A stretch of 57,468 nucleotides of DNA. Source: a virus. Its lineage: Duplodnaviria > Caudoviricetes. The translations under genes were made by a program, and so were the position numbers. Location of the stretch: positions 1 to 57,468 of IMG/VR virus record IMGVR_UViG_3300023276_000855; one strand, given 5' to 3'. A model generated the notes under the pieces. The model ran no database searches and was not told the DNA's origin. It was given only the letters and a program-made list of their open reading frames with translations. Shown piece by piece: positions 1 through 57,468 of the stretch. Position 1 is the stretch's first letter, and every line of letters starts with the position of its first letter.

Positions 1-271
1 ACTTCAACTAAAGCAAATTGAAGAACATAAACAAGTTGATGTGACAAATTCAAATAAATAATAAATTCGTTTATATAATAAATTCGGATGTATACGCAAA
101 AACCGCAGGTTATGTGACATGTATATGTATTATATACATGTCACAGGAGCACACACACATGTACACACACACATACATGTGCATACATGTATTATGATAC
201 ACGCAAGCGCACAGACGTACACACACACATTTAACAACCAATCACAGTTGACCAATATTAATAATAAAAAT

Positions 272-451
272 ATGTATTACGAAGAAGAACTAAAGGATGG
301 AATATTATGGTGTAGGACTACACCAACAGGTAAATGGAGACAGTGTAGTATGGAGACTATGAGTGAACGTATTGTAAGAATGAAAAAAGAAATTCACTAT
401 TTGAAATTACAAATAGAAAGCAATAAAGAAGAGTTGGATTCGTTAAGATAA
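272..451 (+). CDS. hypothetical early protein
   Basis: ORF 119..451; the likelier start is ATG 272 after an AT-rich leader, because the upstream part is RY low-complexity sequence. Confidence 0.6.
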   Translation: MYYEEELKDGILWCRTTPTGKWRQCSMETMSERIVRMKKEIHYLKLQIESNKEELDSLR

Positions 452-634
452 CCGACTCAAACAACAAACAATTTTAGTGTAATGATAATGGTCACTCCTT
501 AGATATTAATTATAATGTTATTAATTATCTAAGGAGTGTTATTGTTTATATGTATAATGTTATCTTCATCTATATGTTAATGAATATCTTTATAATTAGT
601 CATCTAGTAAAATGGATATGTGGGGAATGCATCC

Positions 635-714
635 GTAAAACTGTTTTTACTTTCCAGTATGCCAGATTTCAAATCTCTATTGTAAAACTGTTTTTACTTT
701 CTGATAAGGTAGAG
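635..714 (+). promoter_or_regulatory. tandem pair of early boxes GTAAAACTGTTTTTACTTT (635, 682), the second followed by TGATAAGGT
   Basis: Exact 19-bp motif repeated about 14 times in 0.6-13.3 kb; GTAAAA-N17-TAnnnT geometry. Confidence 0.75.
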
Positions 715-831
715 TTGCGCCCAAACTCTCCCTAATGAGAATAGGGAAAGCGAAAATAAAAATTGACAACTCTCTCTTTATATGAGAGAACTTGATTTCA
801 CCCATAAATTAACACTAATAAACTAATTATT

Positions 832-1560
832 ATGCAATTCCCTAACGTTACCCAAACATTACTCTCTGAAAACACAAAAATTTCTAAGGGTATTAAGACT
901 AAAAATATTCGTACCTTTGGTATTCATTTAGCTCCTGCTGGATTATCAGGTTATCAAGTTTGTGCTCATGCATCGAAAGGTTGTGAAGAATCTTGCCTTA
1001 ATACAAGTGGAAGAGGTGCGCAATCAAATGTGCAAATTGCGCGTATTAAGAAAACTAAAGCTTTGTTTGAACATAAAGCTGAGTTCATGGCTAAGTTGTT
1101 TAAAGAAGTATCTACAAAAATTAAGACTTCAAAAAGAACTGGTGTGCAAGTTTCATTCCGTTTCAATCTTACTTCTGATGTTATGTGGGAAAAGATTAAA
1201 CATAATGGAAAGAACCTTTTCGAGACTTTTCCAGATGTTCAGTTTTATGATTATACAAAAAACTATAATCGTGCAATGGACTTTGTGAATAAGAGATTGC
1301 CTGAAAACTATCATATTACTTTCTCTCGTTCAGAGGAAAATGTAAGTCTCTGTGAAGCTGCATTGAAGTTTGGAGCTAACGTGGCTTATGTATTTATGAG
1401 TAAGCGGGGGGATAAACTTCCAGAAACTTATAAAGGTTATAAAGTTATTGATGGTGATGCTGATGATCTAAGATTCTTAGATGATGCAAACTGTATTGTT
1501 GGACTACGCTCAAAAGGTAAGGCTAACAAAGATGAAACTGGTTTCGCAATCCAACTTTAA
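832..1560 (+). CDS. Gp88-like (radical-SAM-like Fe-S) phage protein
   Basis: CAHASKGCEESCLNTSGRG, RFNLTSD, VQFYDYTK, YHITFS and DGDADDLRFLD motifs typical of the phage gp88 family. Confidence 0.75.
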   Translation: MQFPNVTQTLLSENTKISKGIKTKNIRTFGIHLAPAGLSGYQVCAHASKGCEESCLNTSGRGAQSNVQIARIKKTKALFEHKAEFMAKLFKEVSTKIKTSKRTGVQVSFRFNLTSDVMWEKIKHNGKNLFETFPDVQFYDYTKNYNRAMDFVNKRLPENYHITFSRSEENVSLCEAALKFGANVAYVFMSKRGDKLPETYKGYKVIDGDADDLRFLDDANCIVGLRSKGKANKDETGFAIQL

Positions 1561-1572
1561 TAACACATTATT

Positions 1573-1767
1573 ATGATTAACTATAAAGTTGTAGACGAAA
1601 CTGGATTTACATTATTCTTTAATAATAAGAGTGGTATGGGTACGCCTTATCAACAAATGAAAAGGTATATAAGAAATACCACTAAAAAAGTGCGCTTGTA
1701 TTATAAAGATATGTCTAGTGAATTTAATATGGGATGGAAGTTACAAGCTGTAATTAACGACAAATAA
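1573..1767 (+). CDS. hypothetical protein
   Basis: ORF in a tightly packed plus-strand operon. Confidence 0.6.
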   Translation: MINYKVVDETGFTLFFNNKSGMGTPYQQMKRYIRNTTKKVRLYYKDMSSEFNMGWKLQAVINDK

Positions 1768-1768
1768 T

Positions 1769-1918
1769 ATGTCAACAGAATTAGCTTATACATATTTATC
1801 AGTAGCCGCTATCATGGTAGATAGAGGTTTTTCAATCCAAGAGATTAAAGTATTCTTACGGAGTAATAAAACATCTACTGGATATATTAAACAATCAAAA
1901 ATCCCAACTAAGAAGTAA
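1769..1918 (+). CDS. small hypothetical protein (MSTELAYTYL..., 49 aa)
   Basis: Read manually; fills the gap between neighbouring ORFs with TAATATG junctions. Confidence 0.5.
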   Translation: MSTELAYTYLSVAAIMVDRGFSIQEIKVFLRSNKTSTGYIKQSKIPTKK

Positions 1919-1919
1919 T

Positions 1920-2303
1920 ATGGAAAAGAAAGTAGTAAGAAATTTTTGGAAAGAACGTCAATCATCTGGTTGTGTAGATTTCATTGCACAAGTTACTAAA
2001 GAATATGGTGTTGATATTGCACATGATGTGAAAGCATATTATGTAATATGTTCCACCACCAAAACTAAACTTAAAGATTTAAAGGAAGGTAATAAAACAT
2101 TTGGGGAAAGAGTAAAGAAGGTATTCAGACGTAGATATTTATACATTGATAAAGGTCATAATAATCAGTGGGATGAATATATAGATGCCATTGAGACAAT
2201 TACTATGTCTAAGCAATGTTGGGAAATAAGTAAATGGAATTTAACAAGCCAAGTTGATCTTCCTAAAACAATTAAAGGAATAACTGGCATAACATTTGAA
2301 TAA
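1920..2303 (+). CDS. hypothetical protein
   Basis: 127-aa ORF in operon context. Confidence 0.65.
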   Translation: MEKKVVRNFWKERQSSGCVDFIAQVTKEYGVDIAHDVKAYYVICSTTKTKLKDLKEGNKTFGERVKKVFRRRYLYIDKGHNNQWDEYIDAIETITMSKQCWEISKWNLTSQVDLPKTIKGITGITFE

Positions 2304-2742
2304 TATTATGATTGAAAATACACATAAAGTAGGAGACAAGGTTCATGTAGATCATTATACATGTTTTAATGGGGATGGTATATCATTTAGTGGACATATT
2401 CTTGAATATGTTAAGGATGCTCCCAACTTTGTTATAATCAGAAGTGATGCAGATATTAAACTATATGTTGTTAATGTTGCAGACATTACATCTATGGAAA
2501 ATACACATGGAACCTTTACAGATGTTGAGGAAGGTCAATTCTTCACATATATAGGGCGAATCTATCGTAAGGTTAATATGCATGAGGGTACTGCAATGGC
2601 ATTATGTTTTATTGATGGAACTTTAAAACGCAGTTCTTCAAAAGGTAATCATTTACCTCCTGCAAATTACCTTGTTGAAATACGATGGGATTCAAAAGTT
2701 GATAAAGTATCTAATAATATCAGCGACTTGCTGGAAAACTAG
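2296..2742 (+). CDS. hypothetical protein
   Basis: 148-aa ORF in operon context; the start may be the ATG at 2308. Confidence 0.6.
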   Translation: MNNIMIENTHKVGDKVHVDHYTCFNGDGISFSGHILEYVKDAPNFVIIRSDADIKLYVVNVADITSMENTHGTFTDVEEGQFFTYIGRIYRKVNMHEGTAMALCFIDGTLKRSSSKGNHLPPANYLVEIRWDSKVDKVSNNISDLLEN

Positions 2743-2757
2743 CATTAGCTAGAAATT

Positions 2758-2786
2758 GTAAAACTGTTTTTACTTTCTGATAAGAT
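2758..2786 (+). promoter_or_regulatory. early box plus extended -10 (TGATAAGAT)
   Basis: Exact copy of the repeated motif upstream of ORF 2875. Confidence 0.75.
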
Positions 2787-2874
2787 AGTAACAAGCCAAG
2801 CTCAAAAGAGCTTTCCAAGCCAAGCTCGAAAGCGAGCATTCAAAACATATAAACACTATTAATAATAAATCATT

Positions 2875-3582
2875 ATGAATAATAATACTAATACTCCATC
2901 CCTCACTGCTGAAAACATTCAAGAGAACATTGAAAATGCAAAAGGCTTTTATGTTAAAGCCGTTTGGAAGTCAGATGTTAAGCCTAAAGCTTCCCTTAAA
3001 GCACATAAGCTTGTTAAAATTACCTCTGCTGTATGTCGTGCTGGTGTAGATTATGCAAATCTTACTTCTGTAAAAGAAGGTATTGCATCTGGTGAGCGTG
3101 GTGAAGTTCAATCCCTTCCGTGGGGTGAGTGGTATAAGTTCCCTACTGTAATTACACATAAAGGTGCATTCTACTATCGCCTATATCCTACTAAGAATAA
3201 AGAGCAACGTCCTAATAGTAAGTTCTTTGTTGATGGTAAGCAAGTTGATAAAGAAACATTTGCAGAGTATCTAACTCCTAGTAATGCAAAGAAACTCATG
3301 CAACCTTCTGAACTTACATGTTTCACTGTTAAAGCAGAAAACATTACTGGTGTGGAAGACTTCGATCAATTTGAACTCTATGTAGATGACATTGTTGAAG
3401 AAACTCCAGTTGTTGAGGAGAAAGAATACTTAGTTGTGCTTTCTCAAGAAATTATTACTTCAATCAAAGTTAAAGCATCTTCACTTGATGAAGCTAATGA
3501 TAAAGTAATGTCTGGTGAGTTTGATGATTCAAATGTTGATGATGTTACTGCCAAAGATTCTGAAATCATCAGCGAGCAATAA
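2875..3582 (+). CDS. hypothetical phage protein with acidic C-terminal domain
   Basis: 235-aa ORF with strongly biased codons, downstream of an early box. Confidence 0.75.
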   Translation: MNNNTNTPSLTAENIQENIENAKGFYVKAVWKSDVKPKASLKAHKLVKITSAVCRAGVDYANLTSVKEGIASGERGEVQSLPWGEWYKFPTVITHKGAFYYRLYPTKNKEQRPNSKFFVDGKQVDKETFAEYLTPSNAKKLMQPSELTCFTVKAENITGVEDFDQFELYVDDIVEETPVVEEKEYLVVLSQEIITSIKVKASSLDEANDKVMSGEFDDSNVDDVTAKDSEIISEQ

Positions 3583-3666
3583 AACATATTTCATGCTCAG
3601 AGTAAACTGTAAATCTGACTGGTAGGAAAGACTACCTTTAACTTATAACAAATAGAAATTATACAT

Positions 3667-3834
3667 ATGTCAGGACTCAAATCATCTTCAAACTTCGATA
3701 ATGCACCAATTAAGAGTGCAGTGCCTTCATTTACTATTAGTAAGTCTAAGTCTAAGCCTAAACAATTCATTATGCGTAAGGGTAAGGAAGTATATTCAAC
3801 ATCTGTTAAACTTAAACATTCAAACGAATATTAA
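3667..3834 (+). CDS. small basic hypothetical protein (MSGLKSSSNF..., 55 aa)
   Basis: Read manually; ends TAA one base before ATG 3836. Confidence 0.5.
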   Translation: MSGLKSSSNFDNAPIKSAVPSFTISKSKSKPKQFIMRKGKEVYSTSVKLKHSNEY

Positions 3835-3835
3835 T

Positions 3836-4126
3836 ATGACTCAACTACCATTGTATAAAGCTTCCCAACAAATAATGAGTATATGGGGGGAAGGTAAGGA
3901 AGCAAGCGTTTATTCACCTTCCCTTGGTCATAATATTAATATCCAAGCTATTCATGGATGGGATAAATCCACTATGAAGTATTGGGAAGAGTATCAGACT
4001 GAAGACTGGGAAGTGCAACATGATTTCATACTAGTGAGTGTGAAGATTGTAGATGTAAATGAGCAAACATCTATAGAAAAACTTGTTCTACCTAAACATA
4101 CTAGCGTATCAATCGAATACACATAA
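3836..4126 (+). CDS. hypothetical protein
   Basis: 3' part of ORF 3701..4126 from ATG 3836. Confidence 0.6.
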   Translation: MTQLPLYKASQQIMSIWGEGKEASVYSPSLGHNINIQAIHGWDKSTMKYWEEYQTEDWEVQHDFILVSVKIVDVNEQTSIEKLVLPKHTSVSIEYT

Positions 4127-4135
4127 CCAATAATA

Positions 4136-4164
4136 ACCTAATCATTGAATTGATTAGGTTTTTT
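4136..4164 (+). terminator. intrinsic terminator-like hairpin
   Basis: ACCTAATCA-loop-TGATTAGGT followed by a T-run; related copy at about 10697. Confidence 0.6.
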
Positions 4165-4192
4165 GGGTGAATCCTATAAATATATTATCCCT

Positions 4193-4750
4193 ATGTCTCA
4201 AATCACAAAATCTCGTATCATTAAAAGCATCCAAACTCGCGTTGAAGAATGTATTGTCCAAGCTGAAAAGTATTACAATAAGTCATTTGAACGTCCAAGA
4301 GCTATCATTTATAAAGAAAATGGTACATGTGGGGGATGGTCTAACTATAGTACAAGGGAACTGATGTTTCAGATTGATCTTATGCGTCTCAACTTTGATG
4401 AATATATGAATGTTATAATTCCCCATGAAGTTGCACACTGGGTTCAAGGTAGTTTATATCCTTATTCCACATCACATGGTCGTGAGTGGAAAAGTATAAT
4501 GGTTAAATGTTTTAACCTTCCACCTGAAAGATGTCATTTCATGGATACTACACAAATCAAGTGTAAACAATATACAAGATTTGAATTGGATTGTTCATGT
4601 GGTCACGTCCATAATCTTACAAAACGCATATCTAAAGTTGTGCTTACTTCATCTACACGTTATCGCATATGTAGTTTATGCAAAACTCGCATCACTAAAC
4701 ATATGTTTAGAATGAGTGATGAATTTATCACATTTGCAGCAACTCTCTAA
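4193..4750 (+). CDS. SprT-like zinc metalloprotease
   Basis: HEVAH, HGREWK and C-terminal CxC..H..CxxC zinc ribbon. Confidence 0.85.
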   Translation: MSQITKSRIIKSIQTRVEECIVQAEKYYNKSFERPRAIIYKENGTCGGWSNYSTRELMFQIDLMRLNFDEYMNVIIPHEVAHWVQGSLYPYSTSHGREWKSIMVKCFNLPPERCHFMDTTQIKCKQYTRFELDCSCGHVHNLTKRISKVVLTSSTRYRICSLCKTRITKHMFRMSDEFITFAATL

Positions 4751-4782
4751 CTCTCTATTAACCAATAACTTATATTAATAAT

Positions 4783-5286
4783 ATGAAAACACTCCAAGAA
4801 ATTTATAACTTCATCATTCCTACAATCTTTGAAAAGAATGATCAATGTACCAGCCAAGGCGGCTCATGTGTATATGACAACAAATTGAAAGATAGTCAAT
4901 GTTTAGTTGGACGCTGCATTCTTAAAGAACATAGAGGAACTGAGTATGAAGGGAGTGGACTTATACAAGTCACTGATTGGGATATGAAACATAATGAGAC
5001 TGAGTATAAAGGTTCTCTAAAGGAAGCATTATTCAAGTCAGGTATTGATACAGATGACGAAGATGTATATTCCCTCCTTGAAAACTTTCAATCCTTTCAT
5101 GATGATTATACTTCAGCAGGAGGTATGATGCTTAACTTTGATGAACCTCTTCATTTTGAGCAAGACATTGATTACCTAAAGACGATTGGTATCGAATTCA
5201 ATCTTGATGTATCAATTGTTGATAAATGCATCATTGCTAATACAGATAAGTATAGTGATGCTCTTAAAGAAACTTTCACAAAGTAA
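4783..5286 (+). CDS. hypothetical protein, paralogue of 10753..11265
   Basis: Shared C(V/F)Y...CLVGR.I...SGID.DD...L...Q.FHD pattern. Confidence 0.7.
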   Translation: MKTLQEIYNFIIPTIFEKNDQCTSQGGSCVYDNKLKDSQCLVGRCILKEHRGTEYEGSGLIQVTDWDMKHNETEYKGSLKEALFKSGIDTDDEDVYSLLENFQSFHDDYTSAGGMMLNFDEPLHFEQDIDYLKTIGIEFNLDVSIVDKCIIANTDKYSDALKETFTK

Positions 5287-5290
5287 TAAT

Positions 5291-5572
5291 ATGTTGACTA
5301 ATCTTACAGAAGAATTAAAAAATATCCAATTAGGTAGAGCCTATGGGTTTGAAGAAATGCAATTGGAAGACATAACACATTATAAATCTTACCTTAATAA
5401 GAAGATAGATCGATCAACATATGATGTGCATCTATGGAAATACAATGATCTCCTTCTTGCAGTTGTTAAGTGTAAAGAACCATACATTGAAGTATGTTAT
5501 GATGTGGAAGAACTCATTGTTGCAGGTGTGACTTGGGTGGATTGTTTAAAACGTAACGGGGAATTTAACTAA
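5291..5572 (+). CDS. hypothetical protein
   Basis: ATG 5291 within ORF 5186..5572. Confidence 0.6.
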   Translation: MLTNLTEELKNIQLGRAYGFEEMQLEDITHYKSYLNKKIDRSTYDVHLWKYNDLLLAVVKCKEPYIEVCYDVEELIVAGVTWVDCLKRNGEFN

Positions 5573-5573
5573 T

Positions 5574-6023
5574 ATGAAAGATTTAATTATTGCATCCATC
5601 AAGAAATGGAAAGATAGCGATGATATTGGCATAATGACAAACATTGAGGTTGAGGGTGTATATATTTGTAAGTATTTAAGAAATGAATATGTAAGTAACC
5701 CAACCAATAGGGCACATTGTATGGTTCATGGATGACCTGCCGTTATTGTATCTACAGTTGTGGATACTGATGAAGAGATGAATGCTGATTATGAAGTCTT
5801 GAATAGTTTTCCATATCAAGCATATCAATATGCCATTCAATATGTTTGGCATAAACACAACCCAATTAAATTGGGGGGAGATAGTATGTACTTTTCCAAC
5901 CTAAGAATTGAGAAAGGTAGAGAAAAGCTTATTAAGTTCTTTGAATCTCTTAATGAGGAAGAGTGGGATTATATTAAGAACGGAAGAAAGAAACTATTAA
6001 AGGATAGAACCGATGGAGAATAA
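5574..6023 (+). CDS. candidate selenoprotein A (149 aa, in-frame UGA at codon 54)
   Basis: Open from ATG 5574 to TGA 5733-5735 and in frame with ORF 5760..6023; SECIS-like hairpin at 5748-5767; paralogue at 6574 has the same arrangement. Confidence 0.7.
5748..5767 (+). promoter_or_regulatory. SECIS-like hairpin GTATCTAC-AGTT-GTGGATAC
   Basis: 8-bp stem with an AGUU loop, starting 12 nt after the in-frame UGA. Confidence 0.65.
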
Positions 6024-6570
6024 TATTATTAATAATCAAATGAGTCTGCAACAGATTCAAGATATCTTAAATGACCACACCAACATTATTACAATACATA
6101 ATAGTAATGAGGAACTGTTCAAAACTATGCGAGCCAATGATCTAATGGTTTGTGTGAATTCAGGCTATATATATCTAGCAGATCTTGATCTAGATAATAA
6201 ATATCCCATTGATGAATATAGAATTAGTTGGGGATTTACAACAATCAATGCTATTGAATCAGAAAGAAGAGATAGTTATAAACCATCAAGTGAACATTTT
6301 GTATTGGATAAGGAAGCAAGACAATGGAGAATGGTGTCAGGTGGGCATGATTGTGTATCATGTGGTGATATTGATATGGTATGGAAGGCAAACATTAAGA
6401 AAGTTGTCTTTGGTAGCTGGGAATTCACTAGGGATGATATTAATACCATGAAGCTTATGCATGATAGATTTGATATTAGTGTAGAAGACGAAGAACTGGA
6501 AGAACCCTCAACACATAGTGATGGATGCAATTGTACACATGATTGTAATTGTGACGATATACCTTTTTAA
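6013..6570 (+). CDS. hypothetical protein with Cys/His-rich acidic tail ending DDIPF
   Basis: 185-aa ORF. Confidence 0.65.
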   Translation: MENNIINNQMSLQQIQDILNDHTNIITIHNSNEELFKTMRANDLMVCVNSGYIYLADLDLDNKYPIDEYRISWGFTTINAIESERRDSYKPSSEHFVLDKEARQWRMVSGGHDCVSCGDIDMVWKANIKKVVFGSWEFTRDDINTMKLMHDRFDISVEDEELEEPSTHSDGCNCTHDCNCDDIPF

Positions 6571-6573
6571 GAT

Positions 6574-7002
6574 ATGGAAAAACTAATAAAAGAAGTAAAG
6601 GAACGTATTAAGAATACACTTGATACATGGACTGATGGTACATATGCAATCATTCGGGATGAAGTATTAACTAAGGAGTTATCAGTTGCAGGTTGCCCCC
6701 TAGGTATAACGCAAGATACAAGGGAATCCATCTTTGAAAAGGGATGACCAGCCATGATTATTCCAGCAGTTGTTGGAATTATGGATATTTCATATGTATC
6801 AAGTAGTTATCAAAATGCTATACAAGATCTATGGGAAGATAAAGGGTATAATGAAAATGATACATATGATGATTTTACATATGATGAGTATTCATACTAC
6901 TTCAGACTAACTACTCCAAAAGGTAGGGAACATCTACAAACATTCTTTGACTCCCTTACAGATGAAGAGTGGGTAACATTAATTAATACAAAGGAAAAAT
7001 AG
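6574..7002 (+). CDS. candidate selenoprotein B (142 aa, in-frame UGA at codon 58)
   Basis: Open from ATG 6574 to TGA 6745-6747 and in frame with ORF 6754..7002; SECIS-like hairpin at 6760-6779; shares G*PA, YQxAIQxxW and KGRExLxxFFxSLxxEEW with 5574..6023. Confidence 0.7.
6760..6779 (+). promoter_or_regulatory. SECIS-like hairpin ATTCCAGC-AGTT-GTTGGAAT
   Basis: 8-bp stem with an AGUU loop, 12 nt after the in-frame UGA; compensatory changes relative to the 5748 copy. Confidence 0.65.
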
Positions 7003-7200
7003 GAACTTTCAATTATTACTGAAAGTTTAGAAAGTTCAGGAAGTTTAGTAATAATTGGAAGTATAAATATATTAGGAAGTAATAGCAGGAAGCTATGTAG
7101 AAGCAGGGCTGGGAGTGTTTGGGTGGCTTAGTATTAATAAGAGATTCAAATGCTTTCTAGCCCTATAGAGAGAACGCAAAAGTAGACAGGTAATAAAGTA

Positions 7201-7671
7201 ATGGAGAGAAATGAGAGAATTGAAGAATATGAAAAGGAAATTCGTACAGAAAAAGGAATTTCTGATGATGTAGTAATTGATGTACATGAAGTTGCAGAAA
7301 TGCATAGAGATGTATTTGATGCATTCATTGGATGTTTACAAAAGATAAGTGCTATAAAAAGAACTTCAATTACAGATAGAAATGATGGAAAAGATTTTAA
7401 TATACCTAGTTCAGATGTAGTTGTAACTGATACTAAACATGGAATTGGATTAGTTATGGTTGTTGATGAAGTGGAGTTTTTGGATGATACATGGGAAGTT
7501 ACATGTGTAGCTACACACGGAACTACTTTTGAAGTATTAATATCATTGGAAGATGCAGTAATGACAAAGGATTCAGTAATTATACAGACTTATGGAGAAC
7601 ACACAGTTTCTTTTCAGTTAATAGAAGTATTAGATATTGCAGGAGTAAAGGATATTACAGAGGAAGATTGA
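7201..7671 (+). CDS. hypothetical acidic protein
   Basis: 156-aa ORF. Confidence 0.6.
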   Translation: MERNERIEEYEKEIRTEKGISDDVVIDVHEVAEMHRDVFDAFIGCLQKISAIKRTSITDRNDGKDFNIPSSDVVVTDTKHGIGLVMVVDEVEFLDDTWEVTCVATHGTTFEVLISLEDAVMTKDSVIIQTYGEHTVSFQLIEVLDIAGVKDITEED

Positions 7672-8227
7672 TATTATTTTGCCCTAGAATATATAATTGT
7701 CTAGAAATAATAAACTCGCCTGCCCTCAAAAACGTAGCTATACATAAATATCCCCTCAATATATGTATATTTTCGTTAATGAATAAGGTTGATAGGGAGT
7801 TTTTATTATATGATAGTTCCATATAGGAAGAAAGTTAGTAAACCCTAGGGAGAAAGTGCTTTTAACCTATATGGAATAAGATAATTAGTATTCTAGGGTA
7901 TTATCAATAATTAAGAATTAGGGTATTAAATGGCATAAAAAGGTTACTAAGCAGGGGTTAATGTATTGAGTTTTGGTATTCCTCAATATACATTAACCCC
8001 TGTTTTTAATGAATCCTATATGGAATAAGGGAAAAACCAACCTTAAACCCCTAGGAAGAAATGGCTTTTCCAATCAATAATAATGTATTAATTAACAACC
8101 CAACCCTCAACAATACAATGATTAATAACACATCTATATACAATACAACAACTAATAAAACATTTATCTTGTATTCATCTATTAATAATGTAACATCGGG
8201 AAATATACATATGTAGGGAATGCATCG

Positions 8228-8303
8228 GTAAAACTGTTTTTACTTTTTGGTATGGTGAGAATCCCCTATTCCATGTAAAACTGTTTTTACTTTCTGATAA
8301 GGT
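8228..8303 (+). promoter_or_regulatory. tandem early boxes (8228, 8275) with TGGTATGGT and TGATAAGGT -10-like elements
   Basis: Two exact motif copies 47 bp apart, as at 635/682. Confidence 0.75.
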
Positions 8304-8343
8304 AGAGATGGCAATAATGCCAGAGAAAATACATATTACCCTT

Positions 8344-8958
8344 ATGATTATATCACCTTACAACCTGCCAAGTTCATCTATAAATAATGTTCACACATTT
8401 AACACATTAGGCATAGATGAAGATCTTATTATTACAATAGATCTTACTAATCAAATTATTCAAGCTGAACGAATCGACTTTATAGAAGATGAAAATGGTG
8501 ATGGTGATTGGATTGGTGAAGTCATTCCAGTTACAGAAGAACTCTATGAAGAAATTGGTAGTAAGTTCTTATTCATCATTGGAGATGTTCAATATCACTT
8601 TGAAGAGTTTATGCCAAATAAAGGAAGACTACAATTTGTAGATGCAATCTTACCTCTCACTAATAAAGAACTTTTTCAATTAGTTGGTGGTGTGAAGTAT
8701 GATGAAAAACTTCCTGCATTTGTTTACATTAACGAGAAACGTATTCTCACTGAAGTAACTGTTAAAGAGAAGTCATTACACTTTAAGAAGAACCAGAATG
8801 ATGATTACTTCTTTATATTTGAAACATCTGAAAACATTGAAAACATGTTCTACAATCGTATTGATAAGAACCTAAGAATTCAACTTACAGATTATAAGGA
8901 AGGTAATAAAGCAGATCTAGACTTTACTATTAACTTCCTTTCACAAAAATCCCTCTAA
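8344..8958 (+). CDS. hypothetical protein
   Basis: ORF 8308..8958; likely start ATG 8344 after the shared leader ACATATTACCCTT. Confidence 0.65.
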   Translation: MIISPYNLPSSSINNVHTFNTLGIDEDLIITIDLTNQIIQAERIDFIEDENGDGDWIGEVIPVTEELYEEIGSKFLFIIGDVQYHFEEFMPNKGRLQFVDAILPLTNKELFQLVGGVKYDEKLPAFVYINEKRILTEVTVKEKSLHFKKNQNDDYFFIFETSENIENMFYNRIDKNLRIQLTDYKEGNKADLDFTINFLSQKSL

Positions 8959-8967
8959 ACAACTTAT

Positions 8968-8996
8968 TCCCCACTACATAATGTAGTGGGGTTTTT
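8968..8996 (+). terminator. intrinsic terminator
   Basis: CCCCACTACAT-A-ATGTAGTGGGG followed by TTTTT. Confidence 0.7.
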
Positions 8997-9017
8997 ACCC
9001 TATAACTTATTACTTAT

Positions 9018-9614
9018 ATGAAAACTTATATTGAACCATTCACTGGCGAACAAGCAATTCAAGACTTCAATGTTTATGAATACAATGTTGATCATCTAAT
9101 CATTACTATTGATTGGAGAAAGAAACATTATCATATTCAAGACTGGAATGATAAAACATATGAAAGTGTTAACTCAGTGGATTATGCAGAACTTCGTTTC
9201 AAACATGATGGTATTGTCTATGACTTTCCTACTATTGCTAAGAACTTTGTATGTATGAATAGAAATGCATACTGGGAAAGCTGGGATATACATAATATTC
9301 GTAAGGCTATTGAACTTAGTCCAGCTTGCATGATTAGTGAATTACCTAATAACTTCATGGAGAGATTAAGTCTTGGTAAGGTTATTAATAAGTCACACAT
9401 TGATCTTGGTGATTATAACATTACTAAAGTTTGTACTACTGGTGATGAATTCTCTGAGTTATCAATACAGTTTACATACAACAATGAAAACATCATTATC
9501 GCCCATGATGAAGTTGTTGAATATGGATTAGTAGATGATATCATTATCATTTGTGCATATGGTAAGAACTATGCAATTCAATGCCTTTCATTTAACAATA
9601 ACCCAATTAAATAA
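9018..9614 (+). CDS. hypothetical protein
   Basis: 198-aa ORF. Confidence 0.65.
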   Translation: MKTYIEPFTGEQAIQDFNVYEYNVDHLIITIDWRKKHYHIQDWNDKTYESVNSVDYAELRFKHDGIVYDFPTIAKNFVCMNRNAYWESWDIHNIRKAIELSPACMISELPNNFMERLSLGKVINKSHIDLGDYNITKVCTTGDEFSELSIQFTYNNENIIIAHDEVVEYGLVDDIIIICAYGKNYAIQCLSFNNNPIK

Positions 9615-9615
9615 T

Positions 9616-10122
9616 ATGGAACTACCCAAAATTATAGAAATACTAGATATAGACTATGTATTAGTCGACACCTGTGGAACATTAGATACTAAACTATGGA
9701 CATTAGATGAAAAGTGTTCAACTGATAATGTATATCATTACTCTTCAGTTATTAGTGATGTGCAATTGAATGGATACGAAAAACATTCTTCCTTGCGTTA
9801 TATAAATATGGCTGATCTTCCTTTTCATCTTAAAGATGAATGGTATAACACTGTTAATAACTTCATTTCACCCAATTGGTTTGTTACATGTTTGAAAGGT
9901 TGTGCGGCTGTTATTGTTGATGGGAAGACTGCATCTTTGATTATGGTGGATAATACATATATATCATTCTATTATCATTGTATTACCATGCCTACTAGGA
10001 TTAAGATTGATAGTATTAAAAATGTTCGTAGAGTGGATAAAGTAATTCATTTTACAGGTATGGCAGATGATGGAACTGTTGATAATTGGACATTCACACC
10101 TCTTAAACATGGCTTAACATAA
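9616..10122 (+). CDS. hypothetical protein
   Basis: ATG 9616 within ORF 9535..10122. Confidence 0.6.
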   Translation: MELPKIIEILDIDYVLVDTCGTLDTKLWTLDEKCSTDNVYHYSSVISDVQLNGYEKHSSLRYINMADLPFHLKDEWYNTVNNFISPNWFVTCLKGCAAVIVDGKTASLIMVDNTYISFYYHCITMPTRIKIDSIKNVRRVDKVIHFTGMADDGTVDNWTFTPLKHGLT

Positions 10123-10185
10123 GTTATACATATACATATCCAACGTACTAAACATATGTTGGATATGTATTTTTTTGACCTAGTA

Positions 10186-10262
10186 GTAAAACTGTTTTTA
10201 CTTTTTGGTATGGAGATTCCAAGATCTCCCTTGGTAAAACTGTTTTTACTTTCTGATAAGAT
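10186..10262 (+). promoter_or_regulatory. tandem early boxes (10186, 10234)
   Basis: Two exact motif copies 48 bp apart; downstream leader nearly identical to 8294-8346. Confidence 0.75.
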
Positions 10263-10304
10263 AGAGATGGCAATAATGCCAATAACAAAATACATATTAC
10301 CCTT

Positions 10305-10529
10305 ATGGATAACATTAATAACAAGACAGATCTTGCAAACCTTATTGCAGGACGTGACGACATTACATTTGATGATGCAATGGAAACTGTAGAAGAATGT
10401 CAGCAAGAAATTGATAGTCTGCTAGAGTCTGGTGCAGAACCATATGAATTGCATGATATGGCACAAGATGCTATTCAGAATACGTTAGGTCTTGAGCCTG
10501 ACTACATGTTCATCTTCATTGACTTTTAA
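10305..10529 (+). CDS. small acidic phage protein (LGLEPDY motif)
   Basis: 74-aa ORF directly after the promoter cassette. Confidence 0.7.
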   Translation: MDNINNKTDLANLIAGRDDITFDDAMETVEECQQEIDSLLESGAEPYELHDMAQDAIQNTLGLEPDYMFIFIDF

Positions 10530-10533
10530 CATT

Positions 10534-10689
10534 ATGTTTGTGGAACATTTTCCAACAAGAAAGGATGCACAAAATGAAATAGAAAGATTATCTAAATGTT
10601 TGTATTTCAGACGTGAACTTAATAAGCCACGTTATAAAGTGCGCAAGGTAGTTCGTAAAGATGCATACTATCTACAAGTCCTAAACTAA
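10534..10689 (+). CDS. small basic hypothetical protein
   Basis: ATG 10534 within ORF 10492..10689. Confidence 0.5.
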   Translation: MFVEHFPTRKDAQNEIERLSKCLYFRRELNKPRYKVRKVVRKDAYYLQVLN

Positions 10690-10696
10690 TAACTCA

Positions 10697-10725
10697 GCCC
10701 AATCATTAAATTGATTGGGCTTTTT
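10697..10725 (+). terminator. intrinsic terminator-like hairpin (relative of 4136)
   Basis: GCCCAATCA-loop-TGATTGGGC followed by TTTTT. Confidence 0.65.
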
Positions 10726-10752
10726 GGGTGTAACCTATAAACATATTACCCT

Positions 10753-11265
10753 ATGAAAACATATAAAGAAATAGCCAACCTTGTACTGCAAGGTATCATT
10801 GATAATAATACTCCTGCGCGTGATCCTGAATCAAAATCATGTTTCTATCGTTATGAAGATGCAGATGGTTGTAAGAATGCATGTCTTGTTGGTCGTCTCA
10901 TTCTAGATGAATGTTATGATAAATCAATTGAAGATAAACCTGCATCATGGTTAAGTTATAAAAGTGATGGTGAAGAAGACTTTAAACAAGTTCTACGCAA
11001 TAGTGGTATTGATGTTGATGATAACATTATTACTGATATCTTAGATGAACTACAAGATTTCCATGATGTTAGTGAAGATACAATTGTGTATAGTAGAGAA
11101 AGACTTTCTCAACTTGCACAAGTCTTTACTAAACAACGTACATTCTTCACTAGAGATACAAAAGGCAATGACAAGGTTATTGTAGTTGAGTTTGATAGAT
11201 CTTTATTGAACGAGATTTCTAAGAAACATCTTAACCTTTCTAACTTAGACTGGAGCCAATTTTAA
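10753..11265 (+). CDS. hypothetical protein, paralogue of 4783..5286
   Basis: Shared Cys/His motifs. Confidence 0.7.
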   Translation: MKTYKEIANLVLQGIIDNNTPARDPESKSCFYRYEDADGCKNACLVGRLILDECYDKSIEDKPASWLSYKSDGEEDFKQVLRNSGIDVDDNIITDILDELQDFHDVSEDTIVYSRERLSQLAQVFTKQRTFFTRDTKGNDKVIVVEFDRSLLNEISKKHLNLSNLDWSQF

Positions 11266-11266
11266 T

Positions 11267-11545
11267 ATGTGCATGTTCGATAAAATAAGATCCCTTGTGG
11301 AAAAAGTTGAAGCTGGTCAATACGATGACTACTTTGTACAGGAAGATGAGAAATCAATATTCCTCAACAACTGTGCTGAATATCAGACTGACTATGATCT
11401 TAAACTTTCCATAGAGGAAACTGCTGAATATACAGGAGCTGATCTTAATACTAATTCATTCTATGTTAATACTATTGTACCACGTATGAATGAAGCTGGT
11501 GTGGTAATTATGAACTTCCTCCTTACTCATTATGTTTCTGATTAA
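11267..11545 (+). CDS. hypothetical protein
   Basis: ORF in operon context. Confidence 0.6.
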   Translation: MCMFDKIRSLVEKVEAGQYDDYFVQEDEKSIFLNNCAEYQTDYDLKLSIEETAEYTGADLNTNSFYVNTIVPRMNEAGVVIMNFLLTHYVSD

Positions 11546-11729
11546 GTTTATTAATGATCCCTCCAAGTTCATACGCATCTTTAATGGTTACGAAGAAAGT
11601 AATCGCACTGATGCACTGAAGTATGATACTTGGGGGGAAGCATTCTATGTTATTGCTAAGATACATATGGATGAAACAAATGAATGGCAGTTTGATATGT
11701 TGGAGGTTTTCGAATCTACAGTAGATTGA
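11532..11729 (+). CDS. hypothetical protein
   Basis: ORF in operon context. Confidence 0.55.
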   Translation: MFLIKFINDPSKFIRIFNGYEESNRTDALKYDTWGEAFYVIAKIHMDETNEWQFDMLEVFESTVD

Positions 11730-12011
11730 TGTTAACATCTACAATGCCCTAAATATTATTTTTGATTGAATATTGTTTTCGATTAAATCTCATAAACCTT
11801 TTCGTGGGGAAAAACGTAGGTATATTGTCTTGGTGCGCTATACATAATAACATGATGTTATTGATGTGTGAGTGATACATATCACTTCAGCACTAGACAA
11901 TATACCTTTTCTTCTCTCCCATATACAATTTTTTAATAGGGGTATTAAACATGGTGGAAGCCACTGGAAGATACATATTCTTCCAGTGGCTTTTTTGTAT
12001 TCTATTATAGT

Positions 12012-12041
12012 CTCCATACCAAAAAGTAAAAACAGTTTTAC
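12012..12041 (-). promoter_or_regulatory. inverted copy of the early box (with TTGGTATGGAG)
   Basis: AAAGTAAAAACAGTTTTAC at 12023-12041. Confidence 0.7.
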
Positions 12042-12068
12042 GTTGACCTATCTCGTACCTCCTCCTAA

Positions 12069-12126
12069 TGATATCATTCCAAGATATAGCAAGTGATATC
12101 ATTCCAAGATATAGCAAGTGATATCA
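12069..12126. repeat. 25-bp tandem repeat x2.3 (TGATATCATTCCAAGATATAGCAAG)
   Basis: Direct reading. Confidence 0.9.
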
Positions 12127-12192
12127 ATAGATGTTATAATCATCAACAAGTAATACATTATACATATATACATTATACATATATACATACAT

Positions 12193-12276
12193 TAATCATT
12201 AGTAACCTTATCAACTTAGTAATCATTAGTAACCTTATCAACTTAGTAATCATTAGTAACCTTATCAACTTAGTAA
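12193..12276. repeat. 27-bp tandem repeat x3 (TAATCATTAGTAACCTTATCAACTTAG)
   Basis: Direct reading. Confidence 0.9.
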
Positions 12277-12286
12277 GGTATAGAAT

Positions 12287-12499
12287 GTAAAACTGTTTTT
12301 ACTTTTAACTATTCGCGCATGTGTGTGCATGTGTGCGCGCATTTTTAATAACCTGCCATAATGTAAAACTGTTTTTACTTTCTGATACATTAGTGATACG
12401 GAAACGATCACGAAAAACATTTCTCCACTATGAGGAAAGCGGTTCTTGCTAGTAGTCAAAATTGACCAGTGTAAAACTGTTTTTACTTTCTGATAAAGT
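12287..12499 (+). promoter_or_regulatory. three early boxes (12287, 12363, 12471)
   Basis: Exact motif copies; the last two are followed by TGATACATT/TGATAAAGT-AGTGATACGGAAA. Confidence 0.75.
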
Positions 12500-12550
12500 A
12501 GTGATACGGAAATGATCGACAATGAATCGTTTGCGAACCATAAAAACATT

Positions 12551-12922
12551 ATGTCTAAAGAAAATAAAGAAGTTGCAGTTGAAGTTGAAGTTCCAGTCGT
12601 TGCAGTTAAAAAGCAATATGCGGTGACTTGTTCACAAGCCACTAAGGAGATTCTTGATACCATCAAGAAAGATCACGATTTGCGTGGATCTGGTGAAGTG
12701 TTGGAAAACTTGATCGCTCTTGCTGAAAAGCATCCAGTCGATTTCAAAGCTCTTACGGAAGCAATGAACTCAAACCGTGTTAAAGCGGTCAAGGAGGCTA
12801 AAGACGATAAAACCTTGATTGCTGCGGCAGCTCTCATGGGAATGACTGTAGAGGCTCTTAAAGAGCTTCGAGCTGCCAACACGCAAAAAGCGAAAGAGAA
12901 TCCACCAGTCGCCTCTAAGTAG
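12551..12922 (+). CDS. early protein with possible ribbon-helix-helix DNA-binding fold
   Basis: ATG 12551; KQYAVTC strand then two predicted helices; higher GC than neighbours; own terminator. Confidence 0.6.
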   Translation: MSKENKEVAVEVEVPVVAVKKQYAVTCSQATKEILDTIKKDHDLRGSGEVLENLIALAEKHPVDFKALTEAMNSNRVKAVKEAKDDKTLIAAAALMGMTVEALKELRAANTQKAKENPPVASK

Positions 12923-12928
12923 TCTAAC

Positions 12929-12968
12929 AATTCCCTAGCTGAGAAATCAGCTAGGGAATTTTTTTTTT
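12929..12968 (+). terminator. intrinsic terminator
   Basis: AATTCCCTAGCTGA-GAAA-TCAGCTAGGGAATT followed by a long T-run. Confidence 0.85.
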
Positions 12969-12978
12969 GTGCTACTAT

Positions 12979-13066
12979 GTAAAACTGTTTTTACTTTTGT
13001 GTATGGAGGTAAATCGGTTATGCATATTTCTGAGCACGTAAAACTGTTTTTACTTTCTGATAAGAT
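12979..13066 (+). promoter_or_regulatory. tandem early boxes (12979, 13038)
   Basis: Exact motif copies. Confidence 0.75.
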
Positions 13067-13075
13067 AAGCATACC

Positions 13076-13228
13076 ATGAATTATAAGACATTAACCAAAT
13101 TGATATTCATCGCCTTTGGGCGGTGCAAGCTGCATCATGTAGAAGAATACATTGTAGATCAAACAGCGTTCAAAGAGTCTGGCAAGAGCTGGATTCAATA
13201 CTGCATAGATCGAACAATCAATGAATAA
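13076..13228 (+). CDS. small hypothetical protein (MNYKTLTKLIF..., 50 aa)
   Basis: Read manually; directly downstream of box 13038. Confidence 0.5.
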   Translation: MNYKTLTKLIFIAFGRCKLHHVEEYIVDQTAFKESGKSWIQYCIDRTINE

Positions 13229-13300
13229 GTTAGAAAGCTTATTCATTGTTATAGGATTAATCTCCACACTTTTGGTGTGGGGATTGACCTTTATCAGAAT

Positions 13301-13329
13301 GTAATTCTGTTTTTACTTTCTGATAAAGT
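13301..13329 (+). promoter_or_regulatory. variant early box GTAATTCTGTTTTTACTTTCTGATAAAGT
   Basis: Two mismatches to the consensus; ATG lies 6 nt after the -10. Confidence 0.65.
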
Positions 13330-13335
13330 AGCAAT

Positions 13336-13512
13336 ATGGAAACTATAAAGAACTTCCTTATTGCTACTATCATTGTCGCCTTGCTCTTGTGGGCTGGCAG
13401 TGATGGCCAGAACAGTCCAGTCGGTCTGATTGAAAGACTGGATTTTGATGTCGATGCTGCTGCATACGACACTATGCAAAGACTTAATAACCTTAATAAC
13501 CTAATAAAATGA
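13336..13512 (+). CDS. small membrane-anchored protein (METIKNFLIATIIVALLLWAG..., 58 aa)
   Basis: Read manually; N-terminal hydrophobic segment; TGA overlaps the next ATG. Confidence 0.55.
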   Translation: METIKNFLIATIIVALLLWAGSDGQNSPVGLIERLDFDVDAAAYDTMQRLNNLNNLIK

Positions 13513-13718
13513 GAATATTCCACTTTGTTCAGACAATTAGACTCAATGAGGATAGTGATCCTTTATTGAATCATGATATAGGGGCAATGATTTGTCCACA
13601 GATTCCTTCTAATAAGGAGGCTATTTCATATAGAGACGGCTACATTTTAGAATGGGTAAGGATAATTGACCTGCCCCCAAGACTCAGACAACACTTCGTT
13701 AGTGTATTTCTTGAGTGA
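13509..13718 (+). CDS. hypothetical protein
   Basis: ORF with ATGA overlap. Confidence 0.5.
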   Translation: MRIFHFVQTIRLNEDSDPLLNHDIGAMICPQIPSNKEAISYRDGYILEWVRIIDLPPRLRQHFVSVFLE

Positions 13719-13890
13719 TACACTAACACACATCCACTCTCTAACACCTTCATATGTTAGAGAGTGGATTTCTACATAGTGTTAGAGTTAGGAATTGTAT
13801 TATATAGAAAGGGAATTTTAGACCCCCCACCTACCATGCCAAATAATAATTTAAAAAAAATATTTTTCTAAAAATCGTAAACCTTTTTCC

Positions 13891-14367
13891 CTACTTTTTT
13901 TCGTTCCTAAGTTCTTCTTCCCTAATTTTTGATAAACTGGCAAAGGTATCTTCAGCAGTATAGAGTTCTGGTATATCGGTTAATTTGGTTAACCAAACAT
14001 CTTCCCAGTTAATACCTAAACAATAATCAAAAAACTCTATAGGGTCTATAGGTTTCATATAGTCTTCTCTTCGTATCCTTATTCTAGGATCTCTTATGTC
14101 CAAGTCTGATATAGATATTTTTGAGATTACACCAACTCCTGCTGTCTTCCCCCGCTTGGGTATATGGTATTCTTTTGTAACCCTCACTTTCCCATTAATC
14201 ACATCAATTAGGAACCATAGGTTTTGTCTCATATGAAATTTTGCATACCAATTATTTTTATCATATTTATATCCTTCATAGCCACCAACACAACAATCCC
14301 CCTTGTGAGTCTTCCTGTGCCTTTTAACTACTTCAATATAATCTGCCACCAGTCCATCGTCTATCAT
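13891..14367 (-). CDS. hypothetical protein
   Basis: 158-aa ORF preceded by TTGACT-N16-TAGACT-N6-ATG. Confidence 0.7.
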   Translation of the reverse strand: MIDDGLVADYIEVVKRHRKTHKGDCCVGGYEGYKYDKNNWYAKFHMRQNLWFLIDVINGKVRVTKEYHIPKRGKTAGVGVISKISISDLDIRDPRIRIRREDYMKPIDPIEFFDYCLGINWEDVWLTKLTDIPELYTAEDTFASLSKIREEELRNEKK

Positions 14368-14454
14368 GTCCCTAGTCTACCCAAGGAGGTCGGAAAGTCA
14401 ACCTTTTTCCCCTCTTTTTCTTGCCCCCTCCCCCCATTAATACTAAATACCTTT

Positions 14455-15756
14455 ATGAAAAGTTTTCGAGAATTTGTTAATATCAAACTCATCAATGAGG
14501 TCAAACTCACTAAGAATAATGTGAAGACTTATTTTAGGGTTTATAGGGACGAGAAGTTGGATGATGTTGGTGCAAAGGATTCTCTAAAGGAAGTATCTAA
14601 AATTTTTGACGCTTTTAATAAACGTCAAGCCTCTCTCCGCAAGAAGGATATATTTGGATATAATAATGAAGCAGAATTAATGTCTGCTCTCAAGAAGATC
14701 CCCAATGCATTATCAGATATTGGGGACTCTGAACTTATCTTGGATGACGAAGATGTGTTAATGTATCATGTGAAGTCTCATGAGGGTGCTGTGCGTCTTG
14801 CACATGGTAAGGATGCAGGTTGTTACGGTAAGTGGTGTATTGCTCATGAGAAGCTTGGGCGTGATGGATTTCCAATGGGGGTTCAATTCTTTAAAGATTA
14901 TAATGAGGATTCAGATATCTTCTTCGTTCTTAATAAAGAAGATGGGGATAAGGATGCTATTGTTAGGGATAGGGAAACAGGTGTGTTCACCATCTTTGAT
15001 AAAAATGATGACACCCCTAATAGATATTTATTCCAACTTAAATATCCATCCATCGCAAAACATTTTGGGGAATCTTTGAAAGATTTTGAAATTAGCGAAA
15101 CAGATATGGATGGAATTATTAAAATTAAGTCTGGTGAGTATAACGATGTAGAGTATCGGGCAATCAATGAATATGTATATATCAATGATAGAGAAGGTAG
15201 AATTGCAAACGAGACTGAACTTGATGGTAAATATTCCATTGAACGAAAACTTCACGATATTGATAATGGGAATAAATATGATGAATATGTTTGGTATAAT
15301 GAGCAAGGGGAAGCCTATAAACATGCTGCTGATGAACAGGGTACTACATTGACTAGGTGGGAGGATCAAGGTACTAAGGTGGAGGTCATGTATCTTGCTT
15401 CTGGAGCAATAGGTAGTCGTCTATCATCACTCATAGCAGGAAGTGATGGAGATGGAACAAAATTTCATTCTATTGATGATGAACCTGCCAACCATGAATA
15501 TGCAAGTCGTAATGGGGATGTTCATTCTAGTTGGTATAAGAATGGATTACTACATAGGGATGGGGGAAGACCTTCTGCTATATATCTAGATAATGTTTCA
15601 GGTGTTGAGGAAATGTCATGGAAGAAGAATGGAAATTTTTATAGAGATGGAGATAAGCCAACCAAAGTTATTACTTATCATATGGATGGATATAGTGAAC
15701 TGCAATGGCACGGACCCGATAATAAGGTTATTCGAAGAGAAACAGAAAACCTATAA
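14455..15756 (+). CDS. putative virion-internal protein (KWCI domain plus WYKNGxLHRxG repeats)
   Basis: True start ATG 14455 (MKSFREF) after CTAAATA-N5; C-terminal WYKNGLLHRDGGRPS and WKKNGNFYRDGDKPT repeats. Confidence 0.7.
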   Translation: MKSFREFVNIKLINEVKLTKNNVKTYFRVYRDEKLDDVGAKDSLKEVSKIFDAFNKRQASLRKKDIFGYNNEAELMSALKKIPNALSDIGDSELILDDEDVLMYHVKSHEGAVRLAHGKDAGCYGKWCIAHEKLGRDGFPMGVQFFKDYNEDSDIFFVLNKEDGDKDAIVRDRETGVFTIFDKNDDTPNRYLFQLKYPSIAKHFGESLKDFEISETDMDGIIKIKSGEYNDVEYRAINEYVYINDREGRIANETELDGKYSIERKLHDIDNGNKYDEYVWYNEQGEAYKHAADEQGTTLTRWEDQGTKVEVMYLASGAIGSRLSSLIAGSDGDGTKFHSIDDEPANHEYASRNGDVHSSWYKNGLLHRDGGRPSAIYLDNVSGVEEMSWKKNGNFYRDGDKPTKVITYHMDGYSELQWHGPDNKVIRRETENL

Positions 15757-15771
15757 ACACTAAATACCTTT

Positions 15772-17100
15772 ATGAAGAAGTTCATCAGTTTTGTAGTAGA
15801 AAAGAAGAAGTTTGGAAAGAGGAAAGATATTATACCCCTTTTCAAGTTCCCTATGTTTTCTGTATATGGAGATCGTAACCTTTCAGATGAGGAAGTCAAT
15901 GATATTCTCGCTGATGAAGAGAAATATAAAACCCTCTTTGCAAAGGCAAGAACTGCTATTGGTAAACTTGGATTCACTAAGATGCACGCCAACGTAGTTC
16001 TCAAAAACCTTTCAGAGAGTGTTAATAGGCTTACAGGTAAGAAGAATGGTGTTGGTGGATATGCATCAAGGAATGGTAAGTACATGACCCTAGCTACTAA
16101 CCACCTTCACCTAGATGAGAATATGATGAAGTCAGTAGAAGTTATTGTTCATGAATGGGCACACCTCTGGATGTTTAATAATAGTAAGTCGTTTAAGGAA
16201 GCTGTGAAGGAGGTGTTTGAGAAAGTCTTTGGGGGTCATTATAGTGAAACTAAATATAAAGAAGGAGATGAGCATGATGCAGAATCATTTTCTGATAAAG
16301 ATAGAAAGTTTGAAAACTTCTATAATAGTATTCTTGGTGATGAGATGACTACAAAGATCTACGATAATCTTATGTATGTTGCTGTGCAAGCCTTTGCAAC
16401 TAATGCTGATGCTCTTTGGGATGCATCTGACTTTGAAAGTTCGCCTTCTATCATATCGCAGGAAGAATTTGATGCCCTTGATGTGGTAAAACTTAAAGAG
16501 CTTGTCGTTCAGCAATTGGATCAATCTTTTAAAGAGTTTAATAGGAAGTTTGATGCAGAGATGCGAGGAAAAAGATACGCTCCTAAAAATGATGTTCCTT
16601 GGGAATTACCTAATCTTACAGTGGAAACTATGAAGACTGATGGTGATCCTGATATGAATAAGATCGTTAATGATATTGTAGAGAACCTACATTATGTTAT
16701 TGGTAATGTTGTAGGTGATTCTGAAAGCCATAAGCAGGATGCGAAATGGGCAGAGAATGATGGAGAGGAATATCCTCCAATTGATGTAGATGATATCATG
16801 ACTACTCAGATGCAGGATAACTCTGCATACAGAGGTGCGTATGGCGATAACATATATAATCTACAATACGCCATGTATCATTCCTATAGAGATGCATGGG
16901 CGAAATATGATGCTATTGAAAACAACTCTGATCCATATAAAACCAAAAAGAAAGGTCATCTTGCAAAACTTTACGATTGGCAAGGGGGAGGATATGGTCT
17001 ATCTAACTCAGATGAATTTTGGGCAACTGCCATTGATTCATTTATTAAGATGAAACCTGCCTATAAGAAAGAGATCATTAAGTTGATGCGACAACGATAA
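15772..17100 (+). CDS. putative virion-internal zincin metallopeptidase
   Basis: HEWAH plus a distal DEFWA motif; N-terminus MKKFISFVVE; late promoter. Confidence 0.7.
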   Translation: MKKFISFVVEKKKFGKRKDIIPLFKFPMFSVYGDRNLSDEEVNDILADEEKYKTLFAKARTAIGKLGFTKMHANVVLKNLSESVNRLTGKKNGVGGYASRNGKYMTLATNHLHLDENMMKSVEVIVHEWAHLWMFNNSKSFKEAVKEVFEKVFGGHYSETKYKEGDEHDAESFSDKDRKFENFYNSILGDEMTTKIYDNLMYVAVQAFATNADALWDASDFESSPSIISQEEFDALDVVKLKELVVQQLDQSFKEFNRKFDAEMRGKRYAPKNDVPWELPNLTVETMKTDGDPDMNKIVNDIVENLHYVIGNVVGDSESHKQDAKWAENDGEEYPPIDVDDIMTTQMQDNSAYRGAYGDNIYNLQYAMYHSYRDAWAKYDAIENNSDPYKTKKKGHLAKLYDWQGGGYGLSNSDEFWATAIDSFIKMKPAYKKEIIKLMRQR

Positions 17101-17114
17101 TACTAAATACCTTT

Positions 17115-17957
17115 ATGAAAAGTTTTAGGAATTTCTTGCTAGAGAAACATCTACCTTCAGAAGTATATCATGCGACTGGGCTGGATGTGATTGCACGTAT
17201 ATTGAAGACAGGGGAAATAATGTTATCCCCTTCTGTTGGTATGGATAATAGGCACGATGAAGATTATTATCTAAGTGTGTCACGCACTCCCCACAATTCT
17301 TTTCGTACTAATAAACCTGTAATGATTATGGATGGTACTGCTATCTCTCAGCGTTATAAAGTCTCTCCAATTAATTACTGGTCTAACACCTCTAGGAATA
17401 ATCCAAATGGAGCTGGCAGCGAAGCAGAGGAGCGAATCCTTTCTAATAATAATACAATCCCCAATGGCTTTATCAAGGAGATTCATTTTATGGAGGAACA
17501 GAAAATGTATGATCCTCGATACGCTGCGATTGCAAATATTTTTAAAGACAGTAAGATTCCTGTATATGTATATAAGGCACGAAGTGCTTTCAAGAATTTG
17601 AATAAAGAGAAGGCAGCTCTTATGAGTTCAGATGAAGTACCTCAAAGAGATGACCAATCTAAGAATGATGAAAAGATGTTATCCAAGATTGAATCTGATT
17701 ATGATGCTCCCATGTTGCAGAAGAAACTGCTTCAGATCATTAAAGATATAAAACAGAACCTTTCTAATATAACTCAGTACGACCTCGACAAATGGTTATC
17801 TCAAAGTCATGGTGTTGTTATTGATATGTCTCAATCGCGTGATCCTGATTCAAGAGCTGTGATGAAATCATATCTTCAAACCCTTCGTAGATCTCCTCAC
17901 AAAGATTTGGCATCGCTTGTTAAGGATGTTAAGAGTCAATACGACTGGAGTTACTAA
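17115..17957 (+). CDS. putative virion-internal ADP-ribosyltransferase-like protein
   Basis: VYHAT, YLSVSRT and EAEERI resemble the ART triad; N-terminus MKSFRNFLLE; late promoter. Confidence 0.5.
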   Translation: MKSFRNFLLEKHLPSEVYHATGLDVIARILKTGEIMLSPSVGMDNRHDEDYYLSVSRTPHNSFRTNKPVMIMDGTAISQRYKVSPINYWSNTSRNNPNGAGSEAEERILSNNNTIPNGFIKEIHFMEEQKMYDPRYAAIANIFKDSKIPVYVYKARSAFKNLNKEKAALMSSDEVPQRDDQSKNDEKMLSKIESDYDAPMLQKKLLQIIKDIKQNLSNITQYDLDKWLSQSHGVVIDMSQSRDPDSRAVMKSYLQTLRRSPHKDLASLVKDVKSQYDWSY

Positions 17958-17958
17958 T

Positions 17959-17991
17959 AAAAAAGCCCGATTAATTAATCGGGCTTTTTTT
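17959..17991. terminator. bidirectional intrinsic terminator
   Basis: AAAAAAGCCCGATTAATTAATCGGGCTTTTTT between convergent genes. Confidence 0.85.
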
Positions 17992-17993
17992 AT

Positions 17994-18191
17994 TTATTCT
18001 AATACGGTTGTCGCCCCTTCTTGGTCTACTTGTATTAAGCGATACTCGCATCCATGATCATGTTCTTTCAGTTTGTATATCTCGTAATCCGCTTGGGCTT
18101 CTGTGAGAATATCCCAGTCCAATTCATCGCTCCAAATTCCTTCGGACCATTCTTCATATCTATATTGTAGGTAGTATTTTGTATTACTCAT
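17994..18191 (-). CDS. hypothetical protein
   Basis: ORF in a packed minus-strand operon. Confidence 0.6.
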   Translation of the reverse strand: MSNTKYYLQYRYEEWSEGIWSDELDWDILTEAQADYEIYKLKEHDHGCEYRLIQVDQEGATTVLE

Positions 18192-18375
18192 AATCTTTTA
18201 TCGGTTGTAGATCGCTTGCATTACATACATAAACATCACCATCTGTTCCTGCGTCTCTAATGGAATGTTCCCCTGCTTTGTTTAGATAAATTGTTTCCCC
18301 TTGGTTTGTATATAGAACTAAATTTGATCCTCGTTGATATACATCTCCGTTTTTAACTTTTATATTGTCTTTCAT
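18184..18375 (-). CDS. hypothetical protein
   Basis: ORF in operon context. Confidence 0.55.
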   Translation of the reverse strand: MKDNIKVKNGDVYQRGSNLVLYTNQGETIYLNKAGEHSIRDAGTDGDVYVCNASDLQPIKDYE

Positions 18376-18598
18376 ACATTGCTTTTAAATAATCCCAAAC
18401 ACCTTTTCTATCTTCTTTAGTGGCTTCTCCCTTCATCATGGATGTTGCCTTCTTTAATATCTCTTCCTGCTCCCTGTGGTATTTATCTTTCAATACACGT
18501 TCCCAAGCCCTTCCACAGAATTCGCAGGTGTCATGACTTTTTCTCAATGGAGAAAAACTGCATTCACACATCCACATTGGTTTATCGTAAATTTTCAT
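18353..18598 (-). CDS. small zinc-finger protein
   Basis: CECS...CEFC motifs; start ATG 18598. Confidence 0.55.
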   Translation of the reverse strand: MKIYDKPMWMCECSFSPLRKSHDTCEFCGRAWERVLKDKYHREQEEILKKATSMMKGEATKEDRKGVWDYLKAMYERQYKS

Positions 18599-19311
18599 TA
18601 CTTTATTTTTCTGTTTGGATGTAAAGAGAAGTGTGTAATTACCAATTTTGCATTCTTTGCATAGTATTCCGCCCACCCTTTAGATATTATACTATCTTCA
18701 ATACGATTATTAATCCCATCTATAGTAGTAATTTCAATGTCATTGATATCAACACCTACAATATCAATATAATCTCCCACCATTTTCGGGAACCCATGTG
18801 GTCCTGCTAAATAAACTTGGGCTGTACTTGGATCAACAGGGATATTCGTATAGGGACATATAATCATAGGCGATTGTTCAAATTGTTCTTTCTTGAATTG
18901 TTGTTTTATGTCTGATATTTCGGATCTCATTGCGTTCATAACACTATCCTCTCTACATTTCGCCTGTTGCTCTTTGCGAACCTCTGGACTGATTTCACCC
19001 TCTACTACGAGAGGTATAGTTTTTGCATAGGAAAAGTCTATATTAGTGCCATCCGTTCTATATAATTGAAAGTGTGGATATAGATTACCTCTACCCCATT
19101 CTATACTATCATGTATTTCTATGTTGATGTGATCTACTCCTGTACCAACCTTATCTAATGCGTTTGGATGATAATACAGTAGAGCTAATACATGTGCCTT
19201 ATCATCTTCACTTATAGTACACCCATCATCGTACTTATATAGGATATCTTTAAAGAACATTTTCATGGCTTTTTTTGTAGGGTATACTCGACCGTTTAAT
19301 TCTACTCTCAT
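18598..19311 (-). CDS. DCL/DUF3223-domain protein
   Basis: LLYYHP..KVGTGVDHI..FQLYRTDGTNIDFSY motif. Confidence 0.75.
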   Translation of the reverse strand: MRVELNGRVYPTKKAMKMFFKDILYKYDDGCTISEDDKAHVLALLYYHPNALDKVGTGVDHINIEIHDSIEWGRGNLYPHFQLYRTDGTNIDFSYAKTIPLVVEGEISPEVRKEQQAKCREDSVMNAMRSEISDIKQQFKKEQFEQSPMIICPYTNIPVDPSTAQVYLAGPHGFPKMVGDYIDIVGVDINDIEITTIDGINNRIEDSIISKGWAEYYAKNAKLVITHFSLHPNRKIK

Positions 19312-19505
19312 GTTTGTTGATCGTTTCCGCACAGTCTATCTACATAGAATGATACTTGACTTGTATTCAGTTTAGTTCCTCCTTCTCCTTCATCTTCACC
19401 ACCCCATACCAGTGTGAAATCTTCCACTTTACAATGGGCAATTACTTTAACTTCTGCATCAGGGTTGAAGCCATACAATTTGTTTATTAGTTGTTCTACT
19501 GTCAT
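19308..19505 (-). CDS. hypothetical protein
   Basis: MTVEQLINKL-type phage ORF. Confidence 0.6.
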   Translation of the reverse strand: MTVEQLINKLYGFNPDAEVKVIAHCKVEDFTLVWGGEDEGEGGTKLNTSQVSFYVDRLCGNDQQT

Positions 19506-19819
19506 ATTCTATTTTCCAATACCTCTCCTAAGCATGTTCCTCCATTATAGAACATTGTTGTGAATTCGTAAACCCCTTCTTCAACTTGTCGCACTTCAGT
19601 GATATCCATATATTCATCTTCCTTGGCATCCAACTTATATACCACGTTTTTAATGATTACATATTCCTCATAATATTCATCCAGAATTGCTTCTTGTATC
19701 GCTTCTTCTTCATAATCAACATCTTCTTTTTCCCACTCCAATTTGTGTTTAGTTGCAAACTCTCTTGGTGTAAGTTTAGTGGATGTAATCCTACCTTTCC
19801 ATATTTCCATTCTACTCAT
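19502..19819 (-). CDS. hypothetical phage protein (FYNGG motif)
   Basis: 105-aa ORF. Confidence 0.65.
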   Translation of the reverse strand: MSRMEIWKGRITSTKLTPREFATKHKLEWEKEDVDYEEEAIQEAILDEYYEEYVIIKNVVYKLDAKEDEYMDITEVRQVEEGVYEFTTMFYNGGTCLGEVLENRI

Positions 19820-19820
19820 A

Positions 19821-20036
19821 TTAATTTTCTTTTATTACATAATCTCCTGAAATGACTACCTTTTTATCCTCGTTATCCACGAACGAGGCTAACCCCTGTT
19901 CGTAGTATGGGTCGGTTACATCATGCCAGTATTTGATTGTGTTTCCACTACCACCAGCACAAAACATAACATCATATGTTTTCGTAATCACTGCCCCCTT
20001 TGGAGGGTCTATTGGTCTTGTTGGTATGTGTGGCAT
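19821..20036 (-). CDS. hypothetical protein
   Basis: ORF in operon context. Confidence 0.55.
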   Translation of the reverse strand: MPHIPTRPIDPPKGAVITKTYDVMFCAGGSGNTIKYWHDVTDPYYEQGLASFVDNEDKKVVISGDYVIKEN

Positions 20037-20653
20037 TATTCTTCTAATATTTTAAGTTTTTCTGTGAATAGTAATGCTTTTCGTGCTTTCATTAATGCAT
20101 TACCTAAATGATTTTCGCCTCTACCCCTAGCATCCCTAGCTTGAATTGGCGAACCTTTATGGTCAGGATTTTCCACTCTTGCATCATACAACTGAGAATA
20201 GAATGAATTAATATCCACTCCCCAAAAATCATCTCCCCAATGATTGACTTCTCGTAGTTCCCTTGTACCAGTTTCGATAAGCTTCTCACTAATGTCTGGA
20301 TTTCTAAAGAATTTCTCTCTAACAATGTTTTCCATAACACTTACTTTAACTCTACCCCAATCTTCCCTTAGAGGACATGTTTGTCCCCATCGTTTAACTT
20401 GAGCAGGAGTCATTGCAAATACTTCTCTGTAAAGAGCATCTCCAAACTTTGGACTGTATGCATATTCAAGAGGAAGCTTCCCCCACATATATGCATGTTC
20501 ACTCGTAATCCAACTTCTTCCCATGTATCTGAAGTGGTTACTACAGATGTGGAAGTTGGAAAGGTATCTATGTTCTTCAAAGAAACCATTGACAAATTCA
20601 TCTGTCACTTCATAGTATTCTTTGGGGCTTGTGTATATTGTTGTATCTAACAT
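20036..20653 (-). CDS. NADAR (YbiA-like) hydrolase
   Basis: LSNF, TSEHAY, LREDW, KF..L.ETG, WGDDFWG and G.NHLG.ALM motifs. Confidence 0.9.
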   Translation of the reverse strand: MLDTTIYTSPKEYYEVTDEFVNGFFEEHRYLSNFHICSNHFRYMGRSWITSEHAYMWGKLPLEYAYSPKFGDALYREVFAMTPAQVKRWGQTCPLREDWGRVKVSVMENIVREKFFRNPDISEKLIETGTRELREVNHWGDDFWGVDINSFYSQLYDARVENPDHKGSPIQARDARGRGENHLGNALMKARKALLFTEKLKILEE

Positions 20654-20889
20654 TATTTATATTTTTTATAGTTTGTTAAGTATTCTCCTAGTTCTTCTGT
20701 GGAATGCCATGTCCAATCACATTCAGGACATTGTAGATGTGTGGAATTAAAAGATCCGTTCGGTAACACAACTATTTCAGTCTTTAATATGAATTCGGAA
20801 ATAGAAGCTCCACACGACATACATTCTGGCGGCTTCTTTCTCTCTACCCTTGGTCGATTACTGCTGCGTGGTCTTCTCTTCTCGCTCAT
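20653..20889 (-). CDS. small zinc-ribbon protein
   Basis: CMSC...CPEC. Confidence 0.55.
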   Translation of the reverse strand: MSEKRRPRSSNRPRVERKKPPECMSCGASISEFILKTEIVVLPNGSFNSTHLQCPECDWTWHSTEELGEYLTNYKKYK

Positions 20890-21107
20890 GACAGGATCAT
20901 AGCCAAGACTGCGCCAATAGCAAGAAGAAACGGTAGAGCAATGAAGATATTTTTTCGAATTCTCATTCTCCTAAACTCCCTAGCGATTTCATTGGTCATG
21001 TCTATAGCCAATATATCTTCTGATATTTCATGCGTCCAATCATCTTCCAACTTTCGAACACCTTCAGTCACTTGGTGTCGTTCAATTTTAATATCTATAT
21101 TGTCCAT
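20886..21107 (-). CDS. small protein with C-terminal TM segment
   Basis: ORF with hydrophobic C-terminus. Confidence 0.55.
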   Translation of the reverse strand: MDNIDIKIERHQVTEGVRKLEDDWTHEISEDILAIDMTNEIAREFRRMRIRKNIFIALPFLLAIGAVLAMILS

Positions 21108-21464
21108 TTAGCTCTGGTGTATATTTCCAACTATTAATGGTTCGCCATCATTACCACCCAACCTATTAGTTAACCTGAATGCAGGATCATTATCTTCAGT
21201 GTCGTATGTATAACGTACTTCGATTGGATTTTCATCTTCTCTATCATATGTAATGATATCTCCAATATAAATCATATTATCCTCCTTATCAAGTTTCCCT
21301 GTAGAATTTTCATAAATGTTATCTTTATGGTTGATCAACTCACACAATACTTGGTCAGTTCCACAAGCAAGTATTATTGAAGCAGTTGTGGTGTTTTCTA
21401 CTATATATCTTTTTTCTGAAGGACTCCACACTCGTATTGTCCCCCATCTGTCATTATGTCTCAT
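21108..21464 (-). CDS. YopX family protein
   Basis: STGKLDK..IYIGDI...IVGNIHQ. Confidence 0.8.
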   Translation of the reverse strand: MRHNDRWGTIRVWSPSEKRYIVENTTTASIILACGTDQVLCELINHKDNIYENSTGKLDKEDNMIYIGDIITYDREDENPIEVRYTYDTEDNDPAFRLTNRLGGNDGEPLIVGNIHQS

Positions 21465-21808
21465 TATTTTAAGTGGCTTGTTGGGTTAATAAATTTATCG
21501 TGTAGATTCTTAGACAATGGCGAACCATATCCCCGAACATTTGTAATATCCATAACCACATAATCTGAAGTTATCTCTCCCTTATGTAGGACACTGTTGT
21601 GTAGTGTGATTGATCCTGAAGTGTATACATCTTTCTCCACACTTCTAGTTATAGAACCTTGAGCTTCATATTCTTCTCCAAAATCTTTAAGGCTCCACAT
21701 ATAATTTTTTCTAACTTTCAACTTTCGCCCTAGTGTTGGGTGGAATGTTACATATCCCATCTCTTTCCTTATAACTCTTTTGAAGCTTCTTTTATCTCTG
21801 TTTGTCAT
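21464..21808 (-). CDS. hypothetical protein
   Basis: ORF in operon context. Confidence 0.55.
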   Translation of the reverse strand: MTNRDKRSFKRVIRKEMGYVTFHPTLGRKLKVRKNYMWSLKDFGEEYEAQGSITRSVEKDVYTSGSITLHNSVLHKGEITSDYVVMDITNVRGYGSPLSKNLHDKFINPTSHLK

Positions 21809-22392
21809 TATAATACACTATCTACGATCCCATACTTAACAGATTCCTCTGCGTCCATGTATGTATCTCTATCCATTGAAGTTTTTGTTGCTTTTAATGT
21901 CTTACCGCAGTTCTTTGAAAGAATCTTAGTAAGTCTATCATTCAACTTATACATAAATCCAATTGTGCGCTCCACATCAGCAGCAGTTCCCTGTGCTCCA
22001 CCCGATACTTGGTGTACCATAACATGCGCGTTCGGTAGACATGCCCTGCTACCCTTTGAACCATTACTAAGGATCATTGCGCCCATTGATGCACAGATGC
22101 CCATACAGACAGTGTGGATGGGTGTAGTCCTTTTAATAAGATCCATTGTATCCATGATGGCAAGTCCTGCTGTTACAGAACCACCACCAGTATTAACATA
22201 CATCTGAATTGGTTTGTCTGGATCTTGCATCTGTAGGAATAGAAGCTGTGCAACAATTGCATTAGCCATTCCATCTTCAACTTGTCCTTGAACCATAATG
22301 ATTCTGTCTTTCATCAAGCGAGAATAGATATCATAAGCTCTTTCTCCTTGTCCGTCATTTTCGATTACCGTTGGTATCATGTAGTTATTCAT
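21808..22392 (-). CDS. clpP: ATP-dependent Clp protease proteolytic subunit
   Basis: [24 protein letters not shown] (Ser), MVHQ (His), DRD (Asp). Confidence 0.95.
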
Positions 22393-22500
22393 GTTAAAAA
22401 TATTCCTCCTAAAATTATTAGTGTGATAGCCACTAAGGACACTAAGCCTTTCAGAGCATCCATATTACCATTCCATGCGTATTGTTTATTTTGTTTCATA

Positions 22501-23133
22501 TTATTTTATAAATTTGTCCCACACTTCTTCATAACTCTTATCAAATATAATTCCATTGACTGGTTTTGTTGGTTTGATGCGAAGAACTAATGGAGGTTCC
22601 ATTTCTTCTGGAGTCCTATCACTCTTTACACTATTAAGTAGTCTTTCACAAGTTACCATATTTTCCCATGTATTTGGTCCACCTCTAGAAGTGGGAATAA
22701 CGTGATCAATGCTTAATTCATGTTTAGATAATCTCTTTCCTGTATAAGCACATGTATAGTTATCTCTTTCCCAAATATTCTTTTTGGATGGAAACATTAT
22801 TTTCTTGAAAGGAATAGTTTCGCAGTTAACATTGATTACAATCTTTGGAATAATGAATACCCCATGAGGAGTGTTTATGTAGTTTTCGTCAGATCTTGGT
22901 GTTAATTTCTTCCACTCTTCAATATTTTTATACATTGTGAAGTCGGAAAGTTCTCCATTCTCCTCTGTAATTCTGCAAGGTACTGCCCCTCCACTAAAAA
23001 GAGCGGGAATCACTGATTTCCACTCTGTTACTGCCAACGGCATCCAATTTTTATTAAGCTTTAATATTTTATATGTACTGCCTTCTTTCAACCCTTTACT
23101 AAATTGGTTATGTCTTTTGTTCAGTGTTTTCAT
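22501..23133 (-). CDS. HNH endonuclease
   Basis: RDNYTCAY..SIDHVIPTSRGG..WENMVTC..N..K. Confidence 0.9.
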   Translation of the reverse strand: MKTLNKRHNQFSKGLKEGSTYKILKLNKNWMPLAVTEWKSVIPALFSGGAVPCRITEENGELSDFTMYKNIEEWKKLTPRSDENYINTPHGVFIIPKIVINVNCETIPFKKIMFPSKKNIWERDNYTCAYTGKRLSKHELSIDHVIPTSRGGPNTWENMVTCERLLNSVKSDRTPEEMEPPLVLRIKPTKPVNGIIFDKSYEEVWDKFIK

Positions 23134-23998
23134 ATTCTTTGATTTTCTCTCCTAACTCTTTGCCAGAATATCCCTCCTTCATCAATTTGTCAACGATTAT
23201 CTTCCGCTTTACTCTTAATTCTCTGTTTTTTGCAATATTCCCTTCGATTTCATGCATCTGCATCTCCATTTCGTGATGATTAACCATCCAAGTGTAAGGA
23301 AATCCACAATCTTTATCTTCAGTTCCGTGTTTAGTTAGATATTCAAGCAGTCTCATGTACTGGGGACGCTTTTTATTACGAATTCTATCACTTGCACGAA
23401 TGTTATCTAAGGAATACATAGAAGGTTTAGACAGGTCCCAGTCTAATATGAACTTGAATAGATCTTCTTCTGAGTCGAAACCTCTAGAAATCTTGGTATG
23501 ATCCAATCTAAGTATCTGACAGATATCTTCTGGATCAGTAGACATACAAATTCTATGAGTATTTCCATCACTAGCCTTATATAATTCATAAAGTCCATGA
23601 TGTGTGAACGTCATATTGTAACGACGAGCTACTTTTCCAATCATATTTCCCAAATCACCATTGTCATAGAACAATTTTGTTGTTGCCCACTCATGATAAG
23701 GTGTTTTGATGAAGTCGATCTGTAAGTCTTGGTCTTTTCCCCAAGGCGTATGGATCATTTTACCGTTCTTTACATGTCTTTTCAACCCTAATGCTTCAAC
23801 TAAGTTGATATTAGGGTGTGAATAATACACATCTAAGTCGCCATGATCCTCTTTATCTAAGATGCCTTTAGGAAACCACACTTCTGTACATCCTACATCT
23901 TCCAATAATTGTTTTATTTCAACCTGTGTTGCTGCAAGTTCTTCATTAGAGAATCTTCTTACTGTGATTCCTAGTGGCAATAATGCTCGTCCTCCCAT
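23108..23998 (-). CDS. Pol-beta-type nucleotidyltransferase-like protein
   Basis: MGGRAL, KEDHGDLD and QIDFI motifs. Confidence 0.65.
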   Translation of the reverse strand: MGGRALLPLGITVRRFSNEELAATQVEIKQLLEDVGCTEVWFPKGILDKEDHGDLDVYYSHPNINLVEALGLKRHVKNGKMIHTPWGKDQDLQIDFIKTPYHEWATTKLFYDNGDLGNMIGKVARRYNMTFTHHGLYELYKASDGNTHRICMSTDPEDICQILRLDHTKISRGFDSEEDLFKFILDWDLSKPSMYSLDNIRASDRIRNKKRPQYMRLLEYLTKHGTEDKDCGFPYTWMVNHHEMEMQMHEIEGNIAKNRELRVKRKIIVDKLMKEGYSGKELGEKIKEYENTEQKT

Positions 23999-24233
23999 AA
24001 TTTTTATTTTTTATTGTTTTGATTAATCTCGTCGTTACCTGTTCTGCATCGAAATCTCCTTCATTATAATTATATTCGGTTAAGAAATCGTGTATGATAC
24101 TGGTTGTAATATCTAAGTGTCGTTTAAGCTTTCTCATATTTTTTATTCTATGACATAAGCTATAACTAGACTGGAACCCTTCTCTTATAAGAAAATGTTC
24201 TAAATATTTTTCTAGTCTATCATCCCTCAACAT
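23946..24233 (-). CDS. hypothetical protein
   Basis: ORF in operon context. Confidence 0.5.
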   Translation of the reverse strand: MLRDDRLEKYLEHFLIREGFQSSYSLCHRIKNMRKLKRHLDITTSIIHDFLTEYNYNEGDFDAEQVTTRLIKTIKNKNYGRTSIIATRNHSKKIL

Positions 24234-24472
24234 AATGGTTGGTTGAAGTCGGTGACTTGATATGTTGGTTGAAATAGAGATGGTTTTGTTAGGTGTTCAC
24301 GATATGTTGGTTCTTCTTGTTTCGGTTCTCTATCTGGAGTAACCTTCTTAAAAACTAAGTCAAGATGGTCAGCAATCATTTCTGCCTGCCTTTTATCTAT
24401 ATTAATTTCTCCATCTTTCCATGATAATTCTATAAAGCCCTGTAACCAGTAGCAAAATTCTCTTTCTGTCAT
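24227..24472 (-). CDS. hypothetical phage protein (FCYWLQGF family)
   Basis: Recurrent phage motif FCYWLQGF..HLDLVF.KVTP. Confidence 0.7.
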   Translation of the reverse strand: MTEREFCYWLQGFIELSWKDGEINIDKRQAEMIADHLDLVFKKVTPDREPKQEEPTYREHLTKPSLFQPTYQVTDFNQPLC

Positions 24473-24475
24473 AAT

Positions 24476-24934
24476 TTATTTATCTCCATATTCGTGTTGA
24501 ATTTCCATCCATTCAGATTTCCCCATGATGATAGATTTCAATTCTGTTTCTTCAAAATTTTCCAGATTTCTATCATCTTCCACCCAAATAAATTCATCTT
24601 TTGATACGGGAAATGATGGAGAAAAACTGGTTTGTGTCATCATTTCACAATACAATACAAACTCAATTTTATATCTATTTTCTCCAATGGTGTCCGTGAC
24701 ACGCATTTTATCAATTCTATATTTACCAACAAAACTATTTGAAATAGTTTTTAGATTTTGTAATGTGTTCTCGACACTAAATTCTTGACTGCTCATGCGT
24801 GGTGTTTGTATAATAAGATTTTCAGTTTGTTCTGTTAATATTTTTAGCTGCGTCATCACCCTCTTGAAATGACTACTATCTTTAATCTTGGAGGAATCTT
24901 CGCAAAGTGAGGGTATTGAATCTATAATAAACAT
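24476..24934 (-). CDS. hypothetical protein
   Basis: ORF in operon context. Confidence 0.55.
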   Translation of the reverse strand: MFIIDSIPSLCEDSSKIKDSSHFKRVMTQLKILTEQTENLIIQTPRMSSQEFSVENTLQNLKTISNSFVGKYRIDKMRVTDTIGENRYKIEFVLYCEMMTQTSFSPSFPVSKDEFIWVEDDRNLENFEETELKSIIMGKSEWMEIQHEYGDK

Positions 24935-25260
24935 TAATCTACCACATATTCAAGATTGAAATGTTCTGCCACTGACTGAAATAATTCCATCACCATTGTA
25001 TCTGCGTCAGAACCTTCTTCATGTTGAACTCTATCTTCCCATCGTCCACCAATAGTGTTGATTTCGTTAATAGCAGTGCCGAATACAATCTTATCTGCAT
25101 CAGTTTTAAGCTTCTCGTATGTAATAGTAAATGCAGTAATATCTACAGAAGGTTTAATCTCTACATATCGTGTCGCTGCATTAGCTCCAGCATGTTCATT
25201 TACATAGATCTCCACCGTAATAATATTTTCGTTGTGTTCATCTCTTAAAAAATGTATCAT
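24934..25260 (-). CDS. hypothetical protein
   Basis: ORF in operon context. Confidence 0.55.
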   Translation of the reverse strand: MIHFLRDEHNENIITVEIYVNEHAGANAATRYVEIKPSVDITAFTITYEKLKTDADKIVFGTAINEINTIGGRWEDRVQHEEGSDADTMVMELFQSVAEHFNLEYVVD

Positions 25261-25517
25261 ACTAAGTTATTTTCTTTTAAAATGTCTTCAATGATCTTGG
25301 GGATAGCGTCAACTCTCTCAGATAGCTCTTTTAGATCCTCTGAGTCGCCTAGAGTGACCTCAACGTACTTTTGTAGACACTGACTCAATCTGGCGTAATA
25401 AGAAGGCTCAAGGTGTGTGTAGGCTTCTCCAGTCTTCTGATGGACTCTCTCAGTTGCTTTACTGATTATCCACCCATACTTATCTTTCTCTAATTTGTAG
25501 TTTTTGTCTATGTCCAT
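25257..25517 (-). CDS. hypothetical protein
   Basis: ORF preceded by TTGACT-N16-TAGGAT. Confidence 0.6.
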   Translation of the reverse strand: MDIDKNYKLEKDKYGWIISKATERVHQKTGEAYTHLEPSYYARLSQCLQKYVEVTLGDSEDLKELSERVDAIPKIIEDILKENNLV

Positions 25518-25704
25518 AATATCTCTTGTTGAGTAGATCCTACCAAAGCTGTCCCTATAGTCAAGATCTTTCTACTATTATTTGAATTAAAGAGGCTTTC
25601 CACCTCTATTGTCGGGTTTAAGTAATTTCAGATTGACTGGGCATTAGTAATCACCGAACTATTTCCATTATCCAACTCTAGGCTTCAAGTGGATCAATAT
25701 TTGT

Positions 25705-26037
25705 CTATACATCCTTTACGAATGTCCCATCAACCATCTTACCTGTGCGCTTAGTAATAACACCAAGTGCGTCAAATAGACATTGATTAAGATCTTTCCC
25801 TGCAAATTCTGCAACATTAATTAATGTTACTAGAATGTCACCAAGATCATCTTCCAATGCATCCAAATCCATCCTCGCAACATTATCACACGCTTCCCCC
25901 ACTTCTGACACCATTTTAAGTGTCTGTGTTTTGAGATCGCTATTATCTAGGATTCCCTTATTCTTACTCCAAACGAGGACTTGTTCTTTAAGATCTTCGA
26001 ATGTTTCAGTGTGTTCTACTATTCTAGTTGTATTCAT
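25705..26037 (-). CDS. MazG-like nucleotide pyrophosphohydrolase
   Basis: KMVSEVGE..EDDLGDILVTL..RTGKMVDGTFVKD. Confidence 0.85.
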   Translation of the reverse strand: MNTTRIVEHTETFEDLKEQVLVWSKNKGILDNSDLKTQTLKMVSEVGEACDNVARMDLDALEDDLGDILVTLINVAEFAGKDLNQCLFDALGVITKRTGKMVDGTFVKDV

Positions 26038-26288
26038 ATAAATATTTTAATTAAATGGTGGAATCCATTAATAGTCCATACAACGGTTCCTATTATTGTC
26101 CCCACCAACATAATAAAGACTTTTACTTTATATGTTCTTGTTTTCTTTGTGGTTGTATCACAATTTAATAACCATATTAATAATCCCCCACTCAACCATG
26201 CACATAAATTTGCAGTTGAAAATGAGCAGAGTGTTATTAATAATTCATTCAAAATTACGCTAACTCCTGTGAGTGATGGTCTGGACAT
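26034..26288 (-). CDS. small membrane protein
   Basis: Two hydrophobic segments; operon context. Confidence 0.45.
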   Translation of the reverse strand: MSRPSLTGVSVILNELLITLCSFSTANLCAWLSGGLLIWLLNCDTTTKKTRTYKVKVFIMLVGTIIGTVVWTINGFHHLIKIFI

Positions 26289-26446
26289 TCAACTTCGTCA
26301 AATGGACAGTCTTCTAGAATGAAACCGTCAACAGTTTCAATCTTTAACAACAGACATGTGTTGATAACATTAAGTCTGTCCGTATCACCCTGTAGTTGAT
26401 ACGGACATTCATCACACTTATCGACATATTTGATTACTTTAACCAT
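26255..26446 (-). CDS. small Cys-rich protein
   Basis: CDECPY...C...CP. Confidence 0.55.
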   Translation of the reverse strand: MVKVIKYVDKCDECPYQLQGDTDRLNVINTCLLLKIETVDGFILEDCPFDEVECPDHHSQELA

Positions 26447-26989
26447 CTACTGCCACTCTGTTCTAGTAACTTGTACAGGTTTAACTTCAGTGATATACTC
26501 AAGTTCTCCACCCGCATGTGATGCATACCAACCATAAATCTTCCAATATGTTTTTCTTGTTGGGCTGTCTGCATTATGGATAGAGAATACGAACCAATAA
26601 TCATCGCCCTGACCTTCCCCCCCATATTCTTCTTTATTTTCGATAATATACTTTCCAATCTGAACACTATTATTAACTTCACCCATGAAACAGGATGGAG
26701 AGTCTTTTCTAATTCCCCATTTCTTTCGATCATCTGGATAGTCTTCTGGATAGATATCAACCCAAAGGTCAGTATCATACTCTTGTGAGTCCCAATTCTG
26801 AAAGAAATCATCCATGTCCTCTTTAGTAGGTCTATCAACAAAATCAAAGATATCGGTTTTAGCTTTCTCTTCTTCAAGTTTTACAACTTCTTGCCAATAG
26901 GAGATTTCCATTTCAGTGATTGCTTCGGGAAAGAAACCAAGTTCTTTTAGTTTCAAATATTCTTCTGTGTCTTTTAGTATGTTATTCAT
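26447..26989 (-). CDS. hypothetical phage protein (GGEGQGD family)
   Basis: YGGEGQGDDYW...GWYASH.G motif. Confidence 0.7.
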   Translation of the reverse strand: MNNILKDTEEYLKLKELGFFPEAITEMEISYWQEVVKLEEEKAKTDIFDFVDRPTKEDMDDFFQNWDSQEYDTDLWVDIYPEDYPDDRKKWGIRKDSPSCFMGEVNNSVQIGKYIIENKEEYGGEGQGDDYWFVFSIHNADSPTRKTYWKIYGWYASHAGGELEYITEVKPVQVTRTEWQ

Positions 26990-27774
26990 AATTTAATTAA
27001 TTTGTCTTTGTTTGACTCCAACAAGGTAACGTAATCGTCTGATTTGTCAAACACTAAATCAGAGTAATTTTCGATCAAAAAGAGAGACATCCAACCGCTT
27101 GACATGGTTGTGACGAATTTCTTGAGGGATTGCATGTAAGCACGACCTTTTGAATAAGGAGGCTTTCCATTTACTTGCGCAGGAATGATATATCGTTCTA
27201 GAGCTGTTACAAAGATTTCTTCCTTTGCCATTTTAACTCTATCTTCTAAAGACATTTCATTAAACTTTTCTTCAGAACACATAACACTTCCACTTTCAGG
27301 ATCAGTTAATGTTCTTTCAAATAGAGGGCGATCATAATAAGCTACTGCTTCATGAATACTATCATGATTATAATGTCTATGTACTGCGTCTTCAAAGAAT
27401 GTCTTAGAATCCTTTCCTCTTAATGGAGCTGATTCTTTTCCATGAATCTTTCTCCAACCTTTAACAAGTAGTTTATATAAAGGAACATTGATTTCATGTC
27501 CCTTTGATTGTAGAAATAAAATATCATTGATAGTCTTCTCCCAATGAATATTCCAATTTGCGTGTGCCGCTTTAAGCGTAAGCATACAATCTGGATCTAA
27601 GCAGTCAAATCCTCTATTAACCTTCAACAATTCTTCAAATTCTGGAATCCAATAACATTGAACTTCTGGAGTCATAGTATCATCATTCTCACAAATGTAA
27701 TCTAAGTCCTTTGGTTCTCTGAAGTCTGGATAGAATTGCTTAATTGCATGACTACCAATGATAATTTTTTTCAT
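26986..27774 (-). CDS. nucleotidyltransferase-like phage protein
   Basis: IIGSHA...PKDLDY N-terminus; HDSIHE..ALER. Confidence 0.65.
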   Translation of the reverse strand: MKKIIIGSHAIKQFYPDFREPKDLDYICENDDTMTPEVQCYWIPEFEELLKVNRGFDCLDPDCMLTLKAAHANWNIHWEKTINDILFLQSKGHEINVPLYKLLVKGWRKIHGKESAPLRGKDSKTFFEDAVHRHYNHDSIHEAVAYYDRPLFERTLTDPESGSVMCSEEKFNEMSLEDRVKMAKEEIFVTALERYIIPAQVNGKPPYSKGRAYMQSLKKFVTTMSSGWMSLFLIENYSDLVFDKSDDYVTLLESNKDKLIKL

Positions 27775-28031
27775 GATTTATTTGAGATGTGTTTTTGTAC
27801 TAACCAATTTCTCTCACTCCAGAATGATGCAAGAGATCCAACGTCATGTGTTGACACAGGAAACCATTGTTTATCACCTGTAGCTTTCATTCGGTCAGAT
27901 TTTTTAAGTTTGTAGTTTGTATCAGTAACTTCTTCAAAGTTTTCGCTATTTTGTGCTTCCAGTATTGTCATTTGATTTTTTAATTCCTTCTCGGCTAATA
28001 TATGTAGGTTCTGAAGTGAGTTTTGGTCCAT
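27771..28031 (-). CDS. hypothetical protein
   Basis: ORF in operon context. Confidence 0.45.
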   Translation of the reverse strand: MDQNSLQNLHILAEKELKNQMTILEAQNSENFEEVTDTNYKLKKSDRMKATGDKQWFPVSTHDVGSLASFWSERNWLVQKHISNKS

Positions 28032-28218
28032 AATGTTCTAATCCAGTGGTTTCCATAAACCTTTCTGGTTCTCCATCTCTGAATGTTAGATGCACTTGCC
28101 ATTGATCTTCTTCAGTAATATACTTTGCATCTTCAGTTGCGACCCATGCTTCTTCCATTGTATCTCTACAATAGAGCTTATCTCCCTTTTTTATATCTTT
28201 TATCGCTTTACTACTCAT
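27946..28218 (-). CDS. hypothetical protein
   Basis: ORF in operon context. Confidence 0.55.
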   Translation of the reverse strand: MSSKAIKDIKKGDKLYCRDTMEEAWVATEDAKYITEEDQWQVHLTFRDGEPERFMETTGLEHYGPKLTSEPTYISREGIKKSNDNTGSTK

Positions 28219-28538
28219 ATTAATTGTTTGTTAAGTTCTGATTCTGTCAGAATTGGTGGAATGTTTGGAGGTCTTAAATGTTCCCACCCATGTAGCCAAA
28301 TTGTTGCTCTATCATACGCCTCTCCTTCATCCATTGCTGCCATGTTGAATACGTTAATGATCCTCCATGCTTCCATGATGGCTTCTTTATATTCGCATTC
28401 GTCAGTTTGGTCAAGGAGAATCTGATTTGATCTCATTCTTTTTGAGCCACATTCAAATATATCAGTATAATCATCCCCTCCATTGGAGATGGTTTCGTAT
28501 CGATCACTATTACAGTTTGGACAATTTTCGTAATTCAT
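28215..28538 (-). CDS. hypothetical zinc-binding protein
   Basis: CPNC...FECGS. Confidence 0.6.
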   Translation of the reverse strand: MNYENCPNCNSDRYETISNGGDDYTDIFECGSKRMRSNQILLDQTDECEYKEAIMEAWRIINVFNMAAMDEGEAYDRATIWLHGWEHLRPPNIPPILTESELNKQLI

Positions 28539-28833
28539 CTAATTTATTCTTTGATAAAACATATCTATCAAACATGTTTTGTATTTTAACTTTTCTATCT
28601 AGGATATATACCTCAGTCAATCTATCCCACCCATATGCTGCTTTAGCCTCACAATCCATACAAAGGAATCTTCTCTTATATCCATTGAATACGTTGTCGC
28701 ATTTATGACATACATTCATATACCAACCATTCTCATGTTCCAAATCCTCAACTGCATCTCTTATAGATGGAGGACTGAACAATAATTTGGTTTTGGCAAT
28801 AATGTCAGTGTCTAAGTCGTCTATATTTTTCAT
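28510..28833 (-). CDS. hypothetical zinc-binding protein
   Basis: HENG.Y..CxxC..F.G.KRR..CxxC. Confidence 0.65.
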   Translation of the reverse strand: MKNIDDLDTDIIAKTKLLFSPPSIRDAVEDLEHENGWYMNVCHKCDNVFNGYKRRFLCMDCEAKAAYGWDRLTEVYILDRKVKIQNMFDRYVLSKNKLDELRKLSKL

Positions 28834-28844
28834 ATTTAAAGTGG

Positions 28845-29075
28845 TTATCTTCTGGATTGAAGTGCTTCAGCTTCCTTTTTATACTTTTGTAATATCTCGC
28901 AGAATGTGTCAATATCAGCATAATTGAGATCTATCTCAATTTGATCATCATAACTCTCCACACACAATCCAACAGTGTAAATGCGTGGACAATCCTTATC
29001 ATCTAGGGTTTTACTGTTTACTTGCACTCTAATCTCTGACTGGTCGTTGTCTCGAAAGCTTGTACTTGTCTTCAT
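28845..29075 (-). CDS. hypothetical protein
   Basis: Preceded by TTGACA-N16-TAGTCT-N6-ATG. Confidence 0.65.
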   Translation of the reverse strand: MKTSTSFRDNDQSEIRVQVNSKTLDDKDCPRIYTVGLCVESYDDQIEIDLNYADIDTFCEILQKYKKEAEALQSRR

Positions 29076-29130
29076 GCCAAAAGACTACCCTTTCTGCTCA
29101 GATTGTCAACCTAAAACGTTAAATAATATC

Positions 29131-29523
29131 ATGAGAGTAGTAGAAAGCGATGGTGCAACCTTACCAAAACCTGTTAGAAGAACAATTGAATGGCTTTATC
29201 CAACATGGGTCATCGAGGCTATTGATGATTCTGGTATTACTCATGATTGGGACACACAAAAAGATAAGAATGTGTGGGTTGCTAGACAGAGATTTAACAT
29301 CAATCTTTACCGTTATGGCATTTGTAAACGCCCCGATCTCGCCATTCTGAGACGTGTGATCGTTGGAGGACTCTTTGTGTATGACATCACACCAAACTTC
29401 ATTAAAAAGCTCCTGAAGGGTTCAGCAGAAGGTAAGAGAACCCTTCAAGAAGTACCGACTCATAGAAGAAGATTGAAATCTATGAATCGTATGGATGGTA
29501 TTTCTAAAAGACGAAATAGTTAG
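29131..29523 (+). CDS. hypothetical late protein
   Basis: ATG 29131 preceded by TAAATA-N5. Confidence 0.6.
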   Translation: MRVVESDGATLPKPVRRTIEWLYPTWVIEAIDDSGITHDWDTQKDKNVWVARQRFNINLYRYGICKRPDLAILRRVIVGGLFVYDITPNFIKKLLKGSAEGKRTLQEVPTHRRRLKSMNRMDGISKRRNS

Positions 29524-29966
29524 CGTCTCATTGGAGTTAAGGTTTCCATTGCTTTTGGAATAAAATCTCCCTGTATAGTCAAAGCCAAAAAGATCTTGTC
29601 GCAGATTTGTTTAGCTATTTTATTAAAGATGTGTTCTCTCAGAGACTCAATACTTTTAACATTAACATTACGTAATTCGAAGTCTTCTGAATATGTGAAC
29701 GATTTTCCATTGATAATATAATATGCACTCACTCTCAGAAATACTGCAAAGTTATCAGCAGAAGATAATTTTGTGACTACCCATTCCGCAGAAGTATTAA
29801 ATTCAGGAATGTGTTGAATATGTCTATCAATAATTGAATTGGTTGCTTTATTTTGCATCTCCCCCAATAACTTCAAACTTTCGTCCGTTGGTGCTTTCTG
29901 CTCTATGATAGTCTTATTACCTTCATGATAATGTACGTCTGTATTGTTATTTGTTGTATTCCACAT
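29520..29966 (-). CDS. hypothetical protein
   Basis: 148-aa ORF. Confidence 0.65.
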   Translation of the reverse strand: MWNTTNNNTDVHYHEGNKTIIEQKAPTDESLKLLGEMQNKATNSIIDRHIQHIPEFNTSAEWVVTKLSSADNFAVFLRVSAYYIINGKSFTYSEDFELRNVNVKSIESLREHIFNKIAKQICDKIFLALTIQGDFIPKAMETLTPMRR

Positions 29967-29974
29967 AATTAAAA

Positions 29975-30200
29975 ATTTGCTGGGGTTTTGGTTCTCGGTT
30001 CTATAACCTCACTTACCCCGAAGGGTCTGGTAATTTAATCCAGCATGAGAGCATCACCCCCCAGCTCGGAGCGACTTGCTTTTTGATACAGGAATATCCA
30101 CAATAAAGTGCCTGTAATTTTACTCAAGAGCTAGTTTCGTATATGCCTTATGGGTGTTGTGCCTCACACTGCTATTACTCTGATCCTCAACCTTGATTGG
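29975..30200 (-). ncRNA. candidate structured non-coding RNA or 5' leader
   Basis: Own TTGACA-N16-TATGAT promoter (30205-30232); GC-richer; C(UUCG)G hairpin, several stems and a long-range GCTGGGG/CCCCAGC pair. Confidence 0.5.
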
Positions 30201-30232
30201 GTATATCATACCTAGCTTATAGGGATTGTCAA

Positions 30233-30574
30233 CTAAAAAGGGAGTTGATCGAGGTTATTTATTTCCCAGTCGTTAATCCCTCGACCATTGAAGCTTAGAT
30301 TTGGTTGTATATAGATTGGAAATCTTTGTTCAGTTTTTCCGTCAACTATCTTATATTTTTGTTTAAGATAATGTCCCAACTTTCTATGAGAATAAGATTC
30401 TCCACACCCATAACAATATGCTCTCCCTTCACTAACTCTTAATGAGGGTGTTCTTTCGATATGATTACAACATAAAATGTAAATGTCATTTGCTACATGA
30501 TATCCTATAGAATGTGGCGTATTATAGAATCCTGATCTAGTCTTAGATATAGTATACTTTTTAAGAAATTTCAT
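30233..30574 (-). CDS. hypothetical protein
   Basis: ATG 30574 after TTGACA-N17-TAGTAT-N5; CYGC motif. Confidence 0.6.
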   Translation of the reverse strand: MKFLKKYTISKTRSGFYNTPHSIGYHVANDIYILCCNHIERTPSLRVSEGRAYCYGCGESYSHRKLGHYLKQKYKIVDGKTEQRFPIYIQPNLSFNGRGINDWEINNLDQLPF

Positions 30575-30617
30575 GACGGATACTACCACCTCGACAATCA
30601 AGTGTCAAGGATTTAAA

Positions 30618-30691
30618 TGGAAACCTCGCTCAGAATCGAACTGAGAATTATGGAGTCAAATTCCATTGTTTTTCCGTTAAACTACAAGGCT
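30618..30691 (-). tRNA. tRNA-Gln(TTG)
   Basis: Anticodon arm ATGGA-ATTTGAC-TCCAT, T-loop TTCGATT, 3' CCA. Confidence 0.9.
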
Positions 30692-30701
30692 ATTTATTAA
30701 T

Positions 30702-30792
30702 TGGCGAAAAGAAGAGGGTTCGAACCCCAAGGCATATTATACCTCCCTTTGATTAGCAATCAATGACAAACACCAAGTCTGCATTTCTTTCC
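30702..30792 (-). tRNA. tRNA-Ser(GCT)
   Basis: Loop TTGCTAA, long variable arm, GTTCGAA, GCCA end. Confidence 0.85.
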
Positions 30793-30801
30793 TTATATTG
30801 T

Positions 30802-30890
30802 TGGAAGAAGGCGGGGCTACGATTCCCAAGGCATATCATACCTCCATCTGGTTTCAAAGCAGAGACAACCACTAAGTTGCATCACCTTCC
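30802..30890 (-). tRNA. tRNA-Ser(TGA), divergent
   Basis: Loop TTTGAAA, long variable arm, atypical T-loop, TCCA end. Confidence 0.75.
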
Positions 30891-30909
30891 ATTTTATTTA
30901 TATTAGTTG

Positions 30910-30980
30910 AGATGCTGGTGAGAATCGAACTCACTTACATGGGTTTGCAATCCATTGTATAACCATTCTACCACAGCATC
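30910..30980 (-). tRNA. tRNA-Cys(GCA)
   Basis: Loop TTGCAAA, acceptor GATGCTG/CAGCATC, U73; CCA not encoded. Confidence 0.9.
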
Positions 30981-30985
30981 TTTAT

Positions 30986-31074
30986 TGGCGAAATATAGAG
31001 GTCTTGATCCCCAAGGCTATAAAACCTCCATCTAATTTCCAATTAGAGATAGTCACTTAACTATTTTATATTTC
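30986..31074 (-). tRNA. tRNA-Ser(GGA), divergent
   Basis: TCTAA-TTGGAAA-TTAGA, long variable arm, GCCA end. Confidence 0.8.
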
Positions 31075-31077
31075 TTT

Positions 31078-31151
31078 TGGCAAGTTGTCTCAGGTTCGAA
31101 CTGAGGATAAAAGTTTTGGAGACTTTTGTGTTACCGCTACACTAACAACTT
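31078..31151 (-). tRNA. tRNA-Trp(CCA)
   Basis: AAAGT-CTCCAAA-ACTTT, GTTCGAA, GCCA end. Confidence 0.9.
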
Positions 31152-31159
31152 AATTTGTA

Positions 31160-31327
31160 TTATTCTTCTGGACAGTACCATTCCATAGCCATATCATACT
31201 CATAATCAGCAAGAGCTTTCTCTGCATCAGATTTTGTATCATATGGATAGCTAGTAGTTCCTTTACTATCCCAAAAATACCATTGGTCGTTGATTAGTTC
31301 TACTGTAAATTTTTTACCTTTTTTCAT
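31160..31327 (-). CDS. small hypothetical protein inside the tRNA operon (MKKGKKFTVE..., 55 aa)
   Basis: Read manually; fills the gap between tRNA-Tyr and tRNA-Trp. Confidence 0.55.
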   Translation of the reverse strand: MKKGKKFTVELINDQWYFWDSKGTTSYPYDTKSDAEKALADYEYDMAMEWYCPEE

Positions 31328-31355
31328 TTCTCTATTTTATTTTATTATTTGTTGA

Positions 31356-31441
31356 TGGTGTGCAGGGTGGAACTCGAATCCACATGCCGATAAAGGAGTA
31401 ATTTTACAGATTACCGAGCCAACCAATTGCTCAACCCACAC
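31356..31441 (-). tRNA. tRNA-Tyr(GTA)
   Basis: GTAAT-CTGTAAA-ATTAC, variable arm, ACCA end. Confidence 0.9.
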
Positions 31442-31456
31442 ATTATTTTTTGCAAT

Positions 31457-31485
31457 AAAAAAGCCCAGTTTGTTTAGAACTGGGC
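31457..31485 (-). terminator. attenuator terminator upstream of the 7-tRNA operon
   Basis: GCCCAGTT-loop-AACTGGGC followed by TTTTTT on the minus strand. Confidence 0.85.
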
Positions 31486-31521
31486 GACGAATTATTGCTT
31501 TGTTATATACACATTAATCTA

Positions 31522-31575
31522 TCACCTCAGACTTGAGGAGCATTGCGACCATTGATATGTATAACTGTTTGTCAT
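31522..31575 (-). CDS. leader peptide MTNSYTYQWSQCSSSLR of the tRNA-operon attenuator
   Basis: ATG 6 nt after CTAAATA (TAAATA at 31582-31587); 11 of 17 codons are read by the seven downstream tRNAs. Confidence 0.8.
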   Translation of the reverse strand: MTNSYTYQWSQCSSSLR

Positions 31576-31677
31576 TGTTCTTATTTAGTGTTTATTGATT
31601 CATTATTAATCATTTAGTTATCAAATTACTTTGATATGCAGCAACCACTACGTGCAAGTAGATTAATGTCGGTTGCC

Positions 31678-31753
31678 TTACGGAGGAAGAAGTCGAATCT
31701 TCAACGATTATTGCTTATGAGACAATTTCAGCACCACTACTGACTGCTCCGTG
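31678..31753 (-). tRNA. tRNA-Met(CAT), initiator-like C1:A72 mismatch
   Basis: ATTGT-CTCATAA-GCAAT; acceptor CACGGAG/CTCCGTA; no CCA. Confidence 0.7.
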
Positions 31754-31883
31754 ATTTATATTGTTTTTGTTGGTTCTAGATGTTGTAATGTGATGGGCGA
31801 GCCACCTTTTGATACTCGTTAAAGTATCATTATCCGTTCTTTAGTTTGATTTAAGTAGTTTAATAATTGCTGTTCACATCTAA

Positions 31884-31959
31884 TGGTAGAACAGGTGGGA
31901 TTCGAACCCACGATATTTAGCTTATGATGCTAATGGCTTAACCGCTTACCTACTGTTCA
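31884..31959 (-). tRNA. tRNA-Met/Ile2(CAT)
   Basis: TTAGC-ATCATAA-GCTAA, GGGTTCGAATCCC, ACCA end; 1:72 mismatch. Confidence 0.85.
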
Positions 31960-32018
31960 GTTTCTCTTAACTTCCTGTATTTAATCAGAAAATTCTGATT
32001 TGTCAAATTAAAAGTGAT

Positions 32019-32312
32019 TTAATCTTCAATTTTCTCAATAGACTCCTCAGAAGCCCAACCAACAACCATTTCATTTTCAAAGAAAGTTTCTTCTTCAATT
32101 AGATCATCAGTAACAAAAGCTATTGTAAATTCTGCCCATCTTTTCTTTTGACGGTTACTCCAAGGAGTTCTAAGTGATTTGATATAACCTTCTCTACCCG
32201 AAAATTCAGTTTTCTTCTTGGTGATAGTTACTCTGTCTCCAGCGTCCATATCATACCATCTCGGTTTTCTTGGTTTGTATGTAGATTTCTTCTTAATTGG
32301 TGTGCTTGTCAT
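32019..32312 (-). CDS. hypothetical protein with KOW/SH3-like segment
   Basis: GDRVTI..FSGREG; preceded by TTGACT-N16-TAGGAT-N7-ATG. Confidence 0.6.
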   Translation of the reverse strand: MTSTPIKKKSTYKPRKPRWYDMDAGDRVTITKKKTEFSGREGYIKSLRTPWSNRQKKRWAEFTIAFVTDDLIEEETFFENEMVVGWASEESIEKIED

Positions 32313-32355
32313 TGGGAATATCCTAACTATTTAGCCTGATTAGTCAAGATCTTTC

Positions 32356-32736
32356 TCAGATAATGTCGATTCCGTTGCAGCGCATCCACCCAGCACGAAA
32401 CCCATCCTCGAAATTCTCTCTATTTGAGCCTTGTAAGCGGAAAGAGGTATCATCTTTATATTGGCGCAAGGCTTTTTCATAACCCTCTTCTTTATATAAT
32501 TGAACCATGTCCTTATAATTGTCTGCTACTAATCTCCCAGTCCCCTTATTATGGACGCTGAATGTAGTGTAGATTTTCTTGCTCTCAGGTAGAGTTACAT
32601 ATTCTACGATAAATGTCAAATCATCTTTATGATAATTCCATCGTTTAACATATCCTCCATCTAATTCTTCCACATCTCCCAAACAAGCATTGACCCAATC
32701 TAACTGCTCTTTCTCAATATTATCCTTCATAATCAA
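32356..32736 (-). CDS. hypothetical protein
   Basis: ORF in operon context. Confidence 0.6.
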   Translation of the reverse strand: MIMKDNIEKEQLDWVNACLGDVEELDGGYVKRWNYHKDDLTFIVEYVTLPESKKIYTTFSVHNKGTGRLVADNYKDMVQLYKEEGYEKALRQYKDDTSFRLQGSNRENFEDGFRAGWMRCNGIDII

Positions 32737-33266
32737 ATCTGTTTAAATGGTTCATCTAATAAGAGATCTACAAAGAATTTAATATCTTTATAACACTTAG
32801 ATTGTAGAGTGAAGTTGAATCTAGATGCAGCATCCGTTTTTATCCAATCCCTCAACCCTGTTCCTTTTTCTTTAGATCTAGCAGACCAATCACAAACCAT
32901 TTCTGCAATTTGCTCTCTACTCATATCCTTGATTCCGTTGACATGAAATTCTGGATGGTGATCGTTAGTCTTTCTATGTTGATCTACGGAACTAATAAGC
33001 TCTTTATCTTTAAAGTCTTTTTTGTGAAGATTATCAAACTCAATCCCAGTAAATTTGCTGGCATCGTGTATGGACGCTCTCTTTGCTAATTTCTGAGCTA
33101 ATGCTAATTCCCCAACATCACATAAACGTTTCCATAAAACTTCAGCAGTCTGTCTTACCAATGTAATATGATTCCAATGTAACTCTATTCGCTCTTTGAA
33201 TAGACGATTTTCTTCCTCGTTTAAAGGTGGTTTCTTTTCAGTATCCATAACAAATTTGGAGGTCAC
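32733..33266 (-). CDS. HD-like (DUF5662-type) protein
   Basis: HDASK, H..NDHHPE and EMVCDW motifs. Confidence 0.75.
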   Translation of the reverse strand: MTSKFVMDTEKKPPLNEEENRLFKERIELHWNHITLVRQTAEVLWKRLCDVGELALAQKLAKRASIHDASKFTGIEFDNLHKKDFKDKELISSVDQHRKTNDHHPEFHVNGIKDMSREQIAEMVCDWSARSKEKGTGLRDWIKTDAASRFNFTLQSKCYKDIKFFVDLLLDEPFKQI

Positions 33267-33309
33267 GAATGACCTCCTTATGTATCATTATTTAATTGTT
33301 TGGTGTTTA

Positions 33310-33744
33310 TTATTTAGAAAGTTCTTGTTTAACCATCGTAGATAATCTCTGTCCAGAGACAACCACACCACTCTCTTTAATATTATTCATAATTTTTCCC
33401 ATATCTTTCATGGATGTTGCATTAAAATGTCTAATCACTCCCTTAACCATCTCCCGAAGACCTAATTCATCAATTTCCTTTGGTAAGAATTCTTCTAGAA
33501 TAGATATTTCATATTTCTCTTTATCAGCTAGTTCAATACGACCAACATCACGAAATTGTTTCTCTGAGTCGTTTCCCTGCTTCACAAGCTTTCTGATGAC
33601 ATTGGGGTAGGCATCTCCTTCCACAGACGCGCCAGACTTCTCTAGGTTCGTCATAGCGGTCTTTGCTGCTCGTAGCGGAATCAATTTACTCTTATCCTTA
33701 GCCAACATTGCTTCTTTGATTGATTTTTCGATTTCCTGTTTCAT
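33310..33744 (-). CDS. GatB/YqeY domain protein
   Basis: IKEAMLAKDK..LR..K, GRIELADKE..EI.IL..FLP, MKDMGKIM. Confidence 0.9.
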   Translation of the reverse strand: MKQEIEKSIKEAMLAKDKSKLIPLRAAKTAMTNLEKSGASVEGDAYPNVIRKLVKQGNDSEKQFRDVGRIELADKEKYEISILEEFLPKEIDELGLREMVKGVIRHFNATSMKDMGKIMNNIKESGVVVSGQRLSTMVKQELSK

Positions 33745-33823
33745 TTCGACCAAGGTTTATCACTTGGGATCGGAACTGTCAATAACTTCTTGACTATTTC
33801 GGGATTTTTGTTAAATTTCCTAC

Positions 33824-34012
33824 ATGAGCGAAGAGATAACATATTGGTGGGTGGAATTCCGAGAGTGGGATAAATGGTTTCGTCACGGAATGGATTATGA
33901 GGATGAAATAAAAGCTCTTAGAGCTGCGTCATATGCAGCATCCCATAATGGCGAAGAGTGTATTAGAGTCATGAAACAAGTCGGAGATAACCCTAAAGAG
34001 GAAGTATTATAG
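33824..34012 (+). CDS. hypothetical protein
   Basis: Preceded by TTGACT-N16-TAAATT-N6-ATG. Confidence 0.6.
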   Translation: MSEEITYWWVEFREWDKWFRHGMDYEDEIKALRAASYAASHNGEECIRVMKQVGDNPKEEVL

Positions 34013-34027
34013 TTAAATACATACAGT

Positions 34028-34501
34028 ATGGACTTTAATGAATTACATGATGACATCATCCAAAACAGAACACAAAAGTTAATAAAAGAATCAATGAGAA
34101 ATGACGACACATTAAAACCTATATTAAGAGCATTGGCTACATATGGATATACGATAGTTCCAAAGAGGGATAGATTAGTTCCGATGAAAATGAAGGTCAA
34201 GAATCCTCGCAAACCTGATTATATGGAACTCGAAAATCTATTTAAAATGATGTATAATCGAGCACAAAATTTACCCGATGCACTATCATTCACTAATATG
34301 ACTAGAGATAATGATCATATTATGGAATTTGGTAAAGTAATTGATACTCTGGTGGAAACCAAAAAAACTGTTCCACGCGAATACATGAAACAGTTTATTA
34401 AATGGTCTTCTGGTATTTATAAACCAGCTATGCAAAAAGGTTTTCCTTATAATAAGTATAGAGATATTGTAGTCAATATGCGCAACTTAAATAAGAGATA
34501 A
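34028..34501 (+). CDS. hypothetical late protein
   Basis: TAAATA upstream; 157 aa. Confidence 0.6.
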   Translation: MDFNELHDDIIQNRTQKLIKESMRNDDTLKPILRALATYGYTIVPKRDRLVPMKMKVKNPRKPDYMELENLFKMMYNRAQNLPDALSFTNMTRDNDHIMEFGKVIDTLVETKKTVPREYMKQFIKWSSGIYKPAMQKGFPYNKYRDIVVNMRNLNKR

Positions 34502-34837
34502 TTAGTCAATAGTCACACTACCATCATCATTAACAGTATGGTCTTGTACTTTAGCAACTAATCCCATAATAACACCAAGTTCATTGTCGCGCTTACCTGT
34601 AAGTTCACCTGCTAGGAAAGCAACTGTGTTTGTGTTAAGTTCAAAAAGCTCCTGTGCATCTGTTCCTAGTGCATCAAGTACATCTTGGGGATTTTCATCT
34701 TCCCAAATTGCAGATAGACTAGATACAACTCCTTGAATCAGAGCGTCAGTGCTTTGCTTTGCAGAACGTTTAATTCTGTTTGCCTTCTGTTCAGCTTGTG
34801 TAAGCTCTTGTCTTGGTTGTTCGTTTAGTACGCTCAT
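34502..34837 (-). CDS. hypothetical protein (fibre-associated)
   Basis: ORF downstream of the sulfotransferase. Confidence 0.65.
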   Translation of the reverse strand: MSVLNEQPRQELTQAEQKANRIKRSAKQSTDALIQGVVSSLSAIWEDENPQDVLDALGTDAQELFELNTNTVAFLAGELTGKRDNELGVIMGLVAKVQDHTVNDDGSVTID

Positions 34838-34842
34838 AATAA

Positions 34843-35544
34843 TTATTTAGTAATTGTCGGCTTTAATTTGTGGCTACCGAATATGCCATAATGTGAATCG
34901 TCTTCTTCAACACTTTTAACAATGTTGTTAGGATCAATTTCAAAATTTGCTATTTCAAGGTGTGCAAATACCTTATTCATTGTCTGGACTGGCTTTGCTA
35001 CAAGATCGTCATACTCCACATACATAATCCTGCTGTCCTGTCCTTTGCGTTGTCGCTCATTAATTCTATTCAAGGCTAGACCAAGCGGTACATTATTCAT
35101 GAAATACTGCATTCTTGGTTCTAAGTTGATTGGAATGTTGCGTGTCTCTGGGTGTCCAATATTAGCTTGATAGATTTTCTCTAGGCTGGCTAGAATGTCA
35201 TCAACTGGTCTAACCATAGTAACCATTTTAGACTCTGGATATAGATTCCAAAGTAGTTCTCCATGCTCCAACCATCCTCTTGATTTATCTACAATAACTG
35301 GTTTATCAGTTAGTGCTTTGTAATACCCATCAATACCAGATCGCATAAACCCATCCATTGCATCTTTCATCAATGTTGGGTCTTGGCTTTTTACTTCTGC
35401 TAGTCCGAAATTAGCTAATGCTCCATAGCAATATTCTAAAGCTGGACTGGTTGCACTTGCATACACTTCGGGGTGTTGTCCTAAGAGTGCTTGCATAAGT
35501 TCGCTACCTGCTCTTGGTAGACTACTGTTGACGTGTAAGTTCAT
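34843..35544 (-). CDS. PAPS-dependent sulfotransferase
   Basis: SLPRAGS (5'-PSB loop), DKSRGW, R...ILAS, VEYDDLV..P; TATAAATA late promoter. Confidence 0.85.
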   Translation of the reverse strand: MNLHVNSSLPRAGSELMQALLGQHPEVYASATSPALEYCYGALANFGLAEVKSQDPTLMKDAMDGFMRSGIDGYYKALTDKPVIVDKSRGWLEHGELLWNLYPESKMVTMVRPVDDILASLEKIYQANIGHPETRNIPINLEPRMQYFMNNVPLGLALNRINERQRKGQDSRIMYVEYDDLVAKPVQTMNKVFAHLEIANFEIDPNNIVKSVEEDDSHYGIFGSHKLKPTITK

Positions 35545-35583
35545 GTAAGTATTTATATATCTATTTTAATGTTACAAGCGGTT

Positions 35584-37539
35584 TTACACTAGGTTGCCTA
35601 ATGATAGAGTCTTAATAGTACCTGCATCATTGTAATCCATGTATACTGCAACTCCATCAACTCGGAAGGATTTCATCCCAACTGCTAATGTTCCATCAAC
35701 TTCATAACCTGCCGCCAATGCACTTGCTGTTGGTGCTGTTGCAGTGTCTTTGACTGTCTCTGCTACCATACCATCACCATGAATACGAACTGATCCACCA
35801 CGAACAGTGGTGCTTGACCAGTAACCATGCTCTTGACAGTTATTGATAGCTACTTGGATGCTTCTTCCTCCTGCTACTGAATAATCACCACTAACTGTAG
35901 AAGCTTTACCACTAGCTGTAGAATAATTACCACTAGCTGTAGAACCACTACCACTAGCTGTAGAATAAGTACCACTAGCTGTAGAACTATAACCACTAGC
36001 TGTAGAATAATTACCAATAGCTGTAGAATAATAACCACTAGCTGTAGAATAATTACCAATAGTTAAAGAACTTTGACCACTAGATGTGGAAAAAATACCA
36101 CTAGCTGTAGCACCAGCACCACTAGCTAAAGAATAATCACCACTAGCTACGGAACCATAACCACTAGCTGTAGAATAATTACCACTAGCTGTAGAAGCTT
36201 TACCACTAGCTACAGAATAATTTCCCCAAGCTTTTGAATCTTTACCACTAGCCACTGCATGGTCACCCTTTTCAACTGTTGGGTTTGCTGGGTTGTGTGT
36301 TACTGCGCCATCACCACTAGCTATAGAATGATAACCACTAGCTGTAGAAGCTTTACCACTAGCTGTAGAATGCTCACCGATTGCATCAGAACCACTACCA
36401 CTAGCTGTAGAATAAGTACCACTAGCTGTAGAACTATAACCACTAGCTGTAGAATAATTACCAATAGTTAAAGAACTTTGACCACTAGATGTGGAAAAAA
36501 TACCACTAGCTGTAGCACCAGCACCACTAGCTAAAGAATAATCACCACTAGCTACGGAACCATAACCACTAGCTGTAGAATAATTACCACTAGCTGTAGA
36601 AGCTTTACCACTAGCTACAGAATAATTTCCCCAAGCTTTTGAATCTTTACCACTAGCCACTGCATGGTCACCCTTTTCAACTGTTGGGTTTGCTGGGTTG
36701 TGTGTTACTGCGCCATCACCACTAGCTATAGAATGATAACCACTAGCTGTAGAAGCTTTACCACTAGCTGTAGAATAAACACCACTAGCTGTTGAGGCAC
36801 TACCACTAGCTGTAGATTCATCGCCAATAGCATTAGAACCCCAACCACTAGCTACAGAATGAAAACCACTGGCTGTGGAACCATTACCACTGGCTGTAGC
36901 ATAATTCTGACTAGCTGTAGAGCCAAGACCACTAGCTATAGAAGCAGTGCCACTAGCTGTACCACCGAATACTGACACACCATTATTAGTTGCGTCCCAT
37001 ACATCACCTGTGTTAGTGCCACTTGTGTTAGCTAGTCGATTCTCATCAGCGAGTGGATAAGATCTTTTTGCGGTGTTTAAACCTATGGCAGAGTTTTGTG
37101 TGGTCTGCTCCGATTGTAGATCACCTACATCGGTTCCAAGTTGCCCAATGTCCCCTTCGATGGCTGATAAATCTTGATCGCCTGTGTTAGTACCACTTTG
37201 ATTACTTAAATTTGTTTTTTCACTATCTGTGAATGCATTAGTGTTAGCATTATTTTCATAAGCTGTTTTGATTTGTGCGTCTGTTTGATCACCAGTAGCA
37301 CCAGATTCAATGGTGTCTAGTTTGGTCTTATCCCCATCTTGAAATGCACCTTCTGAAGGCTTTACTTGTAGTGCTGAGAGGTCTTGATCGCCTGTGTTAG
37401 TACCAGATTGATTAGCTACTACTGCGGTATTTGCAGAAACCTCTGATATAATAGTACCTAAATCAATACCCTCCCTAAACTCTTGTCGCTGAGATGCGCT
37501 TAGGGATGGAAGATATTCCGTTATGAAGAATTTGGACAT
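35584..37539 (-). CDS. trimeric fibre protein with YadA/Hep-Hag-like head repeats
   Basis: Dozens of STASGxY heptads; SGTNTGD repeats; late promoter. Confidence 0.8.
   Translation of the reverse strand: MSKFFITEYLPSLSASQRQEFREGIDLGTIISEVSANTAVVANQSGTNTGDQDLSALQVKPSEGAFQDGDKTKLDTIESGATGDQTDAQIKTAYENNANTNAFTDSEKTNLSNQSGTNTGDQDLSAIEGDIGQLGTDVGDLQSEQTTQNSAIGLNTAKRSYPLADENRLANTSGTNTGDVWDATNNGVSVFGGTASGTASIASGLGSTASQNYATASGNGSTASGFHSVASGWGSNAIGDESTASGSASTASGVYSTASGKASTASGYHSIASGDGAVTHNPANPTVEKGDHAVASGKDSKAWGNYSVASGKASTASGNYSTASGYGSVASGDYSLASGAGATASGIFSTSSGQSSLTIGNYSTASGYSSTASGTYSTASGSGSDAIGEHSTASGKASTASGYHSIASGDGAVTHNPANPTVEKGDHAVASGKDSKAWGNYSVASGKASTASGNYSTASGYGSVASGDYSLASGAGATASGIFSTSSGQSSLTIGNYSTASGYYSTAIGNYSTASGYSSTASGTYSTASGSGSTASGNYSTASGKASTVSGDYSVAGGRSIQVAINNCQEHGYWSSTTVRGGSVRIHGDGMVAETVKDTATAPTASALAAGYEVDGTLAVGMKSFRVDGVAVYMDYNDAGTIKTLSLGNLV
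36031..36776. repeat. about 340-bp apparently identical direct repeat, period 405 bp, inside the fibre gene
   Basis: 36031-36371 matches 36436-36776. Confidence 0.85.
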
Positions 37540-37547
37540 GCATATAT

Positions 37548-38252
37548 TTAGTATCCTAGAGGTTGTAATTCATCGATATCGAGACATATATATCGAAATG
37601 GTAAATTCTCCCCAATATCTAAATGAATATGAAAATGTCCACCTATTACCAATGATGGGGTAACGTCTTCTACAATCTGATCTATTAATAGTCTCTCATT
37701 GATTAAATCTTGTAATAGGGCAGCATCATTATCTATGAAGTGTTTAATATTATCCCCATCACTACCATAGTTTACATAACTTGGTGCAGAATGTAGGATT
37801 AAAATATCATAATGTTCTTTAACCTGTCTATATATTAATGCTTCATCTTCCCAATAATTAACGAACGGAGTATTATATCTCCTATCCACAGACACTGCGC
37901 CACCCACGAACAATACAGATTTATCATTTATAGTCCCAGTAGTATAATCTTGCACCATGTGTATATTGGGGTAATTCTTTTCAATCTCTGTTTTACCCTC
38001 ATCAGACCAACAATATGGATTATCGTGATTTCCTCTAATGGCATAGAATTGAATATCGAATTCTTCACAAACTCTCTGAGTCTTTTCTAAGATTTCAGAT
38101 TTTGTGCTATATGCTCCAAAATCACCCACCTGAATAATACTAGTGTTGTTCTGGAAAGTATCAATCTTATTCCACCTCTTCCAAAGCTTGTTTATGTATC
38201 GACCACTGCCATGAATATCACCAAGCAGTATTATATTTCCCTCTATTTTCAT
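37548..38252 (-). CDS. calcineurin-like metallophosphoesterase
   Basis: GDIHG, VGDFG, RGNHD, GHFH. Confidence 0.9.
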   Translation of the reverse strand: MKIEGNIILLGDIHGSGRYINKLWKRWNKIDTFQNNTSIIQVGDFGAYSTKSEILEKTQRVCEEFDIQFYAIRGNHDNPYCWSDEGKTEIEKNYPNIHMVQDYTTGTINDKSVLFVGGAVSVDRRYNTPFVNYWEDEALIYRQVKEHYDILILHSAPSYVNYGSDGDNIKHFIDNDAALLQDLINERLLIDQIVEDVTPSLVIGGHFHIHLDIGENLPFRYICLDIDELQPLGY

Positions 38253-38253
38253 T

Positions 38254-38442
38254 CTAAATATCTTTAATAAGTTTTGCGAAGTTCTTAATAACTTCTTTAT
38301 TTGCAATAAGTTTATATATTAGTATAGAGTCTTCTACTTGACCAGCCTCTAACGCTCTAATAATATATGCATCATATCTCTTCTTGATTACTGCATCTTG
38401 ATTGACAGTTCTATTTTCTCTCTCATCGTCGTAATGGCTCAT
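38254..38442 (-). CDS. hypothetical protein
   Basis: ORF in operon context. Confidence 0.55.
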   Translation of the reverse strand: MSHYDDERENRTVNQDAVIKKRYDAYIIRALEAGQVEDSILIYKLIANKEVIKNFAKLIKDI

Positions 38443-38443
38443 A

Positions 38444-38953
38444 TTAGTATAGGTCGAAGTTTCTCGGCATTCTATTAATCATATTTTGTTTAGCTGCCAC
38501 TGCTAACTTGTCTGCAAGTTCATTGTATTCATTTCCTGCATGACCTTTTACCCAATCGATAGTAACGTCCATAACATGGGACATATTCTCATAATAATTA
38601 ACACATTTCTTAATAAAATCTAAATTCTTGACAGGTTTATGGGATGCTGTCCTCCATCCTTTCTTTCTCCATCCATCAGCCCAAACTGTAATCGAGTTCA
38701 ATGCATATTGACTATCTGTAATAATTCTTACTTTAACATCTGGATTGGGTTGAACTATACACATTGCTGCATACACACCAGCTAATTCCATTTCGTTGTT
38801 TGTTGTAGCGTCTTTATATCCATATAATTCAACACTTTTCTTTAAGTCGCCTTTGGATTCATCTTCATATATATTAACTACACATGACCACCCACCCACA
38901 GCACCAGTTCGCCCATTCGAACTCCCATCTGTATATATTTCTATGTATTTCAT
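38444..38953 (-). CDS. rnhA: ribonuclease HI
   Basis: YTDGS, TNNEMEL, TDSQY, WVKGHAG..NELAD. Confidence 0.95.
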   Translation of the reverse strand: MKYIEIYTDGSSNGRTGAVGGWSCVVNIYEDESKGDLKKSVELYGYKDATTNNEMELAGVYAAMCIVQPNPDVKVRIITDSQYALNSITVWADGWRKKGWRTASHKPVKNLDFIKKCVNYYENMSHVMDVTIDWVKGHAGNEYNELADKLAVAAKQNMINRMPRNFDLY

Positions 38954-39000
38954 AATAAAAGGGTGGAGGATCTATCAACCTCCACCCATTACATTATTGT

Positions 39001-39225
39001 CTAACCAAACATCTGTGTTTCGCCTTGAGTAGTAATACTCGCAACAGAATTTTTATTAATCTTTCGCTCAGTTTTAGAGGATCGATCATAAATTGTCACA
39101 TAGCAATTACTGATTCCGCGAAGCTGCGCATTAACTTTGTCGCCTTGTGTGGTTGTGATGCCGAAGAAACGACCTTTAGTTGAATTAAGGGTTTCTGTCA
39201 TTAGTTTCATTTTTGTCTTTGTCAT
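39001..39225 (-). CDS. small hypothetical protein
   Basis: ATG 39225; TTGACA-N17-TAATCT upstream and a hairpin terminator downstream. Confidence 0.6.
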   Translation of the reverse strand: MTKTKMKLMTETLNSTKGRFFGITTTQGDKVNAQLRGISNCYVTIYDRSSKTERKINKNSVASITTQGETQMFG

Positions 39226-39329
39226 AATATTATTATTTAAATTGAGTGTTTGTGCATACCTCACTCACAGGTTTAGAGGATCGTTCCTCTGAAAAGAGAT
39301 TATCAGATAATCTCGGAGTTGTCAAGGAG

Positions 39330-40256
39330 TTAAATGGCTACTAGGGGATATTTTAATTTTCCCCCATGCTCATAACCTTCGAGGGTGTAGCAGTCACTAG
39401 TCCAGTCGAATATAGTCTCAAATTTCCAATCAGTCAACTTAATTGTGGGTAATTTGAAAGTTTCTTGGGTCAATTGTTCCCTAACAGTATCTACTTGATT
39501 CTCATAAATATGTACATTCTCATAACTTGGAATTAGGTATCTAGGGATCAAACCACCTTCATTCGCAAGCAAGGTAAGTAGCATTGAGTAGTTGTGGATA
39601 TTATGACCAAGAGCTAGGTCACACGACCTCTGATTCCATTTCAGGTCTAAGTATGTCTTACAAGGACTGATGTGGCATGTGAAGGAGTAGTGACATGGAA
39701 CTAATGCCATTGCATGTAGAGCTAATGGATTCCATGCAGAAACAATCAAACGTCGATCATCTTCTTTCTTACGAATCTTATCTACAAGAATCTGCAATTG
39801 ATCGATGCCAAGACTAGGTATGCGAGCATTATATGGATCTCCTTCTCCTAGAGTATACTGTCCAACTCTAGGATCATGACAATTTCTCCATTGCGCACCA
39901 TAAATCTCACCTAATTGCATTTCTGCTTGAAGTTTCTTCTTAGTTTCTTCGTCAGTAGCGTAAGGAATAATACGAGGATCTGCCCAATAATCCCAAAATT
40001 TGCATCCACCTGCCTGATACCAAGCTTTATCTGTAATACCTTTAATAAAACCTTCCAGCTCTTTCATTGCTGATTTAATAGGAGTGAATCGTGATGTGGG
40101 GATAGCAAATCCCTTTCGCATATCGAAACATAACTGTCTGCCAAATAGACATTTTAGGCGCACTCCTGTCCTACTATCTTGCCAATCACCCATTTCTAAA
40201 ATCTCTTCAAATAGAGACAAATATTGTTGATCGACTTCGTTATTTGCTTGAATCAT
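39330..40256 (-). CDS. thyA: thymidylate synthase
   Basis: DSRTG, IYGAQWR, RRLIVSAWNP, MALVPCH, QRSCD, HIYENQ. Confidence 0.95.
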   Translation of the reverse strand: MIQANNEVDQQYLSLFEEILEMGDWQDSRTGVRLKCLFGRQLCFDMRKGFAIPTSRFTPIKSAMKELEGFIKGITDKAWYQAGGCKFWDYWADPRIIPYATDEETKKKLQAEMQLGEIYGAQWRNCHDPRVGQYTLGEGDPYNARIPSLGIDQLQILVDKIRKKEDDRRLIVSAWNPLALHAMALVPCHYSFTCHISPCKTYLDLKWNQRSCDLALGHNIHNYSMLLTLLANEGGLIPRYLIPSYENVHIYENQVDTVREQLTQETFKLPTIKLTDWKFETIFDWTSDCYTLEGYEHGGKLKYPLVAI

Positions 40257-40294
40257 GGAGTGACCATATCACGACAGGTAGATGTGTCAATATT

Positions 40295-41044
40295 TTAAGT
40301 AATTATTTGTATAAAATTCTCAGTGTTTGGCAATTCGCTCTCGAAATTATTGGCAAACCATTTGTCGGGGGAGTAAATGATATCACATTTTACCCCTAAC
40401 TGGGTAGCCCACCAACTAAATGAGGAATTAGATATGATGACCTTCCTATAATTGGCTAATTTATTGAAAGCATCTAGATCGTTGTTACATTCCACAAACT
40501 TCATATTATACTTATCCATATCAAATTCCTTCGCTACAAAACTCTCATCATCTGTAATTATATGAAATTCTGTATTTGGAAAATTAGACATACATTTCAG
40601 GTAGTATTCAGTATCACACACTAAATGTATACTAGATACTCTCAGGTAATCACCTCTCCTTATATGTATTGCTACTACATTGTCTGACGTGTCATATGCG
40701 GGGACCTCTAAAACATCTCTCATCTGTTGAATATCAACATATTCTATACATTGCCAATAACCATCTATGATAATATTACCTTCTATGATCGGGATTTCGC
40801 TATACACTGTTTCATCATAAGCGAATCTATCAAAATCTCCATATATTGTTTGAGAGATTTTGATATTTTTGAAGATAGTGTCTGTGTATGTTGATGGAGA
40901 GTTCCCTTGACCAGCACCCCAACAACCACTATATGCTACAAATTCTTTATCGTGTAATTTTGCATACTTGAGTCCTGCCGCGATCTGAAATATTTGATTT
41001 CCAAGACCCCCCTTTAAATTTGAATATATTGTCGTATTATGCAT
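40295..41044 (-). CDS. GT11 alpha-1,2-fucosyltransferase-like protein
   Basis: GGLGNQIFQ, GYWQ, IHIRRGDY, SNSSFSWW. Confidence 0.9.
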   Translation of the reverse strand: MHNTTIYSNLKGGLGNQIFQIAAGLKYAKLHDKEFVAYSGCWGAGQGNSPSTYTDTIFKNIKISQTIYGDFDRFAYDETVYSEIPIIEGNIIIDGYWQCIEYVDIQQMRDVLEVPAYDTSDNVVAIHIRRGDYLRVSSIHLVCDTEYYLKCMSNFPNTEFHIITDDESFVAKEFDMDKYNMKFVECNNDLDAFNKLANYRKVIISNSSFSWWATQLGVKCDIIYSPDKWFANNFESELPNTENFIQIIT

Positions 41045-41795
41045 TCATTGAAATGTTTATATTTTCTGTGATGTCAGGATTTTGATCACGTATAGCAAAA
41101 TGTTCAAGATGCCACATTATGGCATTGTCTATATTGATGATGCCAATCCTATTCGAACTCTTCATTGATATGAAATAATTATTATCATCCTCATAACCCC
41201 ACCCACTAAAAGTCTCGTTAAATTTTCCAATATTATTATATCCAGTTTTATTCATTAGGAACATACCACCCTTTGAACGATTGTGTACTATATTCATGTT
41301 TTCGTTCTCCCAAAAAAGTTTTCTAGTTGATATCTGCGAAACTAATTCTGTAAAGTTGAATGTTGGTAAGAATTCCTCAAAATATTCTTTCTTAATATTA
41401 ATAAACCATCCATTATACGGATATATATGTTCACACTCCCCATTATGTAGTGCTGTGGTTGCCCTACTCATATATTTCGGGTCTATTAATGCATCAGTAT
41501 CTACAAACCCATATACATTATATTTTGCGATAGCTGTTCCGATATTGAAACAATTATTTTTCTTCCAATTATCGGAATTTTTGAAGAAATGTATTGTTAT
41601 TAAATCAGACTCTTTAAATACATTCAGCTCTGTGTCCTCCTCAGAATCATCATTTACTATAATAATCTCATATCCAGTAAAAGATTGTTCGTAATACCTC
41701 AAAATTTGACTTAAATTGAAAAACCTGTCATCAGAGTCCTTCCTATAGTGAATTATAAAGGAAACTCCTCCCAAATCAATAGTATCATCGTTCAT
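41037..41795 (-). CDS. GT-A glycosyltransferase (GT2/GT7-like)
   Basis: DTD motif, FNETFSGWGYEDD; start ATG 41795 after TAAATA. Confidence 0.85.
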   Translation of the reverse strand: MNDDTIDLGGVSFIIHYRKDSDDRFFNLSQILRYYEQSFTGYEIIIVNDDSEEDTELNVFKESDLITIHFFKNSDNWKKNNCFNIGTAIAKYNVYGFVDTDALIDPKYMSRATTALHNGECEHIYPYNGWFINIKKEYFEEFLPTFNFTELVSQISTRKLFWENENMNIVHNRSKGGMFLMNKTGYNNIGKFNETFSGWGYEDDNNYFISMKSSNRIGIINIDNAIMWHLEHFAIRDQNPDITENINISMNA

Positions 41796-41891
41796 ACCCA
41801 AGTATTTACCACACAAAATGATAAAATCCAAGTGTTTTTTTTTTTTATCATTTTAATTGACAGATGATAAATCCCATGACATACTAATATC

Positions 41892-42134
41892 ATGGATTAC
41901 GAGGTTAAAAAAGAAATGGAATTAGATAAATATAGTCTTATCAAAGGTGATAAATTAAGAGTATATTATATATGTAATAAAGTATCTTTATTAAAGATTA
42001 TATATAAAGACGATAGATCCGATAAAATCATATGGACTGATATAGCCAATATTGATGATAATCAGAAACTATTAAAAGTAATTGACGATACACATATTCC
42101 ACAAAGAAGAAAATTAAGTAAGGGGTTAACCTAA
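41892..42134 (+). CDS. hypothetical protein
   Basis: Preceded by TTGACA-N17-CATACT-N6-ATG. Confidence 0.55.
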   Translation: MDYEVKKEMELDKYSLIKGDKLRVYYICNKVSLLKIIYKDDRSDKIIWTDIANIDDNQKLLKVIDDTHIPQRRKLSKGLT

Positions 42135-42299
42135 AATAATTCTATGTTCATTAGTAATCTTTAATCCGTCAGATAGTAACGCAGCTTCCGTCTTCTTTAA
42201 ACGAATTTTATTACCTTCTGAATCAATGATTTCCACATAATCGTCGTCAAGACTTCTTAGGATTGCTGGATTAACTTTTTGTAATTTTTGATCAGACAT
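42126..42299 (-). CDS. small hypothetical late protein (MSDQKLQKVN..., 57 aa)
   Basis: Read manually; downstream of the palindromic TAAATATTTA. Confidence 0.55.
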   Translation of the reverse strand: MSDQKLQKVNPAILRSLDDDYVEIIDSEGNKIRLKKTEAALLSDGLKITNEHRIILG

Positions 42300-42302
42300 C
42301 AC

Positions 42303-42312
42303 TAAATATTTA
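42303..42312. promoter_or_regulatory. palindromic bidirectional late promoter TAAATATTTA
   Basis: Lies between divergent ATGs at 42299 and 42320. Confidence 0.55.
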
Positions 42313-42319
42313 ATGTAAT

Positions 42320-42949
42320 ATGAAAAACTTTTTAAAATATATCGCGTTAATAGTTTGTTGTGTGTCTATGACTGCGTGTTTCCCCCCCTTCGTAAAAAGA
42401 GAAGTTCCCATTCCAATCCCAGCGGAAACTGTTGGTTCTAGCGATAATATCCGAAATATCGGAACCAACCATAGAGGTATCGGAAATTCTATAGACAAAC
42501 AAAGCAGTCTAATTACATCACAAAGCATTAAAATTACTAATCTACAAAATCAATTGAATGATATGAAGTTGAAAATGGATAATGGATCTACAGTGAGTCA
42601 AACAGAGTTGGATTTCATTATAGATGAACTGAAGTCTATAAAACAAGATAATGAATTTCTCAACAATGAGAACACAATTCTTATCGATAAATTGGAGAAA
42701 CAAGCAATTGAAATATCTACAGCTTTAACAAATGCTACTAAGAAGGAATCTGAATCTAAGGAATTGCGAAATCAACTCAACGCAGCAAATAATAATAATA
42801 TTAAATTATCTTCAAAGTTAGACAAAGCATCTAAGAAAGCTGCAACTGCATCAGTTTATAAGAATTGGGTAATGGGATTGGCTGGATTATTATTCCTATA
42901 TGTTGTGATTAATGCGGCAATGCGTTACTATACACCAAAATTTGGATAA
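42320..42949 (+). CDS. putative unimolecular spanin (lipoprotein, coiled coil, C-terminal TM)
   Basis: Signal peptide with MTAC lipobox, long heptad region, terminal TM helix; next to holin and endolysin. Confidence 0.6.
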   Translation: MKNFLKYIALIVCCVSMTACFPPFVKREVPIPIPAETVGSSDNIRNIGTNHRGIGNSIDKQSSLITSQSIKITNLQNQLNDMKLKMDNGSTVSQTELDFIIDELKSIKQDNEFLNNENTILIDKLEKQAIEISTALTNATKKESESKELRNQLNAANNNNIKLSSKLDKASKKAATASVYKNWVMGLAGLLFLYVVINAAMRYYTPKFG

Positions 42950-42966
42950 TAGAGATAAATAATACT

Positions 42967-43308
42967 ATGAAAGATAAAGAAGACCTATCAATCAAATCAG
43001 ATATTAAGTTTGCAGGTATCACAATTGCAGCATTCTTTGTAGTATTGTACCTAGCAAATGTATTAAACGCTATTTTTCCTGCTCTAGCACCGTTAAATAT
43101 TGTGGATTTTGCAGTAACAATATCTAAAATTGGTGTAGCATCAGCATCAGCTTGGCTATTAATCAAAATGGCATTCAAAAACACCATTGGAAGATCAATT
43201 GGTAAAGTATTTGATGCTGGTTGGGAACTATTAAGTTCCGAAGAAAAAGCTAGGTGGTGTATTGGAGCATTTTTGGCTCTATTTCTATCTATTGCAATCA
43301 TGTCTTAA
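42967..43308 (+). CDS. putative holin (3 TM)
   Basis: Three hydrophobic segments; directly before the endolysin; TAAATA-N5-ATG. Confidence 0.6.
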   Translation: MKDKEDLSIKSDIKFAGITIAAFFVVLYLANVLNAIFPALAPLNIVDFAVTISKIGVASASAWLLIKMAFKNTIGRSIGKVFDAGWELLSSEEKARWCIGAFLALFLSIAIMS

Positions 43309-44045
43309 TGAATATATTCATAATAGCATTAATATCATTGTTGGGAATGAGTCATTTAAATGTTCCGACGAAACCTATCAACAAACCATCTGGTCAAGAT
43401 GTTGGTTCGTTGGTGATGTCCCCCGAATCTCTACAAGATTTGATCATTTATTATGAGGTAACCAGCAAATCCAACTATAATAAGAAATTTACAAAACCTA
43501 TTGTACCTGCATGGCAATCAACAGCATCAGGTGTTACAGTTGGAATTGGTGTGGATGTTGGACATATGTCTAGATCCTCAGTCGATTGGACGTTCAGAGG
43601 AAAACTACCAGACAATCAAGTTGAATTACTTAAAAATGCATCTGGAAAGAAGGGTAGAGATGCATATTATAATGCACTTCCTGCGGTAAAATACAATGTT
43701 TCCGTTAAATGGGACACTGCTTATGACATTTTAACGGAAAAGACACTCCCAACGTACTCAAAACGCACCAAAGATGCCTTTAAGATTACTAAAACTCAAC
43801 TAGATCCACACCTAAATGGGGCATTAATAAGCCTTGTATATAATAGAGGTGGTAGCATGTCCTCCAAATCATCCAGAAATGAGATGAGATATATTAGAGA
43901 TGATATTGCTAAAGGTACATATGAAAATATTCCTCAATATATAAGGGATATGAAGAGGTTGTGGAGCTATAAGAAGCTTAGGGGGTTACATCTCAGACGA
44001 GACAAAGAAGCAGTCTTTGCTCAGAAGGGAATTGATCGAATGTGA
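43308..44045 (+). CDS. lysozyme-fold endolysin with N-terminal signal/SAR segment
   Basis: YE...SGVTVGIGVD, ALISLVYNRG, GL..RR..EA; start ATG 43308. Confidence 0.8.
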   Translation: MNIFIIALISLLGMSHLNVPTKPINKPSGQDVGSLVMSPESLQDLIIYYEVTSKSNYNKKFTKPIVPAWQSTASGVTVGIGVDVGHMSRSSVDWTFRGKLPDNQVELLKNASGKKGRDAYYNALPAVKYNVSVKWDTAYDILTEKTLPTYSKRTKDAFKITKTQLDPHLNGALISLVYNRGGSMSSKSSRNEMRYIRDDIAKGTYENIPQYIRDMKRLWSYKKLRGLHLRRDKEAVFAQKGIDRM

Positions 44046-44396
44046 TCAATTCTTCTTTACAAATTGTTTCAATTCTGCAAGACTAGCGATGGCTGAGAGA
44101 TCAAGCTGGTTCTTGGAGTTAAGATCATTCAACAGGGATTCTATTTTAGATAGAATCCCTTTTTTTGAGACTAAAGATTCGACAACCTCTTCCTCTTGCT
44201 CAAATGGATTCCCGAAAGCAACACCGTTTGCTTTTGACATTTCATGCTCGTTTGGTTGAGTGACACCAATCTTATTATTCTTATATGATTGGCGATCTTC
44301 CCTAGCCTGACTTCCTCTACGGACAGTAGGTGAATCTGATGGGAATCTAATTGTACCTTCCATAAGGAGTGCTATATCTTGTAACCAGTTATGCAT
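44046..44396 (-). CDS. hypothetical late protein
   Basis: ATG 44396 after TAAATA-N5. Confidence 0.6.
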   Translation of the reverse strand: MHNWLQDIALLMEGTIRFPSDSPTVRRGSQAREDRQSYKNNKIGVTQPNEHEMSKANGVAFGNPFEQEEEVVESLVSKKGILSKIESLLNDLNSKNQLDLSAIASLAELKQFVKKN

Positions 44397-44550
44397 ATGA
44401 TTATTTACTCGAAAAGTGACAAAAAATCCCAAATGGGCGAATATTTACTGCAATGGCGGGGTAAATATTCGTCCCCAAAAAACTTTAATTTCGCCCTAAA
44501 TAATGCTTGTAACTCGCTAGAAAGAGGTTACTATATTAAAACAATTTATT

Positions 44551-45546
44551 ATGATATTCGAAGAACAAATTAGCAGACACCCCGACCAATATCCTTGGGC
44601 AAACAAATTCATGGATAGTATGTGGGACAGTTTTTGGACAGTGAGAAAGTTTGATTTCAAGAGCGACATCATCCAATTCCACACTGTATTGACAGATGAA
44701 GAACGTGGTATGGTTATACGCTCTCTGAGTGCGATAGGACAGATTGAAATCGCAGTTAAGACATTCTGGTCTAAGTTAGGTGACAACCTCCCACACCCCT
44801 CTCTACAGGACTTAGGGATGGTGATGGCAAACGTTGAGGTCATCCACAATAAAGCATATGAGGAATTAATCAAGAAATTAGATCTTGAGCATGTATTTGA
44901 GGAGAACTTGAAATTGGAATTCATTAAAGATCGCGTATCCTATCTGAAGAAATATACTCATCGATATTACAAGAATTCCAAAAAGCAGTATCTATACGCA
45001 ATCACACTATTCACTCTCTTTGTGGAGAACGTGTCTCTATTTTCTCAATTTTATGTCATTAATTGGATGGCTAGATGTAAGAATGTCTTGAAGGATACAG
45101 ATCAACAGATTAAATACACTCGCAACGAAGAGAACGTACATGCATTGGTCGGGATGAAGATTATCAATACTATTAGATTGGAGTATCCAGATCTGTTTGA
45201 TGATGAACTTGAGGATAAGATTATCCATGAAGCAATTGAAGCAGCAAAAGCTGAATTTGTTATTGTTGATTGGATGGTAGGTAATTTTGATGAAGTTGGT
45301 CATAAGGGAGAAACACTCAACGCTCCAACACTCAAAGCATGGATCAAGCAGCGTATCAATGAATCTCTAGCTGAGATTGGATATAGAGCAGCGTTCGAAT
45401 TAACACCCGAAGAAATTGTATTATTGGATGGTACTGAATGGTTCACTGAAGAATTACTTGGTACTAATATGACAGATTTCTTTCACGGTACACCAGTTGA
45501 ATATGCAAAGGCAAATCAATCCTTCTCAGCAGATTCTCTATTTTAA
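44551..45546 (+). CDS. nrdB: ribonucleotide reductase class I beta subunit
   Basis: QIE, EVIH..AY, VENVSLFSQF, EENVH, DFF. Confidence 0.95.
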   Translation: MIFEEQISRHPDQYPWANKFMDSMWDSFWTVRKFDFKSDIIQFHTVLTDEERGMVIRSLSAIGQIEIAVKTFWSKLGDNLPHPSLQDLGMVMANVEVIHNKAYEELIKKLDLEHVFEENLKLEFIKDRVSYLKKYTHRYYKNSKKQYLYAITLFTLFVENVSLFSQFYVINWMARCKNVLKDTDQQIKYTRNEENVHALVGMKIINTIRLEYPDLFDDELEDKIIHEAIEAAKAEFVIVDWMVGNFDEVGHKGETLNAPTLKAWIKQRINESLAEIGYRAAFELTPEEIVLLDGTEWFTEELLGTNMTDFFHGTPVEYAKANQSFSADSLF

Positions 45547-45552
45547 ATTTTT

Positions 45553-47262
45553 ATGGAAACATTAGTTAAAGACACAACAAAAACACCGTCAGAATACGGT
45601 TGGGTCAACGAAGACTCAGAAAAATACCTATATAGTGGGTATATCACAGAAGATGAAACACCAGAGGGGAGATTTGATGAAATAGCAGAAGCTTCTGAAT
45701 ATAACTTAGGCGACGACCCAGCATTCAAAGGATTTGCTGAGAGGTTTAAGAAATATATGAAGAAGGGGTATTATGCCCTTTCTTCTCCAGTGATTTCTAA
45801 TTTTGGCAAACCAAGAGGATATCCAATTTCATGTTTCGGATCTTATATTGGAGATAGTATCTCTGATATTGGAGATGGGTTTAATGAAATGTTGATGATG
45901 TCTAAAATGGGTGGAGGTACTTCAGGTTATTGGGGGGCTGTTCGTGGCATGGGTGCAGAGTTTGGAGAAGATGGTGGAGTTACAAATGGACCCATTTCAT
46001 TCATGAAGATGTATGATACTGGCATTAATGGAGTATCACAAGGTTCAGTTCGTCGCGGAGCATATGCAACATACCTAGACATTGATCATTCTGATGTTGA
46101 AGAATTTCTAAAGATTAAAGCTGAAGGAAATGATATTCAGAACCTCAATTTTGGACTATGTGTTCCTGATTACTGGATGAAAGAAATGATTGCAGGAGAT
46201 CGCCACAAACAAACTCTTTGGGGTAAAGTCATTCAGAAGAAATTTGAGACAGGATTTCCATATATCTTCTTCTCTGGAAATGCAAATAAGACAGCACCCC
46301 AAGTTTATAAAGATAAGGGGATGACTATTTGGGCATCTAATCTTTGTACTGAGATTATGCTTGCTACGAGTAAGGAGGAATCGTTTGTTTGCGACTTAGG
46401 TCATATCAACCTATCTAAATGGAATGAAATTAAATCGGAACCACTTGGACTAGATGATGTATTTGAGGTTCTGTCTTGGCATTTAGATGCTGTAATGACT
46501 GAATTCATTAGAAAATCAGAAGGTTGTCATCAACTGGATAAGGCTAGGAGATTTGCAATTAACCAACGTGCAATTGGTGTTGGTGTAGTTGGATATCATT
46601 CATACTTACAACAGGAGAATATTGCATATGAGTCTATGGAAGCTAAGTTTATCAATAAAGAGATCTTCAGTACCATGAGGAAATCCCTTGATAAATCTTC
46701 TAGAAAATTGGCAGCTATTCTTGGTGAACCACCACTACTTAAGGGGTATGGTATTCGATGGGTTACTAACATGACTATCGCACCAACAACTTCTTCGAGT
46801 TTCATCCTTGGACAAATTACACCTGCGGCAGATCCATCTATGTCAAACTACTTTACTAAGGATCTCGCGAAGGGAAAGTTTACTTTCAAGAGTCCTACCC
46901 TCACAAAGGTTCTCAAGTCGTATGGTAAAGATACAAAGGATGTGTGGAAATCAATTTTAACACATGGTGGAAGTGCTCAACATCTAGATTTCTTAACTCA
47001 ACACGAACGAAACGTATATAAGACCTGTCAAGAGATTTCTCAAATGGAGATTGTAGTTCAAGCGGCTCAACGCCAACCTGATATTGATCAAGGACAAAGC
47101 CTAAACCTAGTGTTTGCTTCAGATACGCCAGCAAGAGAGGTAAATAAAGTCTTGATTTATGGATGGGAACATGGTATAAAGAGTTTCTACTATCAGAGAG
47201 GTACAAATCCAGCACAAGAGATTGCAAGGAATATTTCATCTTGTGCATCTTGCGAAGGGTAG
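45553..47262 (+). CDS. nrdA: ribonucleotide reductase class I alpha subunit (no ATP cone)
   Basis: ISCF, SNLCTEI, IAPTTSSS, DQGQSLN, KSFYY, C-terminal CASCEG. Confidence 0.95.
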   Translation: METLVKDTTKTPSEYGWVNEDSEKYLYSGYITEDETPEGRFDEIAEASEYNLGDDPAFKGFAERFKKYMKKGYYALSSPVISNFGKPRGYPISCFGSYIGDSISDIGDGFNEMLMMSKMGGGTSGYWGAVRGMGAEFGEDGGVTNGPISFMKMYDTGINGVSQGSVRRGAYATYLDIDHSDVEEFLKIKAEGNDIQNLNFGLCVPDYWMKEMIAGDRHKQTLWGKVIQKKFETGFPYIFFSGNANKTAPQVYKDKGMTIWASNLCTEIMLATSKEESFVCDLGHINLSKWNEIKSEPLGLDDVFEVLSWHLDAVMTEFIRKSEGCHQLDKARRFAINQRAIGVGVVGYHSYLQQENIAYESMEAKFINKEIFSTMRKSLDKSSRKLAAILGEPPLLKGYGIRWVTNMTIAPTTSSSFILGQITPAADPSMSNYFTKDLAKGKFTFKSPTLTKVLKSYGKDTKDVWKSILTHGGSAQHLDFLTQHERNVYKTCQEISQMEIVVQAAQRQPDIDQGQSLNLVFASDTPAREVNKVLIYGWEHGIKSFYYQRGTNPAQEIARNISSCASCEG

Positions 47263-47274
47263 ATAATTAATATT

Positions 47275-47871
47275 ATGGAAGAAGAAGAAGAAATCGTACA
47301 ATATGCAATGCCAATGAACAATGATCCAGTTACCGTGTCTAATAACCACGTATACTTTTATGGAAACTTTGATAGGGATTCAGTAAAACATCTAAATAGA
47401 ATTTTTAATGAATTAGATGATAGTCTAATTACTAATTTAACCAATTCTGCTTATTTTGATACAGACCAGAATCCTATTATTCATCTACATCTATCAACAG
47501 ATGGTGGAGAATATTTCTCAGCAATTTCGGTAATTGAAACCATCAAGAAACTTAAATGTGATGTACATGTTTATGTTGAAGGATTGGTAGCCAGTGCTGG
47601 CACATTAGTTATGTGTGTTTGCGCGAAACGAATGATGGGACCATATAGTAAAATGTTGGTTCATCAACTCCGAGGAGGACACACTGGGACATATACAGAT
47701 ATGGAAGATAATATGGAAAATTGTCAATCTATGATGTCAGATATTAAAAGTATCTACATGGATCATACAGATTTTCCAGAAGATAGTCTTGATAATCTCC
47801 TAAAAAGAGAGAAATATCTTTCTGCTGAAAGATGTTTGGAGTATGGGTTGGTCGATGTAATTACCCCCTAA
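47275..47871 (+). CDS. second, divergent ClpP-like protease
   Basis: STDGG, VASAG, MLVHQ, YLSAERCLEYGLVD. Confidence 0.8.
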   Translation: MEEEEEIVQYAMPMNNDPVTVSNNHVYFYGNFDRDSVKHLNRIFNELDDSLITNLTNSAYFDTDQNPIIHLHLSTDGGEYFSAISVIETIKKLKCDVHVYVEGLVASAGTLVMCVCAKRMMGPYSKMLVHQLRGGHTGTYTDMEDNMENCQSMMSDIKSIYMDHTDFPEDSLDNLLKREKYLSAERCLEYGLVDVITP

Positions 47872-47876
47872 TATCA

Positions 47877-47909
47877 AAAGCCGCATGAATTACTTCATGC
47901 GGCTTTTTT
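47877..47909. terminator. bidirectional terminator
   Basis: AAAAGCCGCATGAA-TTAC-TTCATGCGGCTTTT. Confidence 0.85.
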
Positions 47910-47919
47910 GTGTATTTAT

Positions 47920-49524
47920 TTAATTAGCATTCTTACGCTCATGATATTGACTTTGTGCTGCCACCATAGCACCATGAATATTAATACCTTCTTTATGCGC
48001 AATATTTCGCACACCTTTATTCTCAGCCATTAATCTAATTGGTATATTATTGAAATGGTGGCTGTGTGGATACGTGACTATTAAGTCGTCGTTAGGAAAT
48101 GCAAATACTGGTTTCCATGATCCAGAGTGATCACAAAATGTCTCGCCTATAACTAGACTTTTGCGAGTATCAGTATTGAATTTGCCAAGAAGTATAGTAT
48201 CTTCAGTTTGTTGAACTTCTAAAGGTGCTGTTACATGATGCAAATATGTCTCACCTTCTGTGTATGTTGATGATCCGACTATTAAATTTTTATGTATGCC
48301 CATACTTCCTTGTATATATACCTGTTTATTGGTTCTAATTTGGATTGATTCCTTAGAGGATATTTCGACACCAGCATCACCAGATATATGCATATTATGC
48401 GCCCCCGATATTTTAACATCTTTGCCTGATATATCTACCGAAGTTCCTACCATCAATACACCTCCAGTAGATCGTACGGAAAATCCGCCAGATCCAACCT
48501 TTATATTATATCGATTACCAACAACAACTGTTTTGTCTCCACAGGGAAACGCTGAGTCGTTATCAACTTTCTCGATAACAGGTATGGAATCATAGTTTTG
48601 ATAAGAACCAGATTCAGCCACCAACTGTTCAATTGGTTGAGATCTTCCTTCTGGATCTATTCGTATAGATGGAAAGTCATTAAATATAGTCCCTACAACT
48701 TCAAGAGAATTCCCCTTCTGGAAATCAATCTTATTGCCACTATCTCCCATTAGGGATTCAATATCATTCAATTCATCCTCTTGGAGCTTCTTAATGGTGT
48801 CTGAGAGTTCTTGCTTGTCTGAATTAGTGTCCCATGTACCCTTCTCAGTTGCAGCACTCTTATCCCCACCATACGCAGCCACACCAGCAGCAGCACTACC
48901 AGTTGGACCCGCAGTAAGTTCAATTTCTTCCTTCGTGGGGGATTGTTTCTTAGCTGATCCTATATTAGCCACTACTGGGACATATGCATCAACTTCATTT
49001 GAAGAAGATGTAATTAGTGGTGTTTTAATGTATGCTATAAATGTATTATCTAATGATAGGGTTTCATCTTTAAGTGTTGGGTTATCTGCCCTATCTCCAG
49101 ATTGGGTTAATTCAACACCATTAGAATCACTGACCCCTCCTCGTTGTATGTTGAACCCACTATTTACTTCCGCAATTGATCTCCACGCAGATTTCCATGA
49201 TTCATATGCAGCTAATTCCGATTCTCCATTATATCCATTATAGGAATAGGTATCTCCAGCAGTTCGATGAAAACTCTTCCCCCCAATAAACACAGAATTG
49301 TCTCTACCAGATGTAAAAAATGCGTCACCAGTTACGTTGACTTGCTTATTATTAGATGCGAATTCAGACACTACTACATTAGTAAAGTTTATATTTGAAC
49401 CGCTCCTATGTGATAATTGAATCGCTTCAGCGTCAGTGGTATTTATGATACGCAAACTACCTCCTCTTTGATTTAAGAGGTATTCGTTAGTGTATTCAAA
49501 TTCTTCAGGTGTTTCAGTGGACAT
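47920..49524 (-). CDS. baseplate hub/spike protein, gp5 C-terminal-like
   Basis: LSHRSGS.I.F and beta-helix-like repeats, HSHHF tip motif; follows the gp5 OB-fold gene. Confidence 0.65.
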   Translation of the reverse strand: MSTETPEEFEYTNEYLLNQRGGSLRIINTTDAEAIQLSHRSGSNINFTNVVVSEFASNNKQVNVTGDAFFTSGRDNSVFIGGKSFHRTAGDTYSYNGYNGESELAAYESWKSAWRSIAEVNSGFNIQRGGVSDSNGVELTQSGDRADNPTLKDETLSLDNTFIAYIKTPLITSSSNEVDAYVPVVANIGSAKKQSPTKEEIELTAGPTGSAAAGVAAYGGDKSAATEKGTWDTNSDKQELSDTIKKLQEDELNDIESLMGDSGNKIDFQKGNSLEVVGTIFNDFPSIRIDPEGRSQPIEQLVAESGSYQNYDSIPVIEKVDNDSAFPCGDKTVVVGNRYNIKVGSGGFSVRSTGGVLMVGTSVDISGKDVKISGAHNMHISGDAGVEISSKESIQIRTNKQVYIQGSMGIHKNLIVGSSTYTEGETYLHHVTAPLEVQQTEDTILLGKFNTDTRKSLVIGETFCDHSGSWKPVFAFPNDDLIVTYPHSHHFNNIPIRLMAENKGVRNIAHKEGINIHGAMVAAQSQYHERKNAN

Positions 49525-50267
49525 TAGTTTTCAAATTTAGAGGTTTTTAGATCGTCACCATTGACATTATCTACATTATTAATTGGAATCATCTCTCGCG
49601 TATCGCGATATGTTCCGAAATATACAGGATAGTCATAGTCTCCACCCTCAAAGAATATCCAAACCTTGGAACCGACTTCTGGCGTAGAGAAACTACCTTT
49701 AGCCATATTGACACTCTTATTTGGATGATATCCTATTCCATAAGGATTGCATTTACCATGTTCAGATCCTATTAAATATGCATCTCGTATGTTATAATCG
49801 TTTAGATCATACAAAAGCGCAGGTGCGAATGAACCGTCTTCAACACTAAATCCTCCCTTTAAAACATCTCCCTCTTTTGTAAGTTCTAGAGATTCAAACG
49901 ATTCAGGATAATTTGAATCAGATATGGTAGCTTTTTCAAGCCCTTTATTATATCGCCCATGACCAGACTCACCCATAATTGGATGACAAGCTTCTGCCCA
50001 TATAGATAATGCTGCAATTTCTTCAAATATTTCTGTATCTTTAAAGTTGCAGAAATCAAAATTAGTACCTGCAATCTTAGTTTTAATTATTTCAAATTCT
50101 TCAAACCAATCATCGTTTGGTTGGTTTGTTACATCGGGGATGAAAACCTTCACCCTATTACGAGAAAGGGGATCGTAGTTCTTGACTACGACTCCCCTGT
50201 AAAAGCTTCTACCAGCATTTCTTGGTGAAGTTTGTTTTCTATGATTATTAGATCCGCTTGGGTTCAT
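49524..50267 (-). CDS. gp5/VgrG-like N-terminal OB-fold baseplate protein
   Basis: GVVVKNYDP..RVKV and PEVGSKVWIFFEGGD..PVYFG. Confidence 0.8.
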   Translation of the reverse strand: MNPSGSNNHRKQTSPRNAGRSFYRGVVVKNYDPLSRNRVKVFIPDVTNQPNDDWFEEFEIIKTKIAGTNFDFCNFKDTEIFEEIAALSIWAEACHPIMGESGHGRYNKGLEKATISDSNYPESFESLELTKEGDVLKGGFSVEDGSFAPALLYDLNDYNIRDAYLIGSEHGKCNPYGIGYHPNKSVNMAKGSFSTPEVGSKVWIFFEGGDYDYPVYFGTYRDTREMIPINNVDNVNGDDLKTSKFEN

Positions 50268-50283
50268 CAATCATATTTAGTTA

Positions 50284-50649
50284 CTAGATGTAACCAAGTA
50301 AATACTTTCTTCTTGTTTCTGGTGTGGATACTGCTGCTACTTCAAGATCCACTGCTGCGATAGTGCCACTAAGTGCATCAGAAAAGTTTCCAGCGAGATA
50401 TGTACCATCTGCACTAACTACTGCGAAATCATCTACCAGATATGCTGTGTCAATTACGAACACCCCAACATCTTCAATAGTGAGTGCTAATGTCGAAGCA
50501 TCTGGAGTTTTTGCATCAAATGCCAACCCAGCAACACCTGCTTCTAATGAAGTAATAGTATTGCCCCCAGCAGTACTGACAGCATTTTGTAATTCAGGTG
50601 TATACACCGTACCGTCTTGGATAATTGTATCGAAATTTTTCTGTACCAT
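50284..50649 (-). CDS. hypothetical virion protein
   Basis: Late promoter CTAAATA-N5-ATG; downstream of the capsid gene. Confidence 0.6.
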   Translation of the reverse strand: MVQKNFDTIIQDGTVYTPELQNAVSTAGGNTITSLEAGVAGLAFDAKTPDASTLALTIEDVGVFVIDTAYLVDDFAVVSADGTYLAGNFSDALSGTIAAVDLEVAAVSTPETRRKYLLGYI

Positions 50650-50748
50650 ATTACTATTTAGTAAAAGTAGACTAAAAAAGGGGAATGGTTTCCCATTCCC
50701 CTTAAAGTTTTTAGTTTATTAAGTTTTTGTTACTTACTAGTATTAATA

Positions 50749-52209
50749 CTAGAGGTAAACACTTACAGTTCCTGGGGTAAATGCTTCTCCGAGGTTCTTA
50801 ACAAGTACCAAGTGGTAGTAAAGATCAGATCCGAAGATGTTTGATACAATACCGTAACGTGTAAGCATTCCTACGCGAGGAGCAAAATCGTTAGGTCCGA
50901 TTGTACGTTGTACCATAAGTGGGATGTACGGACAATAGATAATACCAGTATCATAGTACTCAGCACCTTTGTAACCAAGTAGAGCGTACTCAATCTTAGT
51001 TGCAGGAGCGTTGTTATAATAGTTAGGCTTGTAGTAAGTAGAATCTTGTACTTCTGTTCTTGTATCACGGTATACTGTGAAACGTGAACCAACTGTACCT
51101 ACTTTAGTAATACCAACAGAGTTAGTAGTTACATTACCATTAACCTTGAATGTTTCAAAGTCAGGAAGTAGTTCAAGGATAGTACATACTCTAGGAGTAG
51201 CTACTACGAAGTTTGCAGGTCCTCTACGGTTACGTGCAGCAAGGCGACCAGACTCAACCATGAGCTTCTGGAAGAATGTGTGGTTACGTTCAGCAGTCCA
51301 ACGACCATCAGAACTTACAGGACTCCAGAAAGAATAACCTGTGTTGATTCCACCATTGATTGCGGATTGGATCATGCGCATTACAACTTCACGGTCAATC
51401 TCAGCTTGAATTTCGTAACTCATTGCGTTAGTCAATTCTGCATCGAGGTCGATACCGTTCATGTTTTTAATGTCCTGCTCAAGTTCAATACTCCAGCGTG
51501 TACCAAGTCTACGAGTACCAGCGGTAACTGATGTCTTTTCGAACTTTAGTTCTACCTGTGGAATGTCTCCTGAGAGTTCATAATCACCAAGTAGTGCTGC
51601 AATACCAGTATCTTCGTCTGCAAAAGTCCAGTCTGCATTACCAGAAAGGAAGCCAGATGAAGTACCTGTGAAGCGTGAGTCTAGGTATTGATAACCTAGT
51701 TCAGATGCAGGAAGGTTTCCTGCTCCACTTAATGCTGGGTTTACACCACCATTAGGGCTGTTTGCACCTGCTTGTGTTTCAAGAGGTGGAGTTTTTCCGT
51801 CAATTCCTGTACCGAGTGTTTCATTTTGGTAAGCGAAACGCATTGCGAACGCAAGACCAACTGGTCCACCCATTGGCTGAACACCACAGATTTCGTTTGC
51901 TACCAACTCTGGGAAGGTACGACGAATCATAGGAATTAGGATTTGTGGGAGACGTTGATCTCCTGCTGCATAGTTATCGCCATTAGCGATACCATTTCCA
52001 CCCGCTGAAGCTGCGCCAAATACGCCTCCTGAGCTGTTGGATTCATTGAGGTAACTACGTTGGTTCTCAAGTAGTCGAGCTGTAGAGCGATAAACATGTT
52101 CGTTCTGAATTTCAGGTACAGTCTCGTCTGAATAGTCGAGTACTTTTTCCCATCGTTTCACAATCGCGTCCATTTCTGCGCCCTTTGTGTTGTCTTGGAT
52201 ATTTTCCAT
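50749..52209 (-). CDS. gp23: T4-like major capsid protein
   Basis: LLENQ, GVQPMGGPVGL.FAMR, ELEQD, EIQAEIDRE, YCPYIPL, F.PRVGMLTRYG. Confidence 0.97.
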   Translation of the reverse strand: MENIQDNTKGAEMDAIVKRWEKVLDYSDETVPEIQNEHVYRSTARLLENQRSYLNESNSSGGVFGAASAGGNGIANGDNYAAGDQRLPQILIPMIRRTFPELVANEICGVQPMGGPVGLAFAMRFAYQNETLGTGIDGKTPPLETQAGANSPNGGVNPALSGAGNLPASELGYQYLDSRFTGTSSGFLSGNADWTFADEDTGIAALLGDYELSGDIPQVELKFEKTSVTAGTRRLGTRWSIELEQDIKNMNGIDLDAELTNAMSYEIQAEIDREVVMRMIQSAINGGINTGYSFWSPVSSDGRWTAERNHTFFQKLMVESGRLAARNRRGPANFVVATPRVCTILELLPDFETFKVNGNVTTNSVGITKVGTVGSRFTVYRDTRTEVQDSTYYKPNYYNNAPATKIEYALLGYKGAEYYDTGIIYCPYIPLMVQRTIGPNDFAPRVGMLTRYGIVSNIFGSDLYYHLVLVKNLGEAFTPGTVSVYL

Positions 52210-52300
52210 AATATTTTTATATTTTATAATCTCACTCTATTGTTAAGGCAAGTAAGCATCCTTATATTTTTGTTTATCGTTCAAGCTTTCGCTTCATTTA

Positions 52301-53182
52301 TTAAAATTTGTTACGATTCATCACATTGATGTACTGAGACATCTCTGGATCAATTGTATCACTAGTAGTATTTACAACATTTTCTTCAATTATTTCAGAT
52401 TGAAGTGAATCAATTACTGTTTCTCTGTTGTTAAAGGCTTCATTCTTCAAAGCTTTCTCTGCTTCTTTATCTCTCTTATCAAAAAGATTGGATACGAATT
52501 CAAAGTTTTCTTTAACATACTTTACTGACTTATCACCAAGAACCTTAGTAACATAATCTGATTTAGATTTATCGAAGTCTCCGCAGCTTTCAGCAAGGAA
52601 TGCTTTCTTTTCGAAAGATTCAATGAGGTTAGTTTGCTTCTTGGACTCACGCACAAGTTTCTCATTCTTAGATTGTAGGTTGTCAATTTTTGACTTACCA
52701 TCGATGATTGCATCTTGTACTGACTCTTTCATCATTACAGAATCAACTGCAAGAACTTGACGTAGGTTCTCAAGAACATTCATTGCACTCTTATTTCGAA
52801 CTGCTTCAGAAATTTCTTTCTTAGGTAGTACGTCTTCGAGAACAACAACATCTAGATATTCACTAATGTCATCATAAAGGGTATTCTTAAAGATCTTTGC
52901 ATTTTCAGAAATCTCTTGTTCGTAGCGTTTAACGATAGTGACAAGCTTCTTAGAGCGATCAGCATCAACTGCTTCAAGAACTCTTTTAAGTTTGACTCCA
53001 TACGAACCATCAATGCGTTCCATCAAACTCTCAAGTTTAATAGCGTATTCATTATCCTGCATCTCTAACGCTGATTCAACTGAGAGAGTAACTTTATTTT
53101 CAAAAGCTGTTTGAATAGCCTCCAAAGATTCATCTCCTAGTACTGATCGCACTTCTTCGTTTAGTAGTTTCTTAATATTCAT
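52301..53182 (-). CDS. gp22: prohead core scaffolding protein
   Basis: Coiled-coil protein between gp21 and gp23, ending M.QY. Confidence 0.8.
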   Translation of the reverse strand: MNIKKLLNEEVRSVLGDESLEAIQTAFENKVTLSVESALEMQDNEYAIKLESLMERIDGSYGVKLKRVLEAVDADRSKKLVTIVKRYEQEISENAKIFKNTLYDDISEYLDVVVLEDVLPKKEISEAVRNKSAMNVLENLRQVLAVDSVMMKESVQDAIIDGKSKIDNLQSKNEKLVRESKKQTNLIESFEKKAFLAESCGDFDKSKSDYVTKVLGDKSVKYVKENFEFVSNLFDKRDKEAEKALKNEAFNNRETVIDSLQSEIIEENVVNTTSDTIDPEMSQYINVMNRNKF

Positions 53183-53184
53183 AA

Positions 53185-53367
53185 TTAAAATATTGGGTTA
53201 TCCATTTCCTCTTTGATTCGTTTCTCCAACTTTTTGGACAATACGCTTTCAAGAAATTTTGTTGCTTTACTATAGTCCTTTGAGGCAATAGCTGTAATCA
53301 TTCTAGAAATCTTAGCTTTCTCACTAAGATCTTCGATGTTTTTAGTTTTTGTAGATTTTTTAATCAT
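53185..53367 (-). CDS. small prohead core protein (gp67/68-like)
   Basis: Position in the head module; likely start ATG 53367. Confidence 0.5.
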   Translation of the reverse strand: MIKKSTKTKNIEDLSEKAKISRMITAIASKDYSKATKFLESVLSKKLEKRIKEEMDNPIF

Positions 53368-53380
53368 TGCTTTGTTATAT

Positions 53381-54070
53381 TTATTTAATTGCTGCAATGA
53401 ATTTGATTATTTCATCACGTAAATAAGATTCTACATTTTTTGTAGGTAATTTACTGATCTTCTTCTCAAAATCTTCATAGATGGATTCAAACCCACCATT
53501 AAGATCAAGAACATATGATTTGGATTCTAAAATCCCATTAACAAATGCTTTTGGGAAACTTGGATCTGCGACTGCATCAATGGCAACCAATCTCATGTTG
53601 CGAACAATGTTATGTCCTGACCCACTCTCTTCAAGAGAACCCAATGCTCTCGTTGACATTCCAATTTGTACTCCGTCTTCAATAAGGGACTTTAAAACTA
53701 ATCCTGTGGGCGTACTTAAAACTTTACTTCTTCCCATATATGTATCACCTTCCAATTTGAGGTCTGTTACAATATGACAAGCTCTTTCTAAATCTACTTC
53801 TGCTGATTGGGGATGATTTAACTCCCCCATTGCTCTCTTAGGAGCTACCATCTCGTTAATATATCTATCGACTTCCGACTTGGTATCATCAAGATCATAC
53901 ATTCTATTATTTCTATTAACAGAATTGCAACCAATCATTGGTCCACTTATATATAGGGATGGCGTTGATGCTTCGCTCAAGTTCCTCTGTTCCTCTACAT
54001 ATGACACTTCAAAACCTTCAAACATTTCTGGATTAGGATTCTCTGCAATCAATTTCAGTTTCACGGACAT
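53381..54070 (-). CDS. gp21: prohead protease
   Basis: NRNNRMY, GELNHP, STRALGS, DAVADPS. Confidence 0.95.
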   Translation of the reverse strand: MSVKLKLIAENPNPEMFEGFEVSYVEEQRNLSEASTPSLYISGPMIGCNSVNRNNRMYDLDDTKSEVDRYINEMVAPKRAMGELNHPQSAEVDLERACHIVTDLKLEGDTYMGRSKVLSTPTGLVLKSLIEDGVQIGMSTRALGSLEESGSGHNIVRNMRLVAIDAVADPSFPKAFVNGILESKSYVLDLNGGFESIYEDFEKKISKLPTKNVESYLRDEIIKFIAAIK

Positions 54071-54112
54071 ATCAATATTTATAGTAAATGCATATATTTT
54101 ATGCTTTTATTT

Positions 54113-54580
54113 CTATTTTAAATGCTTTTCCGTAAGAATTAAGAATTTCATATCCCACTTTTCACAGAAATGTTTTGCTGCGTCCCATTTACGAAGGTTC
54201 TTATCCCACTCAGTACATTCGTAGATGAATGTAGATTTCTTTTGTTTCTTCTTAATAGGCTTCTTGGTCTGTTTATGTGGTTTCACTTCAATGAGATATT
54301 TAGACACTACATCTCCTTCCTTCATCATAACGTATCCATCTACATAGTAAGTATGCATCTTTCCATCATGTCCCTTATAAGGAATACGAATAGATTCACT
54401 GCCCCAATGTATAATATTAGGGTTGGAATCGCAGAACTTAAAGAACTTTAATTCAAGTCCAGATCTATATATAGCACGATCTCCATCAAACTTATCCTTA
54501 TGTTTTGGGTAAAAATACCCTTGACGATATTTAGAATTCATCTTCAAGGGTAGTTCTTTTCTAGCTTTCCTCATAATCAA
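54113..54580 (-). CDS. gp4: head completion nuclease (TnsA-like)
   Basis: YRSGLE, WGSE..IPY, YYVD, IEVKP, KW.AA, LTEK. Confidence 0.9.
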   Translation of the reverse strand: MIMRKARKELPLKMNSKYRQGYFYPKHKDKFDGDRAIYRSGLELKFFKFCDSNPNIIHWGSESIRIPYKGHDGKMHTYYVDGYVMMKEGDVVSKYLIEVKPHKQTKKPIKKKQKKSTFIYECTEWDKNLRKWDAAKHFCEKWDMKFLILTEKHLK

Positions 54581-55198
54581 TTATTGTACATCGAATACTA
54601 CATAGTCATAACTACCATCTTCGTTGTGGCGTATACCTATATTCTCACAGTGAGAATCTGTATGTGCGACTCCAATATTACCTAGTTCACTAAGACCCCA
54701 AGAAATATCATCAGCAAACTTTAACTCTTCGTCATCTAACCCATCCTCTTCCTGATCATAATAATTATCACGCCAATCGGGTGATTTTTCCGACAATGAT
54801 TGTTCAATGGTGCATATATCCTCAGTAATATCTAATAATTCGGTCACATATGCATTATGTTCCTCTGACACATCAAATATATTGGCTACATTGGCAAATT
54901 TTCTCCTAGACTCTCTAATCTTAATTGCTGAATACATTTCCTCGTCAGAACTCGTCAATTTAACAACATAATCCTTTCCTCCAAAATTCACTAAGAATGC
55001 TGTACCCCAATGTCCACTTCCTATATCGGAAGCTCCTTCATAATCCATTTCAAAATCGTCATATTCTTCGTCAGACATAGCATCCACTTTGCCTTTAATA
55101 TTTTCATCAGCAATACCTAATTTAGCAAGAACCTCTAATTCATGCTTTACTGAATCGAATTCCCTATACTCGAATATATATTTCTTAAATGATTTCAT
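54581..55198 (-). CDS. protein-kinase-like fold protein with capsid-targeting-like N-terminus
   Basis: IGSGHWG, VVKLT, HTDSHCEN, FD; starts MKSFKKYIFE. Confidence 0.65.
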   Translation of the reverse strand: MKSFKKYIFEYREFDSVKHELEVLAKLGIADENIKGKVDAMSDEEYDDFEMDYEGASDIGSGHWGTAFLVNFGGKDYVVKLTSSDEEMYSAIKIRESRRKFANVANIFDVSEEHNAYVTELLDITEDICTIEQSLSEKSPDWRDNYYDQEEDGLDDEELKFADDISWGLSELGNIGVAHTDSHCENIGIRHNEDGSYDYVVFDVQ

Positions 55199-56367
55199 TA
55201 TCCTACGAAAATCCCGATAGGTTCTGAATCACCAAATCCAGCACTTGGACCATCTAGCATTAATTCTTCTAATCTTTCCTTCTCTTGCAAACCTTCATTA
55301 AGTACAAGTTCACCATTTAAAGTTCCAGATCCTGGCAAAGATACATTTGAAATCTTTGTAAGTATGCGACCCCAAGTAATCTTAGTAAGAGCTAATGCAT
55401 ATTGATATACCCAAGGTTCTTTAATAATATCTCTAATTGGTCTTTCAACATAACATGAAATTACTCCCCAATATCTTGTATCTTTTGGTTGTGGATAGAG
55501 TTTTAAGTATTGAGTTCTCTGATCAAAATGTGTTTCTTTCTTGAGGGCAAGCACTTTTTCTCGTGTTTCTTGCCACTCTTTCATAGTATTCCACGATACT
55601 AGATCAAATCCAAAATTACCCATTGCATGACTGAAGAATGTTTGTTGAGCCATTGATTGCTCCATTGTGAATAGCGTATTAATACCTGTTGTAGATCCTT
55701 CATCAAACTCTTTAACTGCAATAACCTTTCTATATTCCATTGTATCGTAGTCAAATGCATTATTATATACCTCTACATCTTCCGCAACAGCACCTTCTTT
55801 AGTAATAGTTGTTTGTCCTGCCTTCTGGAAGCTGGCTGATAATGCTGGTAGATATTCAGTGATGTCTGTATAAACATCTCCTCCAATAATATCCATTTTA
55901 GGTATACCATTCTCTGGAATCACAGCACTTAGGGCTGAACTAGCAGTAAAGTCGCTATATTCGATAGGAGTTGTCACAACATACACTTCATTGGTATTAT
56001 CAATGGAAAAGTCGGGATTATTGCGAATTGTGGGGTCTTTTGCTAGTCTTTGGGCTGGTGTGAACCCAGTATTGGCTACTGTGAATAGGTGATCTAAACG
56101 AATTCCTCTATTCTTTTCATATAAATTACTATCAAATACTAAGTATTCCTCAGTATACCCTGCAAATTTAGTAAAAAATTCCATAGAAATACTAATATTT
56201 TCATACAATCCTTCAGGGTGTACCTCTACATTAATGGATGGATGTCCCAAACTATACAAAATTCGTTGTCCAAGGGCTTGAAAACTCTCAATTTTTGAGT
56301 TTAAGTTTGTGGATTGGAATGCGCTTATAGGTTTTACTTCGCACAGGTTACTATCATGAAGACTCAT
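55198..56367 (-). CDS. gp13: neck protein
   Basis: LGHPSINVEV, W..QYALALTK..WG..L.K, LPG..LNG. Confidence 0.85.
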   Translation of the reverse strand: MSLHDSNLCEVKPISAFQSTNLNSKIESFQALGQRILYSLGHPSINVEVHPEGLYENISISMEFFTKFAGYTEEYLVFDSNLYEKNRGIRLDHLFTVANTGFTPAQRLAKDPTIRNNPDFSIDNTNEVYVVTTPIEYSDFTASSALSAVIPENGIPKMDIIGGDVYTDITEYLPALSASFQKAGQTTITKEGAVAEDVEVYNNAFDYDTMEYRKVIAVKEFDEGSTTGINTLFTMEQSMAQQTFFSHAMGNFGFDLVSWNTMKEWQETREKVLALKKETHFDQRTQYLKLYPQPKDTRYWGVISCYVERPIRDIIKEPWVYQYALALTKITWGRILTKISNVSLPGSGTLNGELVLNEGLQEKERLEELMLDGPSAGFGDSEPIGIFVG

Positions 56368-56438
56368 ATGCATTATTTAGCATTTTACACTCACAACATC
56401 AAGTGATAGCTATTAAATAGTATTAATAACATCACACC

Positions 56439-57149
56439 ATGAATATAATCTATGTAAAAAATATGCTAGAGATATGTGCTATTGTAGCAGGACTAACTGT
56501 TACTTTGATACCAACATATCGCTGGATGAAAAACCGCATAAGGCGTAAGGAAGAGGAAGAAGAGGCTAAGGAAGATGAGAGAAAGACTCACAAAGCTATA
56601 TCTGAACAAACTCTAGAATCTATTAAAGGAATAGATATACGTTTAAAGAATGTGGAGGAGGAGATTACATTAAGTGATGGGTCTATAAAGAATTTTGTAC
56701 ACGTCATTAAAGCTGAAATTGATACCTCGAATTGGTTGAACCCTAGACCTATGTTTAGGACAACCACTTCTGGATTAAATATATTTGTAAATGAGGCATA
56801 TTGTCAAATCTGTAAATGTAAGTCTGAAGATCTCATCAATTTGGGATGGATGAATTTCCTCATATCCACCGAGATGGCAGACTCTATACATCGAAGATGG
56901 ATGTCTTTCGCACACGAACTGACTCAATATAATGATGTAATGCATTTTGTCACAAATGATGGGGAGGATAGAGGTAATTGGAATGTAGTTATCAAACCAT
57001 TGGGACCAACCACTTTACAAAAAAATGTACTATCTGACGATAGAACTATTATTAAAGAAGATGTGCATGAATATATATGGCACGGAACATTCAAACCAAA
57101 AGACGATATTGCTAAGAAAATTGCTGACAATCTGGGAATTCCATACTAA
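56439..57149 (+). CDS. membrane-anchored PAS-like domain protein
   Basis: N-terminal TM, coiled coil, then PMFRT..G..IFVNEAYC......DLI..GW..F. Confidence 0.6.
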   Translation: MNIIYVKNMLEICAIVAGLTVTLIPTYRWMKNRIRRKEEEEEAKEDERKTHKAISEQTLESIKGIDIRLKNVEEEITLSDGSIKNFVHVIKAEIDTSNWLNPRPMFRTTTSGLNIFVNEAYCQICKCKSEDLINLGWMNFLISTEMADSIHRRWMSFAHELTQYNDVMHFVTNDGEDRGNWNVVIKPLGPTTLQKNVLSDDRTIIKEDVHEYIWHGTFKPKDDIAKKIADNLGIPY

Positions 57150-57157
57150 ATAGATGC

Positions 57158-57319
57158 ATGAGATATACACCCCCAACCAAATTAGCCATGCGTATAACTT
57201 ACGGTCTTTTAATAGGATCTATTATATTCACCATGTTTGATTATAATAGATTTTCTAATGTATGTTCCGTGATATCGACCTGTAATCTATTGGCAGCTAT
57301 TCAATTCAAAAAATATTAA
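57158..57319 (+). CDS. small membrane protein (53 aa)
   Basis: Read manually; CTAAATA-N5-ATG; hydrophobic. Confidence 0.5.
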   Translation: MRYTPPTKLAMRITYGLLIGSIIFTMFDYNRFSNVCSVISTCNLLAAIQFKKY

Positions 57320-57336
57320 TTGAAAAAATAAAGACA

Positions 57337-57371
57337 AAAAAAGCGAGGTAATTATACCTCGCTTTTTTTTT
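57337..57371. terminator. bidirectional terminator
   Basis: AAAAAAGCGAGGTA-loop-TACCTCGCTTTTTT. Confidence 0.85.
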
Positions 57372-57378
57372 ATATTTA

Positions 57379-57468
57379 TTATTCTATAGGAGCTTCGCCA
57401 CCAGCCTCCATTGGGGCTTCCTCGCCACCGATTGGCATTTCCTCTGCCATATCGCCCCCAGCAGCAGC
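57379..57468 (-). CDS. partial CDS, acidic Gly/Pro-rich C-terminus (possibly portal gp20)
   Basis: AAAGGDMAEEMPIGGEEAPMEAGGEAPIE*; runs off the window edge, identity inferred from context only. Confidence 0.4.
   Translation of the reverse strand, partial: AAAGGDMAEEMPIGGEEAPMEAGGEAPIE

Follow-up and report, generated by a model that had tools for sequence, protein, structure and literature searches.

Why would two genes of one phage, only a third identical in protein sequence, each carry a single UGA at the same place in a frame that is otherwise open, with the same kind of hairpin at the same distance behind it? We examined this question in a stretch of 57,468 nucleotides, referred to here as the window, which is part of an uncultured marine T4-like phage and covers about 27% of its genome. 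A first-pass annotation, made from the letters alone, had read the two genes as candidate selenoprotein genes. Below we describe the frames and their stop, the hairpins and how they compare with known bacterial selenocysteine insertion sequence (SECIS) elements, and the search for relatives and for a host, and then weigh selenocysteine (Sec) insertion against other readings.

A single UGA interrupts two paralogous frames

The longer frames claimed in the first-pass annotation, from ATG 5574 and ATG 6574, are present. Each opens directly after the preceding gene, ATG 5574 after the TAA at 5570-5572 and ATG 6574 after the TAA at 6568-6570. The features of the locus are listed here by position in the window.

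5574..6023, + strand: paralog 1, full read-through frame, 149 codons plus a TAA stop
5733..5735, + strand: in-frame TGA of paralog 1 (codon 54), context GGA TGA CCT GCC
5748..5767, + strand: hairpin 1, with 5' arm 5748-5755, AGUU loop 5756-5759, and 3' arm 5760-5767
6013..6570, + strand: unrelated 185-aa gene between the paralogs, context only; Cys-rich C terminus, no family match
6574..7002, + strand: paralog 2, full read-through frame, 142 codons plus a TAG stop
6745..6747, + strand: in-frame TGA of paralog 2 (codon 58), context GGA TGA CCA GCC
6760..6779, + strand: hairpin 2, with 5' arm 6760-6767, AGUU loop 6768-6771, and 3' arm 6772-6779

In the database gene calls, paralog 1 is represented by two open reading frames (ORFs), 5574-5735 (53 aa) and 5760-6023 (87 aa), and so is paralog 2, by 6574-6747 (57 aa) and 6754-7002 (82 aa). 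The database calls all split the loci into two ORFs at this same position, on 5 to 10 contigs each. Each frame is interrupted once, at the equivalent position and within GGA-TGA-CCN-GCC, just as had been proposed. The TGA at 5733-5735 sits in GGATGACCTGCC and that at 6745-6747 in GGATGACCAGCC; a 32-nt degenerate pattern of the site matches these two places only, with 0 matches expected (100 shuffles).

Elsewhere in the window TGA behaves as an ordinary stop, which bears out the earlier remark to that effect: it ends 17 other ORFs in a greedy list of 99, several of them in ATGA overlaps, and a lysozyme-like gene with a Pfam hit is among the genes that end in TGA. The base at +4 is C (UGA-C) at both in-frame stops versus 1 of the 17 other TGA-ended ORFs. 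No further TGA was found inside a coding frame among the window's other genes.

Other candidates and readings were set aside. A TGA at 12675 lies in a long frame on the minus strand that is antisense noise. Reassignment of TGA (genetic code 4) was rejected: the interruption is confined to these two genes and spares the capsid, RNR, ThyA, and other genes, 17 other ORFs end in TGA, and no suppressor tRNA with a UCA anticodon occurs in the window (about 27% of the genome), relaxed thresholds included. A +1 frameshift was likewise rejected; the +1 frame stops after 15 codons.

Both sides of the UGA score as coding, and the stop is retained

Aligned across the stop, the two proteins match with a BLASTP E value of 1e-11 when C is placed at the site and 5e-10 when X is placed there, with 33% identity over 104 columns. 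The N-terminal halves alone show a weak likeness that is not significant (BLASTP E = 0.10). The motifs YQxAIQxxW and KGRExLxxFFxSLxxEEW, which the first-pass annotation had picked out, are found in both proteins, and both have Cys upstream of the site, C32 and C49 in copy 1 and C41 in copy 2. Directly after the stop, P-A-[VM]-I-[VI] aligns between the copies, and CCN GCC is kept in both, with GCC accounting for 7% of Ala codons.

In the frame of the C-terminal halves, the N-terminal halves have coding scores per codon of 0.25 and 0.31, against 0.335 ± 0.149 for training genes and about -0.44 for off-frames. The coding signal keeps to one frame on either side of the stop, and neither half of either paralog contains a further stop or a frameshift.

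The UGA is kept in the paralog and in contigs that are 96 to 100% alike. Contigs from three of four sequencing runs span the first TGA and hairpin 1 and have no listed difference at 5718-5781, while the flanks differ; one of these contigs has one difference that is absent from the listing. Some parts of the stretch are without cover in some runs, and we draw no inference from that. A variant N-terminal half, different at 8 of its 57 residues, stops after the same Gly, and at the protein level, variants with 83 to 86% identity split at the same residue; C-terminal halves with 83 to 90% identity are also among the database proteins. The TGA is older than the duplication and was kept while two thirds of the residues changed.

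Contigs from an RNA library (X11) also span both sites. They are no proof of transcription, because such libraries can contain DNA.

A covarying hairpin lies at a fixed distance from each UGA

An 8-bp stem with an AGUU loop does begin exactly 12 nt past each TGA, in agreement with the earlier description. Hairpin 1 reads GTATCTAC-AGTT-GTGGATAC and hairpin 2 reads ATTCCAGC-AGTT-GTTGGAAT. Each has eight pairs, one of them G-U, and because of the G-U pairs the structure is better on the sense strand. The loop G of hairpin 1 is the 22nd nucleotide after the TGA. Folded alone, hairpins 1 and 2 have free energies of -8.2 and -8.3 kcal/mol, and the centroid of hairpin 1 is at -9.4. Against shuffles, the z-scores of the 61-nt stretches are only -1.26 and -2.02, and the + strand of the 57 kb holds 22 hairpins of similar type.

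The stems differ between the copies and the pairing is kept, as had been noted: of the eight pairs, three are invariant, one has changed on one side, and four have changed on both sides. All 16 of 16 cells pair (100%), versus 19 to 56% when the 3' arm is slid by one to three columns. In a shuffle test of the covariation, 30 of 500 shuffles reach the observed values; this test is weak because only two independent sequences carry the covariation. The residues that the arms encode differ between the copies (VST / IPA versus VDT / VGI). The hairpin appears to be under selection as RNA.

What is kept is the spacing from the UGA to the hairpin, 12 nt in both copies; the spacing from the hairpin to a possible restart codon varies, with an ATG 6 nt before hairpin 2 and a GTG within the 3' arm of hairpin 1. 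The two hairpins have no bulged nucleotide and no conserved lower stem in common. A search of the site against Rfam, whose coverage of bacterial SECIS elements is poor, returned no SECIS or other relevant family.

Both hairpins fit the bacterial SECIS model

Bacterial SECIS elements have been studied best in the formate dehydrogenase genes of Escherichia coli. As set out in the available part of a 2026 review (PMC13188914), the bSECIS model has an apical loop of 3 to 9 nt on an upper stem of 4 to 16 bp, a G in the first two loop positions that is mostly followed by G or U, a distance of 16 to 37 nt from the UGA to the apical loop, and a free energy of ≤ -7.5 kcal/mol. Both hairpins fall within all four constraints. 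Both copies have a 4-nt loop, A-G-U-U, on a stem of 8 bp; in each, the loop lies 20 nt from the UGA, made up of the 12-nt spacer and an 8-nt arm; and the two energies given above lie below the bound. The UGA also stands in a coding frame, with one TGA per frame and coding sequence on both sides. Another description, in the accessible text of PMC4605307, gives a stem of 6 to 8 bp and a conserved loop G about 20 nt after the UGA.

The bSECIS constraints are loose. As controls, we took TGAs that follow an ATG-initiated ORF of 40 codons or more and precede 40 or more open codons. Two of the eight such TGAs in the window pass a bSECIS-type filter, and they are the two described here; in two related complete phage genomes, 1 of 107 passes (G001, 0/51; G002, 1/56). 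The passing TGA in G002 was rejected as a recoding site, as it is a terminator ahead of a new gene. When any TGA trinucleotide in the window is allowed, 16 of 2426 have a hairpin that passes the filter.

No relatives of the family were found beyond near-identical marine contigs

Neither 1.84 billion representative proteins nor 5.8 billion clusters contained relatives other than near-identical marine contigs. A tblastn search of 50,697 phage records yielded no relatives (one match, at E = 0.3), a blastn search of the phage collection yielded no useful ones, and five related phage records, two of them complete, are without a family member. Nothing useful came from viral contigs, searched with each protein and with a degenerate DNA pattern allowing TGN at the site, or from alignment and pattern searches of metagenome contigs. 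Longer, fused forms of the proteins were sought in protein clusters and not found.

The homologue search that the first-pass annotation had proposed thus turned up no Cys at the site. The only full-length database entry (P0013), on a 670-bp contig, has W there, which may be the work of a gene caller that applied code 4 or may reflect a genuine TGG. According to the available part of the review cited above (PMC13188914), Cys homologues exist for nearly all known selenoproteins; here there is no Cys homologue to compare, because no relatives of the family were found outside the near-identical marine contigs.

Pfam and PHROG hold no family for the two proteins, and a sequence search of the PDB gave no match below E = 0.15. 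The confidence of the AlphaFold models is low to moderate, at pLDDT 53.4 and 66.8; the site falls where pLDDT is below 50, and the models would place it in a low-confidence linker between helical parts. With these models, Foldseek against the PDB reached at best E = 2 and TM ≤ 0.25, and no redox fold was recognized.

Selenocysteine machinery and candidate hosts

No tRNA-Sec is visible in the window, as the first-pass annotation had observed; none with a UCA anticodon appears even at relaxed thresholds. The window (about 27% of the genome) and four related phage records yielded neither selB nor a tRNA-Sec above the cutoff. Genes for tRNA-Trp (CCA) and tRNA-Cys (GCA) are present in the window.

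Shine-Dalgarno motifs are rare before the phage genes, with 3 strong ones among 46 starts. Such rarity is typical of Bacteroidota-like hosts, among which Sec use is uncommon. A scan of genome contigs with the capsid protein for a link to a host found nothing. A tRNA variable-arm pattern gave one match, in a 16-Mb metagenome-assembled genome (MAG), which fell on a ribosome-binding-site/start region between two ORFs of a contig with 40% GC; we rejected it and treat it as chance because that MAG has neither the family nor the capsid gene. Sec use does occur in marine plankton: in the accessible text of a preprint (10.64898/2026.04.03.716425), the Sec machinery is reported in all 84 complete Actinomarina genomes. 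The same text reports 135 Pelagibacter genomes without selC, so an abundant class of candidate hosts would be incapable of Sec insertion.

Selenocysteine insertion and its alternatives

We favor SelB/SECIS-directed insertion of Sec at the UGA of both genes and put its probability at roughly 0.4. The single UGA of each gene would be read as Sec, and the 8-bp/AGUU hairpin 12 nt downstream would serve as a bacterial-type SECIS element. It would be bound by host SelB carrying Sec-tRNA(Sec) and would stand at the mRNA entrance of the ribosome when the UGA is in the A site. Insertion of Sec would yield a full-length protein of about 145 aa that contains G-U-P-A; when insertion fails, termination would leave a peptide of 53 to 57 aa. 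Together with the upstream Cys (C-x4-U in copy 1), Sec may have a redox role. We infer that SelB binds the hairpin, that the inserted residue is Sec, and that the host is Sec competent. The anatomy of the genes, the fit to SECIS elements, and the conserved spacing between UGA and hairpin speak for the selenoprotein reading of the first-pass annotation, while the Cys homologues that it named as possible support were not found.

It is possible, if rather doubtful, that no recoding takes place. Each locus would then consist of two small cistrons, one for an N-terminal peptide of 53 to 57 aa and one for a C-terminal protein of 82 to 87 aa, and the hairpin would be a translational operator or coupling element that hides or flanks the downstream start until a protein binds or until the upstream ribosome terminates and reinitiates. 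Hairpins at start codons are known phage translational operators, among them the MS2 replicase operator and T4 late-gene hairpins. The gene calls, with two ORFs and a common break, agree with such an arrangement, as do the weakly alike N-terminal halves and the predicted linker between two helical parts. Paralog 2 offers an ATG 6 nt after the TGA, preceded by GGGA, and in paralog 1 a GTG that is in frame falls within the hairpin's 3' arm. These restart codons differ in type and in position relative to the hairpin, however, whereas the distance from stop to hairpin is identical, and the halves stay in one frame in both copies. CCN GCC and P-A-[VM]-I-[VI] are also kept, although in paralog 1 eight codons would go untranslated. 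While a ribosome pauses at the stop, a hairpin that starts 12 nt farther on would still be closed. We regard programmed UGA readthrough without SelB as unlikely, even though the in-frame, coding, and covariation evidence fits it equally well. Here, a leaky GGA-UGA-C context, with the hairpin as stimulator, would be decoded at low frequency by a near-cognate tRNA for Trp or Cys, or else by a suppressor tRNA whose gene lies in the 73% of the genome outside the window, and the output would be a short major product and an extended minor one, as with the A1 protein of Q-beta. The shared UGA-C, found at only 1 of 17 other TGA-ended ORFs, the tRNA-Trp and tRNA-Cys genes in the window, and the W of P0013 are what such decoding would lead one to expect. 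In Sindbis virus, the readthrough signal is one C directly behind the UGA, according to the available portion of PMC7026636. Against readthrough of this kind, no example from bacteria or phages is known to us of a hairpin that stimulates readthrough of a stop upstream of it; our literature search on the subject brought up reviews of eukaryotic-virus cases only, and PMC7026636 calls the mechanism of programmed readthrough unclear. The geometry at both sites is that of a SECIS element, the 17 other ORFs that end in TGA would also be read through by a general opal suppressor, and the remaining genes of the window have no TGA within their coding frames.

Two further explanations carry far less weight. 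Bypassing of the type found in T4 gene 60, with take-off at the GGA before the stop and landing at a GGA in the 3' arm of the hairpin, comes to mind for a T4-like phage whose N-terminal frames end in GGA plus stop after 53 to 57 codons and whose two hairpins both have a GGA in the 3' arm. It is very improbable, however: in paralog 1 that GGA (5762-5764) is out of frame and meets a TGA two codons on, so that only paralog 2 would give a productive landing; the hairpin begins 12 nt past the stop and does not include it; and the codons to be skipped, P-A-[VM]-I-[VI], look conserved as protein. Decayed genes or an assembly error at the stop, either of which would put a stop codon inside a frame, can hardly be credited when the same stop occurs in two paralogs of 33% identity that have no other lesion, recurs in contigs from independent runs as well as in the split gene calls (5 to 10 contigs each), and has coding signal on both sides.

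Comparison with known systems and implications

With Sec insertion as our preferred reading, the genes may be compared with bacterial SECIS elements, which share the in-frame UGA, the small hairpin downstream within the coding sequence, the 8-bp upper stem, and the 4-nt loop with G-U at positions 2 and 3; the difference is that here the element is phage encoded and belongs to a family without a Cys homologue or a known fold. Selenoproteins of eukaryotic viruses are alike in being virus-encoded products that rely on the Sec machinery of the host. They come from eukaryotic-type genes with a SECIS element in the 3' untranslated region, for example, the glutathione peroxidase homologues of poxviruses. 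In Q-beta, which differs in being an RNA phage, Trp is inserted by near-cognate decoding, and no hairpin at a fixed distance downstream is known to take part. The likeness to its coat/A1 pair, as covered in the available portion of PMC7026636, is a phage UGA that is partly read through, with a short major and a longer minor product. In gene 60, as the same portion (PMC7026636) describes it, 46 codons lead to a GGA from which the ribosome takes off, and a stop, a stem-loop, and a second GGA, where it lands, come after. T4 gene 60 thus resembles the present genes in the type of phage and in a short first ORF that ends in GGA plus stop near a stem-loop, but here the frame runs on beyond the stop, which lies outside the hairpin, and only one copy has a matching landing codon in frame.

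The first-pass annotation knew of no characterized phage selenoprotein. Our literature search found none either, and the available text of the 2026 review (PMC13188914) does not contain the words phage, virus, or viral. The gene pair may therefore encode the first phage selenoproteins, and we regard the two as candidates. The picture that we tentatively prefer is of a lytic marine T4-like phage with selenoproteins of its own: an orphan family, for the most part helical, in which each gene has G-U-P-A and a private SECIS element and is served during infection by the SelB and Sec-tRNA of the host.

Should the signal instead serve SelB-independent readthrough or the control of cistrons, it would still be a conserved, covarying RNA signal that a T4-like phage couples to a stop codon, one within reach of simple reporters. 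If Sec insertion is the right reading, these would be the first selenoprotein genes in a bacteriophage and the first case of Sec recoding by a bacterial virus, in which the phage writes its own SECIS element and borrows the SelB of its host. They would form a new selenoprotein family without a Cys form, invisible to methods that depend on Sec/Cys pairs. Selenium would then be a nutrient of relevance to the phage, and only Sec-competent bacteria could serve as hosts for this marine lineage.

Two frames, each with one internal TGA and a hairpin

The two early genes that the first-pass annotation singled out each have a single internal stop in a longer frame, and every statement it had made about their sequence was confirmed. 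Both frames start at an ATG (5574 and 6574) immediately 3' of the stop of the preceding gene, are interrupted once (TGA 5733 and TGA 6745, both within GGA TGA CCN GCC), and carry, 12 nt after the TGA, an 8-bp hairpin with an AGUU loop and one G-U pair. The features are as follows.

5574-6023 (+), read-through frame of paralogue 1
5733-5735 (+), in-frame TGA of paralogue 1 (TGA1)
5748-5767 (+), hairpin 1
6574-7002 (+), read-through frame of paralogue 2
6745-6747 (+), in-frame TGA of paralogue 2 (TGA2)
6760-6779 (+), hairpin 2

A degenerate pattern of the whole site matched twice in the window, at these two sites, with none expected from shuffling; the paired TGA-hairpin observation exceeds chance. 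The proposed paralogy of the read-through proteins also held (33% identity; E = 1e-11 when C is placed at the site, 5e-10 when X is). Their alignment begins nine residues upstream of the stop and continues to the C terminus, and the N-halves, upstream of the TGA, are by themselves weakly alike (E = 0.10). Because the N-terminal helix K-E-R-I-K-N-T-L-D-T-W-T-D loosely resembles the C-terminal KGRE...FFxSLxxEEW motif, an internal repeat may link the two; a MAFFT alignment (A4) set an N-half variant (P0016) onto that same C-terminal block.

The small neighboring genes at 4783-5286 and 6013-6570 are Cys-rich and have no Pfam or PHROG match; the 185-aa protein encoded by the latter, between the paralogues, has a C-N-C-T-H-D-C-N-C stretch at its C terminus.

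Coding potential on both sides of a normal stop codon

As the first-pass annotation held, TGA is a normal stop in this phage: it ends 17 other ORFs of a greedy 99-ORF list. Several of these stops fall within ATGA overlaps, and a lysozyme-like gene that matches Pfam is among the 17. Internal TGAs are absent from the structural and nucleotide-metabolism genes of the window, and of all TGAs flanked upstream and downstream by long open stretches, those of the paralogue pair alone lie in a coding frame; we therefore rejected a changed genetic code. When 39 long window ORFs served to train a codon model, the N-halves scored 0.25 and 0.31 per codon in the frame of the C-halves downstream of the TGA, compared with 0.335 ± 0.149 for training windows, about -0.44 for off-frames, and -0.26 for the noncoding gap at 7003-7200. 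The TGA, which must be older than the gene duplication, survived the replacement of two-thirds of the residues, with no further lesion in either half. A stop retained across such divergence in otherwise intact halves excludes a pseudogene, and we assign next to no probability to a pseudogene or an artefact.

Retention in marine populations

Contigs from three of the four runs compared cover TGA1 and hairpin 1 at 96 to 100% likeness to the window, with no listed difference at 5718-5781, differences on both flanks, and one difference in the RNA-library contig unlisted. TGA2 and hairpin 2 are covered by one contig, with one difference unlisted. Gene calls for the N-halves end at the same Gly in 10 contigs for paralogue 1 and 5 contigs for paralogue 2, as do those of P0016 (paralogue 2; 8/57 residues changed; 5 contigs). 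The C-half variants, at 83 to 90% identity, all start with the invariant MIIPAVVGIMD, a hairpin-encoded peptide. P0013, a 142-aa database protein from a 670-bp ENA contig, spans all of paralogue 2 (window 6574-6999) and differs from the window only by W at the TGA site. We think that this W comes from a gene caller picking code 4 on a short AT-rich contig, the alternative being a true TGG allele.

In an oligo-dT library of a marine metatranscriptome (run X11), contigs span both TGA-hairpin sites (window 5490-5778 and 6646-6786), which is compatible with, but not proof of, their transcription.

The hairpin as an RNA element and its fit to SECIS

Between the copies, three of the eight stem pairs are invariant, one has changed on one side, and four have changed on both. 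All 16 stem cells pair, a share that falls to 19 to 56%, with no double changes, when the 3' arm is shifted by 1 to 3 columns. Shuffles matched the observed pairing values in 30 of 500 cases, a weak test with two sequences. Because the residues encoded by the arms differ between the copies, base pairing was preserved at a cost to the peptide sequence. The structure is that of the mRNA, since each G-U pair would turn into an A-C mismatch on the opposite strand. When the paralogues are compared, nucleotide identity is 0.73 at the site (over 11 codons) versus 0.52 overall, one of three peaks, the remaining two being the protein motifs YQxAIQxxW and KGRExLxxFFxSLxxEEW. The Ala codon two after the TGA is GCC in both copies (5739-5741 and 6751-6753) although GCC makes up 7% of Ala codons in long ORFs, which suggests a nucleotide-level constraint.

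Excerpts of PMC13188914 give the constraints on bacterial selenocysteine (Sec) insertion hairpins (bSECIS) as a loop of 3 to 9 nt, an upper stem of 4 to 16 bp, a UGA-to-loop distance of 16 to 37 nt, dG of ≤-7.5, and a G within the first two loop positions followed mostly by G or U. Both hairpins satisfy all of them (4-nt AGUU loop, 8 bp, 20 nt, dG of -8.2 and -8.3). Excerpts of a structural paper (PMC4605307) place a conserved loop G ~20 nt past the UGA on a stem of 6 to 8 bp; here, the loop G is the 22nd nt. A simplified filter built from the bSECIS constraints, run as a control, passed two of eight candidate TGAs in the window, the paralogue pair, compared with 0/51 and 1/56 in two related complete phage genomes (G001 and G002). 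Over all TGA trinucleotides, it passed 16/2426 in the window, 89/9519 in G001, and 112/9615 in G002. The G002 candidate, at 159069-159585 (-), was rejected because it is a normal stop, after which come a 12-bp intrinsic-terminator-like hairpin and a same-frame new gene with its own ATG; it illustrates the filter's false positives.

Recoding or two cistrons

SelB/SECIS-directed Sec insertion is the likeliest single mechanism, with a probability of roughly 0.4. Two cistrons with a regulatory hairpin are a somewhat less likely alternative. Possible restart codons are at hand, but their distance from the hairpin varies (an ATG 6 nt before hairpin 2, a GTG within hairpin 1, in its 3' arm), whereas the stop-to-hairpin distance is a constant 12 nt. 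The halves share one frame in both copies, and the codons after the stop, P-A-[VM]-I-[VI], align, yet would go untranslated in paralogue 1. Furthermore, C follows both TGAs, versus 1 of the 17 other TGA-ended ORFs. UGA-C is a weak termination context. Readthrough that is independent of SelB is unlikely, if less so than bypassing, which we regard as highly improbable. Bypassing would recall T4 gene 60, in that a GGA in the 3' arm of both hairpins (5762-5764 and 6775-6777) repeats the GGA before the stop like take-off and landing codons; unlike in gene 60, the hairpin GGA of paralogue 1 is out of frame.

Homologues, Sec machinery, and host

Several lines of support for Sec were looked for and not found. 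No Cys homologue was found, since there was no homologue beyond near-identical halves: searches returned 2 matches among 1.84 billion representatives, 1 and 7 among 5.8 billion clusters (all near-identical halves), and none among longer proteins, among 50,697 phage records, or in any of five related phage records. The structure models, all-helical and of low to moderate confidence, place the TGA site in a linker of low confidence; neither a known fold nor a redox motif was recognized. A tRNA with a UCA anticodon was not found in the window, in which the first-pass annotation had likewise seen no tRNA-Sec, nor was selB; both were also not found in four related phage records. Three Ser-type tRNA genes with long variable arms were missed at default thresholds.

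30706-30792 (-), Ser-type tRNA gene, anticodon GCU
30803-30890 (-), Ser-type tRNA gene, anticodon UGA
30990-31071 (-), Ser-type tRNA gene, anticodon GGA

For two of them the best-scoring Rfam model is tRNA-Sec (34.9 and 23.9 bits), and ARAGORN at a relaxed threshold gave the GCU and GGA tRNAs acceptor stems of 8 bp and T stems of 4 bp; such 8/4 tRNA-Ser genes have been described in phages (PMC5389517). None of the three has the UCA anticodon, and both tRNA-Sec scores lie below the cut-off of 47.

The 57,468-base record (estimated completeness, 27%; GC, 32 to 38%) belongs to an uncultured marine T4-like phage, because its head genes are of T4 type (Pfam Gp23, E = 1e-81; T4-like scaffold protein), its closer relatives are uncultured, and runs of seawater or marine metagenomes (21 studies; 5 RNA libraries) contain positions 5300-7100. 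The nearest capsid-type protein of a cultured phage is 32% identical, and IMG/VR has many uncultured relatives whose capsids are ~70% identical (180/185 pattern matches confirmed, 80 kept). Ribonucleotide reductase, thymidylate synthase, and a tRNA cluster are also encoded. A 651-aa protein with 13 stretches of YadA-head repeats (35584-37539, -; Pfam E = 1e-45) is probably a virion fiber or adhesin.

Shine-Dalgarno motifs are rare upstream of the phage genes (3 strong among 46 starts), which we take to point to hosts with uncommon Sec use. A CTAAATA- or TATAAA-like motif resembling T4-type late promoters lies within ~10 nt upstream of many starts (e.g., 15772; 17115; 35584-37539, -; 55198-56373, -); so near the starts, it would leave very short leaders. 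According to excerpts of a preprint (10.64898/2026.04.03.716425), Sec machinery is universal in the marine genus Actinomarina and absent from 135 Pelagibacter genomes; thus, the Sec hypothesis hangs entirely on which plankton lineage is infected.

A literature search found no characterized phage selenoprotein in print, in agreement with the first-pass annotation, and the 2026 review PMC13188914 does not mention phages or viruses. If Sec insertion is true, the mechanism would be the known one of bacterial SECIS recoding, and its novelty would lie in where it occurs: in a phage, and in an orphan protein family that lacks a Cys form.

Follow-up and report, generated by a model that had tools for sequence, protein, structure and literature searches.

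What governs the expression of a run of phage tRNA genes that lies behind an intrinsic terminator? The locus is on the minus strand of a marine T4-like phage, represented by a 57,468-nt IMG/VR record (IMGVR_UViG_3300023276_000855) that was analysed at its full length and is called the window here; the contig is estimated to be 27 % complete and the phage encodes a Gp23-type capsid protein. The roles of phage tRNA genes are debated, with codon compensation set against escape from tRNA-targeting defences (PMC10264068, PMC11464382), and the regulation of these genes is hardly known. We propose that the locus contains a candidate leader-peptide (ribosome-mediated) transcription attenuator placed before a tRNA sub-cluster, a reading that draws on a single sequence and computation on it and to which we assign a probability of roughly 0.6.

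Organization of the tRNA cluster

From 5′ to 3′ on the minus strand, the element consists of a CTAAATA motif, a 17-codon ORF, a terminator, the tRNA-Tyr gene, a 55-aa ORF and the remaining six tRNA genes, and the terminator sits within a co-directional tRNA cluster. The features are as follows.

32347-32320, possible promoter, upstream of the element
31959-31884, first tRNA-Met, upstream of the leader
31754-31677, second tRNA-Met, upstream of the leader, called by ARAGORN only
31582..31588, minus strand, CTAAATA late-promoter-like motif, 6 nt before the leader ATG
31522..31575, minus strand, leader ORF of 17 codons, MTNSYTYQWSQCSSSLR followed by UGA, with its ATG at 31575
31457..31485, minus strand, predicted intrinsic terminator (segment 3:4) plus U6, hairpin −11.5 kcal/mol, ending 15 nt before tRNA-Tyr
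31356..31441, minus strand, tRNA-Tyr(GTA), default ARAGORN, cloverleaf drawn
31160..31327, minus strand, 55-aa ORF between tRNA-Tyr and tRNA-Trp, weak sub-cut-off DUF6316 match
31078..31151, minus strand, tRNA-Trp(CCA), default ARAGORN, Rfam RF00005 60.6 bits
30990..31071, minus strand, atypical tRNA-Ser(GGA), ARAGORN -ps80 only, without an Rfam match at E<=1
30909..30980, minus strand, tRNA-Cys(GCA), default ARAGORN, Rfam RF00005 58 bits
30803..30891, minus strand, atypical tRNA-Ser(TGA), ARAGORN -ps80, Rfam tRNA-Sec 23.9 bits, below the cut-off of 47 bits
30702..30792, minus strand, atypical tRNA-Ser(GCT), ARAGORN -ps80, Rfam tRNA-Sec 34.9 bits, below the same cut-off
30618..30691, minus strand, tRNA-Gln(TTG), last in the unit, default ARAGORN, Rfam RF00005 57.2 bits

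A re-check of the window recovered every element of a preliminary description of this DNA, each where it had been placed; the two tRNA-Met genes upstream of the leader were absent from that description, as was the 55-aa ORF. The small flanking ORFs gave only sub-threshold matches to Pfam. Of the seven proposed tRNAs, the Tyr, Trp, Cys and Gln members are found by ARAGORN at its default setting and the three serine tRNAs are weaker, sub-threshold calls. The latter are missed by default and appear only at the relaxed -ps80 setting, whose 12 calls also include three doubtful ones; their cloverleaves have the long variable arms, but T stems of 4 bp.

No sigma-70-like promoter is predicted on the minus strand between 32320 and 31091, and the ORF that follows tRNA-Gln has a sigma-70-like promoter of its own (30608-30580). 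Since no promoter is predicted between the terminator and tRNA-Tyr, expression of the downstream tRNAs requires read-through. An internal promoter bypassing the attenuator could be provided by a perfect TATAAATA (30902-30895) that lies 4 nt ahead of tRNA-Ser(TGA); as a word TATAAATA is not enriched (12 occurrences against 9.6 expected). A different view of the locus is that the terminator is an ordinary one closing the unit upstream (the two tRNA-Met genes together with ORF97), the short ORF and the pairings having arisen by chance in an AT-rich spacer. The element does lie downstream of both tRNA-Met genes and of the possible promoter at 32347-32320, but under such an arrangement seven tRNA genes would follow a terminator and lack a promoter, and we consider it highly unlikely.

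The leader ORF, its start signal and its codons

The leader ORF cannot extend in the 5′ direction because an in-frame TAA lies four codons upstream of its ATG. The TAAATA (31587-31582) reported in the preliminary description, with its 6-nt spacer, is present and forms part of the longer CTAAATA (31588-31582). In the whole window, CTAAATA followed after 4-7 nt by an ATG occurs at 11 sites where 1.49 are expected, a count that none of 100 shuffles reaches, and according to the ORF lists nine of these 11 sites head long ORFs, virion genes included. Either CTAAATA or TATAAATA is found 5-6 nt before the ATG of the genes for head maturation protease, adaptor-like, baseplate-hub-like and YadA-repeat proteins, the TATAAATA variant accounting for three other sites at this distance from a virion-gene ATG. 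Taken as bare words in the window, neither CTAAATA (23 against 17.6 expected) nor TAAATA is enriched. CTAAATA-N4-7-ATG is the probable late-gene start signal of this phage.

In a T4 late promoter a TATA box of 8 bp precedes the start site by about one helical turn (PMC2988020), and by the geometry described in that source +1 would fall at or adjoining the leader ATG. A Shine-Dalgarno sequence is absent at most of 38 inspected gene starts, and the late start signal, in front of genes mostly devoid of such a sequence, suggests a late mRNA that is probably leaderless, with the leader ORF at its head. The arrangement is that of a short ORF directly behind a putative promoter, with what appears to be a credible translation start. 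This marine T4-like lineage, we note, appears to start late mRNAs directly at AUG.

The preliminary description held that each of the seven tRNAs has a cognate codon in the leader, and this is so: 11 of the 16 codons after the ATG have a cognate tRNA downstream, and none of the seven tRNAs is left without a codon. Against a background of random triplets the probability of at least 11 cognate codons in 16 is 1.3e-4, that of covering all seven tRNAs is 1.6e-3 and that of both together is 2.3e-5, or 2e-6 on the phage's own codon usage, all of these being values for a hypothesis framed after the sequence had been seen, from a reading of the 57-kb window. The leader ORF ranks first in the significance of its codon match among 624 short ATG ORFs in the whole window. 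The match is specific to its frame, the other two frames having 2/16 and 4/16 cognate codons and the reverse strand two to four; with 0-3 cognate codons in the five other spacer ORFs, it is seen in one of six spacer ORFs only. Regulatory codons cognate to the tRNAs of the operon are enriched in the leader. Collinearity of the leader codons with the order of the tRNA genes was also considered and rejected (LCS 5, permutation P = 0.30).

Alternative folds and the position of the ribosome

The terminator described earlier at 31485-31457 is borne out by prediction, with a stem (31485-31463) of 8 bp, five of them G-C, a loop of 7 nt and T6 following directly, and this predicted intrinsic terminator stands between the leader ORF and the tRNA genes that would be regulated. 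Folding also reproduces the 1:2, 2:3 and 3:4 pairings of the preliminary description, except that the CCUCA/UGAGG pairing (31538-31525) turns out to be nested inside a larger hairpin, whose outer stem joins 31563-31555 to 31514-31506. The two structures predicted to compete upstream of the terminator are these.

31506..31563, minus strand, segment 1:2 hairpin (anti-antiterminator), MFE structure of the naked transcript, about −15.4 kcal/mol
31476..31533, minus strand, segment 2:3 antiterminator, −15.4 kcal/mol

The 1:2 hairpin is predicted to form before segment 3 is transcribed. The antiterminator engages the six bases of the terminator 5′ arm (31485-31480) in full, through 31530-31524, and the stop codon (31524-31522) lies inside the antiterminator 5′ strand, in agreement with its earlier placement within segment 2. 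As the transcript grows, the 1:2 hairpin is seen at lengths of 72-90 nt, after which the MFE structure is first the antiterminator (97-104 nt) and later 1:2 together with the terminator (112-120 nt). These calculations point to mutually exclusive 1:2, 2:3 and 3:4 folds between which the position of the ribosome would decide.

The region folds better than expected by chance (z = −3.83; 0 of 200 shuffles as good), and the antiterminator, at −15.4 kcal/mol, compares with a shuffle mean of −8.0 (sd 2.95), only 1.2 % of shuffles being as stable and 0.3 % being as stable with at least six arm bases paired. Of the 16 terminators predicted in the window, no other has so stable a competitor upstream (the second-best is −12.5), and this is the only one whose competitor is stabler than its own hairpin (−15.4 against −11.5 kcal/mol). 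That an ordinary terminator should be surrounded by such features by accident gains something from the lack of enrichment of the words TAAATA and CTAAATA, and from the finding having been chosen after a 57-kb window was read. Nevertheless, the codon match has a chance probability of about 2e-5 and the antiterminator one of about 0.003-0.012; that both should accompany a late start signal in the 100 nt or so upstream of the terminator is jointly very improbable, even allowing for the 624 short ORFs.

The same anatomy, a promoter, a structured RNA of roughly 120 nt and a terminator, is also that of a small-RNA gene, and the element might be a late gene complete in itself, whose product is a small RNA or a 17-residue peptide, with a constitutive terminator, a codon match of no regulatory meaning, and downstream tRNAs supplied by leak-through or by longer upstream transcripts. 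Trans-acting attenuator RNAs are described in Sinorhizobium (PMC6614838), and a metatranscriptome contig spans 31458-31518 only, which is not interpretable. What such a gene leaves unexplained is the frame-specific 11/16 match with its coverage of 7/7 tRNAs (P about 2e-5) and the unusually strong upstream competitor overlapping the stop codon, and it leaves the downstream tRNAs with no promoter of their own; we regard it as unlikely.

The attenuator reading depends on where a ribosome would stand, and a check put forward in the preliminary description, folding with ribosome-masked segments, gave the antiterminator for masks at codons 2-11 and barred it for masks at codons 14-18. The antiterminator that pre-terminator RNA adopts under the masks at codons 2-11 has 6/6 arm bases paired (5/6 at codon 11 with a longer, 15-nt mask). 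In mask folding a stall at codons 13-15 (UCC, UCA and AGU) covers the antiterminator 5′ strand, which bears out an earlier caveat concerning the last serine codons. These are three of the 11 cognate codons, and codon 13 is the only Ser(GGA) codon; because stalls there mask segment 2, they would promote termination and not read-through, and not all seven tRNAs can therefore be sensed productively. Two further results bear on how the switch would operate: the inner hairpin can persist with stalls at codons 2-9, and the full-length terminator state is the stabler one (−23.3 against −15.4 to −16.2), so that antitermination must be kinetic.

A more general attenuator, reporting overall translation capacity or the coupling of transcription and translation rather than the supply of these particular tRNAs, is also improbable in our judgement. 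The alternative folds and the start signal are independent of codon identity, as such a device would allow, and the antiterminator is favoured by stalls in a limited window only (about codons 4-12); the identity of the codons, however, is anything but random and corresponds exactly to the tRNAs that would be regulated.

A model for the element and its standing among known systems

The attenuator claimed in the preliminary description thus keeps its architecture, which passed every in silico test run, and loses the productive sensing of all seven tRNAs. The sequence, and computation on it, give the parts and the distances between them, the match of codons to tRNAs, the competing folds and the motif of the start signal. 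From these we infer where transcription starts, that the ORF is translated, that ribosomes stall on it and that read-through is regulated; start site, host and leaderless translation are assumptions of the model. Host RNA polymerase would start at the T4-type late motif CTAAATA, and the first or second base of the RNA would begin the leader AUG, giving a leaderless message as the late genes of this phage appear to have. In ribosome-free RNA the hairpin 31563-31506 would form first and sequester segment 2, after which the terminator (31485-31463 plus U6) would form and transcription would end 15 nt before tRNA-Tyr. A ribosome reaching the UGA would cover segment 2, and the terminator would again form. 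A ribosome stalled at about codons 4-12 (AGU, UAU, UAU, CAA, UGG, UCG, CAA, UGC) would instead hold or melt segment 1, so that the freed segment 2 could pair with the terminator 5′ arm in the −15.4 kcal/mol antiterminator, and polymerase would read into tRNA-Tyr, the 55-aa ORF and the tRNAs for Trp, Ser, Cys, Ser, Ser and Gln. Scarcity of charged tRNA would thereby lead to read-through, more tRNA and a return to termination, a loop that would be homeostatic, given that the downstream tRNAs read the very codons at which the ribosome would stall.

A stronger version of this model is one we put forward tentatively and hold to be rather unlikely as it stands. The leaderless 17-codon ORF would be a multiplexed demand sensor that samples decoding capacity codon by codon and opens the replacement tRNAs only on a stall, including one caused by a host anticodon nuclease or another tRNA-depleting defence, and the locus would be an inducible counter-defence circuit and not a means of constitutive codon compensation.

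Relatives carrying this cluster were found neither in viral contigs and metagenome contigs nor among GenBank phages and GTDB genomes. A blastn search of GenBank phages with 30400-32100 returned 15 records, in which every match is confined to tRNA-Trp, and neither the flanking 122-aa ORF nor the 55-aa ORF has relatives in viral contigs. The neighbouring DUF5662 gene has relatives at 17 loci in viral contigs (25-50 % identity), accompanied by other tRNA sets, a tmRNA or nothing, and no CTAAATA/TTAAATA-N4-7-ATG sites occur in the 10-kb stretches examined at the tRNA-bearing loci. In metagenome contigs the DUF5662 alignment kept 80 of 451 loci; three close ones among those kept (77-81 %) align over the DUF5662 gene only and have no such cluster, and default ARAGORN finds tRNAs in only six of the stored metagenome loci. 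Closer DUF5662 relatives, with 73-82 % identity, are known as proteins (ENA/Logan/Tara contigs). A 20-mer over the promoter and ORF start has no match in viral contigs; its ten matches in GTDB genomes are all due to chance, as are the nine loci that fit a Ser-tRNA variable-arm pattern. Reads of the leader itself comprise one identical DNA contig (run X14) and run X16, which barely covers the leader and contains a strain variant that diverges after leader codon 5. The X16 contigs of this variant connect 31678 directly to 31589, depart from the present sequence after 31561 and have other sequence in place of 30623-30789. RNA run X13, an oligo-dT library available as contigs only and uninformative on starts, ends and read-through, covers 31458-31518 and other pieces.

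The literature searches yielded no account of phage tRNA genes under the control of attenuation. If the attenuator reading is true, this would be the first leader-peptide attenuator that we could find controlling tRNA genes, and also the first in a phage. Many isoacceptors would be sensed at once, and the phage would measure the supply of tRNA and top it up on demand. A simple sequence rule for searching other phages would follow, namely to look for tRNA genes behind a terminator that are preceded by a short ORF with matching codons.

The general scheme of leader-peptide attenuation is set out in PMC1183508. With attenuators of the trp/his type the phage element shares a short promoter-proximal ORF with regulatory codons, the 1:2, 2:3 and 3:4 hairpins, an intrinsic terminator before the genes, and a stop codon so placed that a finishing ribosome would block segment 2. 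Attenuators of this type, such as trpL and hisL, regulate biosynthetic enzymes, whereas the phage element would regulate tRNAs from behind a T4-type late motif, its mRNA is probably leaderless, and its leader has codons for five amino acids and seven isoacceptors with no run of any one codon. Multivalent leaders are found in the thr operon, with Thr and Ile codons, and in ilv, with Ile, Leu and Val codons, and there too a single leader senses several amino acids through mixed regulatory codons, but these are two or three amino acids of one pathway, while the phage mixture mirrors the anticodons of the downstream tRNAs. The pheST attenuator, with its pheM leader, regulates an aminoacyl-tRNA synthetase of the bacterial chromosome by means of Phe codons only; it resembles the phage element in that a component of the translation apparatus is attenuated through its own cognate charged tRNA, and differs in that the phage element would regulate tRNA genes. 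T-box riboswitches likewise attenuate transcription according to tRNA status and control translation-related genes, but they bind uncharged tRNA directly and have no ORF, in contrast to the leader ORF seen here. When 28000-36000 was searched with cmscan at E<=1, neither a T-box nor any other regulatory family of Rfam was matched, and the only matches were to the tRNA clan, with one weak Ysr209 match elsewhere. The tRNA genes of phage T4 are clustered and interspersed with small ORFs, an arrangement shared by this T4-like phage, and no leader-peptide attenuator is known to have been described in the T4 cluster. The phage element is probably a variant of the known mechanism of leader-peptide attenuation.

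Phage and layout of the tRNA region

The 57,468-base IMG/VR record has an estimated completeness of 27 % and encodes a Gp23-type major capsid protein, thymidylate synthase, ribonucleotide reductase, a head maturation protease, an adaptor-like protein and a baseplate-hub-like protein. Because of this gene content, and because the capsid protein shares no more than 32 % identity with that of any GenBank phage, the phage is, as judged from its predicted proteins, T4-like but distant. The segment 30200–33300 is present in seawater/marine metagenome runs (24 rows, 20 studies; 4 possible sources of the window DNA). The order and positions of motif, leader ORF, terminator and tRNA genes in the preliminary description were recovered, as follows.

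Features of the leader and tRNA region
31959–31884, minus strand, tRNA-Met
31754–31677, minus strand, second Met-like tRNA (ARAGORN only)
31588–31582, minus strand, CTAAATA motif, 6-nt spacer to the leader ATG
31575–31522, minus strand, leader ORF of 17 codons, MTNSYTYQWSQCSSSLR
31485–31463, minus strand, terminator stem, followed by T6; terminator 15 nt ahead of tRNA-Tyr
31441–31356, minus strand, tRNA-Tyr
31327–31160, minus strand, 55-aa ORF
last gene ending at 30618, minus strand, tRNA-Trp, Ser(GGA), Cys, Ser(TGA), Ser(GCT) and Gln, in that order
30608–30580, sigma-70-like promoter of the next ORF after tRNA-Gln

The proposed set of seven tRNAs stands for Tyr, Trp, Cys and Gln, the four called by default ARAGORN (three of them with Rfam support), but the three Ser tRNAs (30990–31071, 30803–30891 and 30702–30792) are detected only at the relaxed −ps80 threshold and are missed by default ARAGORN and the Rfam tRNA model. 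All three have cloverleaves with a shared class II variable arm, correct anticodon loops and 4-bp T stems, and two have sub-threshold Rfam matches to tRNA-Sec; with this caveat, we accept them as putative atypical tRNAs. Over the 2,001-nt region, ARAGORN at −ps80 called 12 tRNAs, three of which look spurious: two antisense Arg and a Ser(tga)-like call (31997–32081) with a poor acceptor stem, probably spurious, within a 97-aa ORF (32312–32019) upstream of the leader.

Leader codons and alternative folds

Every one of the seven tRNAs had been said to have a cognate codon in the leader, and this holds: 11 of the 16 codons after the ATG are readable by them, at least one for each. When 16 codons were drawn 2,000,000 times from the window triplet frequencies, the probability of at least 11 matches was 1.3 × 10−4, of covering all seven tRNAs 1.6 × 10−3 and of both 2.3 × 10−5; with the codon usage of the phage's long ORFs as background the values are 7.5 × 10−6, 3.9 × 10−4 and 2.0 × 10−6 respectively. 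The match is specific to the frame (11/16, versus 2/16 and 4/16 in the other two), and the reverse complement of the leader region gives 3/16, 2/15 and 4/15. Among 624 ATG ORFs of 10–40 codons on both strands of the window, a cognate fraction of 11/16 or more occurs in three, two of them with 7/10, so the leader is the most significant; the 235-nt spacer holds six ORFs of at least five codons, and the five besides the leader score 0–3. Leader codon order shows no correspondence to tRNA gene order (LCS 5, P = 0.30).

The region 31580–31445 folds at −34.3 kcal/mol, where shuffles average −21.0 (SD 3.5; z = −3.83) and none of 200 does as well, and folding reproduces the three pairings first described, namely an anti-antiterminator hairpin (1:2), an antiterminator (2:3) and the intrinsic terminator (3:4). 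Without a ribosome, the RNA forms a compound hairpin at 31563–31506 (1:2, about −15.4) as well as the terminator, for a total of −28.3. Folding with ribosome masks, proposed at the outset as a check, was done with a mask that began at the RNA 5′ end and extended 12 or 15 nt past the A-site codon. For ribosome positions at codons 2–11, the transcript up to just before the terminator 3′ arm adopts the 2:3 helix (−15.0 to −16.2; −12.7 with the 15-nt mask at codon 11, where five of six terminator-arm bases are paired), in which 31530–31524, on the strand that also holds the leader stop codon, pairs all six bases of the terminator 5′ arm (31485–31480). The helix is partial at codon 12 and cannot form from codon 13 or 14 onward. 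As the transcript grows, the minimum free energy structure is 1:2 at 72–90 nt, the antiterminator at 97–104 nt and 1:2 plus terminator at 112–120 nt.

When the upstream 96 nt were dinucleotide-shuffled 1,000 times, the competing fold averaged −8.0 (SD 2.95); 1.2 % of the shuffles were as stable as the real antiterminator, and 0.3 % were as stable and paired at least six arm bases. Among 16 terminator-like hairpins in the window, the upstream competitor is most stable for that of the leader (−15.4; next −12.5), which alone has a competitor more stable than its own hairpin (−11.5).

All four sequence-level features of leader-peptide attenuators that were tested are present in silico, and we consider such an attenuator the best explanation of the element, with a probability of about 0.6. 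The idea that it senses all seven tRNAs is only partly supported: the leader has a codon for each, but a ribosome stalled at codons 13–15 (UCC, UCA, AGU), three cognate codons that include the sole Ser(GGA) codon, would cover the antiterminator 5′ strand and favour termination; the original caveat had been that stalls at the last Ser codons may partly occlude segment 2. A counter-defence role, also suggested at the outset, would be a more speculative extension of the attenuator reading. With stalls at codons 2–9 the inner hairpin can still form and the full-length terminator state is more stable (−23.3 versus −15.4 to −16.2), and read-through would therefore depend on the antiterminator forming first.

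Transcription and the putative late start signal

Other terminators in the window lie mostly at gene ends, whereas that of the leader lies within a co-directional tRNA cluster. Because no sigma-70-like promoter is predicted on the minus strand between 32320 and 31091, the seven tRNAs would need read-through. A perfect TATAAATA at 30902–30895, 4 nt ahead of the 5′ end of tRNA-Ser(TGA), may be an internal late promoter; the window shows no enrichment of this word. We note three pairs of opposite-strand terminator-like hairpins, each pair at one place (17959/17988, 47876/47905 and 57337/57368), which probably serve as bidirectional terminators where genes end. An oligo-dT metatranscriptome contig covers 31734–31872 (Met-tRNA spacer and tRNA edges) at a depth of 45, the highest among the mapped contigs; it could reflect a small RNA of high abundance or an artefact of priming at A-rich sequence.

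The late promoter proposed ahead of the leader is a predicted start: neither TAAATA (87 observed, 101 expected) nor CTAAATA (23 observed, 17.6 expected) is enriched in the window as a bare word, but the composite CTAAATA-N4-7-ATG is (11 sites, 1.49 expected; 0 of 100 shuffles reach 11). Read off the ORF lists, nine of these sites head long ORFs (14443, 15760, 17103, 34850, 37551, 50280, 50661, 56380 and 57146), one is that of the leader and one heads an ATG-TAA just ahead of a long ORF; TATAAATA occurs at three further genes (54083, 35557 and 20661), 5 nt from the ATG in two and with no spacer in one. In front of long ORFs the late-type motif mostly keeps a fixed distance of 5–6 nt to the ATG; several of these ORFs are virion genes, and genes with the signal include those for the head protease, the adaptor-like protein, the baseplate-hub-like protein and a YadA-repeat protein. 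Most of the 38 start regions inspected by eye are A/T-rich upstream and have no GGAGG-type Shine–Dalgarno motif. PMC2988020 describes the T4 late promoter as a TATA box of 8 bp that lies about one turn of the helix ahead of the start, and with this geometry a 5–6-nt spacer would place +1 on the A of the ATG or beside it. The motif spacing and the general lack of Shine–Dalgarno motifs suggest that late mRNAs of this phage lineage are leaderless, and we infer that the leader ORF bears the same start signal as genuine late genes.

Relatives and known attenuators

The element was not found elsewhere in searches of viral contigs, metagenome contigs, GenBank phages and GTDB genomes, and the nearest relatives by the neighbouring DUF5662 gene (77–81 % identity) do not have this tRNA cluster at that site. 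Distant relatives (~47–50 % identity in the DUF5662 protein) place a phage-encoded tmRNA there, after the DUF5662 gene (viral-contig loci L002, 3829–4240; L003, 6039–6450; L005, 6042–6458; L016, 5949–6359). In X16, a DNA sequencing run with strain-variant contigs, one contig joins 31678 to 31589, lacking the 88 nt at 31590–31677, and the match over 31589–31561 (motif and first five leader codons) is followed by divergence from the window; another has 30623–30789 (Ser(GCT) and Gln) replaced by 166 other letters. Variation in the leader may go hand in hand with variation in the tRNA set between strains.

No description of attenuation control of phage tRNA genes was found in searches of the openly accessible full-text literature; among the matches listed on phage or viral tRNAs none contains 'transcription attenuation', and the one paper that has 'tRNA operon' together with 'leader peptide' and 'attenuator' employs 'tRNA operon' in an unrelated context. 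A T-box identity was rejected, with no Rfam T-box or other regulatory family matching 28000–36000 (E ≤ 1). Classical examples of leader-peptide attenuators are trp, his, thr, ilv and pheST. The phage element has the same anatomy as these, following the general scheme set out in PMC1183508. It differs from them in that the product it would regulate is tRNA genes, in its putative late-promoter, leaderless context, and in the mixed codon set of its leader, which mirrors the seven anticodons.
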